A stretch of 64,000 bases of DNA from Gemmatimonadales bacterium. Its GTDB lineage: Bacteria > Gemmatimonadota > Gemmatimonadetes > Gemmatimonadales > GWC2-71-9. The position numbers and the translations under genes were made by a program. Positions 1 through 64,000 of the stretch are shown in pieces. Every line of letters begins with the position of its first letter. Position 1 is the stretch's first letter. The stretch lies in NCBI GenBank assembly GCA_037189525.1, contig JBBCJC010000005.1, positions 1,056,001 through 1,120,000 on the forward strand. The letters are read 5' to 3'. The notes under the pieces were generated by a model. The model did no database searches and was not told where the DNA came from. It saw nothing but the letters and a program-made list of their open reading frames with translations.

Positions 1-3000
1 CCCAATCGAACTGCCGTCAGATCCTATACCCTTGCCTATACATCGGGCATCCTCTCCAGTGTTTCGGCGGCAACGCCGGGCGGTGCAACACGGACTACGA
101 GCTTCACTCGCAGCAGTGCATCAACGATCATTACGGACCCCGATGGCTTCACCACGACTTATCAGCATCTGTTGTCGAATCCGGAACTGATTCAATACCG
201 CTTTGACAGGCGGGGCACTCAGACTCAATTCAGCTACCAGAGTTGGGGAGGGCTCAAAATCCAGTGGGCAACGACGACGATGGGCGTTGGCCTGCCGACT
301 ATTACCACGACGCTCCGACCACAACAGACCCTTGGCCTCCCAACCGCACCTGTCCCGAACGCGGTCGATACAGCCAAACTCTATACTTTCATCGACGGTC
401 CGCGGACGGATGTGGCCGACACGACAACCGTTCGGTTGAACCGTTATGGCGCGCCTAAGGTCATCATAGGACGCTTGGGCTTGATTGCACATCTCAACCG
501 GCAGGACACTCGGCTTCCCGGGCTCGTAACCGAAACGATACAGCCGAACGGGTGGCGTGTCACTCTTGCCTATGATATTCGTGGCAACGATTCGGTGCGG
601 ACGGACTACTCATTCAGTCCGCCCGCAGTAACGCGCTACCGATGGGATGGCCGATTTGATCAGATGACAAGGATTGAACCCCCAATGGGGAACAATCTCA
701 TTTTCTACGTCAATTCGACGACGGGCAACCGCGATTCGATGGCAGATGCCCGTTCCATCCCCCGCGTGGTTCGTTACGGCTACAATGCCAACCGCCAGCT
801 CACACAAATCACCGCACCGGGACAGGGTACGGAGGTCTATAGTTACGATCCGCGGCTCGGCAACCTCAGCCAGACAATCACACCGCGAGGACTAGCGACC
901 GAATACTATGTGGATTCAATCGGACGCAACCGCCTGATCCGCGTCCCCATTGATACCGTGTTCCCCACCCGCTACTACGATCAACGGCTGGGCTACGACG
1001 TATTGGACCGCATCATAGCCGATTCGCTGATTGCCGCAGCGGTCACCGGAGCGACGGCTGAGACCTTGTTCGTCACTCGGGCGTACAACCGGAACGGCCA
1101 GGACTCAACCATAACGCGACGGCAGGTGCCCAATCCATCCGGCGTCTCCACGCTGACCACATTGTGGTACTACGATCGCGCAGGACGGCCCGTGAAGGAA
1201 GTGGCTCCCGACGGCGCGAAGGATAGCACGGAGTATGATCGCGCAGGAAATCCCATCAAGATTCTGACGCGACGCGGACACGCCATTGTGCAGCGGTACG
1301 ATGAGCTCAACCGGCTCGATCGACGTATCACTCCGCCGGTTACACGCAGCGACACCACCTGGCCGTATTCCCGGCCTCCGGCACCGATCGACACATTGCT
1401 GTATTACCCATATACGATTCCCGGCGATACGGCCACGTTCACATACGACTTGAGCGGAAACATCCTGACGGCCAATAACAGCGCGAGCCGTATTACCAGA
1501 TCGGTCGCGGGCGATGGACGCATCCTCTCTGAAACGCAGCAAATCGTACGGGTCGACCGGACGTTCTCAGGGCACGTGTATACCGTCAATTACGCCTATG
1601 ACCAAGGCGGGCGTCGGACGGGCATCAAAGCACCCGCGCTCTTCGCCGTCGCGGGGCGCGACAGCATCAACTATACCTGGGATCCGGCAACAGGGTTTCT
1701 TACTTCGGTCCGCGACGTTGGGAATCACACTGTGGCATTCACGGTAGGTCGCCAGAACCTCGATTCTATCGTCACCTACCCCGGCGGCTACATTCGACAT
1801 TTGCGATGGAATATCAATGACGGGCTCGTGAGAGATAGTGTCGCCAATACGTCGACCGCGCCCCCTCGCTGGCAGTACGCTATTCTGAGGAACATTCCGG
1901 GAATTACCTATGACGCGCGCGACAAAGTCTTGCGCCTGCGCAGCACGGCCTTGTACCCGGATACGACCTTCGCAGAGTACAACGGCGCCGGACGTGTCAT
2001 CCGATCTGGAAATCAGCAGTCGGGGCGCAATGCCCTTGGATCGCAAACACAGTTCCGTGCAGGCGGTACGTTTACTTACGACCCCACGGGCAACCTCCTC
2101 ACTCAGGTGAGCAGAGATACGATCTCAGCAGGAGGCTCGATGCAGATCGGCGGCCAGACGCTGAGCTACACGTATCAGGCCGCGACAGCACGGTTGCTCA
2201 GCATGACACAGAGTTATCCGGGAACAACCAACTGGAATTTCGCCTACGACCCATCCGGCAACACCCGGTTTGAAGCCAAAGGGGGTATCGCAGGCGTACC
2301 GACGATACAGCGGGCAAGCCTTTATGACGCCCAGAACCAGCTCCGCATCGTCGACCTCTGGACCGGATTCGCGGGTTGGCTCCCGGCCCAACCTACCCAC
2401 CATTTCGTCGACGAGTTTCGTTATGACGCCCTGGGCCGGCGGGTATGGAATCGGATGCAGGCTATCTGTTGGGCTTCGACCGATGGACGGTGTGCCTCGC
2501 CTTACGTGCGTCGCGTGATATGGGACGGCTGGCAGATACTCGGCGAGATTCAAGCCCCGGGCAGCAAAGCTCAGAGCACACTGTGGGAACAGGATACGGG
2601 CGGGACGACGATTCCCTATTCCAATTCCGGCAGTGGCGGAACCTCGCCCGACCCCAACCGGTTCTACGGTCAGGTTCTGTACGCGCATGGGAATGCGACC
2701 GACCAACCCGTCACAATTACGCGCTACAGCTATACCGATACCCCAACGACGACACAGGTCACGTGGCCCGGCGTACAGACGATCGTACCGTTCTGGACAT
2801 GGGACGGCGTTCCGGCACTGGGAGCCTTCGCTGACGGTGTCGTAGATCGAGCGTTCAATGGTGCCTCAACATGCGTTCCGTTCGGAACCGGCGCCAATCG
2901 CTGCTACCTTATCGCCTGGCAGGGTACACAATCAGCCTATAGCCAACGCAACGGGCTTCAAGGTGACCAGTATTATTGGCACGGATCACTGTTCCAGGCC

Positions 3001-3630
3001 CAGCGCGGGGCGACGGGGCAAGACTATCGCCGATTTCGGTACTATAATCCGACAATCGGACGGTTTACACAAGAAGATCCCATCGGGCTGGCGGGCGGGC
3101 TCAACCTCTACGGCTTTGCCAATGGGGACCCGGTCAACTTCTCTGATCCCTTCGGACTCTGCACGCCGCCGGACTCTCCCGAATGTCGCTTGATCATGAT
3201 GGTGGCGTCACGGACTCGGGGGCTTATGCATCTTCGGCCCGTGATGCTTGCAGTCGCGTCGCTACCTACGATGGGGATGGGTAGCGGAGCACTCACCCTC
3301 ACGAGTCTCGGGGAAGCAGCTGGCGCAGCAACTGTCACCGCCACGGCACGGATTATTGGTTCCTATCCGGGGTATCTGCAGGCGGGAGAAGCCCTTGGAG
3401 CCAAGGTCTTCGACGTTCCGGCGAAGGTCTGGAGTACAATGTCGGAGGCAGCTCAGTGGGCGGCAAACCAAAGATTTCTGGATCGAGGGATCAAGGAGGG
3501 AGCGGAGTTTATCCTGTCTACTCTTCGATCTGAAATTCGTCGTGGATCCGCCCTTGAGAGAGAGGTGAATTATCTCTTGGCGAACGGATACCGGTGGGCA
3601 GAAAGTGGCATGAGCCTGATACCGAAGTGA
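1..3630 (+). CDS. Rhs/YD-repeat polymorphic toxin, 5'-truncated by window edge
   Basis: Frame is open from base 1 (PNRTAVRSYTLAY...). Many YD repeats (YDRAGR, YDELNRL, YDALGRR). Rhs core YYNPTIGRFTQEDPIGLAGGLNLYGFANGDPVNFSDPFGL is followed by a 156-aa C-terminal tip (3160-3630). Confidence 0.95.
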   Translation, partial: PNRTAVRSYTLAYTSGILSSVSAATPGGATRTTSFTRSSASTIITDPDGFTTTYQHLLSNPELIQYRFDRRGTQTQFSYQSWGGLKIQWATTTMGVGLPTITTTLRPQQTLGLPTAPVPNAVDTAKLYTFIDGPRTDVADTTTVRLNRYGAPKVIIGRLGLIAHLNRQDTRLPGLVTETIQPNGWRVTLAYDIRGNDSVRTDYSFSPPAVTRYRWDGRFDQMTRIEPPMGNNLIFYVNSTTGNRDSMADARSIPRVVRYGYNANRQLTQITAPGQGTEVYSYDPRLGNLSQTITPRGLATEYYVDSIGRNRLIRVPIDTVFPTRYYDQRLGYDVLDRIIADSLIAAAVTGATAETLFVTRAYNRNGQDSTITRRQVPNPSGVSTLTTLWYYDRAGRPVKEVAPDGAKDSTEYDRAGNPIKILTRRGHAIVQRYDELNRLDRRITPPVTRSDTTWPYSRPPAPIDTLLYYPYTIPGDTATFTYDLSGNILTANNSASRITRSVAGDGRILSETQQIVRVDRTFSGHVYTVNYAYDQGGRRTGIKAPALFAVAGRDSINYTWDPATGFLTSVRDVGNHTVAFTVGRQNLDSIVTYPGGYIRHLRWNINDGLVRDSVANTSTAPPRWQYAILRNIPGITYDARDKVLRLRSTALYPDTTFAEYNGAGRVIRSGNQQSGRNALGSQTQFRAGGTFTYDPTGNLLTQVSRDTISAGGSMQIGGQTLSYTYQAATARLLSMTQSYPGTTNWNFAYDPSGNTRFEAKGGIAGVPTIQRASLYDAQNQLRIVDLWTGFAGWLPAQPTHHFVDEFRYDALGRRVWNRMQAICWASTDGRCASPYVRRVIWDGWQILGEIQAPGSKAQSTLWEQDTGGTTIPYSNSGSGGTSPDPNRFYGQVLYAHGNATDQPVTITRYSYTDTPTTTQVTWPGVQTIVPFWTWDGVPALGAFADGVVDRAFNGASTCVPFGTGANRCYLIAWQGTQSAYSQRNGLQGDQYYWHGSLFQAQRGATGQDYRRFRYYNPTIGRFTQEDPIGLAGGLNLYGFANGDPVNFSDPFGLCTPPDSPECRLIMMVASRTRGLMHLRPVMLAVASLPTMGMGSGALTLTSLGEAAGAATVTATARIIGSYPGYLQAGEALGAKVFDVPAKVWSTMSEAAQWAANQRFLDRGIKEGAEFILSTLRSEIRRGSALEREVNYLLANGYRWAESGMSLIPK

Positions 3631-3637
3631 GGGAAAA

Positions 3638-4057
3638 ATGGCTAAGGACTTACTGCGCTTGGTGCAGACGTATTTGGTGCCGACCGTTGCTCAGGATCGC
3701 ATGCAGATCCTCAGTCATGAGGAATCAGACTCATTCGACAACGCCTTCGTTATTCTGGAGTGGCGAGGCGTGCGGGTACGAGTACTTCGGGAACGTAGCC
3801 AGGTCTTCGTGGACTTTGGTTCTTCGGTCGAGCCAGCGGTTTGGTTTGACTCTGCTGTTGTGATGGAATATTTGGGGCTCTCCGAGACAGCTGGGTGGCA
3901 CGACCGAGACGGTGCCGTGGTCCTGAAAGGTTTGGCCGACTTTCTCCGAACATTCGCATCTGAACTGGCAGCGCGTTTTAACCCGGCGAACTTCACGGTG
4001 GCTAAGCAGGAGCTAACACGAGTGCGCAAAGACCAAGCAGCCCGACGGTTTGGATAG
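3638..4057 (+). CDS. Putative cognate Rhs immunity protein (139 aa)
   Basis: Small ORF 7 nt after the rhs stop, GAGGGA RBS, lower GC, followed by a terminator. Classic toxin-immunity layout. Confidence 0.75.
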   Translation: MAKDLLRLVQTYLVPTVAQDRMQILSHEESDSFDNAFVILEWRGVRVRVLRERSQVFVDFGSSVEPAVWFDSAVVMEYLGLSETAGWHDRDGAVVLKGLADFLRTFASELAARFNPANFTVAKQELTRVRKDQAARRFG

Positions 4058-4080
4058 GATTTCAGCCACCAATGTAAGCG

Positions 4081-4116
4081 AAGGGGTTCGGTCCACTCGA
4101 GCCCCTTTGTTTATTA
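4081..4116 (+). terminator. Intrinsic terminator after the rhs-immunity pair
   Basis: AAGGGGTTCG-gtccact-CGAGCCCCTT 10-bp stem (one G-U pair) followed by TGTTTATT. Confidence 0.75.
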
Positions 4117-5166
4117 CTTAGGCCCAGTTCGCTGGCAGGTTTCCACGAGGGCCTCGACGAATGCAGGAGGAGCGCCTCGCATTGAGAGCCAAACCGACCC
4201 ATGGGTCGACTGTCGAAACGACTACCTGGAGGCATGTCCAGGGCACTTCGAAGTGCACACTGGCCTGCAGTTTCCCGGTGGGAACACTGACCGTGGTCAA
4301 TGCTGGGTTATTCGCTCCCACAGGCCGAGGTGCATGTTGAGATCATGCAGTACTGGGTCGCTCATGACCTCAGGGACGAGCCTGATCCTTTAGCTCCCTT
4401 GTGCTCATCAGAGGACTGAGACCCGTTTCCTATCCCGAACCCCTTCCGTGGTCGGCGTGGTCTTCTTATATCGGCGGGCACGAGTCGCCACCAGATCACT
4501 TCAGGCTGAAAGTTTCTACACCAAAGGAAGCTGGCGATTTCGTAAGTATTAAGTTCAAGGAAGATGACCGTGGCGAATACCCGGATTGAGGATCATCCGC
4601 CCTTCGGTCTTCATGCTAGTATCCAGGTGTGGGGGAATGGGGCTCAGACGTTGCCTCAGACATGTTATGCCGTAGCGAAGATTCAATGCGGGAGTTTCTA
4701 GTTTATTTTCGATGCGGAATCGCAGGATGAGATTCAACTTCCGAACCATCGATACGTCGGATGCAAATACCGAATCGATGTCGACGAAGTGGTAGGGTGG
4801 ATATGCTTAAGGACCGCGATAGCCTGCTCTACTTAGCGAAGATCCTTGTCCGCTGTGCGCTCGGCAAGCATGTTGCTGGCTTTCACTGAAGGTGGGCGTT
4901 GCCAGCAGACCTGACATCACAGGGCTCCTGAGTTGACGGTATATTCGACCGCCACCGGCGCGTAGGTAACGACTAGGACGTCACACACGGAAGCACTTTG
5001 TCCCCGGATCGGGGTTCTGTTAAAGTCAAAGTTGGTAGACTACGCTATAAGGCGCGACGGCAGACTCTGCGCGTAGTAGCGGCATTGGTGTTGTCTGAAT
5101 TCGCTCGAAACGCGGCAAAGCGACCCATGGAGAATCGATGGGTCGCTTCGTTTTCAAGGAACGGCA

Positions 5167-6369
5167 ATGAACGATCTGCTGCCTGAAAAGGTTCAGCGGG
5201 GCAACATCTGGCGCCTGTCCATCGCGCAAGCGCTGGCGGGCGCCAACTCCGTAGTCGTGTATGCCACAGGCGCCATCATCGGCGCCAAGCTGGCCCCGTC
5301 GCCGATGCTGGCCACACTGCCCATTTCCATCTTCGTGGTCGGCATGGCGGCGTGCATCCTCCCCATGGGTGCCATCGCTCGGCGGCATGGCCGACGGGCC
5401 GCGTTCATGGCGGGCACAGGGACCGGGATCCTGGCCGGTATACTCGCCATGATCGCCGTGATCATGGACGGGTTCTGGTTGTTCTGCCTGGCGACTTTCT
5501 TCGGCGGCAGCTATGCAGCCGTGGTGCAGTCGTTCCGTTTCGCAGCCGCCGACGGTGTAGCGCCGGCGCGGCGCGCGCGGGCGCTGTCGCTGGTGATGGC
5601 CGGGGGTGTGGCCGCCGGCATAGTAGGTCCGCAACTGGTGACATGGACGATGGATCTGTGGCCTCCGCACCTGTTCGCGGCCACCTTCCTCGTGCAAGCA
5701 CTGGTTGCCGGCGCCGCTGCCGTCATCCTGCTGGGCGTGCAGCTGCCCATGCCCACGGCGGAGGAGATTGCCGGAGGGCGGCCGCTCTCGGTGATTGCGC
5801 GCCAACCGCGCTTCGTCGCCGCCGCCATTGGCGGGGCTGTGTCGTACATGCTGATGAACTTCCTGATGACGGCCGCGCCGCTTGCCATGCACAACCAGGG
5901 GCACTCGCAGGTATCGGCCAACCTGGGCCTGCAATGGCACGTCATCGCGATGTTCGCCCCCAGTTTCTTTACCGGCGGTCTGATCACACGCTTCGGCGCC
6001 GGACGCGTGGCGACCGTCGGGTTGATTCTGACCGGACTCTCCGCCGCCATCGGACTGGGAGGCGTGGACGTCGCGCACTTCTGGGCCACCCTGATCCTGC
6101 TCGGCCTGGGTTGGAATTTCGGCTTCCTCGGTGCGTCCACCCTGGTGCTGGAATCCCATCGGCCCGAGGAGAAGACCCGGGTGCAGTCGCTCAACGACTT
6201 CATCGTCTTCGGCCTGATGGTCATCGGCTCGTTTTCGTCGGGCGGCCTGCTCTCTGCGTATGGCTGGAGCACGGTGCTCTGGGTGTCCTTCGTGCCGCTG
6301 GCGCTCGCCGCCGTGGCGCTGGCCAGGGCGATGTCGAGAGACAGCTCTCGCCTGGCTTCCTCGAGATAG
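5167..6369 (+). CDS. MFS transporter (resembles the RfnT-like subfamily)
   Basis: 400 aa, about 12 hydrophobic segments, motif-A-like GAIARRHGRR and GGLITRFGAG, N-terminal QALAGAN...LAP..MLATLP. Confidence 0.85.
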   Translation: MNDLLPEKVQRGNIWRLSIAQALAGANSVVVYATGAIIGAKLAPSPMLATLPISIFVVGMAACILPMGAIARRHGRRAAFMAGTGTGILAGILAMIAVIMDGFWLFCLATFFGGSYAAVVQSFRFAAADGVAPARRARALSLVMAGGVAAGIVGPQLVTWTMDLWPPHLFAATFLVQALVAGAAAVILLGVQLPMPTAEEIAGGRPLSVIARQPRFVAAAIGGAVSYMLMNFLMTAAPLAMHNQGHSQVSANLGLQWHVIAMFAPSFFTGGLITRFGAGRVATVGLILTGLSAAIGLGGVDVAHFWATLILLGLGWNFGFLGASTLVLESHRPEEKTRVQSLNDFIVFGLMVIGSFSSGGLLSAYGWSTVLWVSFVPLALAAVALARAMSRDSSRLASSR

Positions 6370-6489
6370 GCGCCGGCTAGTTCATACCAGGCCCTAACAG
6401 CCCCCCAAAGCGTTGATCTACTGTCCCCAAGGGACGGGATTCGCGTTATGTACCGCGACGTGGCGGCAGCACCTCATCCCCACCGAACC

Positions 6490-6524
6490 ATCGACAACGT
6501 CTATTACTTCACTATATTCCATAG
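6490..6524. promoter_or_regulatory. OxyR/LysR-type autoregulatory site and TATATT -10 element upstream of oxyR
   Basis: ATCG-N7-CTAT-N7-CTAT-N5-ATAG resembles the ATAG-N7-CTAT OxyR repeats. AT-rich patch just before ATG 6528. Confidence 0.55.
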
Positions 6525-6527
6525 TAC

Positions 6528-7448
6528 ATGTCGATCAATCTCCGCGACCTCGCCATCCGGGACCTCTACGCCATCACCCTGCTGGCGCGTCACCGGCATT
6601 TCGGCCGGGCCGCGGCCGAAGCCGGGATCACCCAGCCCTCGCTGTCCGCCCTGGTTCGACGGGTCGAGTCCGCGCTCGGCACGACACTATTCCACCGGAC
6701 CTCTCGGCGATGCGACATCACCGAGGCCGGCCTGACCGTCGTCGAGACCTTCGAGCGCATGCTCAAGGAACTCGACCACCTGACGACGCCGCCAAGCGCC
6801 GCCGTCATCGAGGGGCCGCTCCGCTTGGGCTTCATCCCGACGCTTGGTCCGTATCTCATTCCCCACCTGCTGGCGCCCGTCCGCAAAGCATTCCCCGCGG
6901 CGCGGCCGTTTTTCTATGAGGAACAGACGGCCTCGCTGGTCGCCATGGTGCGGTCGGGAAAACTCGACTGCGCCATCCTCTCGCTACCGACCGAGTCCGA
7001 AGGCCTCGTGGAGTTACCGCTCTTCGAGGAGGAATTGGTACTCGCCGTCCCGGAGACGCATCCGCTGGCCGCCAAAGACGTCCTGGCCCTGACGGACGTG
7101 GCCCGGACCGAACTGATCCTGATGGAGAACGGCCATTGCCTGCGCGATCAGACCATCGCGCTCTGCGGCCGAGGTGAACTGGATGTGGTGCCGTTCCATG
7201 CCACCGGCCTCGAGACGCTGCGAGGCATGGTCGGGGCCGGCGTCGGGTGCGCGGTATTCCCTGCCCTGGCGGCCCTGGCCGACACCGGCCAGAGCCAGAT
7301 CCGCTATCTCCGGTTCCGGGCCCCCGAGCCGGGACGAACGGTCGGGATCCTGACGCGGCACGACCCAGAGCGTCTGCGGGTCGCCCGAGCCTTCCAAGCC
7401 ATGATGACAACCGTCCCCCTGACGACCTCCTATCGAGCGGCCGCGTAG
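6528..7448 (+). CDS. oxyR: LysR-family hydrogen-peroxide sensor OxyR
   Basis: LysR HTH (HFGRAA..GITQPSLS), LGFIPTLGPYLIP, and GHCLRDQTIALC carrying both redox cysteines 9 residues apart. Confidence 0.88.
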   Translation: MSINLRDLAIRDLYAITLLARHRHFGRAAAEAGITQPSLSALVRRVESALGTTLFHRTSRRCDITEAGLTVVETFERMLKELDHLTTPPSAAVIEGPLRLGFIPTLGPYLIPHLLAPVRKAFPAARPFFYEEQTASLVAMVRSGKLDCAILSLPTESEGLVELPLFEEELVLAVPETHPLAAKDVLALTDVARTELILMENGHCLRDQTIALCGRGELDVVPFHATGLETLRGMVGAGVGCAVFPALAALADTGQSQIRYLRFRAPEPGRTVGILTRHDPERLRVARAFQAMMTTVPLTTSYRAAA

Positions 7449-7636
7449 GGCAAACCGGGGGTTAGCGGCTACCTCCTTGTTACTCAAGCAGTTACCGCCC
7501 GACTCTCCCGACGCAACCCGAAACAAAACCTTGACTCTCGACCGCCGTCCGGCCCACTTTTAGCGGTATCGCCAGACGGCAGGGGTACGCTTCGTCGGCC
7601 CCGTCCCAGTACTCACCTCCGTCACCGACTGAAGGT

Positions 7637-8890
<1,254 letters not shown>

Positions 8891-8906
8891 ACACGGCCAT
8901 CCACCC

Positions 8907-9527
8907 GTGGCCATAACCACGCTGTTCTCGGAACTGCCGGTCGAATTCATCGGCAGCTTTCCCGACCCCCGCCATCCGCTCGAACCGCCCCTGGCCGAAC
9001 TGATCTTTCTCGGCCGGTCCAACGTCGGGAAATCGAGCCTGATCAATGCGCTGGCCGGACGTCGGATTGCCAAGACCAGCGGCACCCCCGGCAAGACCCA
9101 GTACCTGAACGCGTTCCGGTTCCCCGGCTTCTACCTGATCGACCTGCCGGGCTACGGCTACGCCAAGCTTGGCCGAGCCGAACGCACCCGGCTACGCAAG
9201 CTGGTCGACGATGTCATCAAAACCAGAAACCGGCGCGGCGCCGTCGTCTGGCTGCTCGACATCCGGCACCCGCCATCCGACGACGATCTGACGATGGCCG
9301 ATCTGCTGGCCGAGGCAGGGCGCGAAACCATCATCGTGCTCACCAAGGGCGACAAGCTGTCGCAAGCCCAGCGGCACGCCGCGGCCAAGGCCCGCGCCGA
9401 CGACCTCGGCCTCGACCCCGACGATCTGCTGCTGACCAGCAGCGCCAAAGGATTCGGTATCGCCGAACTCGCAGAACACCTCGACGAGACCGCTCGAGAC
9501 CCGAACCTGGGACGCGGCACCGGCTGA
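8907..9527 (+). CDS. engB: Ribosome biogenesis GTPase YihA/YsxC (EngB)
   Basis: GRSNVGKSS, TPGKT, DLPGYG, TKGDK; directly after clpX. GTG start at 8907 inferred. Confidence 0.93.
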   Translation: MAITTLFSELPVEFIGSFPDPRHPLEPPLAELIFLGRSNVGKSSLINALAGRRIAKTSGTPGKTQYLNAFRFPGFYLIDLPGYGYAKLGRAERTRLRKLVDDVIKTRNRRGAVVWLLDIRHPPSDDDLTMADLLAEAGRETIIVLTKGDKLSQAQRHAAAKARADDLGLDPDDLLLTSSAKGFGIAELAEHLDETARDPNLGRGTG

Positions 9528-9573
9528 CGGCCAATCAGGCACAGCACCTCCTCTCGCCCGACGGCGGAGTCCG

Positions 9574-9675
9574 ATGATGGGCGACCCGATCATTCTGTAT
9601 CTCGCCCTCGGCGTCATCGCGTTCCTGTACGCGTCGGTGGGACATGCCGGCGCCAAGCTCACCTTCGGGATCTAG
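9574..9675 (+). pseudogene. Internally deleted TauE/SafE (sulfite exporter family) remnant, 33 codons
   Basis: GGAG RBS then MMGDPIILYLALGVIAFLYASVGHAGA-KLTFGI*. The FLYASVGHAGA N-terminal motif is joined directly to a C-terminal-like KLxF end. Confidence 0.7.
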
Positions 9676-9738
9676 CGGGGTTGGGAGGGCAGACCGGCGC
9701 GCCTAGATTGCCGACCGGTCCCCGATTCGAGGTCTCCC

Positions 9739-10575
9739 ATGCCCCTCCTCCCGCTCAAGAAACTCGACCTGCCTGGTGTTGCACGGCAGCGGATCGACCA
9801 ATGGCTGGCCGATCTGGATGAAAGGCTCTCGGGTCCCGAACAGGAATGGGGCCGGGTCTGCCGGGACACGCTCTTTCCCCTCTACTATCCCGGCCAGGGC
9901 ACCTACGATGAGGCCCGGGAGCGGTCGGCGACCTCGCCGGGTGCGCAACTGGCCCTCGATGCCCTCGATCCCGCCAATATCACGCTCGAACCCGAGTATT
10001 ACGCCGATTGTGACACGGCCAGTTTTGCCCGCGTCAAACCGCTGCTTTGGCTCTGGTACTCGTTCGATCGGACCCCACTCGGCGGGCAGAACATCCAGCT
10101 CGGGATCGAACTCCGGCGGCTCCTGGCACGCAGGATTTTCCGGCGCTGCGGCGCCAACTTCAAGTGCTTCCAGCATACCGAATTTTCGTTCGGCTACAAT
10201 ATGGAGGTGGGCGACGACGTCGTGGTCCATCGCCACGTCCTGCTCGACGACCGGGGCGGCATCGTCCTCGGTAACCGCGTCAGTATCTCGGATTACGCCA
10301 ACATCTACAGCCATACCCACAGTATCGTCGATCAGCGGGACGTGACGAACGCCGTCACCACCCTCGAAGACGATGTCCGTATTACCTACCATGCGACCGT
10401 GCTGGCCGGCACCCGGGTGGCCCACAACGGCATGGTGGGCGCCATGGCTCTGGCGACGAAAGATGTGAAGTCCTATCACGTCAACGTCGGGATTCCCGCC
10501 AAATCCGTCCGGGTCAAACCCAACGCCCCGCGCGAAACCTACGTCACGGAACGGGTCGCCCGCCGAGGCGAGTAG
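9739..10575 (+). CDS. Hexapeptide-repeat (left-handed beta-helix) acyltransferase
   Basis: LbH repeats VGDDVVVHRHVLL, LGNRVSISDYANIYSH, LEDDVRI...GAMA, GIPAK; GAGGT RBS. Confidence 0.88.
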   Translation: MPLLPLKKLDLPGVARQRIDQWLADLDERLSGPEQEWGRVCRDTLFPLYYPGQGTYDEARERSATSPGAQLALDALDPANITLEPEYYADCDTASFARVKPLLWLWYSFDRTPLGGQNIQLGIELRRLLARRIFRRCGANFKCFQHTEFSFGYNMEVGDDVVVHRHVLLDDRGGIVLGNRVSISDYANIYSHTHSIVDQRDVTNAVTTLEDDVRITYHATVLAGTRVAHNGMVGAMALATKDVKSYHVNVGIPAKSVRVKPNAPRETYVTERVARRGE

Positions 10576-10628
10576 TCCGTCCCGGCGGCGCCGAGACGGG
10601 CCGCCGACAGCCGGTTCCAGCCCCCGCC

Positions 10629-10713
10629 CGTGACCGGTTCGTCGCCAAACCGTCGCCAGACGGGGCGGCCGTGACACAACCGTTGCAACTTCGTCCCAAA
10701 TCAGAGACGCACG
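10629..10713 (+). promoter_or_regulatory. Two arrays of 11-bp-phased direct repeats (PhoB/OmpR-box-like)
   Basis: CGTGACCGGTT CGTCGCCAAAC CGTCGCCAGAC (10629-10661) and CGTGACACAAC CGTTGCAACTT CGTCCCAAATC (10670-10702). Confidence 0.55.
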
Positions 10714-10789
10714 ACCGGCAGGTTTGATCGCGTCGAGGGGTCCATGTGGGACAGCCTCGACCCGAATTCCCTAACGACCGGTCGAGACG

Positions 10790-13552
10790 ATGACGCGTTT
10801 CACGAGATGGTGGCTGGCACTGGCCTCGCTGGCCTTGCTTTCGAATCTGTCTTCCCCGCTGTTTGCCCAGGAACCGACCGGCCGAGTCACCGGACGAGTG
10901 GTCGACGCTGCGCAGGGAGCGCCGATCGCCGGCGCCGTGGTGGAGTTGGTGGGCACCGCGACGCCGCATCGCACATCGACAGCTTTGGACGGACGGTTCA
11001 CCTTCGTCAACGTCCCCGCCGGCGAAGTCGGAGTCCGGGTACGGATGATCGGCTACGGGCCGAAGCTCGTCACCGGTATCCGCATTCCGATCAACGGAGT
11101 CGCGACGCAAGACGTTTCGCTCAACGCCGAGACGGTTCAGCTGGAGGAGCTCAACGTCACGGCCGCGGCGGAACGCGGCTCCGTAGCTGACGCACTCAAC
11201 GAGCAGCGCAACGCCAGCAACATCCTCAATGCCATCACCGCCGAGCAGATCTCCAAAAGCCCGGACGGCGACGCGGGCCAGGCCGTCCAGCGGGTCAGCG
11301 GCGTCACGGTCCAGGACGGCAAGTACGTCATCGTCCGGGGGTTGGGCGAACGGTACACCACGACGGCGCTCAACGGCGCCCGGATCCCGAGCCCCGAGCC
11401 GGAACGAAAGGTCGTCCCGCTCGATCTCTTCCCCGCCGGCCTGCTCGAGGGCATCACGACCTCGAAGACCTTCACGCCGGACCAGCCTGGCGACTTCAGT
11501 GGCGCTTCGGTCAACCTCAAGACCCGGGAGTTTCCCGCCAACCGGGTGGTGACTCTGTCGGTCTCGACCGGAATCAATGCGTCGGCGACCGGGAAAATCC
11601 TCCCGAAAGCACCCTCCGTGGGACGCGAGTGGCTTGGCTTTGCGGGCTCGGCGCGCAGCCTTCCCAGCGGGCTGGCGGATGCCGGCAATCTGTCGGGCAT
11701 ATCGCCCAGCGAGATGAACTCCATGATCGCCTCCTTCCGCAACGCCTGGAGCGCCGATCGCGGCAAGGGTACGCAAAACGGATCGTTCGGGATCTCGGTG
11801 GGAGGCGAAGATCCGATCTTCGGACAGCGGATCGGGTACCTGGCCTCGTTCACCTATTCCAACGGGCAGGAAATCCGCGCCGACGAGCACAAGAGTTCGG
11901 CCAAGAACAGCGGTACGCCCGGCAGCGCGCTCCCGGTCAACGGCTACGATGGCACGACGGCGCGCAACAGCGTGCTCTGGGGCGGCCTGGCGAATCTCAG
12001 CACGGCGATCGGCTCGACCACGCGGATTTCCTTCAACAACACCTACACCCGCGGCGCCGATAACGAAGCGAGCGTGCTGACCGGCGAGAATGAGGAGTTC
12101 GGACAGGACTTCCAGTTCACCCGGCTCACCTTCGTGGAGCGTACCATCCGCTCCCACCAACTCGCGGGCGAGCACCTGTTTGGCGGACGCCATCTGATCA
12201 ACTGGACCGCGACGTTCTCGGACGTATCGCGGAATGAACCCGACCGCTCGGACATCGGATACCTCGTCGAGCGCCAGGGCAACTCGGTGGTGCCGACCGC
12301 GTGGTTCGGCCAGCCGCGCTTTGCGACCCGCACCTTCAGCGACGTTACCGAAACCGGCAAAGACTTCGGGGCGACCTACAACCTGGCGCTGGGAAGGAAG
12401 AGCAACCCCGTCGTAGTCAAGGTGGGCGGCGCCTACCGAGCCGTCGAACGCGTTGCCAACACCCGCGCCTACGACATCATGAACCTGTCGCTCAACCAGA
12501 GCGACCTGCAGCGCAGCCCCGAAGCCATCTTTGACGGAACCGCGGCGCTGGCCGGGCAGTTGCTGCTCAGCGCCAACGCGAACGGCGGGCGTTACACGGC
12601 CAACGACGAGATCGTCGCCGGCTTCGCAATGGTGGAGGCGCCGATCGGCAAGCACGTCAAAGTGATCGGCGGCAGCCGGGTCGAGCAGTGGGCTCTCGAC
12701 GTCTTCACCCGCACCTCGCTCGGCGTCGAAGTGCCGGCCAGTCCGCGCAGCACGGACATCCTGCCCTCACTCGCCGTCAACATCGCCCTGACCGGCCAGC
12801 AGAACCTCCGGCTCTCGGCGAGTCAGACGCTCTCGCGCCCCGAGTACCGCGAGCTCTCGCCGGTGCCGTACTTCGAACAGGTCGGCCTGATGACCACGTT
12901 CGGCAATCCGGACCTCCGACGCTCCCTGATCCAGAACTACGACATCCGCTGGGAGCTGTTCCCCACCCCGGGAGAGGTCGTGAGCATCGGCGTATTCGCC
13001 AAGCGCTTCGACGGCCCGATCGAAAAGGTCATCGTACCACAGGCGGGGACGGCCGGCCTGAGCTACGTCAATGCGAACGGCGCCGACAACTTCGGCGTGG
13101 AGCTCGAGTTCCGGAAAAATCTCGGCAGCCTGAGCGAGGCCCTGCTGCCGGTCTCCCTCTTTGCCAACTCGACCATCATGCGGAGCCGGATCGAGCCCGG
13201 CAACATCGTGGCCACCAACGCCGATCGGCCGATGGTGGGCCAGTCGGGCTACATCGTCAACGGCGGGCTCAGCTACCTCCATCCGTCGGGCCGATTCAGC
13301 ACGACGGCGCTCTACAACGTGGCCGGGCGCCGGATCGTGGAAGCGGGCGCTGCCGGGCTGCCTGACACCTACGAGGAGCCGCGCCATGTGTTCGACATCA
13401 CGGCCCAGGCATCGCTCTTCGGCGGCGTGTCGCTCAAGATCGACGCCAAGAACCTGACCGACGCGCCGTACCAGTACAACCAGGCTGAGGTACAGCGGCT
13501 CCGCTACAAGGCCGGACGGGTCTTTTCCCTCGGGCTGACCTGGCGGCCGTGA
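10790..13552 (+). CDS. TonB-dependent receptor with N-terminal carboxypeptidase-regulatory-like domain
   Basis: Signal peptide, GRVTGRVVD domain, plug motif RVSGVTVQDGKYVIVRGLGERY, GNPDL, NLTD, C-terminal GRVFSLGLTWRP. Confidence 0.93.
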   Translation: MTRFTRWWLALASLALLSNLSSPLFAQEPTGRVTGRVVDAAQGAPIAGAVVELVGTATPHRTSTALDGRFTFVNVPAGEVGVRVRMIGYGPKLVTGIRIPINGVATQDVSLNAETVQLEELNVTAAAERGSVADALNEQRNASNILNAITAEQISKSPDGDAGQAVQRVSGVTVQDGKYVIVRGLGERYTTTALNGARIPSPEPERKVVPLDLFPAGLLEGITTSKTFTPDQPGDFSGASVNLKTREFPANRVVTLSVSTGINASATGKILPKAPSVGREWLGFAGSARSLPSGLADAGNLSGISPSEMNSMIASFRNAWSADRGKGTQNGSFGISVGGEDPIFGQRIGYLASFTYSNGQEIRADEHKSSAKNSGTPGSALPVNGYDGTTARNSVLWGGLANLSTAIGSTTRISFNNTYTRGADNEASVLTGENEEFGQDFQFTRLTFVERTIRSHQLAGEHLFGGRHLINWTATFSDVSRNEPDRSDIGYLVERQGNSVVPTAWFGQPRFATRTFSDVTETGKDFGATYNLALGRKSNPVVVKVGGAYRAVERVANTRAYDIMNLSLNQSDLQRSPEAIFDGTAALAGQLLLSANANGGRYTANDEIVAGFAMVEAPIGKHVKVIGGSRVEQWALDVFTRTSLGVEVPASPRSTDILPSLAVNIALTGQQNLRLSASQTLSRPEYRELSPVPYFEQVGLMTTFGNPDLRRSLIQNYDIRWELFPTPGEVVSIGVFAKRFDGPIEKVIVPQAGTAGLSYVNANGADNFGVELEFRKNLGSLSEALLPVSLFANSTIMRSRIEPGNIVATNADRPMVGQSGYIVNGGLSYLHPSGRFSTTALYNVAGRRIVEAGAAGLPDTYEEPRHVFDITAQASLFGGVSLKIDAKNLTDAPYQYNQAEVQRLRYKAGRVFSLGLTWRP

Positions 13553-13617
13553 GCGAAATGTGACGTAGGCGTGATCGGTTCGAGGCCAAGACATGCGTGA
13601 TTTCAGCGTCGCTGAAA
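13548..13617 (+). promoter_or_regulatory. Third 11-bp-phased GTGA array plus 17-bp palindrome upstream of the lipoprotein gene
   Basis: GTGA at 13549, 13560 and 13571; TTTCAGCG-T-CGCTGAAA at 13601-13617. Confidence 0.45.
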
Positions 13618-13645
13618 CCTCCATTACACACGAAGGACATTGACC

Positions 13646-15388
13646 ATGTTGATTCGCAGGACATCGAGGACTTCGATCGTTGCCGGACTGGCGCTTCCGC
13701 TGCTCCTCCTCGCCGGCTGCGGTGACAACGGCACTGAACCGCCGCCTCCGCCTCCGCCGCCACCCGCGGCTCCGCCGGTTCCCGCGAACCTGGCGGCTAC
13801 GCAGCTGACGCTGACCTCGGTGCGGGTAAGCTGGGGCGCGTCCACCGGCGCCACCAGCTACGTCCTCGAGCGGGCCTCGGCGACCAGCCCGGGTGTCTTC
13901 ACCGCCGTTGGCGGAAGCATCAGCGGCACCTCGTTCGACGACACCGGGTTGACCCAGGGCGTTGCCTATAGCTATCGGGTGGCGGCCAGGACCGGTGATC
14001 TGACCAGCGCGTTCGCGACGCCGGTGTCGATCACCACCGGCCTCGCGGAGGCGGTCATCCAAGCCAACATCACGGCGAACCGGACGCTCTACAAAGACAC
14101 GGTGTACACCCTCAAGGGTTACATCAAGGTCACCAACAACGCGACCCTGACGATCCAGCCGGGCACCAAGATCATTGGCGACCTGGCCACGCCGGGCTCA
14201 TCACTCTGGATCCTGCGCGGATCGAAGATCGACGCCCAGGGCACGGCCCAAGAGCCGATCGTCTTCACGTCCGGCGCAGCTCCCGGTCAGCGCCGTCCCG
14301 GCGACTGGGGCGGGATCGTGATCATCGGCAACGGCATCATCAACCGCGCCTCGCCGGTCGAGACCGAGGGCGCCGCGGCCGGCGTTCAGGAGAACTACGC
14401 CGGCGGCACCAACAATGCCGACAACAGCGGCATCCTGCGCTACGTGCGGATCGAGTTCGCCGGCTACGACGTCTCGAACGGCGGCGGCCAGGAGCTCAAC
14501 AGCCTTTCGATGTACGCCGTCGGAAGCGGCACCCGGATCGAGTACGTCCAGACCGTCTCCGGCCTCGATGACTCGTTCGAGTGGTGGGGCGGCGCGGTCG
14601 ATGCCCGCTACCTGGTCTCCTACGAGTCGGGCGACGATCACTTCGACTGGACCGAAGGCTTCTCCGGCCGAGTGCAGTTCCTGATCGGCCTGCAGACCCA
14701 GCGCCAGGTGCCGCGACCGGGTACCGGTACGTTCTCGAGCGACCCGCGCGGCTTCGAGGCCGACGGCTGTGAACCTACCTCCTCGTCCGACTGCGTTCTC
14801 ACGCCAACCGCCACCAGCGCGCCCTACTCGCGGCCCGTGATCGCCAATTTCACCCTGGTGGGCCCGGGTCAGCTCGGCGGGTTCCCAACCGACGGCAACG
14901 GTATCGTACTGCGCCGCGGAACGGGCGGTCACCTCACCAACGGGATCGTGGCGCGGTGGCCCGGCATCGGCCTGCAGATGCGTGATGCCTTCACCGATTC
15001 GCTCCGCCTCCGCGATTCGCTCTCGGTCACCAACCTCATTCTGGCCGAGAACGGCCCGCTCGCGGCGCCGACCAACTATGACTCCGATGCGTCGACCGAC
15101 CGGTATGCGCAGGCGGCGAAGTTCACTACCTCGAACCATCGGGTCGGCACCCAGGCAGCCGCGCTGTTCACCAGCCTGAACCCGGCAGGTCTCGACTGGA
15201 CGCCGGTCGCGACGACCGGTCAGCCCGATCCGACCACGGGCGGCAGCCAGGTGATCCCGGCAACGTTGCAAGCCCGGGTAGCCGGCTATCCGTATTCCGG
15301 CGGCTGGTCGACCACCGACTATGTCGGCGCCGCTTCGCCCACTGGTCCGAAGTGGTGGGCCGGCTGGACCGTCTACCTCGCCAACTAA
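13646..15388 (+). CDS. Lipoprotein with poly-Pro linker, fibronectin type III domain and parallel beta-helix domain
   Basis: Lipobox LAGC; PPPPPPPP; Fn3 (VSWGASTGATSYVLER...YSYRVAA); beta-helix motifs LTIQPGT, PIVFTS, DWGGIVI, SGILRYVRIEFAG, DDSFEWWGG, GDDHFDW. Confidence 0.85.
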   Translation: MLIRRTSRTSIVAGLALPLLLLAGCGDNGTEPPPPPPPPPAAPPVPANLAATQLTLTSVRVSWGASTGATSYVLERASATSPGVFTAVGGSISGTSFDDTGLTQGVAYSYRVAARTGDLTSAFATPVSITTGLAEAVIQANITANRTLYKDTVYTLKGYIKVTNNATLTIQPGTKIIGDLATPGSSLWILRGSKIDAQGTAQEPIVFTSGAAPGQRRPGDWGGIVIIGNGIINRASPVETEGAAAGVQENYAGGTNNADNSGILRYVRIEFAGYDVSNGGGQELNSLSMYAVGSGTRIEYVQTVSGLDDSFEWWGGAVDARYLVSYESGDDHFDWTEGFSGRVQFLIGLQTQRQVPRPGTGTFSSDPRGFEADGCEPTSSSDCVLTPTATSAPYSRPVIANFTLVGPGQLGGFPTDGNGIVLRRGTGGHLTNGIVARWPGIGLQMRDAFTDSLRLRDSLSVTNLILAENGPLAAPTNYDSDASTDRYAQAAKFTTSNHRVGTQAAALFTSLNPAGLDWTPVATTGQPDPTTGGSQVIPATLQARVAGYPYSGGWSTTDYVGAASPTGPKWWAGWTVYLAN

Positions 15389-15396
15389 ATGCTTCG

Positions 15397-15438
15397 GCGT
15401 CCCGACTCGCTCTCCGCGGGTCGGGACGCACTTTCTTC
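15397..15438 (+). terminator. 14-bp stem-loop with T-rich tail
   Basis: GCGTCCCGACTCGC-tctcc-GCGGGTCGGGACGC followed by ACTTTCTT. Confidence 0.6.
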
Positions 15439-15439
15439 G

Positions 15440-16060
15440 ATGCGTATCTACCATACTATTCGCTGGCTCGCTCTTAGCCTGTCGTTCTCCCTCGCCTTTA
15501 CGAGTTGCCAGGACGGCGATGTCTCTCCTCCGGAGGACGTCTCGATGGCCACTCGGGTGACTGTCGATAGCACCTTGACACGAGAGGAAGCACTCCGCCG
15601 TTTCCGGGTCGGGCTCGATTCGATCGGTGACCTCGCGAACGGATCAACCGATCAGACCGACTTGGTCAAGCGTTTCGTCGCTGCAATCGGCGCGCGCGAT
15701 ACGGCAGCGCTCGGTGAGCTCGCCCTCACCAAACAAGAGTTCGCCTGGATCTACTATCCTACGACCCCGCAAGGTCTCCCGCCCTACGACCTGGCCCCGA
15801 GCCTGTTATGGTTCCTGGTGGAAGGGCGCGGCTCGCAAGGTCTCGCCCGTGCGCTGCGTACCTTGGGTGGACAGCCCATCATTTATAGCAGCCACAGTTG
15901 CGATACGGAGCCTTCGATCGAAGGCAACAATCGAATCTGGGGACCCTGCCAGGTGACCATACGCACCAATGGAACGACGTCCACCTTACCGCTCATCGGC
16001 CAAATCATCGAGAGAAATGGTCGATTCAAGTTCCTGAACTACACCAACAAACTCGACTGA
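15440..16060 (+). CDS. Hypothetical lipoprotein
   Basis: MRIYHTIRWLALSLSFSLAFTSC lipobox-like signal. ATG 15440 is in frame with the 15389 ORF. Confidence 0.7.
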   Translation: MRIYHTIRWLALSLSFSLAFTSCQDGDVSPPEDVSMATRVTVDSTLTREEALRRFRVGLDSIGDLANGSTDQTDLVKRFVAAIGARDTAALGELALTKQEFAWIYYPTTPQGLPPYDLAPSLLWFLVEGRGSQGLARALRTLGGQPIIYSSHSCDTEPSIEGNNRIWGPCQVTIRTNGTTSTLPLIGQIIERNGRFKFLNYTNKLD

Positions 16061-16386
16061 GGCCGGATCATCTGTCCCCGACGACTGATTCGGCCCCCGA
16101 AAGCCCCGCATCCCTGTCACCTGCCTATCGGCAAGCGAAACCTGCAGATTACCTGCGAAAGCTGCTGGATCAGGCGCGATAAATTAGTTTTCACGCCGCT
16201 GTGCAGTGGAAACGTGCACTATACCCCCTGCTGACTCGTCTCCCTCCATTGCCACGTGACGCACGATTCGATCCCGACGGCCGCTCATGCTCCACTCATC
16301 TGGCAACCTCGGACCGATCGATGTCAGGTCGCGCCCGTCGGTGGCGTGTCGGAGGCGGACATTACACCTAACGTGGGAGTCGCAAC

Positions 16387-18528
16387 GTGAGTCTCAGACG
16401 TTCAGCTGCACCAGCCCTCGATACCTGGCGAGGCGGCGTAGCATGTGAGCTCACGGCGCTTCTCGGCACCAGAAGGCGACAGATCGCGGTCGAGTGGGGT
16501 GAGGAATCCCTCAGCTACGCCGCGCTGGAAACGCATGCCGCCATCATCGGCGGACGGCTCAAACAGGCCGGGCTCGGCCCCGGCAGCGTGGTCGGCCTGT
16601 ACCTCGATCGCACCGACGAGATCGTTCCGGCCATCCTGGGGATCCTACGCATCGGCGCCGCCTGGCTGCCGCTGGACCCGGCGTATCCGCTCGACCGCAC
16701 CCTCTGGATCCTCGGGGACGCCGGCGCAGCCGCGACGCTCACGACGCGTAAGCTGGCCCGCCAGCTTTCCGAAGCCGGCGTTCCTGCCGTCCTCATCGAC
16801 GATCCGGTCGTACCGCCGCCGGCCCAGCTGGAAACCGTACCCCCTGACGCCCTGGCATATCTGATCTACACCTCAGGGTCGACTGGCCACCCGAAGGGGG
16901 TGGCAATCACGCACGGCAACCTGTGCCACTACGCCAGAGCCATCGGCGAGCGGGTCGGCCTGGGCCCCCGCGATCGATACCTTCATACCGCGTCGTTTGC
17001 CTTTTCCTCCTCGGTTCGCCAGGTCTTCGCCCCGCTCTTTGCCGGCGCGCGTATCCTGCTCGCCGGCCGCGAAGACATTGCCAACCCGCGGACGCTCCTG
17101 GAACTGGCCCGCGAGCGGCGAGCGACGGTCGTCGACCTGGTGCCATCGTATTGGGCACAGATCGTTGCGGCCGGTGTCAATGACCGCTCCCTTTTGCGCG
17201 GGTCCAGCCTCCGACTGGCGCTGTCCGCCAGTGAGCCCCTGCCGAACCGGCTGGTTGCAGACTGGTACGCCCTGACCGGCAAGCGTGCCCGATTCATCAA
17301 CATGTTCGGGCAGACCGAAACGACCGGCATCATCAGCACGGCCGCGCTGACCCCCGAATCCGTGCTGGAAGATGGCATCGCCCCGATCGGCGAAGCCCTC
17401 GCGGGCAATACCCTGTATCTCCTCGACGAGCATGACCGCGTCATCGAGGATGATCGTGTCGGAGAGCTGTGCATCAGCGGAGCCGGCATCGGCGCGGGGT
17501 ACTGGCACCAGCCCGAGCTGACCGAAGCGCGATTCACCGACCATGCCGATCTGGGCCGGATCTACCGCACCGGCGACCTCGGCCGCCGCCGTCCCGATGG
17601 GCAGTTCACCTTCCGAGGGCGGGGAGACGGCCAAGTCAAAATCCGGGGCCATCGGGTCGAGGTCGAAGAGATCGAGGCCGCGCTGCATACCCATCCCGAC
17701 GTGGCGGCGGCCGCGGTCTACGGCATCGACCGCGGCGATGAAGTCGTGCTCACCGCGGCCGTCGTCGGCCGGGCAGGACGACGCCCGTTGGTTCGCGAGC
17801 TGCGGCGGTACCTTCAGCGGATCACACCGGATTACATGGTCCCGACGACCATCCATCTGGTTGCCCAGCTGCCGCGCACGACAAACGGCAAGTTGGATCG
17901 CACGGCCCTCGCCGACCTGACCTCGGACGGATTCGACCCGGAGCCGGAACCCGATACGGCAATGCACGACCGGCCCGAGATCCCGTTGCCGGACCTCGAG
18001 GTCGTCGAACACGCGCTCGCCAAGCACGATGCGGTGCGTCACGTCTGCCTGGCTGCGCAGAATGCCCCGACCGGGCAGACCCGGCTGACCGCCTATGTCG
18101 TCTTCGAACCGGGCAAGACGGCCACCGGATCAGATCTGCGTCGCTTCCTCAAGCAGCTCGTTCCCGATGCGCCTGCTCCGCAGCACGTCGTCGAGCTCGA
18201 TGCCCTGCCGGTGGCTCCGAACGGCGCCATCGACCGCGACGCGCTGCCCGACCCCTTCTCCGATGCCGAGAGCAGTATCGCACCCCGCACTCCGACCGAA
18301 CAGCTCATTGCGGAGATCTGGGCTCAACGGCTGGGCATCGACCAGATTGGCATCCACGACAACTTCATCGACGTGGGCGGCCACTCGCTGGCTGCGATGC
18401 AGGCCATCGCGATCATCGAACGCCGGATCGGCGTCCGCCTGCAGCCGCGCGACATGGTCTACCATACGCTGGAGCAGATCGCCGCCAAGTGCGATGCGCG
18501 GGTTCGCCGTATCAAGCAGCCGACCTGA
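16387..18528 (+). CDS. Stand-alone NRPS-like protein: adenylation domain, second degenerate A-subdomain, PCP
   Basis: A3 LAYLIYTSGSTGHPKG, A7 YRTGDL, A8 GRGDGQVKIRGHRVE, A10 NGKLDR; second Asub ending NGAIDR; PCP DNFIDVGGHSL; GGGAG RBS. Confidence 0.9.
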   Translation: MSLRRSAAPALDTWRGGVACELTALLGTRRRQIAVEWGEESLSYAALETHAAIIGGRLKQAGLGPGSVVGLYLDRTDEIVPAILGILRIGAAWLPLDPAYPLDRTLWILGDAGAAATLTTRKLARQLSEAGVPAVLIDDPVVPPPAQLETVPPDALAYLIYTSGSTGHPKGVAITHGNLCHYARAIGERVGLGPRDRYLHTASFAFSSSVRQVFAPLFAGARILLAGREDIANPRTLLELARERRATVVDLVPSYWAQIVAAGVNDRSLLRGSSLRLALSASEPLPNRLVADWYALTGKRARFINMFGQTETTGIISTAALTPESVLEDGIAPIGEALAGNTLYLLDEHDRVIEDDRVGELCISGAGIGAGYWHQPELTEARFTDHADLGRIYRTGDLGRRRPDGQFTFRGRGDGQVKIRGHRVEVEEIEAALHTHPDVAAAAVYGIDRGDEVVLTAAVVGRAGRRPLVRELRRYLQRITPDYMVPTTIHLVAQLPRTTNGKLDRTALADLTSDGFDPEPEPDTAMHDRPEIPLPDLEVVEHALAKHDAVRHVCLAAQNAPTGQTRLTAYVVFEPGKTATGSDLRRFLKQLVPDAPAPQHVVELDALPVAPNGAIDRDALPDPFSDAESSIAPRTPTEQLIAEIWAQRLGIDQIGIHDNFIDVGGHSLAAMQAIAIIERRIGVRLQPRDMVYHTLEQIAAKCDARVRRIKQPT

Positions 18529-18561
18529 CGCCATATTGCGAGCGCCGGCGCGCGCTTGGGT

Positions 18562-19056
18562 TTATCTGGAGGAATCGGAAGGAAGATCGAGCGGAAGGCG
18601 CAGCACATCCTCGAGCGGACCAGCCGATCCATCCCGCAGCAGCACCCGAACATCCGCCAGAGCACGACGCTCCCGGGGCCACGCCACCCGCTCGATGGCC
18701 TGATCGATCGGCAACCAGCAGCAGAGGTCGTGCTCGTGGGAAAGGACCGGCGACGCGCCGGGATCCACCACGACGGCAAACGCCGGAATCAAAGCCACTT
18801 CATCCGTCAGATGCAGATAGAACGATTCGACCCGGCTCAGATTGTAATAGCGCAGGGGTGTAAGGGAGGTCTCTTCCTGCAGTTCGCGAAGGGCTGCTGC
18901 GACCGGCGTCTCACCTGCTTCGATCCGGCCATGCACCGCTTCCCACGCACCGGTGCAGCGAACGCCCGCCGCTCGGCGGAGGACCAGCGCTTCCAGCCCG
19001 TCCGTGCCGATCCGGACCGGATAGATATCGACGAATTTGACCGCCGCGCCCGTCAA
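18562..19056 (-). CDS. NUDIX hydrolase (NudB-like)
   Basis: Nudix box GRIEAGETPVAAALRELQEETSL and LSHEHD. Overlaps the upstream stop (ATGA). Confidence 0.88.
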   Translation of the reverse strand: MTGAAVKFVDIYPVRIGTDGLEALVLRRAAGVRCTGAWEAVHGRIEAGETPVAAALRELQEETSLTPLRYYNLSRVESFYLHLTDEVALIPAFAVVVDPGASPVLSHEHDLCCWLPIDQAIERVAWPRERRALADVRVLLRDGSAGPLEDVLRLPLDLPSDSSR

Positions 19057-21335
19057 TGACCCCGTGACCGCGCCAGCGCCGTCTGGAGCCGCGCAGCAAG
19101 CGCGCGGGCCCGAAACGGCTTGGTCAGAAAATCGTCGGCCCCCAGTTCGAGAACCCGCACCTCGTTCTCTTCGTCGCCTTTGGCCGTCAGGACCACGATC
19201 GGCAGGTTGCGGGTCGCCTCGCGAGAGCGCACCTGCGACAGCACAGTGTATCCGTCGACCCCAGGCAAATTCAGGTCGAGCAGCATCAGATCCGGATTCG
19301 TCCGATCGATCTCGGCCAGCGCTTCGGCCCCGTCGCGCGCCTCGAGCACGGTGTATCCCTGACGTTCGAGCAGATCCCGCATGACGCGCCGGAGCTGGTC
19401 CTCATCGTCGACCAGCAACACCACCGCACCCCGCCGAGTGACCTCGAATTTGGCCGGAGGCAGGTCGATCTCATCGACCAGTTCGAAGCCGTCGAGCGGG
19501 TCCGGCACCGCGCGCCGATCGAACGGAGATGGCGTCAGGCGATCCCGCGAGGACGGCGTGATGCGGTCACGGGACGGCGCCGGCTCGGGCGAGGCCGATA
19601 ACGCGGGCAACGATCGCGGAGTCGGTCGCGGCGGGGGCGGCTCGGGCAGAGGCTCCCTGGGAGGATCGGTCACCCGGAGCACCTCCTCGATCGAGGTGGT
19701 ACCGAGGAGCACGTGCCGCAAAGCACTCTCGAAGAGCGATCGCATTCCGTCGGCACGGGCCGCAATGGCGATCTTGTCGGCGGTGGCGCCGGAGGCAATC
19801 AACCGTTCGAGCGTTTCGGTCATCACCAGGACCTCGACGATGGCAAATCGCCCGCGGTAGCCGGTCTGCGAGCACTCCGAACACCCGACCGCCTTGAAGC
19901 GCGGCGCATCGGGCGCAACGTAGGCTTTGATCTTGCTCGGCAGCGGATCGGTGTCCTGTGCGCGGCAGGCGGTACAGAGCCGCCGCATCAGTCGCTGCGC
20001 AACGATGCCCCGGAGGGCCGACCCGATCTTGTAGGCCTCCATCCCGATGTCGAGCAGACGGGTAATCGTGTTCGGCGCATCGTTGGTGTGCAGGGTCGAC
20101 AGCACCAAATGGCCCGTCAGAGAGGCCTGCACCGCAATCTGCGCCGTCTCCCGATCGCGGATTTCGCCGATCAGCACGACGTCGGGGTCCTGCCGGAGGA
20201 TCGAACGCAGCGCCGACGGAAAGGTCAGACCGGCTCGCTCGTTGATCTGCACCTGCACGATGTTCTGACCGAGCCGATACTCGACCGGGTCCTCGACCGT
20301 CACGATGTTGACGCCGGTGTTCTGCACCGTGCGGAGCGCGGCATAGAGCGTGGTGGTCTTGCCGGAACCCGTCGGCCCGGTCACCAGCAGAATCCCTTCC
20401 TTGTTCTGCAGCAGGCCCAGGATCACATCCTGCTCATCCTGCTCGTACCCCAACGCCTCGAGATCCAGGACCGTCGCCTTGGCATTGAGAATTCGGATCA
20501 CGACCTTCTCGCCCAGCGACGCAGGCAGCGTCGACACACGGAGATCGACCGGCTGACCGTTGACGGCGACCCGACACCGGCCGTCCTGCGGCCGGAGACG
20601 ATCGGCAATGTCCATCCCGGACATGATCTTGATCCGGGAAATGAGCGGAATGCCCGCCGAGCGCGGGATCTTCATGACCTCGCGCAGCACGCCGTCGATC
20701 CGGTAGCGAACGATCACGCCGCCTTCCGTCGGCTCGACATGCACGTCGCTGGCCCGGCTGGTAATCCCGTCGGCGAGCAAGGTGTCGACCAGCTTGATGA
20801 TCGGGCGAGCGCGCGCTTCGTCGGCCGTGGCCGTCAGATCATCCGGCTCGTCCGCCAGCTGCTGCACATCCGCATCGTCCGCGATCCCATCGAGCAACTT
20901 TTCGACCAGATCATCCGGCCGGTAGACCTCATCGATCTTGTCGCGAATCTTGCTCGGCGAGGCCAGCATCAGACGCACTTCGAGCCCGGTCGCAAACGCG
21001 AGCATCTTCTCGGCGTCGATGTCGAACGGATTGGCGGTGGCAATCTCGACCCAGCTGTTGGTCGCGCGAATCGGGAAGACGCTGTACTTGCGCGCGACCT
21101 GCTCAGGAACCTGCTCGATCACCCGGCGATCGACCTGCGCCAGATCGGCAACCGGCATGCGGAAGCGTTCCGAAACCGCCCGAAGCACCTGGTCATCGGA
21201 CAGGATGCGGCGGTCGATGATCATCTGCCATACCGAGGGCGTCGGACCGGAGGCTTGTCGGCGGAGATCGTCCAGCGTCGCTTCCGGCACCAGTGCCGTC
21301 AAGGCGGGGACGAGCCATTCATCCGCAAATTGCAT
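19053..21335 (-). CDS. GspE/PilB-family secretion/pilus ATPase fused to a C-terminal receiver domain
   Basis: ASDVHVEP, PQDGR, GPTGSGKT, TVEDPVEY, RQDPDVVLIGEIRD, STLHTN, two CxxC motifs; REC VLLVDDE...PDLMLLD...LTAK...KPF. Confidence 0.93.
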   Translation of the reverse strand: MQFADEWLVPALTALVPEATLDDLRRQASGPTPSVWQMIIDRRILSDDQVLRAVSERFRMPVADLAQVDRRVIEQVPEQVARKYSVFPIRATNSWVEIATANPFDIDAEKMLAFATGLEVRLMLASPSKIRDKIDEVYRPDDLVEKLLDGIADDADVQQLADEPDDLTATADEARARPIIKLVDTLLADGITSRASDVHVEPTEGGVIVRYRIDGVLREVMKIPRSAGIPLISRIKIMSGMDIADRLRPQDGRCRVAVNGQPVDLRVSTLPASLGEKVVIRILNAKATVLDLEALGYEQDEQDVILGLLQNKEGILLVTGPTGSGKTTTLYAALRTVQNTGVNIVTVEDPVEYRLGQNIVQVQINERAGLTFPSALRSILRQDPDVVLIGEIRDRETAQIAVQASLTGHLVLSTLHTNDAPNTITRLLDIGMEAYKIGSALRGIVAQRLMRRLCTACRAQDTDPLPSKIKAYVAPDAPRFKAVGCSECSQTGYRGRFAIVEVLVMTETLERLIASGATADKIAIAARADGMRSLFESALRHVLLGTTSIEEVLRVTDPPREPLPEPPPPRPTPRSLPALSASPEPAPSRDRITPSSRDRLTPSPFDRRAVPDPLDGFELVDEIDLPPAKFEVTRRGAVVLLVDDEDQLRRVMRDLLERQGYTVLEARDGAEALAEIDRTNPDLMLLDLNLPGVDGYTVLSQVRSREATRNLPIVVLTAKGDEENEVRVLELGADDFLTKPFRARALAARLQTALARSRGH

Positions 21336-21393
21336 CGGCAGGACCTGTAGGAGTGCGTTGGGTGCTCAACGCAAAATAGGTGTAAGGCCATCG

Positions 21394-23421
21394 CTATAGA
21401 ATCGGCCACCAGGCTCGGGCGACATCCACCGACAGGGAAAGCCCTCCCTGACCCCGAAGCCCCTGTCCGACTTCGACACGGAGGAGACGATCGAACGCCT
21501 CGACGGCGACCCCGAGCGTCGGGCGAACTCCCGCCGAAGCGCGCCAGGGCATTCCCGCCAGCTCCCCACCGGCAACCCCGGCCCCGACGACGGGTCCGAC
21601 CCAAAGGCGGGAGCCGGTCCGTCCGAACGCACCCAGCCGCACCGACGGTCCCGGCAGCGGGTAGAGCCACTCGGCGGCGCCCCAACTCGCCCGCCGCCCC
21701 CCGAATGCCCGAAACGGTTCACCCGGCAGCGAGCCGGACCCGCCGAACACGAAGGCCCGATGATTCGGCAGCTCCGCAGTCCCGACGCCGGCCACGATCC
21801 GGCCCCCGAGTTCACCGCCGGCCAAAGGTCGCGCCACCGCGGCCATGCCGACCACTCGGCCGTAGGTCACGCCCCCCGCCCCCGCCTCGGCGCGTAGCGT
21901 GACGCGCCCGCGGCGTCCCGACGGGCGATCGGACGAATACTCGAGTTCCATCCGCCCGACCCAATCCGCCCCGCCTCCGAGCGCCGGATTGGGACGATAG
22001 CTGTTCCGCGCCGGTTCCGCCCCTGTCGCCACCGACCGGGCTCGTTCGCGCGCCACCTCGAACCCCGCCATCGTTGCGCCGCCGAGGGCCACCCGGGCGC
22101 CCAGCCCGACCCGATCGAGCAGCACGTAGTCGCCCAAGTCGCGGCCGCCCTCTTGCGCGGCAATCGAATTGATCACGCCGCTCGTGGCCGGAACGTCACC
22201 GATATCCGCTACCGTATGCTGCGCAAAGGCCGACCAGCGAACGCCGCCCGCCTCTCGGGCCGCGTCGACCCGCCAGGTCAGGCGCCGGTCGGCCATCCCA
22301 TACCCCGCGGCCACACCGAGCCGGTCGATCGGACCCACTCGGGCGCTGACGCCGGCCCCCAGGCGCAGACCTTCGACCCGGTTGACCCGGATCACGTCAC
22401 TCACCCGGGACGCCGCCAGCCGGCCGCGCGGCAAGCCGATCAGGCCGCGCGCGCGAACCAACCGCGCCGCCTGCGCGCGCAAGCCCTCCAACCCCGACTC
22501 AGACCGGCGCACCAGGGCGGAATCGAGCGCAGCAAGCAGGGTTCCCGGCAGCGCCTGCCCGCCCGGCCGAGCCAGACCGCCCACCGAGCCCGGAGCGCCC
22601 TCGACCGGGATCGCGGCCTGGTTGAGCTGGTGCGCATCGATGTCCCACTGCCCGCGAATGATGCCGCGGAACGGGAAGTCCATCACCGCCGATCCACGCC
22701 GGATTTCGATGTCCTGGCGGAGCGGCAGCCAATAGCGGCCGTCGACCAAGGTCCGCTCGAATCGGACGGTGATGTCCTCGATGGCACGGTCCCGATAGGC
22801 CGCCGGTGTAAACGAGAGCTCGGTCCGCACCGCCGCTCCGCGAGCGCGGTCGATGTAGAACGTTCCCACCACCCCGGGCGCCGATGGCACCTTGGGCCGA
22901 ACCTCCAGCGCCATCACCGTAATCTGCTCGGCAGGCAGCGTGATGCGGATCGAATCCCGGAGACGATACTCGTACAGATCGAATCCGGCCGGCGAGAGGG
23001 GATGGATGACGCCCGCCACTTCGTCGCCGTGCCCGATCCAGATCGCGGCGCCAAACTCGTCCGGAATGATGGCCAGATGATCGCGATGGTAGTCGAGGGG
23101 CGTCGGCGCCAGTGTGGTATCGCGCCAGGAGCGAATCAGTTGCTTGCTCCGGTCCGGCCTCTCCCAATACACTTCGACCGCGAGTTCGTCCGCTCTGATG
23201 AGACGCGACGCCAGCCCTTCCGGGCCCAACGCCGCCAGAAAGGTCACCACGCCGTGCGCCCGCGCCGAGTACGCCAGGAGGGAGGAGTCCGCCACCAGCG
23301 CCATCCGACTGCCGATGGCATGCTCGGCCAGGCGCAAAGCGGCCGGGTCATTCCACTCCTGGGCTCCGAGCGGCGCCACCGCGCCGAGCAGCCCGATCAG
23401 CATCCACGCCCTGGCCATCAC
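21394..23421 (-). CDS. Secreted/outer-membrane beta-barrel-like protein
   Basis: Signal peptide ending LGAQ, amphipathic beta strands, RVNRVEGL motif, C-terminal WWPIL. TATATT 6 nt upstream of GTG suggests a leaderless transcript. Confidence 0.7.
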   Translation of the reverse strand: MMARAWMLIGLLGAVAPLGAQEWNDPAALRLAEHAIGSRMALVADSSLLAYSARAHGVVTFLAALGPEGLASRLIRADELAVEVYWERPDRSKQLIRSWRDTTLAPTPLDYHRDHLAIIPDEFGAAIWIGHGDEVAGVIHPLSPAGFDLYEYRLRDSIRITLPAEQITVMALEVRPKVPSAPGVVGTFYIDRARGAAVRTELSFTPAAYRDRAIEDITVRFERTLVDGRYWLPLRQDIEIRRGSAVMDFPFRGIIRGQWDIDAHQLNQAAIPVEGAPGSVGGLARPGGQALPGTLLAALDSALVRRSESGLEGLRAQAARLVRARGLIGLPRGRLAASRVSDVIRVNRVEGLRLGAGVSARVGPIDRLGVAAGYGMADRRLTWRVDAAREAGGVRWSAFAQHTVADIGDVPATSGVINSIAAQEGGRDLGDYVLLDRVGLGARVALGGATMAGFEVARERARSVATGAEPARNSYRPNPALGGGADWVGRMELEYSSDRPSGRRGRVTLRAEAGAGGVTYGRVVGMAAVARPLAGGELGGRIVAGVGTAELPNHRAFVFGGSGSLPGEPFRAFGGRRASWGAAEWLYPLPGPSVRLGAFGRTGSRLWVGPVVGAGVAGGELAGMPWRASAGVRPTLGVAVEAFDRLLRVEVGQGLRGQGGLSLSVDVARAWWPIL

Positions 23422-24063
23422 CGGCGCAATATACCGATCCTGCTCGCGCTGCTGGCAGCGGTCGGCGGCTGCGGCATCCCCGACCCGGCCCCGCCAATCC
23501 CGAATCGCGGCCCGGCCGTGATTCCGCCGCCGCAGCCCGGCCGGCTCGAGAGCACGTTCATTCTCGAATCCACCGGCACGCCGCCGGACGACACGACCCT
23601 GGTGATTCCCGGAGGCCAGCGGCGCATCATCAGCTTGCGGCGCGGGCCGCCCGACAACAGTCTCTTTGCCGTGGTCATCATCGCCGACTCCACGCTCACA
23701 TCGCTGGCCGATACGACGACACCGCCTGCCAAGCCGGACACCACACGTGCTACGCCAGCTGCGGACTCGATCCGGATCAGCGTCAATGTCCTGCCCGGCC
23801 GCTATGGTATCGATCTCGACATCCAGGGCGGGCGGCTGACGTCACTGGTGACGGTGGCGATGAGTTACGCCCTCGACTTCGTCGCCCCGGCCGGCGCGCG
23901 CGAACGATACGGCGGCGATCTGGGTTACGAGGCGGCACTCTTCCTGGCCCGGCTCGAACCCGACGGACGAGTCGTCTATCTGCCGACCTCTCGCCCAGGG
24001 TCCGATCTCCTGGCGGCGCGCGTTCCCGGTCCGGGGCGCTACGTCGTCGCCGCGCCGCAATGA
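23320..24063 (+). CDS. Hypothetical lipoprotein (start uncertain)
   Basis: 3' part of ORF 22153-24063: RRNIPILLALLAAVGGC lipobox and a protein-like body; stop overlaps the next ATG (ATGA). Nearest in-frame ATG is 23320. Confidence 0.65.
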   Translation: MLGQAQSGRVIPLLGSERRHRAEQPDQHPRPGHHRRNIPILLALLAAVGGCGIPDPAPPIPNRGPAVIPPPQPGRLESTFILESTGTPPDDTTLVIPGGQRRIISLRRGPPDNSLFAVVIIADSTLTSLADTTTPPAKPDTTRATPAADSIRISVNVLPGRYGIDLDIQGGRLTSLVTVAMSYALDFVAPAGARERYGGDLGYEAALFLARLEPDGRVVYLPTSRPGSDLLAARVPGPGRYVVAAPQ

Positions 24064-25583
24064 CGACGGCCGCGCACACCCTGATCGGCGTCGGGCACAG
24101 CGAGCGGATCGTCGTTTCGCAGGGACAGCCGCTCATCCTTGGCCGGTCGCCCGATTGCGACGCCGTCCTGCCGGACCCGACCGTGTCCCGCCGCCATGCG
24201 GAGCTGACGGCAACGCCGCACAGCCTGGTCGTTCGCGATCTGGGCAGTTCCAATGGGACGACGATCAACGGTGTGCGGGTCTCGACCGGCGAACTCTTCC
24301 CGGGTGATTCCGTCCTGTTCGGCAAGGTGGCCTTCCGCTTCGACCAGCCCGCCAATCCGCACGATGCGCACGCCGATCAGGCGCCCGAAGGCACCGTGGT
24401 GCGATCACTCCCCGGCGCGGCGAATCTCGATGCCAGCCTGCCGGCGCAACGCCTGGCCCGCATCCTGGACGTCGCGACGCGGCTCTCGGGTGAGTTCGAA
24501 ACGGATAAGCTGATCGAAGCGATCGTCGATCTGTCGTTCGACCTGCTGCCGGTCGATCGCGTCTCGCTGCTCCTGCTCGACGCCGCCTCCGGAGAACTCG
24601 TCCCGGCCCGGCAGAAGAGCCGCCTGGGCGACGAAGCAGCCATGCGTGTCCCCCGTTCGATCGCGCAGCGCGCCGTCACCGACCGGGTCCCGATCCTGAC
24701 CGAAAATGCCGAAGCCGACGAGCGATTCCGCAGCGGCTCGGTCATCCTGCAGCGGGTCCGCGCGGCGATCTCGACCCCACTCCTCGCCTCGCGCGACCGT
24801 GTGTTAGGCGTGCTCTACGTCGACACACTCACGGCCACCCGCCCGTTCGAGGACGAAGAGGCCGCCATGCTCTTTGCCTTTGGCGGGCTCGCGGCCGTGA
24901 GCCTGGGCAAGCTGGCGTACGCCGAAGAGAACCGGCGCGAAGCGCAGATCCGCGCCAACTTCGAGCGGTTCTTCGCGCCCGAAGTGGCCGCGCGCATCGC
25001 ACGGGAGCCCACCGCCATCCAGTTGGCCGGCGATCGCCGCCCGGCGACCGTGCTCTTCAGCGACATCCGCGGCTTTACCGCCATTGCCGAAACCATGGCG
25101 CCGGATGCACTGAGCCGGCTCCTGACCGACTACTTCACCGAAATGGTCGATGTGGTGTTCGAGTGGGGTGGCACGCTCGACAAATTCATCGGCGATGCCA
25201 TCCTGGCCGTCTGGGGTGTTCCGCTCGGCGGCCCCGACGATGCCGCGCAGGCCATCGGCGCCGCGCGCGCCATGCAGGCCCGGCTCGACGCGTTCAATCG
25301 CCGCTCGATGCAGATCGGTCGCCCCGCGCTCGCCATCGGCATCGGTATCAATCACGGTGAGGTCTTTGCCGGATACTTGGGCAGCGAGCGCCGCCTGGAA
25401 TACAGCGTCATCGGCGATACGGTCAACGTGGCGTCCCGCCTGGCCGATGCCGCGGCCGCGGGAGAAATTCGGGTGGCCGAGGCGGTGATTCGCCAGCTCC
25501 GTACCCCGCCGCCGCTCGAGCAGGTCACCAGCCTCGAGCTGCGCGGCAAGCGAAATCCCGTGCCGGTCTACCGCCTCAGCTGA
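24060..25583 (+). CDS. FHA-GAF-class III adenylate cyclase
   Basis: FHA (GR..D..L.DPTVSRRHA...DLGSSNGT), GAF (GVLYVD), cyclase FSDIRGFT, DKFIGDA (Lys suggests ATP), YSVIGDTVNVASRL. Confidence 0.92.
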   Translation: MTTAAHTLIGVGHSERIVVSQGQPLILGRSPDCDAVLPDPTVSRRHAELTATPHSLVVRDLGSSNGTTINGVRVSTGELFPGDSVLFGKVAFRFDQPANPHDAHADQAPEGTVVRSLPGAANLDASLPAQRLARILDVATRLSGEFETDKLIEAIVDLSFDLLPVDRVSLLLLDAASGELVPARQKSRLGDEAAMRVPRSIAQRAVTDRVPILTENAEADERFRSGSVILQRVRAAISTPLLASRDRVLGVLYVDTLTATRPFEDEEAAMLFAFGGLAAVSLGKLAYAEENRREAQIRANFERFFAPEVAARIAREPTAIQLAGDRRPATVLFSDIRGFTAIAETMAPDALSRLLTDYFTEMVDVVFEWGGTLDKFIGDAILAVWGVPLGGPDDAAQAIGAARAMQARLDAFNRRSMQIGRPALAIGIGINHGEVFAGYLGSERRLEYSVIGDTVNVASRLADAAAAGEIRVAEAVIRQLRTPPPLEQVTSLELRGKRNPVPVYRLS

Positions 25584-26163
25584 CGGGCGCCGTAAACCGG
25601 TAGGGGCGCCCGGCCTGGGCCAGCAGGTCGATCACCAGACGGACCGGCAACCCCATCACGCCGAAAAAGTCGCCTTCGATCCGCTCGACCAGCGCGGCTC
25701 CGTACCCCTGGATACCGTAACTGCCCGCCTTGTCCATCGGCTCCCCGGTGGCGACATACGACCGGAGCCAATCGGTCGTCGCCGGGCGAAAGAAGACCGC
25801 GGTCACATCCTGCGCCTGCAACTCGACCCCATCGGCAATCAGGCAGATCGAGGTGATGACGTCGTGCCGGCGGCCCTGGAGCCGTTCCAGCATCCGGACT
25901 GCGTCGTCGGCATCGGCCGGCTTTTCGAGGATGGCATCGTCGATCACGACGATGGTATCCGCACCAAGCACGAACTGTCCGGGCACGGCCCGCGCCTTGT
26001 CGCGCGCCAGACGAGCGGAGTACGCGCCAGGACGCTCTCTGGGCAGAGGAATTTCCTGGACATCCGCCGCGGATACGATGACCGGAATGCCCAGCATCTC
26101 GAGCAGCTGCCTGCGACGCGGCGATTTGGACGCGAGAACGATCGGCCGGTCAGGCATGTTCAC
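25576..26163 (-). CDS. maf: Maf family nucleoside triphosphate pyrophosphatase (YhdE-like)
   Basis: LASKSPRRRQLL, GADTIV, EKP, DKAGSYGIQG, GLP. Confidence 0.93.
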   Translation of the reverse strand: MNMPDRPIVLASKSPRRRQLLEMLGIPVIVSAADVQEIPLPRERPGAYSARLARDKARAVPGQFVLGADTIVVIDDAILEKPADADDAVRMLERLQGRRHDVITSICLIADGVELQAQDVTAVFFRPATTDWLRSYVATGEPMDKAGSYGIQGYGAALVERIEGDFFGVMGLPVRLVIDLLAQAGRPYRFTAPVS

Positions 26164-26596
26164 GCTCGAGCATCAGGGTCACCGGGCCGTCGTTATGAAT
26201 TTCGACCAGCATGTCGGCGCCGAACTGCCCGGTGCCGACGTGAAAGCCCCGCGCCGCGAGCTGCGCGCAGAACGATTCGTAGAGCGGAATGGCCTGCTCC
26301 GGACGGGCCGCCTCGATGAAGGACGGCCGGCGGCCTTTGGCCGCGTCGCCATACAGCGTGAATTGCGAGACGACGAGAAAGCCGCCGCCGACGTCGCTCA
26401 GCCCCAGATTCATCTTCCCTTCGGCATCGGCAAAGAGCCGGAGGCCGATCACCTTGTCGACCATCCAGCTCACTTCGTCGGGTGTATCGGAATGGGTGAA
26501 TCCGACCAGGAGACAGAACCCGCGGTCGACCTGCCCCACGACCTCGCCGCCGATCGACACCGACGCCCGCGCCACCCGCTGCAACAGCACTCGCAT
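26150..26596 (-). CDS. dtd: D-aminoacyl-tRNA deacylase
   Basis: MRVLLQRV, VSQFTL, KGRRPSF, NDGPVT. Confidence 0.97.
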   Translation of the reverse strand: MRVLLQRVARASVSIGGEVVGQVDRGFCLLVGFTHSDTPDEVSWMVDKVIGLRLFADAEGKMNLGLSDVGGGFLVVSQFTLYGDAAKGRRPSFIEAARPEQAIPLYESFCAQLAARGFHVGTGQFGADMLVEIHNDGPVTLMLEREHA

Positions 26597-26718
26597 TCCG
26601 TTTTCCTTGCGCCAACGATCAGACCCGGAGACTCACGACGTCACGAAAGTCGCTGGCCCGATCGTGGTTGACAAGGGAATGCCGAGAGCGGACGAATGCC
26701 CGCTCCCGCGCCGATTTA

Positions 26719-27261
26719 CTACTTGGTGAGCGTCGCCTGCACCTCGAGCACGACCTTGAGATCGTTACCGACCAAGACCCCGCCCGTTTCCAAGGTCTGA
26801 TTGAAGGTCAGACCGAAGTCTCGACGATCAATCTTGGTAGCCGCGCTGAAGCTGATCCGTTCGCCGCCCCACGGGTCCCGGCCTCGGCCCTCGTAGGTCG
26901 CGGCCAGCGCCACTTCCCGCGTGGTGCCGTGAATGGTCAGATCACCGACCACGGTGAATTCATCTCCGGGCGCGGCGAAGGCGCCTTCGATTCGGCGGCT
27001 GGCGAAGGTAATCACCGGGTACTTCTCGACTTCCAGGAAGTCGGCCGAACGGAGGTGGTCATCACGCTGCTGAGCCCGGGTATCGATCGACGCCGCCTGA
27101 ATCTCGACCTCGACTTTGGATTGGGCGCCGTCCTGCACGATGGTACCGGACACGGCATCAAACCGGCCTTTGACTGTCGTGATCATCAGGTGCTTGGTGG
27201 AAAACTCGACGACGGTATGGCTCGGATCGATCGTCCAGGTCGTAGCGGTGGTGGCGGACAT
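26719..27261 (-). CDS. YceI family polyisoprenoid-binding protein
   Basis: WTIDPSHT.V.F...H, RDDHLRSADF, GDLTIHG, DPWG, IDRRDFG. GGAG RBS before ATG 27261. Confidence 0.93.
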   Translation of the reverse strand: MSATTATTWTIDPSHTVVEFSTKHLMITTVKGRFDAVSGTIVQDGAQSKVEVEIQAASIDTRAQQRDDHLRSADFLEVEKYPVITFASRRIEGAFAAPGDEFTVVGDLTIHGTTREVALAATYEGRGRDPWGGERISFSAATKIDRRDFGLTFNQTLETGGVLVGNDLKVVLEVQATLTK

Positions 27262-27323
27262 GAGATGTGCTCCTTCCAAGGGTAATCGTTGTTGAGATGA
27301 ATTCACTGTGTCGGCGGCGGCCG

Positions 27324-27947
27324 TCACGCCACACGCATCAACTGATCGAGCGGCAATCGGTGATGCGGAAACCCGGACTCCGCCCCACGTCCGATCGCTA
27401 CCAGCGCCACCACCCGGGCATGCGCCGGAAGGTCGAGCAGTTGTTTGACCGCCTCGGCGTCGAACCCGGCCATGGGAGAGGTCTGGTAACCATGCGCCTC
27501 CGCGGTCAGGAGCAGATAGCCAAGAGCGATGAATCCCTGCTCCGCACCCCACGCCTCCCGTTCCGCGTCGGACATCTTCGCAAAGACGCCCTGGATGTGG
27601 GTCTGGGCCTGGGCCTGCCGCTCCGCGGGCATGTCGGGATGGACCACCCGGTCCAGCGTGGCCAGCGTGGCCTGCATGTCGGTGTAGAGCACCAGCACCG
27701 CCGGGGCCGACCGGACCTGCCGCTGGTTGTGCGCAGCTGACGTCAACGCCTCCCGCAGCTCGGCCGACTCGACCGTCACGAAACGCCACGGTTGGAGATT
27801 GAAGGCCGACGGCGCCAAACGCACCACATCCAGAATCGCTTCGAGCTCGTGGGCCGGAATCGGATCGGTGCGATAGGTACGAATCGAACGGCGCGCCCGG
27901 GCCGCAGCATCGACAGTCAGGATGTCGGTCGTCGCAAGATCACTCAC
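27324..27947 (-). CDS. Nitroreductase family protein
   Basis: RRSIRTY, LAPSAFNLQPWRF, TSPMAGFD. GGAGG RBS places the start at GTG 27947. Confidence 0.92.
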   Translation of the reverse strand: MSDLATTDILTVDAAARARRSIRTYRTDPIPAHELEAILDVVRLAPSAFNLQPWRFVTVESAELREALTSAAHNQRQVRSAPAVLVLYTDMQATLATLDRVVHPDMPAERQAQAQTHIQGVFAKMSDAEREAWGAEQGFIALGYLLLTAEAHGYQTSPMAGFDAEAVKQLLDLPAHARVVALVAIGRGAESGFPHHRLPLDQLMRVA

Positions 27948-27962
27948 TGGGTGTTCCTCCAT

Positions 27963-27980
27963 CTGGTGTTACAACATCTA
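27963..27980. promoter_or_regulatory. Second MarR operator copy upstream of the nitroreductase
   Basis: Shares the GTGTTACAACA core with the palindrome at 28478-28495. Confidence 0.65.
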
Positions 27981-27998
27981 TTCTCAGAAAAAAAGCCC

Positions 27999-28466
27999 TC
28001 ACGGCCTCGCGCGCACCTCGGCCAGAAGGTCGATCAACGCCCGCAGTCGCTCCGCGCCCAGGTGGCCCAGCAGGCGCTGGTTCCCGGCAGCCACGACCGG
28101 ATCGAGCTCCGCCAGGAGCGTCGCACCGGCCTCGGTGAGGCGGGCGGTGACGTAGCGCCGATCGGGCGTATCCCGATCTCGAGTGACCAGGCCCAGGAAT
28201 ACCAGACGATCCAGCAGGCGCGTGGCATCGGGCACGGGCGCCACCATCCTGTCCCGCACTTCGTTCCGGCAGAGGCCCTGAGGCCCCGCTCCCCGGAGGA
28301 TCCGCAGCACGTTGTACTGCGTGGCCGTGATCCCGTACGGCCGAAGCATCTCCGCCGTCGCATGGTCGAGACACGCCGCCGTCCGAGCAAGACTCACCGC
28401 CGCCTCAGCCTCGGGCGAGGGGAACGGCTTGCTCTGGCGAAGCTCTTCCTGCAACGTTATGGACAT
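27999..28466 (-). CDS. MarR family transcriptional regulator
   Basis: GITATQYNVLRILRG, TRLLDRLV..GLVTR....DRR...ARLTEAG. ATG 28466. Confidence 0.93.
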   Translation of the reverse strand: MSITLQEELRQSKPFPSPEAEAAVSLARTAACLDHATAEMLRPYGITATQYNVLRILRGAGPQGLCRNEVRDRMVAPVPDATRLLDRLVFLGLVTRDRDTPDRRYVTARLTEAGATLLAELDPVVAAGNQRLLGHLGAERLRALIDLLAEVRARP

Positions 28467-28502
28467 AATTGTAATATTAAGTGTTACAACACTTATTGTC
28501 AA
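28467..28502 (-). promoter_or_regulatory. Sigma70 leaderless promoter with overlapping MarR operator
   Basis: TTGACA-N17-TAATAT-N7-ATG. The spacer contains the inverted repeat TAAGTGTT-GT-AACACTTA (28478-28495). Confidence 0.8.
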
Positions 28503-28526
28503 GAGTGCCGGGATAGACTCGCCCGT

Positions 28527-29471
28527 TTACGACCGAGGACGCGCCACCAGGGCGAGCGGCACCCGGCGAAGTCCCGACCACACCAGCGCATCGCCCGACG
28601 AACGCACCATCATCTGCCCCGAAATCCCGCCGTCGAGCGCCACGGCGTTCTGCGCGCCGAGCGCACCCATCACCGCTGCCATCTCGGGAGTCGTCAGGCC
28701 CAGCGGCACGAAACCCAGCTGATCGCCGAGCCCGTCGAACCGGGTCATTGCGACGAGGATCCGGCCATCCGGTTCGATCCCGATTGCCACCCGCGCATCG
28801 CGATGCGCCAGGTCCACCCCCCGCCCCGGCTGGCGCAGCGGCTCCGGCACCTGGCCGTTCCGGAGCAGGGTCGGATACGACTGGAAGGCAAAGCGCACCT
28901 TGCCGCCGCGCCGATGCGCAGGCAGCGAGTCGCCGACAATCCATCCGACCTCTCCCTCCCGATCGATGGTGATGGCCGTCGACAACGGACCCACGCCGGG
29001 CGAGAGCCGCTCGACACCGTCCAGCACCAGCCAGCCCCACGGGCTGGTCCGCACGAACTGCCCCGCATTGACCGCGAACAGGACATCGCGATCGACCCGT
29101 TCGACTTGCCAGCTGGGCATCCCGTCGGCGCCATGTCCCGTTTCGAGACTCAGCCTGACCTTCGCGGGGTCCAGACGAACGACAATCAGACGGGTTCGCC
29201 ACGCTTCCCGGCGACCGGCCAGCTTGAGCTGCGCCATCTCGACGCCCGCCGCCGTTGCGGACCAGACGAGCCCCGACGCCAGCACTCGCTGTTCCCGGGA
29301 CCACGCCTCGGGAGCGCGATCCGACCGCCACCAGGTCTGCCAGCGACCGTTCTGCCACCGAGCGAGAGAAGACGCCGGGAGCGCGGACCCATCGCCGCCT
29401 GGAAAGGCGGGGCCGCCCGACGCAACCGTCAGGGTCACGCCGAGCAGCGGCAAGAGGCGGGCAACCTGCAT
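28527..29471 (-). CDS. Phosphodiester glycosidase (NAGPA-like) family secreted protein
   Basis: Signal peptide, AVNAG, RDARVAIG, AVALDGGISGQM. Confidence 0.78.
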   Translation of the reverse strand: MQVARLLPLLGVTLTVASGGPAFPGGDGSALPASSLARWQNGRWQTWWRSDRAPEAWSREQRVLASGLVWSATAAGVEMAQLKLAGRREAWRTRLIVVRLDPAKVRLSLETGHGADGMPSWQVERVDRDVLFAVNAGQFVRTSPWGWLVLDGVERLSPGVGPLSTAITIDREGEVGWIVGDSLPAHRRGGKVRFAFQSYPTLLRNGQVPEPLRQPGRGVDLAHRDARVAIGIEPDGRILVAMTRFDGLGDQLGFVPLGLTTPEMAAVMGALGAQNAVALDGGISGQMMVRSSGDALVWSGLRRVPLALVARPRS

Positions 29472-29475
29472 GGGA

Positions 29476-30384
29476 TCAGAAGTAACGCTGTAAATCGGTG
29501 CGGCGACCGGCCAGATTGGTCCGTTCCGCCGGGCTGAATCCGCCCGCGGGGCGGTCCGTGGGCGCCGAGAGGAACAGGAGGATCCGTTCCCGCGCCATGC
29601 CCAGCTGGCGCTGTTCGAGTCCGCTGGCCCTGACTTCTTCACTGGAGGCACGCTCCTCCATGCTGCGAATGGTCTGAGCCGCCCGACGCTCACGCGCCTC
29701 CAGCGAATCGATCGTCGCGAGCACCGCGGGCGCGGCCGGCATCCGGCCGCAGCGGGCATCGATCGCCGCCGAGTCGGCGGGAGTGGCGACGACCCGGGCT
29801 GCTTCCTGAAGCCGCTGATGGACTCGGCGCATCGCGACGGTATCACCCGCCTGCGTGGCTGCCGCGAGTTCCTGCGACAGCGCCATCACGACCTGCTGGA
29901 GCGCCCGATCATTGGCCACGCGCTCGGTATACCGATCCCGCTGCGCCTGCTCGATGGCGCCGAAGGCATCGTCACGGCATTCCCGAATCCGCGACGAGTT
30001 CTGCCGGTAACGCTCGATGGCGGCACTATTCGCGTCGTACAGGCGCACCCGCTCGTCGATGGTCCGATCCCGCTCCGCACTGAGCGAGGCCAGACTCGGC
30101 GCCCCTGCCTCACCGTCGAGCACGCGGCGCCCCGCCTCCAGACCGGCCACGACCTGGGCCAGGCGCGTGTCGGTCAACTCCAGAATGACCTCGTCGAACG
30201 GCACCGGCGCTTCGCTCGGCGTGCCGGCGACCGTCTGCTCCACCTGCTTCTTCGCTTTCTTGAGCAGCCCGCCGATCTGCGCTTCTGCAGTCGACGCCGC
30301 AATCGTAGCCACCGCGGCCGCCAGTGCTGCCGCACGGCAGGTCAGCAGCACGGTCGGATCCAGCCGGGTGTCAGTGCGCGCCAT
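29476..30384 (-). CDS. Hypothetical secreted helical protein
   Basis: GGGAGGG RBS, signal ending AEAQ, then IGGLLKKAKK; helical composition. Confidence 0.7.
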   Translation of the reverse strand: MARTDTRLDPTVLLTCRAAALAAAVATIAASTAEAQIGGLLKKAKKQVEQTVAGTPSEAPVPFDEVILELTDTRLAQVVAGLEAGRRVLDGEAGAPSLASLSAERDRTIDERVRLYDANSAAIERYRQNSSRIRECRDDAFGAIEQAQRDRYTERVANDRALQQVVMALSQELAAATQAGDTVAMRRVHQRLQEAARVVATPADSAAIDARCGRMPAAPAVLATIDSLEARERRAAQTIRSMEERASSEEVRASGLEQRQLGMARERILLFLSAPTDRPAGGFSPAERTNLAGRRTDLQRYF

Positions 30385-31252
30385 GGTGCCCTCCCTTGGC
30401 CTTAGCCTGAGCCTGCGGAGCGCCGACGCTGAACTGCCTGACCATACCGTGATGGATGTGTTCGCGGCCATCCTTGGCGTCCGGCACGAAACAGTACCAT
30501 GCGTAGGTACCGTCCTCGAGCGAGACAACCATCTTCTGGCTGTCCCCCGGCTCGATCCCGGTGATTCCGCCGAGCGGCATCGCCGGAGGCGGACCCTGAG
30601 GCTTCCGCATCCACTGGAGCAAGTCCGCCGCCGTTTTGCCCGGCGCCAGCTTGGCCAGAAATGCCTCGTGCAACTGGCCCGACCGATTCGAGAACTCGAT
30701 CACGTGCTGCCCGGGCGTCAGCGCATCGGCAAAGACAAAGTCATAGTCCGTCAATGCCGCGCGCGCGGTCACCGGCAGGTCGAGCGGCGGCAGCGGTGCT
30801 CCGGCCACCTCGACGGGCTTGACCATGCCCTTCATGATATGTGGAACACCGTCGGGCGACGGGATATAGCAGACGATTGCGTAGCTGCCGGGCGCCAGAT
30901 CGACCACCGCCACCGACTCGCCCCCGGGCACGGGCGAATTCGGGCCGCCCAGATTCTTGACCCATGGCGGCAGCGGCGTACCCGCGCGGAGCGAAGCAAT
31001 CAGATCGGCCACCGTCTTGCCCTGTTCGAGACGCATCACCCAGACGTGGTGCATCTCCTGGCCGGCGTTGACCAGCCGGATCCGATGCTGACCGGGCCGG
31101 AGCGTAATGGGCATCTCGAAGGCGTAGTCCATCGCCTTGATGACCAGATCCGGCCGATCGGCCGAGGCTTCGGCAACGGGGCGCGTTTCGAAGGAGCGGT
31201 ACAGAGGTACGGCGCCGGCGGCGACCAGTACGAGAAGAGAGACAACGCGCAT
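30371..31252 (-). CDS. Secreted protein with two cupredoxin (type-1 copper) domains
   Basis: Two repeats with His...Cys-x9/10-His-x4-Met ligand sets (CYIPSPDGVPHIMKGM; CFVPDAKDGREHIHHGM). GGAG RBS. Confidence 0.8.
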   Translation of the reverse strand: MRVVSLLVLVAAGAVPLYRSFETRPVAEASADRPDLVIKAMDYAFEMPITLRPGQHRIRLVNAGQEMHHVWVMRLEQGKTVADLIASLRAGTPLPPWVKNLGGPNSPVPGGESVAVVDLAPGSYAIVCYIPSPDGVPHIMKGMVKPVEVAGAPLPPLDLPVTARAALTDYDFVFADALTPGQHVIEFSNRSGQLHEAFLAKLAPGKTAADLLQWMRKPQGPPPAMPLGGITGIEPGDSQKMVVSLEDGTYAWYCFVPDAKDGREHIHHGMVRQFSVGAPQAQAKAKGGHHGAH

Positions 31253-31390
31253 AAACAACTCCGCAAAGATTTGGGTTTCGCATCACTCGAAACCAAATCT
31301 CTGCGGCGGCAATTACCGGAAGCTTATCGCCGGGATACCGACCCTATTACGGCAGCGGCCCTCTGCTTACGGCCGTTCCGGCAATGTCTC

Positions 31391-31963
31391 TTAATTCTTT
31401 GAGATTGTTGAGGTTAGCAGCATTGCAATGGTTTGGTCATCGGCCCCGGTGGCCAGTTGCCGGCCCACCTGCTCCACCGCCCGGCCCGGCTCGGTACCGC
31501 GCGCGGTGAGGCGAGCCATGACGTCGAGCGGAATCATCAGCGATCGCGCCGGTGAGACGGCGCGCACCAGGAACGAGAGCTGCGCCGGGGTGCCGCCCTG
31601 TTCGAGGACCAACGCTGCCAGAACGATCTCGCGCTGATCAGCTAGGCGGCCGGCCTCCCGAAACTCCCGGCTCACCAGCTCGAGCCGGGTCATCGCCGCC
31701 TCCGCAGCGGCCACGAGCTGCGGAGCGGGAACCCGCCGCGCCTGACCGGCTTCGACCCGATCGACGATCGGCTGCGTGGGGAGACCTGCAACACGGGCCT
31801 CGTGCAACAATGCTTCGATCCGAGCCCGCGCATCAGGCCCCAGCCGGCCGAGCACTTGTACTTCCCGATTGGCCTCGGCTTCAGTCAGCAGAGGATCACC
31901 CTGAGCCAAGCCAAGATCCGAGCCTCCCAGGACGACCAGAATAGCGAGGGCGACGCTGCGCAT
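31391..31963 (-). CDS. Hypothetical secreted protein
   Basis: GAGGAGG RBS, signal peptide ending GLAQ, GLPTQPIVDRV. Confidence 0.7.
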   Translation of the reverse strand: MRSVALAILVVLGGSDLGLAQGDPLLTEAEANREVQVLGRLGPDARARIEALLHEARVAGLPTQPIVDRVEAGQARRVPAPQLVAAAEAAMTRLELVSREFREAGRLADQREIVLAALVLEQGGTPAQLSFLVRAVSPARSLMIPLDVMARLTARGTEPGRAVEQVGRQLATGADDQTIAMLLTSTISKN

Positions 31964-32055
31964 GTTTCCTCCTCACTTCGGGCGTATCGCGCGTCATGCA
32001 GATTGTAAGAACGACGAACGACCGCACCATGCACGCACGTCCGAATTTCAGCCGC

Positions 32056-32093
32056 AAACAAAAGCGGCGCGCTCCCGAAGGAACGCGCCGCTT
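32056..32093 (-). terminator. Intrinsic terminator after glmS
   Basis: Minus strand AAGCGGCGCGTTCC-ttcg-GGAGCGCGCCGCTT then TTGTTT. Confidence 0.85.
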
Positions 32094-32113
32094 CAATGCC
32101 ACTGGAGAAGTCG

Positions 32114-33940
32114 TTACTCGACCGTCACACTCTTGGCGAGATTCCGAGGCTGGTCGACGTTGCATCCACGCAGCACGGCCACATAGTACGAGAAGAGCTG
32201 CAGCGGCACACTGGCGAGAATCGGCGTCAGCAGGTCGTGCGTCGCCGGCAGGGGGAAGGTATCCTCCGCCAGTTTGCCGATCTCGACATCTCCCTCGGTC
32301 ACCAGCGCAATGACACGCCCCTTACGCGCCTTCACCTCTTCGACGTTGGAGACGATCTTCGAATAGACCGCGTCCTTGGGCGCAATGATGACGACCGGCA
32401 TGTTCTCATCGATCAGCGCGATCGGCCCATGCTTCATCTCGGCCGCCGGATATCCCTCGGCGTGGATGTACGAAATCTCTTTGAGCTTGAGCGCGCCCTC
32501 GAGCGCCACCGGGAAATTGACACCGCGTCCGAGATAGAGGCAGTTGGTGGCCTGATGGTAGCGCTTGGCCAGCTCTTCGATTTCTTCCGACCGAGCCAGG
32601 ATCTGGCGGATTTGATCGGGCAGGCGATTGAGCGCCGAGATGAATTCACGCCCCTGCAGCAGGCTCAGGTTCTTGAGCCGCGCCATGCGGAGCGCCACCA
32701 TCGCGAGCGCCGCGACCTGACTGTTGAACGCCTTGGTGCTGGCGACGCCGATTTCCGCGCCGGCGCGCAGGTAGAGCCCGCCGTCGACTTCGCGCGCGAT
32801 GGTCGATCCGACCACGTTGACCAGACCGATGACCCGGGCGCCACGCCGCTTGGCTTCACGAATGGCCGCGAGGGTGTCCGCCGTTTCGCCCGACTGCGAA
32901 ATCGCAATGACGAGGCAGCGATCATCGAGCACCGGATTGCGATACCGGAACTCGGAGGCGTACTCGACCTCGACCGGCACCCGCGCCAGCTCTTCGATCA
33001 TGTACTCGCCGATCAACCCGGCGTGCCACGAGGTGCCGCAGGCCGTGATGATGATCCGGTCGAAGCGCTTGAGTTCGTCGTCGGACAGATTGAGTCCGCG
33101 GAGCCGCGCCGTGCCCTCTTCCTCGAGCAGGTGACCGCGCAGCGTATTCCAGAGGCTGTCCGGCTGCTCGAAAATTTCCTTGAGCATGAAGTGTGGATAG
33201 CCGCCACGCTCGATGGTGGCGAGATCCCACTCGATCTGATTGACCGTCTTGGCAACGTGCGTCTGCGTCAGATTGCGCACCCGGTAGCCGTCACGCTTGA
33301 GCACGGCCATTTCGCCGTCATCGAGATAGATGACCGAGCGAGTGTGCTCCAGAATGGCGGACGCATCGGACGCAACGAAGTACTCGCCTTCGCCGACGCC
33401 GACCAAGAGGGGCGAGCCGTTACGCGCAGCAACCAGCGTTCCCGGTTCCTCCGACGAAATCACCGCGATACCATAGGCGCCTTCGACGTCCCAGAGGGCG
33501 TTGGCCACGGCCTCTTCGAGGTCGCCGGTGTAGTACTCGCCGATCAGATGGGCCAGCACCTCGGTGTCGGTTTCCGACTGAAAGGTGTGGTTGCGCATCT
33601 GCAACGCCTTCCGAATCGTGGTCGCGTTCTCGATGATCCCGTTATGGATCACCGCGATGCGACCCGACTGATCGAGGTGCGGATGGGCATTGTGTGTGGT
33701 CGGCGCGCCATGGGTGGCCCACCGGGTGTGCCCGATCCCGACGGTACCTTCGGGCGCGCCCGACTTGAGCTGCTCGGTGAGCACCGAGAGCTTCCCGGCC
33801 GCTTTCCGGACTTTGACGCCGGCGCCATTGATGACCGCGATCCCGGCGGAGTCGTACCCGCGGTACTCCATCCGCTTGAGACCGTCGATCAGGATGCTGC
33901 CCGCTTGCCGCGGTCCCACGTATCCGACAATTCCGCACAT
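32114..33940 (-). CDS. glmS: Glutamine--fructose-6-phosphate aminotransferase
   Basis: MCGIVG, EYRGYDSAG, HTRWATHG, SQSGETADT, C-terminal PRNLAKSVTVE. Confidence 0.98.
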   Translation of the reverse strand: MCGIVGYVGPRQAGSILIDGLKRMEYRGYDSAGIAVINGAGVKVRKAAGKLSVLTEQLKSGAPEGTVGIGHTRWATHGAPTTHNAHPHLDQSGRIAVIHNGIIENATTIRKALQMRNHTFQSETDTEVLAHLIGEYYTGDLEEAVANALWDVEGAYGIAVISSEEPGTLVAARNGSPLLVGVGEGEYFVASDASAILEHTRSVIYLDDGEMAVLKRDGYRVRNLTQTHVAKTVNQIEWDLATIERGGYPHFMLKEIFEQPDSLWNTLRGHLLEEEGTARLRGLNLSDDELKRFDRIIITACGTSWHAGLIGEYMIEELARVPVEVEYASEFRYRNPVLDDRCLVIAISQSGETADTLAAIREAKRRGARVIGLVNVVGSTIAREVDGGLYLRAGAEIGVASTKAFNSQVAALAMVALRMARLKNLSLLQGREFISALNRLPDQIRQILARSEEIEELAKRYHQATNCLYLGRGVNFPVALEGALKLKEISYIHAEGYPAAEMKHGPIALIDENMPVVIIAPKDAVYSKIVSNVEEVKARKGRVIALVTEGDVEIGKLAEDTFPLPATHDLLTPILASVPLQLFSYYVAVLRGCNVDQPRNLAKSVTVE

Positions 33941-33942
33941 AG

Positions 33943-35310
33943 TTACAGGCCCTGACAGGTTGCGATGAGTTCCTGCGCCAAACCCTCTGTGGGTGCCTCG
34001 GCGATATACCGGATGATCGGCTCCGTCCCCGATGGGCGAACATGCACCCACCGATCCGGCCACGAGAGCCGGAGACCATCTCGCGTATCGGCCTCCGCAT
34101 CCGGGAACCGGCTCCGCAGCGCCGGGTACAGAACGTCCAAGTCGATGCCCCGTGGGGACTTGGCTTTGACGATCTTGTACCGTGGCGCCGCTGCAACGAT
34201 CTGACTCGGTCGTTGCGCCGTCGCCGCAAGGTGCTGCAAGATCAGCGCCACACCCAAGGGTGCGTCACGACCGATATGGAGCGCCGGGAGAATGACACCC
34301 CCGTTCCCTTCGCCCCCGATCAGGGCGTGCTCGGCCTTGATGGTCGCGGCCACATTGGCCTCGCCGACCGGAGCCCGCACAAACCGCCCGCCGGATTCCC
34401 GCGCCGCGTCTTCGACCACCAGCGAGGTCGAGAGATTGGCCACGACCACGGGCGTCACCCCGTCACGCCGGCTCGACGGATGGGCCAGGACGGCCCGCAC
34501 CGCAAAGGCCAGGGTATAGTCCTCACCGATCGCGTCACCATGTTCGTCGACCAGGGCGAGCCGATCGACATCGGGGTCCACCGCCATCCCGATATCGGCG
34601 CCCGACTCGCGCACCAGCCGGCTCAAGTCGCCCAGGTTTTCCGGAATCGGCTCCGGCTCATGCGGAAACCGGCCGTCGGTTTCCAGATGGATACCGATCA
34701 CCTCACAGCCAAGACGTTCGAGCAAGGCCGGAATGACACGCCCGCCGGCTCCCCGCACGCAATCGAGCGCCACCCGGAACCGCCGGCTCCGGATCAGCGC
34801 CGCATCGATCAGCGGCAGCGCCAGCACCGCATCGAGGTGCCGCACGATGGCGTCGGGGTCGGTGCGCACCGACCCGATTCCGTCCCATCCTCCACGCGGC
34901 ACGCCCTGCTCAGCAAGCTGCCGGACTACGGTACCCGCGGCCGCATCGAGGAAGATCCCGTCCGGACCGACGAACTTGAGCGCATTCCAGGCAATCGGAT
35001 TGTGGCTCGCCGTGATGATGAGCCCCGCCCCCGCGTGATGATGCTCGACCGCCAGCTGCACCGTGGGTGTGGGCACCACGCCGACATCGATGACATCCAC
35101 ACCGACCGACATCAGGCCGGCAATCGCGGCGTGAGTGAACATTTCCCCGCTGGTTCGGGCATCGCGGCCCAGCACCACGAGCGGCCGGCCGCTGGCACGT
35201 GCCCAGCTGCCGAGCGCCGCCGCGTGGCGGGCCACCAGTTCCGGCGTGAGGTCCGAACCGACCAGGCCACGCATGCCGGAGACCGAAATCATCAGGGTCG
35301 AAGAAGTCAT
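33943..35310 (-). CDS. glmM: Phosphoglucosamine mutase (alpha-phosphohexomutase)
   Basis: ITASHNP, DPDVDR, GGEGNGG, RPSGTEP; adjacent to glmS. Confidence 0.88.
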   Translation of the reverse strand: MTSSTLMISVSGMRGLVGSDLTPELVARHAAALGSWARASGRPLVVLGRDARTSGEMFTHAAIAGLMSVGVDVIDVGVVPTPTVQLAVEHHHAGAGLIITASHNPIAWNALKFVGPDGIFLDAAAGTVVRQLAEQGVPRGGWDGIGSVRTDPDAIVRHLDAVLALPLIDAALIRSRRFRVALDCVRGAGGRVIPALLERLGCEVIGIHLETDGRFPHEPEPIPENLGDLSRLVRESGADIGMAVDPDVDRLALVDEHGDAIGEDYTLAFAVRAVLAHPSSRRDGVTPVVVANLSTSLVVEDAARESGGRFVRAPVGEANVAATIKAEHALIGGEGNGGVILPALHIGRDAPLGVALILQHLAATAQRPSQIVAAAPRYKIVKAKSPRGIDLDVLYPALRSRFPDAEADTRDGLRLSWPDRWVHVRPSGTEPIIRYIAEAPTEGLAQELIATCQGL

Positions 35311-35350
35311 GATTACGCTTTGATTGAAGTCGAAAATTGAGTCCGCCCCC

Positions 35351-36424
35351 TCACGACGAGGGCAGCAATGTGTCCAGATTGGGGAAGGCGCGTTCGAACG
35401 CCGCCACGACGTCGGGATCGAACTGATGCCCGGCGCAGCGGCGCAGTTCCTCCATCGCTTCCGCCGGACTGCGACAGGGACGGTAGGCGCGATTGGTCGT
35501 CATCGCATCGAACGCATCGACCACGCAGGCAATCCGGGCCACCATCGGGATCTGATCACCCTTGAGTCGGTCGGGGAATCCCGATCCGTCGAGCCGCTCA
35601 TGGTGAAAACGAACGATCTGGAGAACCGCCGGGTGATCCTGCCGGAGCGGCTCCAGAATCTCCTCGCCTTCGATGACGTGCTTCTGGATCTCCAGAAACT
35701 CATCCGGCGTGAGCGGCCCGGGCTTGTGCAGCACCGCATCGCGCGTGCCGATCTTCCCGATATCATGGAGGTCGCCGCCCAGGCGGATCTGATCGAGCAA
35801 TGCGCCGGTATAGCCGAGCACCAGCCCCGTTTTGACGGCGTACCAACTGACCCGCTGCGAATGGCCTCGGGTATAGACGTCTTTCTTCTCGAGCATCCGC
35901 ACGGCCATCTGGATCTGGCCCAGAAACTGTTCGCGGTTCTTGAGATCGAGCTCGCGCAGCTGGCGTTCGAGCCGTTCCTGGTAGCTCTGCTGCAGGTACC
36001 GGTTCTCGAGCACCAGGCGCCGCTTTTCGAGCGCCCGCTCGACCCGGACCCGGAATTCCTCGATCAGGATCGGCTTGGCCAGATAGTCGACGGCCCCTTG
36101 CTGCAGGGATTCCACCGCCGTGGTCACCTCGGCCACGCCGGTCAGCATCAGTACCGCCGTGTCCGGATGGCGCTTGACCAGCTCCTTGAGGAAGCTGATC
36201 CCGTCCATTTCCGGCATGTAGATGTCGCTGATCACGAGGGGGAGCCCCCCGGCTTCGGCGAGGATGCTGAGTGCCGCCCGGCCGTTCTCCGCCTCGAGCG
36301 GACTGACCCCGATGGCACGCAGCACCTTGCAAAGGGTCCGGCGAACTTGCGGATCGTCATCGACGACCAGCGCCTGGGCAGCACTGAGCGGTTCCGTCGG
36401 GTTGCCCGGATGGTGGTAGGTCAT
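35351..36424 (-). CDS. Response regulator with HD-GYP cyclic-dinucleotide phosphodiesterase domain
   Basis: REC (VVDDD, SDIYMP, KP); TRGHS, HDIGK, HHERLDGSGFP (GFP variant), DAFDAMT. Confidence 0.92.
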   Translation of the reverse strand: MTYHHPGNPTEPLSAAQALVVDDDPQVRRTLCKVLRAIGVSPLEAENGRAALSILAEAGGLPLVISDIYMPEMDGISFLKELVKRHPDTAVLMLTGVAEVTTAVESLQQGAVDYLAKPILIEEFRVRVERALEKRRLVLENRYLQQSYQERLERQLRELDLKNREQFLGQIQMAVRMLEKKDVYTRGHSQRVSWYAVKTGLVLGYTGALLDQIRLGGDLHDIGKIGTRDAVLHKPGPLTPDEFLEIQKHVIEGEEILEPLRQDHPAVLQIVRFHHERLDGSGFPDRLKGDQIPMVARIACVVDAFDAMTTNRAYRPCRSPAEAMEELRRCAGHQFDPDVVAAFERAFPNLDTLLPSS

Positions 36425-36523
36425 TAGCGTCTAAGTTATTATCCCTGAACAGCTTCCTCAACGTGAAGAAGCTGGTCGACGAGGGTGGCCCCGCGAGGGG
36501 TACCCGCCTCCTATGCAAAAGCC

Positions 36524-37693
36524 ATGACCCGTCTTCGCGACCACGACAAAAGCCATCGCCCCGGCACCCGCGCCATCCACGCCGGCCGCATCGACGACCA
36601 GAATGCCGGCGCCATCATGCCGCCGATCTATCAGACGTCGACCTACCGGCAGGAGGGCCTGGGCCAGCACAAAGGCTACGAGTACGGTCGGACCCAGAAC
36701 CCGACCCGTGAGGCGCTGGAACGGAACGTCGCGAGCCTGGAAGGGGCCGAATATGGCTTTGCCTTCGGATCGGGCTCGGCAGCGCTCGATGCGGTGCTCA
36801 AGCTGTTCAAGGCGGGCGACCACATCATCTGCGGCGACAACGTCTACGGCGGCACCATGCGGGCCATGGTCCGGGTCTTCCAGCCGCTCGGCCTGACCTT
36901 CACGTTCGTCGACATGCGGGACCCGGAAAACGTGGCCCGAGCGGTGACGCCCGCGACCCGGATGGTCTTCTGCGAGACGCCGACCAACCCGATGATGTTC
37001 CTTGTGGACCTTGCGGCCATCGGCGACATCTGCCAGGCGCAGGGACTCCTCTTTGCCGTCGACAACACCTTTGCGAGCCCGATCTTCCAGCGCCCGCTCG
37101 AACTGGGCGCCGAACTGGTGCTGCACTCGACCACCAAGTTCCTGAACGGTCACAGCGACATGATCGGCGGGATCGTGGTCACCTCGCGCGACGACCTGGC
37201 CGAGCGGATCGGATTCCTCCAGAACGCGACCGGCGCCGTCCCCGGCCCGCTCGACTGCTGGCTGGCGCTCCGCGGCATCAAGACCCTGCCGGTCCGGATG
37301 GCCCGGCACGACAGCAACGGACGCGCGGTGGCCACCTGGCTCGCGGCCCGGACGGATATTCAGGCCGTCTATTACCCCGGCCTGATTTCGCACCCGCAGC
37401 ACGAGCTGGCCAAACGGCAGATGTCCGGATTCGGCGGGATGATCTCGTTCGAGGTGGGCGACGCCGCCCGAGCCCAGCGGATCGTCGGGGCCACCCGGAT
37501 CTTTGCCCTGGCCGAGTCGCTGGGCGGGGTGGAGAGCCTGATCGGTCACCCGGCCTCGCAGACCCATGCCTCGGTGCCGGCCTCGCACCGGCAGGCCATC
37601 GGGCTGACCGACAGCCTGGTCCGCCTTTCGGTCGGGATCGAGGAAATCGAGGACCTGATCGAGGACCTGGACCAGGCGATGGCTGCCAAGTAG
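36524..37693 (+). CDS. Cystathionine gamma-synthase/gamma-lyase family PLP enzyme
   Basis: PPIYQTST, YGRTQNPT, ETPTNP, VDNTF, HSTTKFLNGHSD, AESLGGVESL. Confidence 0.93.
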   Translation: MTRLRDHDKSHRPGTRAIHAGRIDDQNAGAIMPPIYQTSTYRQEGLGQHKGYEYGRTQNPTREALERNVASLEGAEYGFAFGSGSAALDAVLKLFKAGDHIICGDNVYGGTMRAMVRVFQPLGLTFTFVDMRDPENVARAVTPATRMVFCETPTNPMMFLVDLAAIGDICQAQGLLFAVDNTFASPIFQRPLELGAELVLHSTTKFLNGHSDMIGGIVVTSRDDLAERIGFLQNATGAVPGPLDCWLALRGIKTLPVRMARHDSNGRAVATWLAARTDIQAVYYPGLISHPQHELAKRQMSGFGGMISFEVGDAARAQRIVGATRIFALAESLGGVESLIGHPASQTHASVPASHRQAIGLTDSLVRLSVGIEEIEDLIEDLDQAMAAK

Positions 37694-37775
37694 GCAGGAT
37701 TGAGTCCGGCGTGGTCCGCCGGAACCAACCGGCTACTTTTCGCGTACGGAACCGACCTTCAACGCCGAGCGCGTC

Positions 37776-38789
37776 ATGTCACTGCCCGCCCCCCGTACCC
37801 GGGTGACCTTTCCCGGAATCGCTCCGGTCTCCTGGGAGCACCCTGCCGACCGAGCCGCGCTGCAGTCCATGCGCGCGGTGCCCGGGTTCGAGGACGTCGT
37901 CCGCAAGGTCATCGCGATCCTGGGCGGCGAACGCGGCATCCGCCTGCTCTTCCAGGGCAACGCCGTCCGGGTCAGCCCGAAGCAGTATCCGCGGGCCCAT
38001 CAGCTGCTGGTCGAAGTCTGCACCACCTTCGACTGGCCCAAGGCGCCCGAGATGTACGTCTCGCAGACGCCGATCTTCAACGCCGGCGCCTACGGCGTCG
38101 ATGATCCCTTCATCGTGATTCATTCGGCCGCGCTCGAACTGCTCGACGATGAGGAGTTGCGCGCCCTGATTGCCCACGAGATGGGCCATGTGATGAGCGG
38201 CCACGCCCTCTATCACACCATCGCCGCGATTCTCTTTCTGGTCAGCCTCTCGGCGCTGCCCTTCCTCGCCGGCATCGCGCTCCTGCCGGTCAAGCTGGCG
38301 GTGCTCGAATGGTCCCGGAAGTCGGAGCTCTCTGCCGACCGAGCGGGTATGCTGGGCAGCCAGAACATCCTGGCGGCGCAGCAACTGTTCATGAAAATGG
38401 CCGGCGGCTATCGCGGCGCGCTCGAGTCGGGCCAGATGGACCTGAACGAGTTCATGACTCAGGCCAACGAGTACGCCGGCAGCAACGAAGGGCTCGACAT
38501 CATCTACAAGGCGCTCAACACGCTCGGCCTGACCCATCCGATGAACACGGTCCGCGCCGCCGAGATTCAGGCCTGGCTCGGTTCGGGCGACTACGACCGG
38601 ATCATCCGCGGCGAGTACACTCACCGCGGCGCCGAAGCCAAGGAGCGTTCGCTGGGCGACGACCTGAGCGCCGCCAAGAACTACTATCGCGATGCCGGTA
38701 AGGAAGTCGCGAGCAATGTGGCCGATGCCGCCAAGCGCGCGGCGCAAGCGGCCAAGGACGCCTTCACGAAAGCACGCAGCGGCACGTGA
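37776..38789 (+). CDS. M48 family zinc metallopeptidase
   Basis: FNAGA, AHEMGH, ELSADR, THP...R. Confidence 0.88.
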   Translation: MSLPAPRTRVTFPGIAPVSWEHPADRAALQSMRAVPGFEDVVRKVIAILGGERGIRLLFQGNAVRVSPKQYPRAHQLLVEVCTTFDWPKAPEMYVSQTPIFNAGAYGVDDPFIVIHSAALELLDDEELRALIAHEMGHVMSGHALYHTIAAILFLVSLSALPFLAGIALLPVKLAVLEWSRKSELSADRAGMLGSQNILAAQQLFMKMAGGYRGALESGQMDLNEFMTQANEYAGSNEGLDIIYKALNTLGLTHPMNTVRAAEIQAWLGSGDYDRIIRGEYTHRGAEAKERSLGDDLSAAKNYYRDAGKEVASNVADAAKRAAQAAKDAFTKARSGT

Positions 38790-40060
38790 GAATTTTCGTC
38801 GTCGGAAACGGGGGCCGAGAGCATGCACTGCTCTGGGCCCTCCAGCGGGAACTGCCAGACGCCACGCTCTATTGCGCCCCCGGCAACGCGGGCACCGCCA
38901 CCCTGGCCACCAATCTCCCCATTGCAGTCGATCGGCTCGACGAGCTCGCGGGCGCCGCCGTCGAGCGGAGGGTCGACCTCGCCATCGTCGGTCCGGAGGC
39001 GCCGCTTGCTCTGGGACTGGCGGATCGGTTCCGGGCGGCGGGCATTGCGACCTTCGGACCGAGCGGCGCCGCTGCGCAGATCGAGTCGTCCAAGGCGTGG
39101 GCCAAGGATGTCATGACGGCGGCCAACGTCCCGACCGCCACGAGCATGACGTTCGGCGACCTGGCAGGTGCGCTGGCCTATATCGATCGCCATGAGGAGC
39201 CGCTGGTCGTCAAGGCGAGCGGGCTCGCGGCGGGCAAAGGCGCCGTCGTCTGCGCCACGCGAGATGAAGCACGCGACGCGGTGCGCAGCATGCTGGACGA
39301 CCGGATCTTCGGCGAGGCCGGCGAGCTGGTGGTGGTCGAGTCGTTTCTCCAGGGCGAGGAGCTGTCCGTCTTTGCCGTGACCGACGGCCGGGACATTCGG
39401 CTGCTCCCGCCCGCGCAGGATCACAAACGCCTGCTGGCCGGCGACTTGGGCCCCAACACCGGCGGCATGGGCGCCTACAGCCCGGTCCGGCTCGCGACCG
39501 ACGCGCTGCTCGACAAAGTGCAGTCGCAGGTGCTCGAACCGACGCTGACCGAGATGGCGCGGCGGGGCGCGGCGTTTACGGGGCTGCTCTATGCGGGCTT
39601 GATGATCGACCGCGGTGGCAATCCCTCGGTCGTCGAGTTCAACTGCCGCTTCGGCGATCCGGAAACGCAAGTCGTATTGCCTCGGCTGGATGGCAGTCTG
39701 TTGGCGCTCCTCGAAGCGTGTGCGACCGGTCAGCATCTCCCGCCAGTCCGGGTCCGTGATATTGCCGCCGTCACCACGGTGCTTGCGGCCGCCGGCTACC
39801 CTGACAAACCGGAAAAGGGCGCTGCGATCGAGATTCCCGATGACCTGCCGGATACGGCCATGGTCTTTCATGCGGGAACGACCAGGGATGCCGACGGCGT
39901 GCTCCGCGTCAACGGCGGCCGGGTCCTGGCCGTGACGGGCACGGGGCCGACCTTTGCTGCTGCGCAGGCGGCGAGCCGCGCGGCGGCCGAACAGATCCAA
40001 TTCGCGGGCCGGCAATTTCGCGACGACATCGGATGGCGGGAGGCCGCCCGCACCACCTGA
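38786..40060 (+). CDS. purD: Phosphoribosylamine--glycine ligase
   Basis: GNGGREHA, VGPEAPL, KASGLAAGKG, QDHKR, GPNTGGMGAY, EFNCRFGDPE. Confidence 0.98.
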   Translation: MRIFVVGNGGREHALLWALQRELPDATLYCAPGNAGTATLATNLPIAVDRLDELAGAAVERRVDLAIVGPEAPLALGLADRFRAAGIATFGPSGAAAQIESSKAWAKDVMTAANVPTATSMTFGDLAGALAYIDRHEEPLVVKASGLAAGKGAVVCATRDEARDAVRSMLDDRIFGEAGELVVVESFLQGEELSVFAVTDGRDIRLLPPAQDHKRLLAGDLGPNTGGMGAYSPVRLATDALLDKVQSQVLEPTLTEMARRGAAFTGLLYAGLMIDRGGNPSVVEFNCRFGDPETQVVLPRLDGSLLALLEACATGQHLPPVRVRDIAAVTTVLAAAGYPDKPEKGAAIEIPDDLPDTAMVFHAGTTRDADGVLRVNGGRVLAVTGTGPTFAAAQAASRAAAEQIQFAGRQFRDDIGWREAARTT

Positions 40061-40072
40061 CTCCGAGCATCG

Positions 40073-40894
40073 ATGCCTGAGCTGCCCGAAGTCGAAACCA
40101 TGGTCCGTGACCTCACGCCGCTCCTTTCGGGGCGGCGGATTCGCGATGTCCGCGTCGTGCGCCCCGATGTGCTCGACGGGGTTTCGGCGCGGGTACTCAC
40201 CACCGGGCTCACCGGCGCGACCGTCGCCAGCCTCGCACGCCGCGCCAAGAATGCCGTCATCGTCACCGATCGCAAGCGCCTGGTCATTCAACCCGGCATG
40301 ACCGGCGCGTTGTTCGTCAAACGGAGCCTCGATGCTTCGGACGAACGGTACGCGGTACTGCGCGCGGTACTCGACACGGGCGAGACACTCGTCTATCACG
40401 ACGTCCGCCGCTTCGGCACGATCCGATGGCTCGACCCGGAGGGCTGGAACCGGTTTTCGGACGAGTTTGGCCCGGAGCCGCTGGATCCGGCGTTCACGCC
40501 GGCCGTGCTAGCGGAGATTCTCGGGAGCTCGCGCGCGGCGGTCAAGAAAGTTCTGATGGATCAGAAGCAGTTGGCCGGGGTCGGCAACATCTACGCCAAC
40601 GAGGCGCTCTTCTACGCCGGTGTCGATCCGTCCAAGCCGGCGGACCGGGTGCCAGCCGACCGGATCGCGCCGCTGCACCATCACCTGGTCCGCATCCTGG
40701 GCGATGCGGTGGCTGCGCAAGGGAGCACCATCCGGGACTACCGGACCGGCACCGGCGAGCCGGGCAGCTTCCAGGGCTCGCTGGCGGTCTATGATCGCGC
40801 CGGGGAGCCGTGCCGCCAATGCGGAACGCCGCTGGCAGGTACGCACACCATCGACGGCCGGACCACGGTGTTCTGCTACCGGTGCCAGACCTGA
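40073..40894 (+). CDS. mutM: Formamidopyrimidine-DNA glycosylase
   Basis: MPELPEVE, GMTG, GVGNIYANE, C-terminal zinc finger CRQC...CYRCQ. Confidence 0.96.
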   Translation: MPELPEVETMVRDLTPLLSGRRIRDVRVVRPDVLDGVSARVLTTGLTGATVASLARRAKNAVIVTDRKRLVIQPGMTGALFVKRSLDASDERYAVLRAVLDTGETLVYHDVRRFGTIRWLDPEGWNRFSDEFGPEPLDPAFTPAVLAEILGSSRAAVKKVLMDQKQLAGVGNIYANEALFYAGVDPSKPADRVPADRIAPLHHHLVRILGDAVAAQGSTIRDYRTGTGEPGSFQGSLAVYDRAGEPCRQCGTPLAGTHTIDGRTTVFCYRCQT

Positions 40895-40895
40895 G

Positions 40896-41990
40896 ATGAC
40901 GACGACTCTGCTCCCGCCGACCACCGACCCGGCCGCACTTCGGCTCCGGGTCAAGGCGCTCGCGGAGCATCGTCCCGGTATCTACCGGATGGTCGATCCG
41001 CTGGGCCGGATCATCTATGTCGGGAAGGCCAAGCGGCTCAAGGCGCGGCTGCTCTCGTATTTCACGGCCCGGTTTCCGGAGGACAAGGCCGCGCGGATCC
41101 TCCAGGCGGCGGCCAACATCACCTGGGACTATCAGCCGAGCGAGTTCGCGGCCTGCCTGGCCGAGTTGCGGGAAATCCGGCGGATCCGGCCGGCGTTCAA
41201 CCATCAGATGAACCGGACCCGCCGGAATGCCTCATTCATCACCGTCTCCTCGGGGCCGGCGCCGCGCCTGGCGGTGACAGCATCCACCGGACGGACCGAT
41301 CTGCGCTACTTCGGCCCCTTCGCTTCCTCCGCACGGACGGCGGACGGGGTTCGGGTGCTGAACGACCTGCTCGGTCTTCGGGACTGCGCCGAGAAGATGC
41401 CGGTGGTCTTTCCGGGCCAGGGCGATCTCTTTGCCGAGCCGATGCGGGCGGGGTGCGCGCGCTACGAGTTCGGCACCTGCAGCGGCCCCTGCGCCGGGCT
41501 GGTCGAAGAGCGCAGCTACCGGGAGCGGATCGACGCGGCGGTGCGGTTTCTGAACGGGCAGGCGCTCCGTCCGATGGATCGGGTCGTCGATCAGATGACG
41601 AGCGCCGCCGATCGGGACGACTTCGAAGCTGCGACCCGCTGGCGCGACAAGTTCGAAAGCCTGGAGTGGCTGGTTGCGGCAGGCGCCCGTGCCCGGGCGG
41701 CGATCCATGCGCTGACGTTCGTATTCCGGGAGCCGGGCGACTTCGGGGATGACCGAGTCTACCTGATCCGGCACGGCCTGGTGCGCGCCGCCTATCCCTA
41801 CCCCACCACGCCGATCGAACGCGAGGCGTTCAAGGCGGTGGTCGATACCGAGATGCAGACCCCGCTCCCGGCCGCGGGACTGCTCGATCACGCCACGATG
41901 GACGAGATGCTCCTGGTGATGGCCTGGTTCCGACGTCACCCGGAGGCGTGGCGGCGAACCACACCGATCGAGCGCTGGCTGGCGGCCTAA
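40896..41990 (+). CDS. UvrC/Cho-like GIY-YIG endonuclease with UVR domain
   Basis: PGIYRM...IIYVGKAKRLKARLLSYF, Cys cluster (LRDC...C...CSGPC), UVR motif M..AA...DFEAATRWRD. No RNase-H or HhH C-terminal half. Confidence 0.85.
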   Translation: MTTTLLPPTTDPAALRLRVKALAEHRPGIYRMVDPLGRIIYVGKAKRLKARLLSYFTARFPEDKAARILQAAANITWDYQPSEFAACLAELREIRRIRPAFNHQMNRTRRNASFITVSSGPAPRLAVTASTGRTDLRYFGPFASSARTADGVRVLNDLLGLRDCAEKMPVVFPGQGDLFAEPMRAGCARYEFGTCSGPCAGLVEERSYRERIDAAVRFLNGQALRPMDRVVDQMTSAADRDDFEAATRWRDKFESLEWLVAAGARARAAIHALTFVFREPGDFGDDRVYLIRHGLVRAAYPYPTTPIEREAFKAVVDTEMQTPLPAAGLLDHATMDEMLLVMAWFRRHPEAWRRTTPIERWLAA

Positions 41991-42025
41991 CCGGCGCCAG
42001 CTCGCTGACGGTATCGCCGGATCTG

Positions 42026-45000
42026 CTACTCGGGAACGGCTATCCGCACGGGTTGCACGGCGTTACCGGTCGACCCGTTGGCATGCCGCCCGCCCGCGGC
42101 CATGCCCCAGCAATAGAGGTCTCCCGCCGTCGTCACCCCGCAGGCGCCGGCATCGAAGCGTGACAGCTGCGCAAAGCGATGCGCACCGAGTACCGGCGCC
42201 GGCGACGGCTCCCGATCCGGGCGGCCGGTTCCGGTGTAAGGGCCAAACCCCCAGCAAAACGCCTGACCGTCGGCGTCGAGTGCGCAGCCGCCGGGCGTTG
42301 CGTTGACCCAGGTCCGCCCAGTGAGCATCACCTGCGGATTGTCGACGCGCCCGATCGCCCCGGTGGGCAGATCCAGGGAAGAGCCCCAGCACACCCCGGT
42401 TGCCTGCAGAGTCACCCCGCAGATCGCCTGATCCGACACCGAGATGGTGGTGAGACTCTGCGGACCGAACCGAGCCGTCGGCACGGCCGCATCCTCGCCC
42501 ACCGCTGTCGGCCGCCACCGATTCCCGGAGCCCCAGCAGTAGCCGCCTCCCTCGATGGTAACACCGCAGGTGAACCAGGCGCCGGCGCTGAGCGACTTCC
42601 AGATATGGCTTCCCACGACCCGTTGCGGCGAGAACTCCCGCGCGGAGAAGGTCCCGCTGCCCAGCTGTCCATCGGAATTGGCCCCCCAGCAGTAGGCCGA
42701 GCCGTTATCGGCCACGCCGCAGGTATGCCAGTTCCCCACCGTGATCGATTGGATCGGGGGCAGGCCGGGTACCCGCACCGGCGTCGCCTGGAAATCCGCT
42801 GTCGCGGCGGGACCGACCCCGCCGTTCAAGGAATTGCCCCAGCACCAGACTTCCCCGTTGACTGTGAGTCCGCAGGTGTGATCATGATCGGTGTCCACCT
42901 GGACCCACTGCTGGCCTCCGACGACCCGGGTCGGAGTTGGCACGATCTGGCTCAGCGTACCGATCCCGGCCTGGCCGTGCAGGTTGGGTCCCCAGCAATA
43001 GAGGGCTCGATCGTCCGTGATGCCGCAGACGGTGCTGCCTTGACTGACATGGGCCCAGCGACGGCCGAGCCTGGTCGAGGCGCGCGCGACCTTATGCCCG
43101 TCGGCGTCGATCAGCTCGACCTCGACGGTATTCATCGCCGCATTGAAGATCTGCTCGAGATACGGGCGGTCGAACGGCGTGGTGGTCTCGGTTGTGCCCA
43201 CCGTCCAGCGGTAGCGCATCGATGCGTCGCCGATGCCTCCGTTCTCGACCCGGAAGGTCACCGGCTGGGCAACCTGCGGCACGCTCGGCTCGACGGCTAG
43301 GGTGAATTCGACCCGTTCGGTATCGAGCCAGGTCCAGTCGATCGTCTTGGCCAGATCCACGTTGAGCGGTCGCCAGGTGTGCAGCAACCCGCCCGAGTAG
43401 CGCGCGATGGTCGGCATCCGAAACAGCGTCCCTTCGACACCGTCGTCCCGATCGTCGTTGACGAGGGTGCCCGTGGTGGTGAAGGCCGGGGTGAGGATCC
43501 GATCGGGATGAAAGGGACCACTCCGCTTGAACCCGCAGGAGGCGCAGCGGGTCCGCACGTAGAGAGATTCGCTCGCCGTCACCACCCGGTCCTCGAGTGC
43601 GCGCCAGACGGTATCGACCGGATCCCGATACTCCTTGATCAGCGCGGGGAACTGCCCATTCCCGATGGTGCCGTTCTCGTATGCCGCCCAGTAGCGCTCC
43701 ATGTCCGCCAGCGGCACCAGCGCCGACGCGCCCAGCAGGAACACCTGGGTATACGGCTCGAGCGGCTCATCGGCGCTCGAGCTGAAGTCGAACGGGGTCC
43801 AGGCGGTGCCATCGAACGAAAGCTGCCGGCCCAGCCCAGGCTCTTTGGTGCTCGAGACGCCGAACTTCCAGGCATTCATGTCGAAAGCGACGATCGATTG
43901 CGCCCCTCGCGACCGGCCACTCGGGTACACGGCAACGAGCCGAGGCAGCGGCTTCAGCCAGAGCGCCAGCGCGAGGGCTCGGGCCTGGTTGACCGCCCAA
44001 CTCTGACCGGCGGATGCGGCGGAGTCCATCAGGAAGGAGACGCGGTCGTTGACGACCGAGGTGTTATGGATGTCGGCGTGGATGACCGAGGCAAGCCGGA
44101 TGGCCCGGGCGTTGTCGTGGTTGAAATCGACGATCCGATCGTCGCGAGTGAACAGCGGCCCCTCGATGTGCTTCCTTCGCAGGAAGTGGTACAGGGCGGA
44201 GACGCTGGCGCCGGTCGAGTATCCGTGGGGCATCAGCCACGACCCCCGGTTTTCGAAGGGCCAGTCGTCGACCCGCGGCCGATATCCCGTGCTCACCGAC
44301 CCGCCCAGCGTTTCGAGCGGCACCGACACCATCACGACATCGGCGGATTCGGGCGCTTCGTTCGATGACCCGGCGCGGAGCGCCGCCGCCCCGGCCGGGA
44401 CCAGTTGCGCCCGCGCGGTATGGCGGGTCATCACGACGATGGTGCTGTCGGTCCGGCCCAGGAGCGGCAGCGGGTCCCAGGTCTCGGTGGCTGCATCGTA
44501 GTAGAAGGCCCCAACGGCCCGATCCGCCGCTACCCGGGCAGGCAGGGTAATCGTGAACGGTAGCGCAGCGTAACCCGTTTGCCCGTTGCTGAACCGAAGG
44601 GCGGAGCCCACTTGCTCCGCACCGGCGGGAAGTGTCGGAGTGAGGTTGGCCACGGTGGCCACCGTCCATCGGGTTGCCGTTGCAAAGGCGCCGGACGGCA
44701 CGGCGATACGAAGGCCATACGCGGCCGAGGCGGGATCCTCCACCGCCAGCACACCGCCACCGGGAGCGATCGCCACATCATCGAGAACCACCCGGACCGG
44801 GTTCGGAAGCGTGACGGTGATGGATGCGGAGGCGCTCTTGCTGCCATCGGCCACGCTGGTGGCAGTGACCGCGTAGTTCCCCGGGGTGGCGGGAGCGGTC
44901 CACACCATGGCGCCGGCGGTTCCCGCGAGAGTCCCTCCGGAGCTACTCCAGGTCACGGCAGTATTGGTTGCGTTGACGACCGTCGCCGTGAACTGCTGAG

Positions 45001-45169
45001 TCTCTCCGGCCTCGACGGTGGCGGTGGTCGGCATCACCGAGATCGCAACCGCCGCAGGAGGCGGGGGCGGTGGAGGCGGAGCAACCGGCTCGGTTCCCCC
45101 ACAGGCAGCCAGGACGGCGCCAAGGGCCGGCACAATCGAGCGCGCGGCCAAACGACGACAGAAATCCAT
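42026..45169 (-). CDS. Large lipoprotein: Ig-like domain, ZU5-like region, central domain and RCC1 repeats
   Basis: Lipobox LAAC, poly-Pro, Ig-like VEAGETQQFTATV..VTWS, RCC1 repeats (HTCG.....G..YCWG.N..GQLG). Confidence 0.85.
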   Translation of the reverse strand: MDFCRRLAARSIVPALGAVLAACGGTEPVAPPPPPPPPAAVAISVMPTTATVEAGETQQFTATVVNATNTAVTWSSSGGTLAGTAGAMVWTAPATPGNYAVTATSVADGSKSASASITVTLPNPVRVVLDDVAIAPGGGVLAVEDPASAAYGLRIAVPSGAFATATRWTVATVANLTPTLPAGAEQVGSALRFSNGQTGYAALPFTITLPARVAADRAVGAFYYDAATETWDPLPLLGRTDSTIVVMTRHTARAQLVPAGAAALRAGSSNEAPESADVVMVSVPLETLGGSVSTGYRPRVDDWPFENRGSWLMPHGYSTGASVSALYHFLRRKHIEGPLFTRDDRIVDFNHDNARAIRLASVIHADIHNTSVVNDRVSFLMDSAASAGQSWAVNQARALALALWLKPLPRLVAVYPSGRSRGAQSIVAFDMNAWKFGVSSTKEPGLGRQLSFDGTAWTPFDFSSSADEPLEPYTQVFLLGASALVPLADMERYWAAYENGTIGNGQFPALIKEYRDPVDTVWRALEDRVVTASESLYVRTRCASCGFKRSGPFHPDRILTPAFTTTGTLVNDDRDDGVEGTLFRMPTIARYSGGLLHTWRPLNVDLAKTIDWTWLDTERVEFTLAVEPSVPQVAQPVTFRVENGGIGDASMRYRWTVGTTETTTPFDRPYLEQIFNAAMNTVEVELIDADGHKVARASTRLGRRWAHVSQGSTVCGITDDRALYCWGPNLHGQAGIGTLSQIVPTPTRVVGGQQWVQVDTDHDHTCGLTVNGEVWCWGNSLNGGVGPAATADFQATPVRVPGLPPIQSITVGNWHTCGVADNGSAYCWGANSDGQLGSGTFSAREFSPQRVVGSHIWKSLSAGAWFTCGVTIEGGGYCWGSGNRWRPTAVGEDAAVPTARFGPQSLTTISVSDQAICGVTLQATGVCWGSSLDLPTGAIGRVDNPQVMLTGRTWVNATPGGCALDADGQAFCWGFGPYTGTGRPDREPSPAPVLGAHRFAQLSRFDAGACGVTTAGDLYCWGMAAGGRHANGSTGNAVQPVRIAVPE

Positions 45170-45398
45170 GAGGAGCCCCTACACGTTAGCCCGGTGATGA
45201 GAGGCGCAAACCGGGCTCGCGAGGGATCATGCGACTTGCCCCTCGGCGCTGCCGCCGACCGGCAGGGCCGAGTATCAAGGCAAGCGAATCGTCCTGGGAA
45301 AACCATGGGATATCGATGCCACGAGTGGCCGGATGACGATGCCCCCGCGGGTATGCCCGACGCCGGGGGAGGAAGGAAGCCCTTCCCCGGCATCGCTG

Positions 45399-46130
45399 TT
45401 ACTTGGGCTTCTTCCCGGGTCGGCTGTCCCGCAGTGGCGCCGATGGCTGGAACGCCACCTCATCCGTCTCCGTCGTCGTCTCGCGGCGTGACGCCGTCAT
45501 GGTCTCGGAGTCGGCAGTTTTATCGCCGCGCTTAGCGGCCTTGCCGGACTTGCCGCGCGCCGCTGAGCGGGACGACCCGGCGCTCGAGTCAGCCTCCTCG
45601 TCCTCGTCCATTTCTTCGTCGTCATCCTCATCCTGATCGGCGACCGACTCGGCTTCCTGATTGATCGTCGCCGCCAGCGCGGTCAATGCTTCATCGGTGG
45701 CCGCTTCCTCGTCGAGCGTCTGCTGCAACACCGCGGCGTGATCCTCATATCCGAGGTGTTGGGCCCAGGTGCGCGCAGTCCCATACCCGGCAATTTCGTA
45801 GTGTTCGACCCGCTGCGCCGCCGCGATGAGCCCTGCATCGAGAACGTCACCTTCGAAGTCTTCGCCGAGCAGTTCCTTGCCCTCGGAGATGAGACCCTCC
45901 ATACCGACACACTTTTTCCCGCGCGGCGAGACATCCAGCGCCTCGCAGATATCTTCGAGCCGTTTGACGTGCTCCCCCGTCTGGCGCTCGTGCGCGGTAA
46001 ACGCCTTCCGAAGCTTCGGCGCAGTTGCGGCCTTGGCCATCCGGGGGAGCATCGTCAACAGTTGCTTTTCCGCGCTCCAGAGATCTCGCAGTTCGTCCAC
46101 AAAGAGGTCATGGAATGATTCGCGTGGCAT
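45399..46130 (-). CDS. YciE/YciF (DUF892) ferritin-like stress protein with acidic/basic disordered tail
   Basis: ELRDLWSAEKQ, H..RLE, C.GMEGLI.EG, AAAQRVEHYEIAGYG, TLDEE. GGAG RBS. Confidence 0.92.
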   Translation of the reverse strand: MPRESFHDLFVDELRDLWSAEKQLLTMLPRMAKAATAPKLRKAFTAHERQTGEHVKRLEDICEALDVSPRGKKCVGMEGLISEGKELLGEDFEGDVLDAGLIAAAQRVEHYEIAGYGTARTWAQHLGYEDHAAVLQQTLDEEAATDEALTALAATINQEAESVADQDEDDDEEMDEDEEADSSAGSSRSAARGKSGKAAKRGDKTADSETMTASRRETTTETDEVAFQPSAPLRDSRPGKKPK

Positions 46131-46234
46131 ACACGGTACTCCACCTTTCCAGGCTACGGTGAATGATTGCGTACGATGTCTATACCAGCTGGCCGCGGCA
46201 GGCGGGCATGCGACGCCACCCGCCTGCCCGCGAC

Positions 46235-46582
46235 TCACCGTGGATCGTGCGGCGTCAGGATATCCTCGAGCCGGTCGTCACGCGACAGCAGGTCATCCTC
46301 CGGGAAATCCGTTGCATTCTTCGTCGTTCGGTCCTTCGGATCGGATGACTCATCACGCCGTCCCGGGTTGGTGGGCCGATTCGGATCGTTGGGGCGATTC
46401 GGATCGTTCGGCCGGCTCGGATCGTTGGGTCGATTCGGATCGTTGGGACGGCTCGGGTCGTTGGGCCGGCTCGGGTCGTTGGGACGGTTCGGATCGTTCG
46501 GCCGGTTCGGGTCGTTGGGCCGATTCGGATCAGTCGTACGGTTCGAGGACGGGGTCCGTTCACGTGCTGTTTCGTTTGCCAT
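46235..46582 (-). CDS. Small hydrophilic protein with nine P(N/S)RPND repeats
   Basis: GGAGG RBS 5 nt before ATG; co-oriented upstream of the yciF-like gene; repeats vary mainly at synonymous positions. Confidence 0.75.
   Translation of the reverse strand: MANETARERTPSSNRTTDPNRPNDPNRPNDPNRPNDPSRPNDPSRPNDPNRPNDPSRPNDPNRPNDPNRPTNPGRRDESSDPKDRTTKNATDFPEDDLLSRDDRLEDILTPHDPR
46367..46528 (-). repeat. Tandem 18-bp repeat x9 (coding)
   Basis: Plus-strand units about CGTT(G/C)GGnCGrTTCGG(A/G)T; no spacers. Confidence 0.92.
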
Positions 46583-46860
46583 GGGCGCCTCCGATCGCAG
46601 GTATCGAGCTCTCTCCGCAGCGCAGTCGCGGTGCAGTACTTGGGAGACGCCACCAATACACTACGAGAGTACACTTGCTTGGTACGCATACGCCGTGACC
46701 GGAAACCGGAGTTGGGTATGTCTAAGAATTGCGCACAATTTGATAGAAGCTTTGACACCTGCGGTGCGTGGTGTCGCAATTGCGGCGCAACTCCGTCATA
46801 GCTTGTGAGCCCCCGCGACACAGGGCCGCTTTCCACTGATCCGCTTGAACCGGAGGTCCC

Positions 46861-47061
46861 ATGCACGACATGACTCCTGAAACGGCTGCCCGGCCGAGCC
46901 TCCGCATCCGGCTCAGGATCATTGCAAGCGTCGCGGCGAGCGTGGCCGTGCTCGCCCTTGCGGTGCGGTGGTATGAGGGACGCCGGCGACGAATCGACCG
47001 GCCCCGATTGCGCAACGAGCCTGAGCCCGAGCCGAGGCCACCCTCGACCCCGGAAGATTGA
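46861..47061 (+). CDS. Small single-pass membrane protein (66 aa)
   Basis: GGAGG RBS; one hydrophobic helix IIASVAASVAVLALAV followed by an Arg-rich stretch. Confidence 0.6.
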   Translation: MHDMTPETAARPSLRIRLRIIASVAASVAVLALAVRWYEGRRRRIDRPRLRNEPEPEPRPPSTPED

Positions 47062-47076
47062 CCGCCTGCGAGAGGC

Positions 47077-47598
47077 CTATCCTACAGGTTCAGGTCTCTC
47101 CCCTGAGATCATCTCAGCACCGGGTTCGATCAATGCCTCCATCATCGTCTCCAGAGTTTCGAGCACCGAGGCTTCCTCGTTCCAGATATCCTCCAAAAGC
47201 GCAACCTGGTCCGAATAGCCCAGGGCGAGGGCGTGGCTCCGGGCGGTTGCGTACCTGGTGACCTTGTAATGAGCGATCTGATGGACCACGGCCACCAGAG
47301 CCGCATCCATGACGTGGTCACGATAATCATCGGCGAGGACCGCATTGGCACGAGCGATGAGACCGTCCATCCCGGCACAACGCCTGACCCGGACCGGTTC
47401 CCCCAATTCTTCGCCGATCCGCTCGAGCCGCCGAACGTGGTGATCGAGTTGGCGGGAGTGGTCGATCAGGACCTGCCGGAGCAACGGAGCAGTCGCCTTT
47501 CGCGCCATCCGGGACAACGGCACCACCAAACGTTTCTCGGCGCTCCAAAGGTGCAGCAAATCATCGACGTACATGATCCGAAGCAGTTCGCGGGGCAT
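47077..47598 (-). CDS. Divergent YciE/YciF (DUF892) paralog
   Basis: Aligns by eye with the 45399-46130 product (LWSAEK, RRLERI, CAGMDGLI, LGY.D) but lacks several Glu ligands. Confidence 0.85.
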   Translation of the reverse strand: MPRELLRIMYVDDLLHLWSAEKRLVVPLSRMARKATAPLLRQVLIDHSRQLDHHVRRLERIGEELGEPVRVRRCAGMDGLIARANAVLADDYRDHVMDAALVAVVHQIAHYKVTRYATARSHALALGYSDQVALLEDIWNEEASVLETLETMMEALIEPGAEMISGERPEPVG

Positions 47599-48015
47599 GT
47601 GGTTCTCGATTCTTCTTTATGAGGCAATTCCTGCAGATGCAGGGCTATAAGAGCCATCGTGGTGCGCGATGATAAAAACCAGACGCCCCCTGCTCGTTTA
47701 CCTACACAAAACCCGAGTAAACCCCGCAGTCATGGTGAAGGATCGTTCACCTGAAGCGTCCAGCCCGGCCGGCGGGCGAAGAAAGTCAATTCGGGCGAGG
47801 TCATATGGCGGAGGACGTTGCGGGGATCTACCTTCACGCTGGAGGCAGGGTCAGGATGACTTTCGATCACCCCTGCCTCCCGTGGCGGGGGCGGACCAGG
47901 CTGCTGCTCGGTTAGAGCGGAGCTCATCCGCGTTCCCTCAATGCAGTACGCTGCAGCGACGCCTCACCCCGCCCCGCTGCGCGATCGAGTCCTAATGATT
48001 CATAGTAGGAGCCCT

Positions 48016-49833
48016 ATGTGTCAGAGACTCGCATGTTCGGCGCTCATTGCCGCTGCGCTCGCCGGGCCACTCGGCGCCCAGACGATCCGCGTCCAGACGG
48101 TCGAGACTGAGACCCGCCGCGCCATCGCAGGCGCCCTGGTCACCCTGCTGGACGATGCGGGACAGCGTGTAACCCAAGGCCTCACCACCGACGCCGGCTG
48201 GGTGAGGCTCGTCGCGCCGAGACCAGGCACCTACCGGCTGCGTGCCGACCGGATCGGTCACGCGGGCATCCTCGGCGAGCCGCTCTCGCTCCGCGACTCT
48301 CTCACCATCGTCCTGAGCATGCCGACCGAGCGCGTGCTCCTGCCCGAGGTGACGGTCGCCGGCGAGTCGCGCTGTGATCGCGTCGCGGAGGGGGCGGTCA
48401 CCGCAGCGCTCTGGGAGGAGGTACGGAAGGGCCTGAGCGCCAATCAGCTCACCATCGCGGCGCAGGCCACGCCGCTCAGCGTCCGTCAGTTCCGGCGATA
48501 CCGTACCTTGCGAGGAACCGTCCGAGCCGACAGCACGTTCGCCGAGTTCACCACCCTCGAATCGCCCTTCATTGGCCCCGACCCCGAAACGTTGCGGACG
48601 CAGGGATTCGTCCATGAAATCGACGGACAGTTTCGTTTCGTGGCGCCCGACGCGCAGGCATTGCTCTCGGAGGCTTTCCTCGAAGAGCACTGCTTCCAGA
48701 TCGTGCGCGACGAGCGGCGGCAGCCAAACCTGATCGGACTCGGCTTCCAGCCGGTGCGCGATCGACGCCTCCCGGAAATCCGCGGCGTGCTCTGGGTCGA
48801 TCGCGGCTCAGCCGAGTTGCGGCATCTCGAGTTCGACTACGTCAATGTGCCGGCGCCGGTCCGTGCCGCAGGGCTCGGCGGACGGCTCGAGTTCGAGCGC
48901 CTGACGAGCGGGGCCTGGATCATCCGTGACTGGTATATCCGGATTCCGCATCGCGTCCGGATCGAGCAACGCGTCGGTTACCGGGGCGTGTCGCAGCGCG
49001 ACTCGGTGATCGGTTTCATCGATCAGGGCGGGATCGTACGCGTCGATGGTGACGCATCGATCGCCCTGGGCGAGGTGGCGGCCCGGACCGTTCAGACCAC
49101 GAAGCGGGTCGTTTCCCTCCGAGGTCGGGTGGTTTCCTCCGATGGGGAGCCGCTCGAAGGCGCGCGCATCGCGGTGGACGGACTCGACTCGGTTCTCGCC
49201 ACCGACCGGGCGGGCGCCTTTCACCTGGCCGATCATCCGCCGGGCACCGTACGCCTCGTCATCTCGGCGATTGGCCACGTACCCGGGAGATTTGGGATCA
49301 CGCTTCGCGACGAGCGCCTGCTGGTCGATACCGTTTTCGCGCTCGAGCGCGCTGCGCAGCGGCTCGACTCGATCGTCGTGGCGGAGTCGGCGCAGCCCTT
49401 CCGTTCGGCGGGGACGCTGGAGTTCGAGCGCCGGCGCGCCATGGGGTTCGGCTCCTTCCTGACCCGGCAGGAGCTGAATCAGTGGGGACCGACGCCCGTG
49501 TCCGCGTCGATCCGCGTGCTCGGCGGTTTTCGCCTGATGCCGCGATCGCTCAAATGCGGAGGGGGCTTCGCACTGGCGTCGGGGCGCGGGCTCAACGCAG
49601 CCGGAGGGGGCGATGAATGTGTCGATACCGCTTGCTATGTCGCCGTCTATGTGAACGGGTCCCAGATCTGGACGCCCGGCATGGGGGCCCCACCCGACAT
49701 CGAGCGGTATCTCGCAAGCGAGCTGGATGCGGTGGAAATCTATCGGGGGGCGGGCCAGTTACCGCCTGAGCTCCAATCGACGGGCGCCGCATGCGGAGCT
49801 ATCGTGCTCTGGACACGCACCAGTAATCACTGA
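48016..49833 (+). CDS. Secreted protein with two carboxypeptidase-regulatory-like domains and a C-terminal TonB plug-like domain
   Basis: AGGAG RBS, signal ending LGAQ, PGTYRLRADRIGH, LRGRVV...PLEGA, FERRR..GFG, AVEIYRG...CGAIVLWT. Confidence 0.82.
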   Translation: MCQRLACSALIAAALAGPLGAQTIRVQTVETETRRAIAGALVTLLDDAGQRVTQGLTTDAGWVRLVAPRPGTYRLRADRIGHAGILGEPLSLRDSLTIVLSMPTERVLLPEVTVAGESRCDRVAEGAVTAALWEEVRKGLSANQLTIAAQATPLSVRQFRRYRTLRGTVRADSTFAEFTTLESPFIGPDPETLRTQGFVHEIDGQFRFVAPDAQALLSEAFLEEHCFQIVRDERRQPNLIGLGFQPVRDRRLPEIRGVLWVDRGSAELRHLEFDYVNVPAPVRAAGLGGRLEFERLTSGAWIIRDWYIRIPHRVRIEQRVGYRGVSQRDSVIGFIDQGGIVRVDGDASIALGEVAARTVQTTKRVVSLRGRVVSSDGEPLEGARIAVDGLDSVLATDRAGAFHLADHPPGTVRLVISAIGHVPGRFGITLRDERLLVDTVFALERAAQRLDSIVVAESAQPFRSAGTLEFERRRAMGFGSFLTRQELNQWGPTPVSASIRVLGGFRLMPRSLKCGGGFALASGRGLNAAGGGDECVDTACYVAVYVNGSQIWTPGMGAPPDIERYLASELDAVEIYRGAGQLPPELQSTGAACGAIVLWTRTSNH

Positions 49834-50046
49834 ATCCGCGATATCAGGACAGGGCCTCGGAGCCCTGCTCCGGTGCGTCGTCCCCTCATACCGCCGAGGT
49901 GCGTGCACATAGCTGCTTCGCGCCGGCTTCCTGACCTGATTCTTGGGTGACTGCACTCGCCCACTCAGGCCGGACTTGGCCGCCAATCGTATATTTGCAC
50001 CGGGTAATCGATCTGCCACCTGCACACCATGAAAGACCCACACCCC

Positions 50047-50382
50047 ATGAGCGCCTATGTCGTCGGACTGGTCGAGATCACCGACCCTGAGCAGTACCGG
50101 GAATACATGAAGCACACCCCGCGCCTGATCCATCAGTTCGGGGGGCGGTTCATTGCCCGCGGCGGCGAGATGGTGACGCTGGAGGGTGAGGCGTTACCGC
50201 GGATGGTTTTGATCGAGTTCCCGTCGCTCGATCAGGCGCGGGCGTTCTACGATTCGCCGGAGTACGTTCGCGCTCGCCAGCTGCGGCAGGGAGCGGGGCA
50301 CCTTCGTCTCACGGCCGTCGAGGGGTATTCGGCCGACGCGTGGAACGAGGCGGTCGAGGAAAGCTCGCGACATTCTATCTGA
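50047..50382 (+). CDS. DUF1330 domain protein
   Basis: AYVV...ITDPEQYREY....I.QFGGRFIARGG....LEG, EFPSLDQARAFYDSPEY. Confidence 0.9.
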   Translation: MSAYVVGLVEITDPEQYREYMKHTPRLIHQFGGRFIARGGEMVTLEGEALPRMVLIEFPSLDQARAFYDSPEYVRARQLRQGAGHLRLTAVEGYSADAWNEAVEESSRHSI

Positions 50383-50467
50383 CAGTAGTGGAGGCGTTGC
50401 GGCGCACATTCGCTAGCGGCAGGGCCATCGGATCGTACCGGGCCAGACAAGGTGATACTACGCACGC

Positions 50468-50502
50468 GACGACCCGGCCGAGTACTTCTCGACCGGGTCG
50501 TC
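50468..50502 (-). terminator. 15-bp stem-loop between convergent genes
   Basis: GACGACCCGGCCGAG-tactt-CTCGACCGGGTCGTC. The one mismatch is G-U on the minus strand; no clear U-tail. Confidence 0.5.
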
Positions 50503-50532
50503 AGTCCGCTGCCATCGATGATCCGGCGCGAC

Positions 50533-51228
50533 TCATGCCGCCCGATCCTCGGTGCCGGTAACCGGCGGCGTGATACCGGTGTCCCGCGTCTTGCTGCGGA
50601 ACGGACCCAGCACGTTACGCGCACCTACCCAGGCGCCTAACGGCTCCGCATCGCCGGCAAAGCGGGTCCGGTTGATCACGTCCATCAATCCGACCAGTTC
50701 CATGATCTCCGCAGTGACCTCGAACAGCTTGGCTCGGGCGCCCATGTGCTCTCGTCGGCCGGCGTTGGCGCGTTCGGTGGCGGCCTCGAACCGGTTGAGG
50801 GCGTCGGTCACCAGGTCGAGGTGATCGGCGGAGAGGCCGTGCCTTCTCAGCAACTCCTGGTGCTCCCGGGCGGCGGTAACGAGATCCCAGCCCCGGGCCA
50901 GAAACGCTGCATGGGACATGCGTCGTCCCGGCATCCGGAACCGGCCCGCGATATCCGGATTCTCGCGGGCAGCCAGGTCGGCCACCTTGCGAAGGTACCG
51001 GATCATCGCGACCTCGATATCCTGGCGCACCTGTCGGCGACGCCGGGTGGCTGTGGCCGAGCCCAAACGGCCGGATTGTTCCTGCACGGCGAGCGACTGC
51101 GCCCGGGTGACCAGGTCACCGAAGCGGGCGCCGATGGCCAGGTGGCTCGGGTCCGTGAAGGGGTGGGCAGTGAGAAAGTCACGAACCCGAACGGCCATCT
51201 CCAGTTTCCTGCGCGCGCTGCTCAACAT
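50533..51228 (-). CDS. Uncharacterised helical, Arg-rich protein (231 aa)
   Basis: AAGGAG RBS before ATG 51228 (MLSSARRKLEMAVRVRDFL...). The upstream extension in the ORF track (to 51879) is low-complexity array sequence. Confidence 0.8.
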   Translation of the reverse strand: MLSSARRKLEMAVRVRDFLTAHPFTDPSHLAIGARFGDLVTRAQSLAVQEQSGRLGSATATRRRRQVRQDIEVAMIRYLRKVADLAARENPDIAGRFRMPGRRMSHAAFLARGWDLVTAAREHQELLRRHGLSADHLDLVTDALNRFEAATERANAGRREHMGARAKLFEVTAEIMELVGLMDVINRTRFAGDAEPLGAWVGARNVLGPFRSKTRDTGITPPVTGTEDRAA

Positions 51229-51553
51229 ACGACGACTCCTTTCGGGAACCACATCGCCGCGGACTCCCGGGGTCCGCGTCGCGTGCGCCGCCGACGAGGG
51301 GCGACCGGGTTCCCGGGACACCGGGCCGCCGGATGCGGACGAAGCGAAGATTGGACCAGGGCCGAATGGAGTCGTGTCGCCGGATCGGTTGGGTTGCCCG
51401 CTCCGAACGCGGATCTCGTTGTGAGACACGGAGTAAGGCGCCGAAGCACGAATGGAATACGGTAGCTCCGGCGGATCGGATTGCGCGGCGAGAGACCGTC
51501 GGGCGTGTCCACTTTCATGGACATGAGTGTCCAGGGGAGGAGTCAACGCTTCT

Positions 51554-51974
51554 GGAGCAGTCACCGGAAATGAAGGACCTCGGGCCGGATGATTCGGAGA
51601 TGCGGGTGAATCTGCAGGAGCGAGCATCGGATCGGGCTGACTTGTCGTCGACAGTGGGGGACTTGTCGCCGGATGATATGGACCGGCTGCCGACAGATGC
51701 GGATTGGCGAGTGAGCGGGATGGACTTGTCACCGAGCGATGGGGATAAGGAGCCTGAAGATGGGGGACTGGGGATCGGTTGATGTGTATCGGCGGTCGGA
51801 TCGAGCGGAGTAGTGATCGGTCGGGTTGGAGCGGGGGTCCGCAGTGGTGGACCAGAGACCGGCAGTGATGGCGACGCACACTGCGGTGGTGGATCAGAGG
51901 CAGAAGTGGTCGGAGACGGAGCCGGATCGGGAGGACTGGTCGGTTGGCAGAGTGGAGCCGCCGACCACCGGAAT
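51554..51974. repeat. Degenerate 21-bp-period tandem array, about 20 units
   Basis: GGA at positions 1-3 in 17 of 20 units, G at position 7 in all 20, and mostly YCG/YCN at 11-13. One 22-nt unit (extra G in the G-run at about 51764). Confidence 0.85.
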
Positions 51975-52001
51975 GGCCAGCAGTTCCTCCTCTCGACTCG
52001 G

Positions 52002-52236
52002 CTACCGTGACCAGCGGAACCCGGCGTAGAACGAGCGTCCGTCCGACGGTTCGTAGAACTGACCGACGGCGTTGTCGATCTGCACCGACGCGGAGTATCG
52101 CTCATTGGTCAAATTCTCGACCGCAGCAAACAACGTCAGCCCTCGACTGGCCAGCAGGTACTCGGCTCGGACGCCGAACACGGTCCATCCGCTATTCTCG
52201 AGAGTATTTTCGCTGTCCACAAAGTAGCGTCCGGGG
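52002..52236 (-). pseudogene. C-terminal fragment of a TonB-dependent receptor
   Basis: GRYFVDSENT...WTVFGVRAEY...LTLFAAVENLTNERY...YEPSDGRSFYAGFRWSR* are typical terminal barrel strands. Upstream sequence is unrelated. Confidence 0.8.
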
Positions 52237-52309
52237 TCAATCGAGCACGACATGCTTGATCCGAGTGCAGTAGATCTCAGGCTGCCAGCAAGGGAGTTGA
52301 CGTGTCTGT

Positions 52310-52495
52310 TTATTGCTCCGTCGACTCCAGAACGTCGGCCGGCGCAACCGCCTCCCAACTGCCGTTCCGGGCAATAATCAACCTGGTCCCGGTCGAGGCG
52401 GCCACTTCCCGTGCCCGCCTGGCAGCGCGGCGCAGCGCCGGCAGCGCATCTCGAAGCTCGGGCGTTCTCGCCTCTTCGATCGGTTTCCGATTCAT
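52310..52495 (-). CDS. Small basic protein resembling the partner ORFs of zeta-toxin/AAA kinase genes (putative antitoxin)
   Basis: GAGGGG RBS, TATAAT upstream (52529-52534). Pattern MN.KPI..A...L....AL.RAA.RA.E.A..TGT.LII.RNG recognised from memory. Confidence 0.6.
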   Translation of the reverse strand: MNRKPIEEARTPELRDALPALRRAARRAREVAASTGTRLIIARNGSWEAVAPADVLESTEQ

Positions 52496-52643
52496 TAGCC
52501 CCTCTCGACCGCATCAACCTAGACTGGATTATAATGGTTGGCCGACAAACCAAAGTTGTCGCGTCGCCCCGGTATGAAGAGTAGATTCCAACCTGTTTCC
52601 CGATCGACATGAAGCAGACCTGACCCGCCAGGGAGGCCACCCG

Positions 52644-53846
52644 ATGCGCCGAACCTTGCTCGTGTTGTCACTGCTCATTGCGGGCGTCTCCACGCTCGCC
52701 GCACAGGTGCGCAACATCCCCGATGCGCCCGGCCGGTGGAAGCCGTGGACCTTCACCGCGTACCCCACCACCCGGACCCAGCTCGGCGCCCGGCCGGCAG
52801 ACGTAAAGGATCTGGAAGCGCATTTGCTGCGCCTGAGCGCCATCATCAAGAACATCGACGGGATCACGAACCCGATCGGGTTCAGCGTCGAGGTATCGGG
52901 CACGCTCGGCATGGCGTCCGAACGAGAGCCCTTCCCCGGCGAACCCGGGTTCAAGGTGGGGCCGCTACCGGCCATGTTCAACTTCGGCGCCTTCCCCATC
53001 CTGGAGTTTGGCAACGGCAAGCGCGACGACGGGGGAGAAACGGCCTTGTTGCTGTTCTCCGTCAACCAAGTGTCGCTTCCGCTGTTTTTTGCCTATGAGA
53101 GCCGCGTACCGGAGTTCGAGAAGTTCGACACCGATGTGGTGCGCCAGGCCCCGCCAGAGCCCGATCTGTTCGGCCTGCCGCGTTATGGCAAAGAGGTGAT
53201 CGTGATCAAAAAGACGGACACGCCGATCGCGGTCGCGGTGACGATGGCTGAGACTCTGGAGCTCGTCGCGCGCAGCATCGATCTGCGACTGGCCGACGAA
53301 CGCGACGTCGTGACACGCCTCCAGGCGGGGTATGACGACCGCACGGATCCCGCGAAGCGGGCCAAGCGCATGGCGGAGCACAAGCAGATCGCGGCGACGC
53401 TAAAAGACCCGACGTATCTGGAAACGATGACGAAGGTCGACGCCGAGCTGGCGCGGACCGCCGTGGAGCTGCTACCGGAAATCAATCGGGTCAAGGCGGG
53501 CGTGACGGCGATCGAGCAGGAACTGGCCGCCGCCAAGGCAAAGGCCGCCGGGCTCTCGGCGGCAGACAAGGCCGCGCCCGCCTGTTATGCCAGCGGCGGG
53601 AGCGGACCGTCGCTCGCGCGTTTCCGTCGCGCGCCGGAGTCCGGCTGCGTTCCGCTGGTGCGCCCGAACTGGGCGCTGTTCAACCCGGCGCTCCCTCGAT
53701 CGGCGCCGCAGTTGCTGACCATCTCGCACTTCGAGAGATGCCTACCCGCTAACCGGCCGGCTGCTCCCAACCCCGGTGGATGTACGGCGAACATGCGGCT
53801 GCTCGAGTCGATCGATAAAGCCGCGCTTCTTGCTTGGTTACAATGA
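52644..53846 (+). CDS. Hypothetical secreted protein with coiled-coil insertion
   Basis: GGAGG RBS, signal ending LAAQ, good codon bias, two C-terminal Cys pairs. Confidence 0.78.
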   Translation: MRRTLLVLSLLIAGVSTLAAQVRNIPDAPGRWKPWTFTAYPTTRTQLGARPADVKDLEAHLLRLSAIIKNIDGITNPIGFSVEVSGTLGMASEREPFPGEPGFKVGPLPAMFNFGAFPILEFGNGKRDDGGETALLLFSVNQVSLPLFFAYESRVPEFEKFDTDVVRQAPPEPDLFGLPRYGKEVIVIKKTDTPIAVAVTMAETLELVARSIDLRLADERDVVTRLQAGYDDRTDPAKRAKRMAEHKQIAATLKDPTYLETMTKVDAELARTAVELLPEINRVKAGVTAIEQELAAAKAKAAGLSAADKAAPACYASGGSGPSLARFRRAPESGCVPLVRPNWALFNPALPRSAPQLLTISHFERCLPANRPAAPNPGGCTANMRLLESIDKAALLAWLQ

Positions 53847-54035
53847 CAGAGAAGCGCCGCACCCATTACTGATCCGGTGGGCGCGCAACGACGGTCAATC
53901 GTCGCCGGCAGCCGGAAAGGGGGTAGCCACCGGCAGTTCCCGCCAGAGTCGTTAGGCAGACGCCGGAGAACAAAAGGCGAACACCTTGCCACCGCAATAC
54001 GTCGGTTCTCAGCTTGGAGCTACGGACTCACGACG

Positions 54036-55014
54036 ATGTATCGATTGAGGTTCCCGTTTCGTCCCGTCGATGAGACGGCACAGTTTTCCGAGTCGATCAA
54101 CCTCCGGTCGGCTGGCTTCACCGCGTCACTTCAGCCACATCTTCCGTACGTTGTGCTTAACCTCGATGGCTTTGAGTCAGTAGAGAGCGCCAGTGATGCG
54201 TTCCCGTTGGCCTGGGGAACCATTATGGTCGCCTCCGTACTCGCCAACTGCGGCTTCGGGATCGAAGCATCGTTAGATCGGTTATACATACCTTCACAAC
54301 CGCTCGACCCTGAGACCATTACAGCATCCATTGGGCTGCGCGTCTCTGACGCCTGTTCACGGTATCGCGAACGGTAACGTTCCCATTGTGGTACCGGCCA
54401 CCGGAAAAGTGATCTACGCTACCACCGGCGATGTAACACTGAAGCGATCGTCACCCATCGCTCGCCTGGTACCGTTCATCGAGCAAGCACTCTCGATTCC
54501 TGGCACCGCGCATGCCTACATTAACGACCGCCTCAGACTCGCGTTCGATCTTTGGGCAGATTATCACAGAGAACAGCGCCTTCGGGCGAAGTTTCTGACT
54601 CTCGTAATGGCACTTGAAGCTTTGGCCGAAACGATTCCCAAACATCCTGCTGCTGTCGCGCTACTTGACCGATGGGCCAAGGAAGCAACAACCGAGCTCA
54701 GCAATTGGGCACCCGACACAGAGGAGTACGAGGCGATCGAATCTGTTAGGCGAGAACTTCTGGTACGGCGACATCGCTCAATCAGGAGCCGGATCCAATC
54801 CCATATCACCGGAGTTATCGATGCCGTTCAGCCGGGAGAAGGCACCCGCATCGCCAAACTCGCACGAACTGCGTACGACCATCGGAGCACACTACTGCAC
54901 ACTGGAGCGATTTCGTCGGCTGCCTTGAGCGAGGGTCATACAGTCGCGTTGACTGCGCTACGCGCAACCCTCCTTGCTTCCCTTGGGGTTTCGCCGCTGA
55001 CCATCGCTTGCTGA
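54036..55014 (+). pseudogene. Frameshifted HEPN-motif (ApeA/MauJ-like) protein
   Basis: ATG 54036 frame stops at 54377. The +1 frame from about 54331 continues with KFLTLVMALE and AYDHRSTLLHTG (R-x4-H). Lower GC. Confidence 0.65.
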
Positions 55015-55077
55015 CCAACGTTTGGGATACACGACCCTTTGAACTAGGATCGAACCTCTCCAGGAGTACCGACCATC

Positions 55078-56130
55078 GTGGGCCTCACTGATTTTACGAT
55101 CGAAGCAATGGGATTTCGCCGCATGCCCCCAGAGAAGGCGGTTTCCGCTGCGTTTCATAGCCTAACTACCTTCGAAATTCGGGGCCTGAAACTGGATGAA
55201 CGAGAATCAGTCGAGAGTGCGGCCAGCACTGTCAGCGATGTTCCCTACCGTATTGCATTGGGACCCTCTCCGAATCGGCTCGCACGACATCTTATAGATG
55301 ACGACCTAGTAGATGACGAGTCGCGATGGCTGGCAGAATCCAAGAGCACCCCGCCGTTTCTCATGCTTCACATCGGACTCCCGGAAATCCATGAGGTGCG
55401 AGGAGCCTACGTCCGAGACGAGCCAAATCGGATATTGACATACGGGGCATTCGAGTATGCGAAGGCGAAGCTGAAGAGGGCTGAAGGTATCGTCGTTCCT
55501 AACATTGCCTCCGCATTCACATGCGAGTTCAGCCACTTTAGCCCAACAGTCAGTCTCAAGCAGGTAAGCCGAGATGTCTACGGCATAACACCAGATGGGC
55601 GGACCTTACACGACATTCGGATCGAGGTCCGAGGTTCACTATCGACTGCACAACGCATCAGCCCAAACACCACACAAGCTTACCTTAGTCGTTCGACAGA
55701 TCTAGCCGCCTCACTCAAGTCGGCAGTATCTCAATTCCTTCACCTTGCGTTCGACGAAAAAGATCAACTCAAACGGTTCTTGTACCTTTTCTTTGCCCTC
55801 GAGCGAATCACACATACCACATTTGCGTCGATCGACCTTGATCGCCATATGTCACGACTATCCGAGGTTTCTAGACGGACTTCAAAACCTCGAGATCAAC
55901 CGAGGGAGTGGAAGACGCTCCAAGATCGGTTTGCCTGGTGTTCAGTCGTCGTCTGGACACAGCTTACCGACAACGACATAGCAACCTTTCGAATGCTCAA
56001 GAAGGTCAGAGACCGACTGGCCCACGGCGAGATTACGGCACCGCCAAGTCCATCTGTGCAGGTAATCGAAGATCTCGTGAAGAAGCTCCTCCGCCAAGCC
56101 GATCCCGTCACCACACACCTACAGACGTGA
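55078..56130 (+). CDS. Hypothetical protein with C-terminal HEPN R-x4-H motif (ApeA/MauJ-like)
   Basis: AGGAG RBS; RFLYLFFALE and KKVRDRLAHG; lower GC than flanks. Confidence 0.7.
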   Translation: MGLTDFTIEAMGFRRMPPEKAVSAAFHSLTTFEIRGLKLDERESVESAASTVSDVPYRIALGPSPNRLARHLIDDDLVDDESRWLAESKSTPPFLMLHIGLPEIHEVRGAYVRDEPNRILTYGAFEYAKAKLKRAEGIVVPNIASAFTCEFSHFSPTVSLKQVSRDVYGITPDGRTLHDIRIEVRGSLSTAQRISPNTTQAYLSRSTDLAASLKSAVSQFLHLAFDEKDQLKRFLYLFFALERITHTTFASIDLDRHMSRLSEVSRRTSKPRDQPREWKTLQDRFAWCSVVVWTQLTDNDIATFRMLKKVRDRLAHGEITAPPSPSVQVIEDLVKKLLRQADPVTTHLQT

Positions 56131-56329
56131 TGTACGACCGTACGCGAAGCCAAACCTTCGGAACGAGAAAAGAAATCAGGGTGTCCCGTTCACTTCGCAC
56201 AGCGATCGGGGTGCAGGAACCACCCGCACTCCGGCAGTGCCTCTACCTGCGCGACGAGTTCCTGACACACCTAATTCAGCTCTGGTTCTTGTAGGAAACA
56301 GAGAACAGCTGAACTCTATATCCTTGGTA

Positions 56330-56824
56330 CTAGTCCTCGTCTGCGGCGGTGAGCGGGATCAGGCGCGCCCGCGGGGGGATACCGGCTTCCAGCTCCATAA
56401 TCCCGACCGACGCCGGCAGGTCGAACCGCCGCGCTCCCGCCCCGCCCGGGTTCATCACCGTCACCACGAGATCCACGGTCGTCAGCAGCGGCTGGTGCGT
56501 ATGGCCGTAGATGATGACCTCGGCCTCCGGAAAGGCCTGATGTAACCCTTCCGGCGTCGGGCTCCGGCCGAGCTGATGCCCGTGAATCACCACGAAGCGG
56601 AATCCGTCGATCTCGGTCTCGACCACCTCGGGCACCCGGCTGCGGATGTCGAAGTCATCGGTATTGCCCCAGACCGCCATGACTGGTGCGATCGCTTCCA
56701 GCTCGGTGAGCAGCTCCGGCGGGCCGACATCGCCGGCGTGGAGGATCAGGTCGACGTCCTTGAAGACTTCGAACACCTCGGGCCGCAGCATGCCATGAGT
56801 ATCGGAAATGATGCCGAGCCGCAT
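56330..56824 (-). CDS. YfcE/MJ0936-type metallophosphoesterase
   Basis: ISDTH, HAGD, GNTD, HGH, GHTH, NPG. Confidence 0.93.
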   Translation of the reverse strand: MRLGIISDTHGMLRPEVFEVFKDVDLILHAGDVGPPELLTELEAIAPVMAVWGNTDDFDIRSRVPEVVETEIDGFRFVVIHGHQLGRSPTPEGLHQAFPEAEVIIYGHTHQPLLTTVDLVVTVMNPGGAGARRFDLPASVGIMELEAGIPPRARLIPLTAADED

Positions 56825-56825
56825 T

Positions 56826-57419
56826 TCACTCTCCCTCCTGCCAGCGGGGCGCGCTGGTCAGGTCCAGATCGAACTGATCCAGCACGCGCTGGGCCACGAA
56901 GTCGACGAGCTCAGCTACCGTGGTGGGCCGATGGTAGAACCCAGGCGCCGCCGGAAGGATCGTGGCGCCGGCTTCCGCCGCGGCGGTGAGGTTGCGGAGA
57001 TGGACCAGCGACCACGGCGTCTCCCGCGGCACCAGCACGAGCTTGCGGCCTTCCTTGAGCGCGACATCCGCCGCCCGTTCGACCAGCGAGCGGCTGGTGC
57101 CATGCGCCACCGCCGCCACCGTGCCCATCGAGCAGGGGCAGATCAGCATTCCCGAGGTCCGTTGCGAACCCGATGCCGGCTTGGCGCCGCGATCGCCGTC
57201 GTCGAAGACGGTGACGCTGCTCCAGTCGCCACCCGTGGCCGCGCGGAGGGCATCGAGATCGGCGAGACCGGACTCGGTTTGGAAGAGCCGCCAGCCGTGG
57301 CTCGAGATGATCAGCCAGACCGGCACCCGATGCCGAGCAAGCAGGTCCAGGATTCGTACGGCGTAGGGCGCGCCGGATGCGCCCGTCACGGCCATGACCA
57401 GCGGATGCCGCGTGGTCAC
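56826..57419 (-). CDS. ubiX: Flavin prenyltransferase UbiX
   Basis: TGASGAPY, ASGS, PCSMGT, RAADVALKEGR.LVLVPRETP, PGFYHRP. Confidence 0.96.
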   Translation of the reverse strand: MTTRHPLVMAVTGASGAPYAVRILDLLARHRVPVWLIISSHGWRLFQTESGLADLDALRAATGGDWSSVTVFDDGDRGAKPASGSQRTSGMLICPCSMGTVAAVAHGTSRSLVERAADVALKEGRKLVLVPRETPWSLVHLRNLTAAAEAGATILPAAPGFYHRPTTVAELVDFVAQRVLDQFDLDLTSAPRWQEGE

Positions 57420-58654
57420 GGCGCGCTTCCTTTCGCCGTTACGCTGTCGGCTGGCTGACTTCGAATCCGGGAGCGGAAGGTGACCTCGGGCATGGCCGGT
57501 GATGGACCCGACAGGAGTTCGGACGGCGTGCCGCGCAGGTAGCGCTCGAAGAACGCCAACGTGTACGCATTGATGATCTCATGGGCGCGCTTGGCGTCGA
57601 GCCGCTCTTTGGAGCGAGGATAGAACAGCCCCAGGTCCGAGAAGTCGCCGTGGTCGGTCCCGGCGATCGTGACGTTATACCAATCGCCAGACGACCGCTC
57701 ACGCGTGGTGCTGTCCCAGGCGGCCGTCATGGCGGTCAGCTCGCGAATCGCCGGGCGGTCCTTTTCCGGATAGAGCTTTTCGTAGTCGGTCGAGTTATGG
57801 AGCTGCATGACCGGACGGGCGGTGCCGCGCTCGCGCACCGAGCCGAACAGTTGCCCGTCGTGATCGACCGCCGCTTTGACCCGAGGATCATCCGCGGAGA
57901 GCTGGACCGCCGTTGCCCCGCCGAACGACCAGCCAAAGGCTCCGATCCGCTCCAGGTCGAGCCGCCCCTGGAACGGTCCGGGATCGCGCGCCAACCCTTC
58001 GATCCGATCGAGTGCAAAGCGAGCGTCAGCCACCCAGATGGGAAAGACCGGGTCGTCCAGAAATGCCCAGGACGCCTTCGCGTCGGCCCCGCCGTCGCCG
58101 GTTTCCTTGGGCATCGCGAGCGTATCGGGTTCGAACGCCGTGCCATCGGGATACTTGGCCGACTGGTTGAAACCGAAGTGTTCGACGGAGAAGACGACGT
58201 ATCCGTAGCTGGCGAGCCACTGGGTCGTGAAGGTCGAACTCCACCGGGTCCAGCCGCCGCCATGATTGTAGATCAGAACTGGAAACGCCGGGCCCGACGG
58301 CGCGACCGACGCGCCCAGCGCCGCCCAGGTCTTGGACTTGGCTGCCGCACGCGCGCCCGTCTTACTCGCAAACTCGTCGGGCCGAAGCAGATAGCGCGCG
58401 GTATCCGCCTCTCCCGCCACCGCCGGATACCAGACCTGCACTACGACTCGACGGTAGTCCGACGGATTCTTGGTATACGGCTCCGCCCGGCTCGAATCGG
58501 TCCAGGAGTATTCCCGCGTGCCCACCGCATAGGGCCCGCTCGGCGCCGCAAACGGTTGCTCCGGAAACTTGGGCATTGCCCGGCGAATGTAGAGGCCGAG
58601 CCCTACGACGAGGAGCGCGAGTACGACGACCGCGATCTTGACGACCTTCCACAT
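57416..58654 (-). CDS. Membrane-anchored alpha/beta hydrolase (PAF-acetylhydrolase/dienelactone-hydrolase-like)
   Basis: N-terminal TM helix, PSGPYAVG, VQVWYP, HGGG, nucleophile elbow GWSFGG, DG, GTDHGDFSD. Confidence 0.85.
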   Translation of the reverse strand: MWKVVKIAVVVLALLVVGLGLYIRRAMPKFPEQPFAAPSGPYAVGTREYSWTDSSRAEPYTKNPSDYRRVVVQVWYPAVAGEADTARYLLRPDEFASKTGARAAAKSKTWAALGASVAPSGPAFPVLIYNHGGGWTRWSSTFTTQWLASYGYVVFSVEHFGFNQSAKYPDGTAFEPDTLAMPKETGDGGADAKASWAFLDDPVFPIWVADARFALDRIEGLARDPGPFQGRLDLERIGAFGWSFGGATAVQLSADDPRVKAAVDHDGQLFGSVRERGTARPVMQLHNSTDYEKLYPEKDRPAIRELTAMTAAWDSTTRERSSGDWYNVTIAGTDHGDFSDLGLFYPRSKERLDAKRAHEIINAYTLAFFERYLRGTPSELLSGPSPAMPEVTFRSRIRSQPADSVTAKGSAP

Positions 58655-58678
58655 GCGAGCCTCCGGCCGAACGAGGGA

Positions 58679-59593
58679 CTAGACGAGCCGATCGAGCAAC
58701 GCAAACAGAAATACGGTGACGCTCATGACGCCGTTCATGGTGAAGAACGCGGCGTCGAGGCGGGACAGATCACCCGGTTTGACCAACTGATGTTCATAGG
58801 CAAGGATACCGGCCGCGGCCAGCAGGCCCAGATAGTACCAGAGGCCGAAGCCGGCGCCGAAGCCAAAGGCCGCCAGCGCAGGAATCGTCAGCCCGTGCAG
58901 CAGTTTGGCCGCGAGGATCGCGCGCCGTTCGCCCAGCCTGACCACGGCGCTGCGCAGGCCGGTGTTGCGATCGAAAGCTTCATCGGGCAAGGCGTAAAAC
59001 ATGTCGAAGCCTGCCACCCAGGTCGCGACGCCCACCGTCACGGCCAGGAGTACCCACCAGGGCTCGCTCCAGGCGCCCGTCACGGCGAGATAGCCGCCGA
59101 CCGGCGCAATCGCCAGGCTCATTCCGAGCCAGAGATGCGGCCACCAGGTGAAGCGTTTGGCCAGGCTGTAGGTCATGATCCACACGAGCGCCACCGGCGA
59201 CAACCAGAGGCAGACCCGATTGAGCGACCCCGCCGCCGCCACGAACACGATGCCCGCCACGACGACCGAGAGCCACGCCTGACGCAGCGTCAGGGCGCCG
59301 CTGGGCAGCTCCCGCGCGCGGGTCCTGGGGTTCTGCGCATCGAAGTCGCGGTCGACGATCCGGTTGAAGCCCATCGCAACCCAGCGCGCCGCCGAGAAGG
59401 CAATGACCACGAGCAGGACGGTCTGCCACCGGATCGGAGCCTGGAACGACGCTGCCAGCACACCAAGCAGCGCAAACGGCAGCGCGAAGAGGGTGTGGGG
59501 CAGTTTGACGAAATTGAGATACCGCACCGCGAGCGAGCCGCCCGCGAAGGTCTGCCCCTCCCGACCACCCGCCTCCGGCCGGACACCGCTCAC
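58679..59593 (-). CDS. UbiA-family prenyltransferase (MqnP-like)
   Basis: KLPHTLFALPFA, NRIVDRDFDAQNPRT..RELPSG, YS..KRF, WVAGFDMFYA..D, AFFTMNG. GTG overlaps the upstream stop. Confidence 0.92.
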   Translation of the reverse strand: MSGVRPEAGGREGQTFAGGSLAVRYLNFVKLPHTLFALPFALLGVLAASFQAPIRWQTVLLVVIAFSAARWVAMGFNRIVDRDFDAQNPRTRARELPSGALTLRQAWLSVVVAGIVFVAAAGSLNRVCLWLSPVALVWIMTYSLAKRFTWWPHLWLGMSLAIAPVGGYLAVTGAWSEPWWVLLAVTVGVATWVAGFDMFYALPDEAFDRNTGLRSAVVRLGERRAILAAKLLHGLTIPALAAFGFGAGFGLWYYLGLLAAAGILAYEHQLVKPGDLSRLDAAFFTMNGVMSVTVFLFALLDRLV

Positions 59594-61068
59594 AGCTTGA
59601 TGCCCAGCTTGGGCCACATCGCATCGACCCGTTGTTTGGTCGCCGGATCCATTTCGATCAGCGGCGGCCACTCGCGCGTGAAGCCTTCTTCGGGCCACTT
59701 GCGGGTGCCGTCGATGCCCATCTTGCTGCCGAAACTGAATCCGCGGCTGGCGTGATCGAGCACATCGACCGGGCCCATGCTGAATCGCACGTCCCGCTCG
59801 GGATCGATGTTGTTGAGCGCAATCCACCAGGCTTCGTCGGGATCCTGCACGTTGACGTGTTTGTCGACCACGACGATCACCTTGGCCAGCGACATCAGCC
59901 CGGCGCCCCACATGGCATTCATCACCTTGTAGGCATGCCCCGGATACTGCTTGTCGATCGAGACGAAGACCAGGTTATGGAAGATGCCGCACGCCGGCAT
60001 GTGATAGTCGACGACTTCCGGCGTGGTCAGCTTGAGCAGCGGCAGGAAGATCCGCTCGGTCGCATGACCGAGATAATAGTCCTCCATCGGAGGCTTACCG
60101 ACCAGCGTGGCCGGATAGATCGGGTCCTTCCGCATGGTGACGCAGGTGATGTGCATCGCCGGGTAGTAGTCGGCCAGCGAATAGAAACCGGTGTGATCGC
60201 CGAACGGGCCTTCGAGTACCAGCGGCTCGGACGGATCGATGTACCCTTCGAGCACGATGTCGGCGTCGGCCGGCACTTCGAGATCGCAGGTGACAGCCTT
60301 GGCCAACTCGACCGGCGACTTGCGCAGGAAGCCGGCGAAGAGGAACTCGTCGATCATCGGCGGCAGCGGCGCCGACGCCGAGTACATGGCGGCGGGGTCG
60401 CCACCGAGCGCGATGACGACGGGCATCCGTTCGCCCTTTTCCGCCATTTCCCGCCAGTGCGCAGCGCCGACCTTATGCCGCTGCCAGTGCATGGCCACCG
60501 TGTTCTTGCCGGTAACCTGGACGCGGTACATGCCGACGTTGCGGATCCCCTTGCTGGGATCTTCCGTGATCACCATCGGGAAGGTGATGTACGGCCCGCC
60601 GTCATCCGGCCAGGTGGTGAGAATGGGCAGCGAGGACAAATCGACCTCGTCGCCCTGCATCACCACCGCCTGGCACGGTGGCCGGCCGCTCCGGGTCCGG
60701 GGCGGGAACTTGGCCACTTCGGCGAGTTTGGGAAGCATCGAGAGCTTCCCGAGCAGGCCGTCCGGCACCTTCAAGTTGAGCAGTTCGGAAATCCGGCCGC
60801 CGATCTCGTCCAGGCGCTCGACGCCGAGCGAAATGCCCATCCGCCGCATCGAGCCGAACAGATTGATGCCGACCGGCACCGGGCTGGTCTTTCCGTTGGC
60901 CAGCACCGGCTTCTCGAACAGCAGGGCCGGACCACCACCGGGGCTTTTCATGACCCGATCGGTGATTTCCGCCATTTCGAGCCGTACGTCGACCGGATGG
61001 GTAACCCGGACCAGTTCCCCCGCCCGCTCGATGTCCCGCACGAAGTCCCGCAACGTATCTATCGCCAT
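59590..61068 (-). CDS. ubiD: UbiD-family decarboxylase (menaquinone MqnL-like)
   Basis: GPALLF, WPDDGGPYIT, NVGMYR, EGPFGDHTGFY, GKPPMED, GSKMGIDGT.K. Confidence 0.94.
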   Translation of the reverse strand: MAIDTLRDFVRDIERAGELVRVTHPVDVRLEMAEITDRVMKSPGGGPALLFEKPVLANGKTSPVPVGINLFGSMRRMGISLGVERLDEIGGRISELLNLKVPDGLLGKLSMLPKLAEVAKFPPRTRSGRPPCQAVVMQGDEVDLSSLPILTTWPDDGGPYITFPMVITEDPSKGIRNVGMYRVQVTGKNTVAMHWQRHKVGAAHWREMAEKGERMPVVIALGGDPAAMYSASAPLPPMIDEFLFAGFLRKSPVELAKAVTCDLEVPADADIVLEGYIDPSEPLVLEGPFGDHTGFYSLADYYPAMHITCVTMRKDPIYPATLVGKPPMEDYYLGHATERIFLPLLKLTTPEVVDYHMPACGIFHNLVFVSIDKQYPGHAYKVMNAMWGAGLMSLAKVIVVVDKHVNVQDPDEAWWIALNNIDPERDVRFSMGPVDVLDHASRGFSFGSKMGIDGTRKWPEEGFTREWPPLIEMDPATKQRVDAMWPKLGIKL

Positions 61069-61219
61069 GCATCGCCCTGCCGGCAGCCGGCATTTTCGAT
61101 GGTGATTCGGATCTCATTGCCCACTCGGAAATATAGGCCCGAGGCGGGCTCCGGAGCACCTGTTCAGGCCGGTCCGCCCTACCCCTTCCCCACTCGGCAA
61201 ACCCGCTTGCTCGGCATGG

Positions 61220-62638
61220 TCAGAACAGCAACCCGGCAATCGTGGCCGACATGAAGTTGGCCAGGGTGCCCGCGAGCATGGCCCGGAAGCCCAGCCGAGC
61301 CAGGTCGGCCTTGCGGGTGGGCGCCAGCGCGCCGATGCCGCCGATCTGAATCCCGACCGAACTGATGTTGGCAAACCCCGCCAGCGCAAACGAGGCGATC
61401 ACGAACGAACGCGGATCGAGGGTCTCCTTGAGCGGGCCCAGCTGCGAGAATGCCACGAATTCATTGAGCACGGTCCTGGTGCCCAGCAAGCCACCGACGA
61501 CGCCCGCGTCCTGCCACGGCACGCCCATGACCCAGGCAATCGGCCGGCCCACCCAGGACAGAACGGTCTGGATGTTTTCGGGGAACCAGGGCAACCAGCC
61601 GTGGACGGCCCCCATGGCGCCGTTGGTGAGCGCAATCAGCGCGATGAACGAGATCAGCATCGCGATGACGTTGAGCATCAGGTGGAGACCCTCGCTCGTT
61701 CCGCGCGCGGCCGCATCGACGATGTTGACGTCGGTCTTGGGAATCTCGAGCTTGGTGGTGCCGTAGGTCTCCGGCGTTTCGGTTTCCGGTTCGAAGAGCT
61801 TGGCCATCATGATGGTGCCCGGCGCCGTCATGATCACGGCGGTGAGCAGATGCCGCGCTTCGATGCCGAACGCGATGTACGCGGCCATGATCGAGCCGGA
61901 GATGTGGGCCATCCCCGAGGTCATCACCGTCATCAGCTCCGACCGGGTCAGCCGCGCCAGAAAGGGCCGGATGGTGAGGGGCGCTTCGGTCTGCCCCATG
62001 AAGATCGAGGCGGCGACGTTGAGGCTCTCCGCCCCGCTCGCACCGAGGATCCGGCTCATCACGACCGCAAAGGCGCGCACGATCAGCTGCATCACGCCCA
62101 GGTAGTACATGATGGCAAAGAGCGCCGAGACGAAAATGATTGCCGGGAGGATCTGGAGGGCGAAGATGACGCCCAGACTCGAATTCGGTTTGCCCAGTTC
62201 GCCAAAGACGAATTCGGAGCCGGCGTAGGAATAGTGGAGGATCGAGGTGACGATATCGCCCAGCCGGCGGAAGAGTTGCTGGCCGAGCGGGACCCGGAGC
62301 ACGAAGATCGCGAAGAGCACCTGGAGGCCGAAGCCCCAGGCGATCACCTTCCAGCGGATCGACCGGCGCTGGGACGACATGGCGTAGCCGATGCCCAGAA
62401 TGACCACGATGCCCAGGAGCCCGACCAGGCGGGAGGCCAGCGGGACCGGGGCCGGTGGCGCAGCCTGGACCGCCTCAGACAGCTGCACCGGCGGGGCTAT
62501 GACCGTGACCGGCTGCTCCTGCCCGGCCAGCGAGGACAGACCCCGCCCCGCCATTCCGGGCAGGGTCCAGGACGCCACCGAGACGACCACCAGACACAAC
62601 AGTGCCGCCACCCAACCCCGCAGGCGCGATCCGGCCAT
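61220..62638 (-). CDS. nupC: Concentrative nucleoside transporter (CNT/NupC family)
   Basis: GSEFVFG, LPAIIF.SAL, IFMGQTEAPL, NEFVAF, FALAGFANISS.GIQIGG. Confidence 0.93.
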   Translation of the reverse strand: MAGSRLRGWVAALLCLVVVSVASWTLPGMAGRGLSSLAGQEQPVTVIAPPVQLSEAVQAAPPAPVPLASRLVGLLGIVVILGIGYAMSSQRRSIRWKVIAWGFGLQVLFAIFVLRVPLGQQLFRRLGDIVTSILHYSYAGSEFVFGELGKPNSSLGVIFALQILPAIIFVSALFAIMYYLGVMQLIVRAFAVVMSRILGASGAESLNVAASIFMGQTEAPLTIRPFLARLTRSELMTVMTSGMAHISGSIMAAYIAFGIEARHLLTAVIMTAPGTIMMAKLFEPETETPETYGTTKLEIPKTDVNIVDAAARGTSEGLHLMLNVIAMLISFIALIALTNGAMGAVHGWLPWFPENIQTVLSWVGRPIAWVMGVPWQDAGVVGGLLGTRTVLNEFVAFSQLGPLKETLDPRSFVIASFALAGFANISSVGIQIGGIGALAPTRKADLARLGFRAMLAGTLANFMSATIAGLLF

Positions 62639-62776
62639 TGGCCCGCTCCATGTAAACGTGAAGTTCCGACCCGTCGATCCGAGGGGGCTCCGTCGCCCGC
62701 CTGCCGACCGCGAGATTAACTTGCTCTAGTTTCCGCGATCCGCAACGTCGTCCGACCCGAATCCGGAGCCCGCTCC

Positions 62777-64000
62777 GTGTCAACGATCGATCTCGTCGTC
62801 GTCCTGGTCTACCTTGCGGTGTCCATCGGCATCGGCCTCTGGCTGGCCCGATCCCAGACAACTGCCGGCGAGTACTTCCTAGGCGCCAGAAACCTGCCGA
62901 CCTGGGCCATCCTGCTCTCCATCGTCTCGACAGAGACATCGGCCCTGACGGTCATTTCGGTGCCTGGTATCGGGGCCCGGGGCGACCTGACCTTTCTGCA
63001 GCTGGCCATCGGCTACCTGGTCGGCAGGTTTCTGGTGGCTGCCTGGCTGTTGCCAGGGTACTTCCGGGGCGACCAGGAAACCGCCTATGAGCGGATCGAG
63101 AACCGCTTCGGCCCCCGGACCCGTCAGGTGACCTCGCTCGTCTTCATCGTCACCCGAGCCCTCGGCGACGCGGTCCGCGTCTTTGCCAGCGCCATCCCGA
63201 TGGCGATCGTGACCGGCTGGAGTATTCCCACCTCGATCCTGGCCATCGGCATCATCACGCTGATCTATACCTGGTTCGGCGGGTTCAAGGCGGTGGTCTG
63301 GACCGACGTGATGCAGCTGTCGGTCTATGTGGCGGGCGGAGTCGGGGCGCTCTGGATTGCCTGGAGCCTGGCCGGTGGCCCCGGGGAGTCGCTGGCGCTG
63401 TCCGCCGCCGCAAACAAGCTGCGAGTTTTCGACTTCTCATTCAACTTCACCTCGACCTACACCTTCATCGGAGGGCTGGTCGGGGGCGCGATGCTGTCGG
63501 CCGCTTCGCACGGGACCGACCATCTCATCGTGCAGCGCCTGCTGGCCTCCAGTTCGCTCGGCGCGGCCCGAAAAGCTCTGGTCGGCTCCGGCATCGTGGT
63601 CATCCTCCAGTTCCTGCTGTTCCTGCTGGTCGGCTCCGCACTCTGGGCTGCCAACCTGGCGCCGACCGACCAGCCGGCCGATCAACTGTTCCCGCGGTTC
63701 ATCGTCGACCATCTCCCGGTCGGCCTGGCGGGACTGGTGGTGGCCGGCATTCTGGCCGCCGCGATGGGAACCCACAGCTCGGCCATCAACTCGATGGCGT
63801 CGTCAGCTACGCACGATCTCTACGCCGGCATGACCGGCCGGAAAGACCCGAAGCATCTGCTGACCGTCGGACGGTTTTTCTCGGCTGCCTGGGGCATCAT
63901 CCTGATGTTCGGGGCTCTGTTCTTTCACTACTACAGCAAGAACAACGACTCGCCGGTGGTGGTGCTCGCGCTGTCCATTGCGTCGATTACGTACGGCGGC
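62777..64000 (+). CDS. Sodium:solute symporter (SSS family), 3'-truncated
   Basis: GGAG RBS, GTG 62777; EYFLGARNLP.W, STETSALT, GGFKAVVWTDVMQ, VQRLL, AAAMGTHSS; frame open to the window end. Confidence 0.93.
   Translation, partial: MSTIDLVVVLVYLAVSIGIGLWLARSQTTAGEYFLGARNLPTWAILLSIVSTETSALTVISVPGIGARGDLTFLQLAIGYLVGRFLVAAWLLPGYFRGDQETAYERIENRFGPRTRQVTSLVFIVTRALGDAVRVFASAIPMAIVTGWSIPTSILAIGIITLIYTWFGGFKAVVWTDVMQLSVYVAGGVGALWIAWSLAGGPGESLALSAAANKLRVFDFSFNFTSTYTFIGGLVGGAMLSAASHGTDHLIVQRLLASSSLGAARKALVGSGIVVILQFLLFLLVGSALWAANLAPTDQPADQLFPRFIVDHLPVGLAGLVVAGILAAAMGTHSSAINSMASSATHDLYAGMTGRKDPKHLLTVGRFFSAAWGIILMFGALFFHYYSKNNDSPVVVLALSIASITYGG

Follow-up and report, generated by a model that had tools for sequence, protein, structure and literature searches.

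Repeat arrays bound by the product of an adjacent gene are exemplified by sopC-SopB of F, parC-ParR of R1, and the iterons. Sigma-54 enhancer regions combine sites of the NtrC/NorR type with IHF, and TIGR-type arrays are guide arrays. Another kind of array has been described in Bacillus by Subirana and Messeguer (PMC8161180): tandem repeats of a constant 20-21 (and 40-42) nt, variable in sequence and non-coding, for which a polymerising protein was proposed. Autogenous repression nucleated at a pseudoknot is described for gene 32 of phage T4 (PMC535899). A literature search, with most subscription journals outside its coverage, found no paper on a gene link, a promoter or a leader of constant-size arrays.

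The locus described here lies in a 64,000-nt stretch of Gemmatimonadales DNA, the window. Its array shares with the Bacillus repeats, as the available text of PMC8161180 presents them, a fixed 20-21 nt period, free sequence, a short motif particular to each array and non-coding character. Judged without SATFIND, at least 60% of units fall within ±1 nt, which by sequence places the array among the constant-size 20-21-nt repeats. That text links the repeats to no gene family, promoter or RNA leader, whereas here each array is tied to one protein family; the arrays here are also far more divergent, and TRF misses ours. The Bacillus repeats were reported without a function and, in the same text, without a partner. 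This locus offers a candidate partner protein together with a promoter and a new covarying RNA structure, all within one 1.5-kb unit (Table 1). Comparison of genomes suggests that array, leader RNA and helical-protein gene travel together as one unit in soil and water bacteria, and that the unit may be an undescribed self-regulating protein-DNA system.

Table 1. Features of the locus, in positions of the window
Feature	Position	Strand	Basis or remark
Strong hairpin past the stop codon, lacking a U-tail; may act as a terminator or stabilise the 3' end	50470..50500	-	fold z -4.5 (50470-50535)
Gene for a 231-aa basic (pI 11.2) all-helical bundle protein	50533..51228	-	unnamed multi-copy Gemmatimonadota family, distant PQLLE kin
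Ribosome-binding site (RBS)	51236..51243	-	sequence
Leader hairpin B, 7-nt loop (51265-51271), kissing partner of A, 14 nt before the RBS	51258..51278	-	predicted structure
Leader hairpin A; loop 51312-51318 complementary to the loop of hairpin B	51300..51330	-	predicted structure
Sigma-54-type -24/-12 box (GG-N10-GC), weak variant; predicted start near 51332	51344..51358	-	family position -132
Short conserved motif between palindrome and promoter	51412..51423	-	same place in 5/7 leaders examined; weak
18-bp palindrome (TGTCC-N8-GGACA type), candidate sigma-54 activator site, 30 bp off the array end	51506..51523		sequence; function inferred
Degenerate 21-bp array, 20 units, extra base at 51764, non-coding	51554..51974		period, columns, 106 family arrays

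The array is the top period-21 signal of the window, with a lag-21 identity of 0.464 (z 8.3) and a lag-42 identity of 0.471, neither of which was reached in any of 500 base shuffles. A half-unit period of 10-11 bp is absent (lag 10, 0.30; lag 11, 0.25), and none of the 43 TRF rows in the window reports the array. The initial annotation had parsed this DNA into consecutive 21-mers with one additional G, and had called certain columns fixed and the plus strand G-rich. The parse holds over 20 units to 51974, the columns are G1, G2 and A3 (19/20 each), G7 (18/20), Y11 (15/20), C12 (16/20) and G13 (15/20), and 43% of the plus strand is G. It was equally right in setting the array apart from CRISPR, as variation is spread through each unit, the motif differs from locus to locus and no Cas or Nop domain occurs in 141 family members, and from a recent VNTR, as the units are only 46% alike and go unseen by TRF. 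Some other arrays of the family are more regular than this one.

The same annotation had joined array and gene into a module, and had proposed that at homologs an upstream 21-bp period should recur with divergent units and no conserved frame. Such recurrence was found. Among homologs with at least 900 bp upstream (the first set), the period occurs upstream in 65/84 but downstream in 1/81 and in 5/300 random windows; no other period tested exceeds 3/84. In a second set the array is present in 41/46. A 21-bp array lies upstream of 112/137 homologs of the host family, to which the gene belongs, and of 23/24 members of the sister family, a separate clade of the tree; the homologs sampled are part of the listed matches, strong ones with room upstream being favoured, kin among them are not independent, and the counts include one locus (L029/L135) from the unpublished genome G057, without bearing on any claim. 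All three paralogs in this genome have the array. At the threshold used, 25 of the 137 host-family homologs (~18%) have none. The other period-21/42 matches in this genome are two coding repeats and one orphan 21-bp array (G000:C5:573440-573900), which has no family gene and contains 1-nt register shifts. The orphan stands between a tRNA-like sequence and an amidohydrolase-like gene, with no palindrome nearby.

That no continuous heptad protein is encoded had been concluded from stops on both strands. Those stops are present, yet on the minus strand two frames cross the entire array without one, that of ORF 51515-52105 and that of ORF 50533-51879, which runs on into the 231-aa gene; one plus frame has a single stop. 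The array is therefore called non-coding because of comparative evidence, drawn from the 106 family arrays with the clearest signal, and not because of stops at this locus. Units in these arrays are 21 nt long in 2029 cases, 20 nt in 97 and 22 nt in 72, with very few others; a smaller tally has 1473, 89 and 60, a spread that would fit helical tolerance rather than codons; the unit-length model penalises and under-detects 3-nt indels, and the register shifts stand. At least two codon registers, each of at least 63 nt, occur in 44/106 arrays. The period-3 share of array conservation is 0.079±0.007, vs 0.49 in the coding control, a genuine 7-aa repeat within a TPR-like protein (G000:C3:450440-451000), and only 14/106 arrays can be read through in the frame of the gene. 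For host-family arrays, open-frame counts are close to a column-aware first-order null (43 vs 45.3; 42 vs 37.3). An excess of open frames over column shuffles and over reversed or complemented controls was discarded, these nulls being unfair; under the column-aware null it disappears, except for the sister-family antisense count (17/22 vs 11.0±1.7). A nearest-unit substitution test could not separate even the coding control.

A hypervariable or decaying heptad ORF, which would here be a Pro/Ser-rich N-terminal extension or an antisense peptide, could draw on the two open minus frames, one of them entering the gene, on the coding heptad array elsewhere in the genome and on the sister-family antisense count. 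Against it stand the mixed registers, the lack of codon-phased conservation or of any kept frame, the host-family open frames at the null, and antisense translations that share no common sequence. The heptad reading, offered in its decayed form by the initial annotation, is thus disfavoured and largely refuted; we consider it very improbable. Comparison across the family shows the array to be non-coding DNA with a fixed step of two helical turns and a free, quickly replaced motif.

Array motifs are specific to the locus. Their similarity is at background (~0.29) below 55% protein identity, some pairs at 79-80% protein identity already have unrelated motifs (0.28-0.31), and close homologs can be aligned from the promoter on but not over the array. 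Units exchange their motif and hold to the period. At one locus (L205, G261:C18) two different 21-bp arrays stand in tandem, an apparent snapshot of motif replacement with an older and a newer array. Motifs that change so fast speak against strict sequence recognition and leave room for three other readings: a host factor, a mutational footprint and a coated RNA.

The footprint would arise if the protein or the promoter complex promoted 21-bp duplications and deletions in nearby DNA, arrays then being reborn with new motifs. The alignments that leave the array out and the tandem locus agree with this, as does a relative in run X2 that keeps the gene and both flanks and has 886 other letters across the array region. 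However, array length is fairly constant (host-family median 20 units, sister-family median 28), which suggests selection and speaks against a footprint. Between strains there is no hypermutability, as low-depth pieces obtained in other studies match the array at ~95-98% of bases. Run X1, which may have supplied this DNA, holds a 29.8-kb contig that agrees with it at each of 3401 bases, the extra G among them; a depth-3 piece of X3, from another study, has 14 substitutions in 274 bases and lacks one base at 51751, a loss that might be erroneous but would bring the units back into register. We regard the footprint as rather improbable.

Between array and gene lie a sigma-54-type promoter, a palindrome and a pseudoknot leader, all absent from the initial annotation. 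The box at this locus scores only 4.0, while those of the closest homologs score 4.6-11.0. It falls mostly 120-138 nt before the ATG (76/89 host-family leaders vs 7/516 control windows). Scores exceed 9 in 105/137 host-family loci, and the palindrome is found in 91/137; both matrices were trained on the first set and, applied to the new set, identified 41/46 (box) and 29/46 (palindrome). The best palindrome site of this locus and of its three closest homologs lies at -291 to -297. Across host-family loci, the TGTC-N10-GACA spacing occurs 40 times upstream vs once downstream, at either end of the array and not inside it. The short motif at 51412-51423 we take to be loosely IHF-like; only nine such sites lie within 80 bp of the box in ~80 loci. 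The genome encodes RpoN and has 19 Sigma54_activat matches, 15 of them at E<1e-20. With a box at a fixed place, RpoN, activators and an upstream palindrome, these leaders are by their sequences sigma-54 promoters, with a weak box at this locus. In the host family neither strand yielded a second conserved sigma-54 box.

Sigma-54 boxes and palindromes are both missing from the sister family (0/24 each), which retains the array. A promoter-like motif occurs there at the far end of the array in 12/22 loci and never between array and gene. In six sister-family loci (L190, L195, L199, L204, L210 and L215) a conserved GC-rich, hairpin-like segment is situated between this motif and the array start. 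Since the array is kept without sigma-54 elements, it follows the protein family and not an enhancer; comparison of the two families shows it to be inherited with the helical-protein gene whatever the promoter type. Furthermore, host-family arrays precede the promoter whereas sister-family arrays are apparently part of the transcript, so that DNA is the level common to both.

These observations bear on the possibility that a host factor, such as an oligomer of a sigma-54 activator, IHF/HU or another nucleoid protein, wraps or bends the array, the helical protein being only the regulated output. The frequency of box and palindrome in the host family, the position of palindromes at array ends and the presence of RpoN with activators would suit such a factor, and short palindrome-to-box distances are in helical phase (n=24, p ~0.01 at 10.5). 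Long distances are not (n=29, p 0.45), and the sister family keeps its arrays with neither element. Among the 13 palindromes listed genome-wide at a score above 13, only the three beside family genes have an array. An AT-dinucleotide phase-lock to the palindrome at 10.5 bp appeared in the first set (p 0.0002-0.01, one of 120 tests), was not replicated in the new set (n=13, p 0.11-0.31) and was rejected; none of the 10.5-bp features common to the loci was replicated. A host factor as the principal occupant of the array is unlikely in our estimate, though less so than a footprint.

At this locus the loops of hairpins A and B are predicted to form a perfect 7-bp kiss. The pseudoknot-free minimum fold pairs loop A next to the RBS instead (z -0.77), a lead to a possible alternative state. 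Among host-family leaders of the long class, the loop of the 5'-end hairpin is complementary to that of the pre-RBS hairpin in 50/92, vs 57/460 shuffles and 23/92 reverse complements; the first stem is present in 35 of the 50 kissing leaders vs 28% of controls, and 42 different kissing sequences occur. In fixed windows, picked after the data had been seen, 58/92 leaders are self-complementary over at least six bases vs 15% of cross-pairs, the maximum of 10000 permutations being 28. An unconstrained pseudoknot score had little power, and MAFFT aligned the leaders poorly.

In sister-family leaders the pseudoknot is compact and of the H-type (12/24 vs 2/96 shuffles), a topology that differs from the kissing hairpins of the host family. 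In 19 of 26 sister-family leaders, chosen by eye, 9/16 pairs have changed on both sides, as in 0/500 shuffles. This RNA motif alone, scanned against 185,579 genomes, gave 40 matches, 20 with gene and array and 20 with neither. The 20 positive matches, four of which were already in the sample, comprise all 19 Gemmatimonadota-titled records and one Myxococcales record; the gene lies 15-23 nt downstream and a 21-bp array upstream. A first stem that was not part of the query is present in 18 of them and in none of the other 20. One locus (L241), on a 2.4-kb contig titled Myxococcales, holds a sister-family pseudoknot, array and gene start, by transfer or by mis-binning. An Rfam search of 15 loci (E<=1) gave no match in a leader and only two chance miRNA matches outside leaders, and the leader is thus a new candidate cis-RNA without an Rfam counterpart. 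Comparison of leaders thus points to a covarying pseudoknot next to the RBS of these genes, which at this locus is predicted to take the form of kissing hairpins.

The RNA itself could be the scaffold: an unstructured repeat transcript would be coated by the protein in 21-nt steps from the pseudoknot, yielding an RNP or a guide-like particle. Sister-family arrays, which lie downstream of the promoter-like motif, abut the pseudoknot (ending 72-109 nt before the ATG in 12/22), and the gene strand is C-rich in 62/84 host-family arrays. In the host family, however, the promoter lies between array and gene with no second box to transcribe the array, and array folding z-scores average only -0.79 and -0.45 (30 of 65 arrays tested). 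A step of 21 corresponds to turns of B-DNA rather than of A-RNA. We hold the coated transcript to be about as improbable as the footprint. The structured repetitive ncRNA that the initial annotation had suggested is likewise disfavoured, the arrays folding no better than shuffles and lying upstream of the promoter in the host family. A Rho read-through insulator was also rejected, as the C-rich skew is independent of the orientation of the upstream gene (0.105 vs 0.100).

The gene starts 325 nt from the array and has the RBS and downstream hairpin described in the initial annotation, although the hairpin is absent from the terminator scan list. Its product has conserved arginines at 64, 68, 158 and 189 and an invariant tryptophan; the median pI of the family is 9.7. 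AlphaFold2 predicts a confident long helical bundle (pLDDT 94). Neither this protein nor any of 141 family members matches a Pfam family, sequence search found no relative of solved structure, and Foldseek gave no match at E<=0.001. The best hit of a PDB fold search, the McpS sensor (Z 10.8, rmsd 3.4, 180 aligned), falls below the tool's mark of ~13 for bundles. No known DNA-binding fold (HTH, RHH or ParB) was recognised in the protein. Relatives number 1327 at E<=0.001 among 50%-identity representatives, and the nearest Atlas clusters are Gemmatimonadota hypotheticals; no match was found in phage and plasmid collections, nor any longer fused homolog, the latter being weak evidence. A single-protein search found the family in 46/201 genomes of the phylum, with up to 14 copies, and a profile search in 81/301 genomes of the order; copies tend to cluster by host lineage. 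A distant relationship to NCBIfam PQLLE (NF052641), of similar length, is weakly indicated by near-full-length matches in 19/141 members (best E 5e-9); the 80-bit cut-off is not reached by this protein (12.1 bits) or by the best match in 201 genomes (37 bits). Pfam DUF6261 (PF19775), also similar in length and an Atlas lead at 0.87-0.88, had no match in 201 genomes at its 27-bit cut-off; distant kinship may still hold, as the profile matched no control genome either.

The neighbours had been called defence-like; PADLOC gave no match for any of six proteins. No conserved partner gene was found, the largest neighbour cluster covering 9/178 loci. Seven of the 178 loci adjoin a gene that we take to be integron-integrase-like (L053, L059, L061, L078, L096, L126 and L138) and nine adjoin one presumed to be Uma2-like, so the module appears to sit in insertion-prone regions. 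In the window, an apparent remnant of a TonB-dependent receptor, a C-terminal fragment (52005-52292, minus strand), lies 30 bp from the far end of the array. Two overlapping plus-strand ORFs (53877-55014), apparently one gene broken by a frameshift, adjoin an ORF of 350 aa (55078-56130) that weakly matches MauJ; these ORFs, presumably HEPN-like, match nothing in PADLOC or NCBIfam. On the minus strand at 45399-47598, two DUF892 ferritin-like genes flank a small ORF (46235-46582) with an 18-bp, six-residue repeat.

The reading that we favour, tentatively and at somewhat less than even probability, is one of self-limitation: the basic helical protein would load cooperatively, in two-turn steps on the array and also on the leader, and so restrain its own expression. 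Loading on the array had been among the proposals of the initial annotation. With one unit to every 21 bp, assembly of the protein would depend on spacing and on a brief local motif more than on any fixed sequence. At sigma-54 loci the bound protein might crowd the enhancer and so damp transcription of its gene; at loci with the array behind the promoter, it would block RNA polymerase. Surplus protein would then bind the leader pseudoknot and turn off its own translation, as T4 gp32 does. Candidate purposes downstream are local chromosome organisation, anchoring and selfish self-maintenance. Cooperative loading is favoured by the position of arrays upstream of the genes in both sets and in the sister family, independently of promoter type, by the conserved arginines and long helical model of a basic protein whose gene stands alone, and by an RNA motif that retrieves gene and array in half of its matches. 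Motifs at background are hard to square with sequence-specific cognate binding, and the host-family homologs without an array, the orphan array, the lack of a known DNA-binding fold or a replicated 10.5-bp feature, and the two pseudoknot topologies also weigh against it.

A broader reading, which we find doubtful though well within the possible, is that these are widespread one-gene systems in which a helical-bundle protein polymerises with a 21-bp ruler, makes or selects its own array and meters itself through an mRNA pseudoknot. The protein would be the missing reader of the constant-size 20-21-nt repeats, and the up to 14 paralogs in a genome might form orthogonal protein-array pairs. If true, a protein that reads period rather than sequence would represent a new mode of DNA recognition.

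Among the other known systems, TIGR-type guide arrays are set apart by alternating repeats, which are absent here, and by a Nop-domain partner, found in none of 141 members. A sigma-54 enhancer is closer: host-family loci have the -24/-12 box, a Fis-type palindrome and a possible IHF site. Unlike an enhancer, however, the 400-bp array is not made of palindrome copies, which stand at its ends at unphased long distances, and it persists without sigma-54 elements. With centromere and operator arrays the locus shares phased direct repeats beside a gene and, by analogy, plausible cooperative loading and autorepression. It differs from partition and iteron systems in that the units are not conserved, the protein has no HTH, RHH or ParB fold, no plasmid match was found, and the neighbouring genes include no ParA/ParM/TubZ ATPase or Rep partner and give no Pfam match to one. 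The leader resembles the T4 gene 32 operator, as the available text of PMC535899 presents it, in having a pseudoknot just 5' of the RBS of a gene with a putative cooperative nucleic-acid-binding product; it differs in that the protein is unrelated, its binding is inferred and the topology at this locus is that of kissing hairpins. By analogy, the mechanism would resemble a centromere or operator array combined with the T4 gp32 operator, and would belong to neither.
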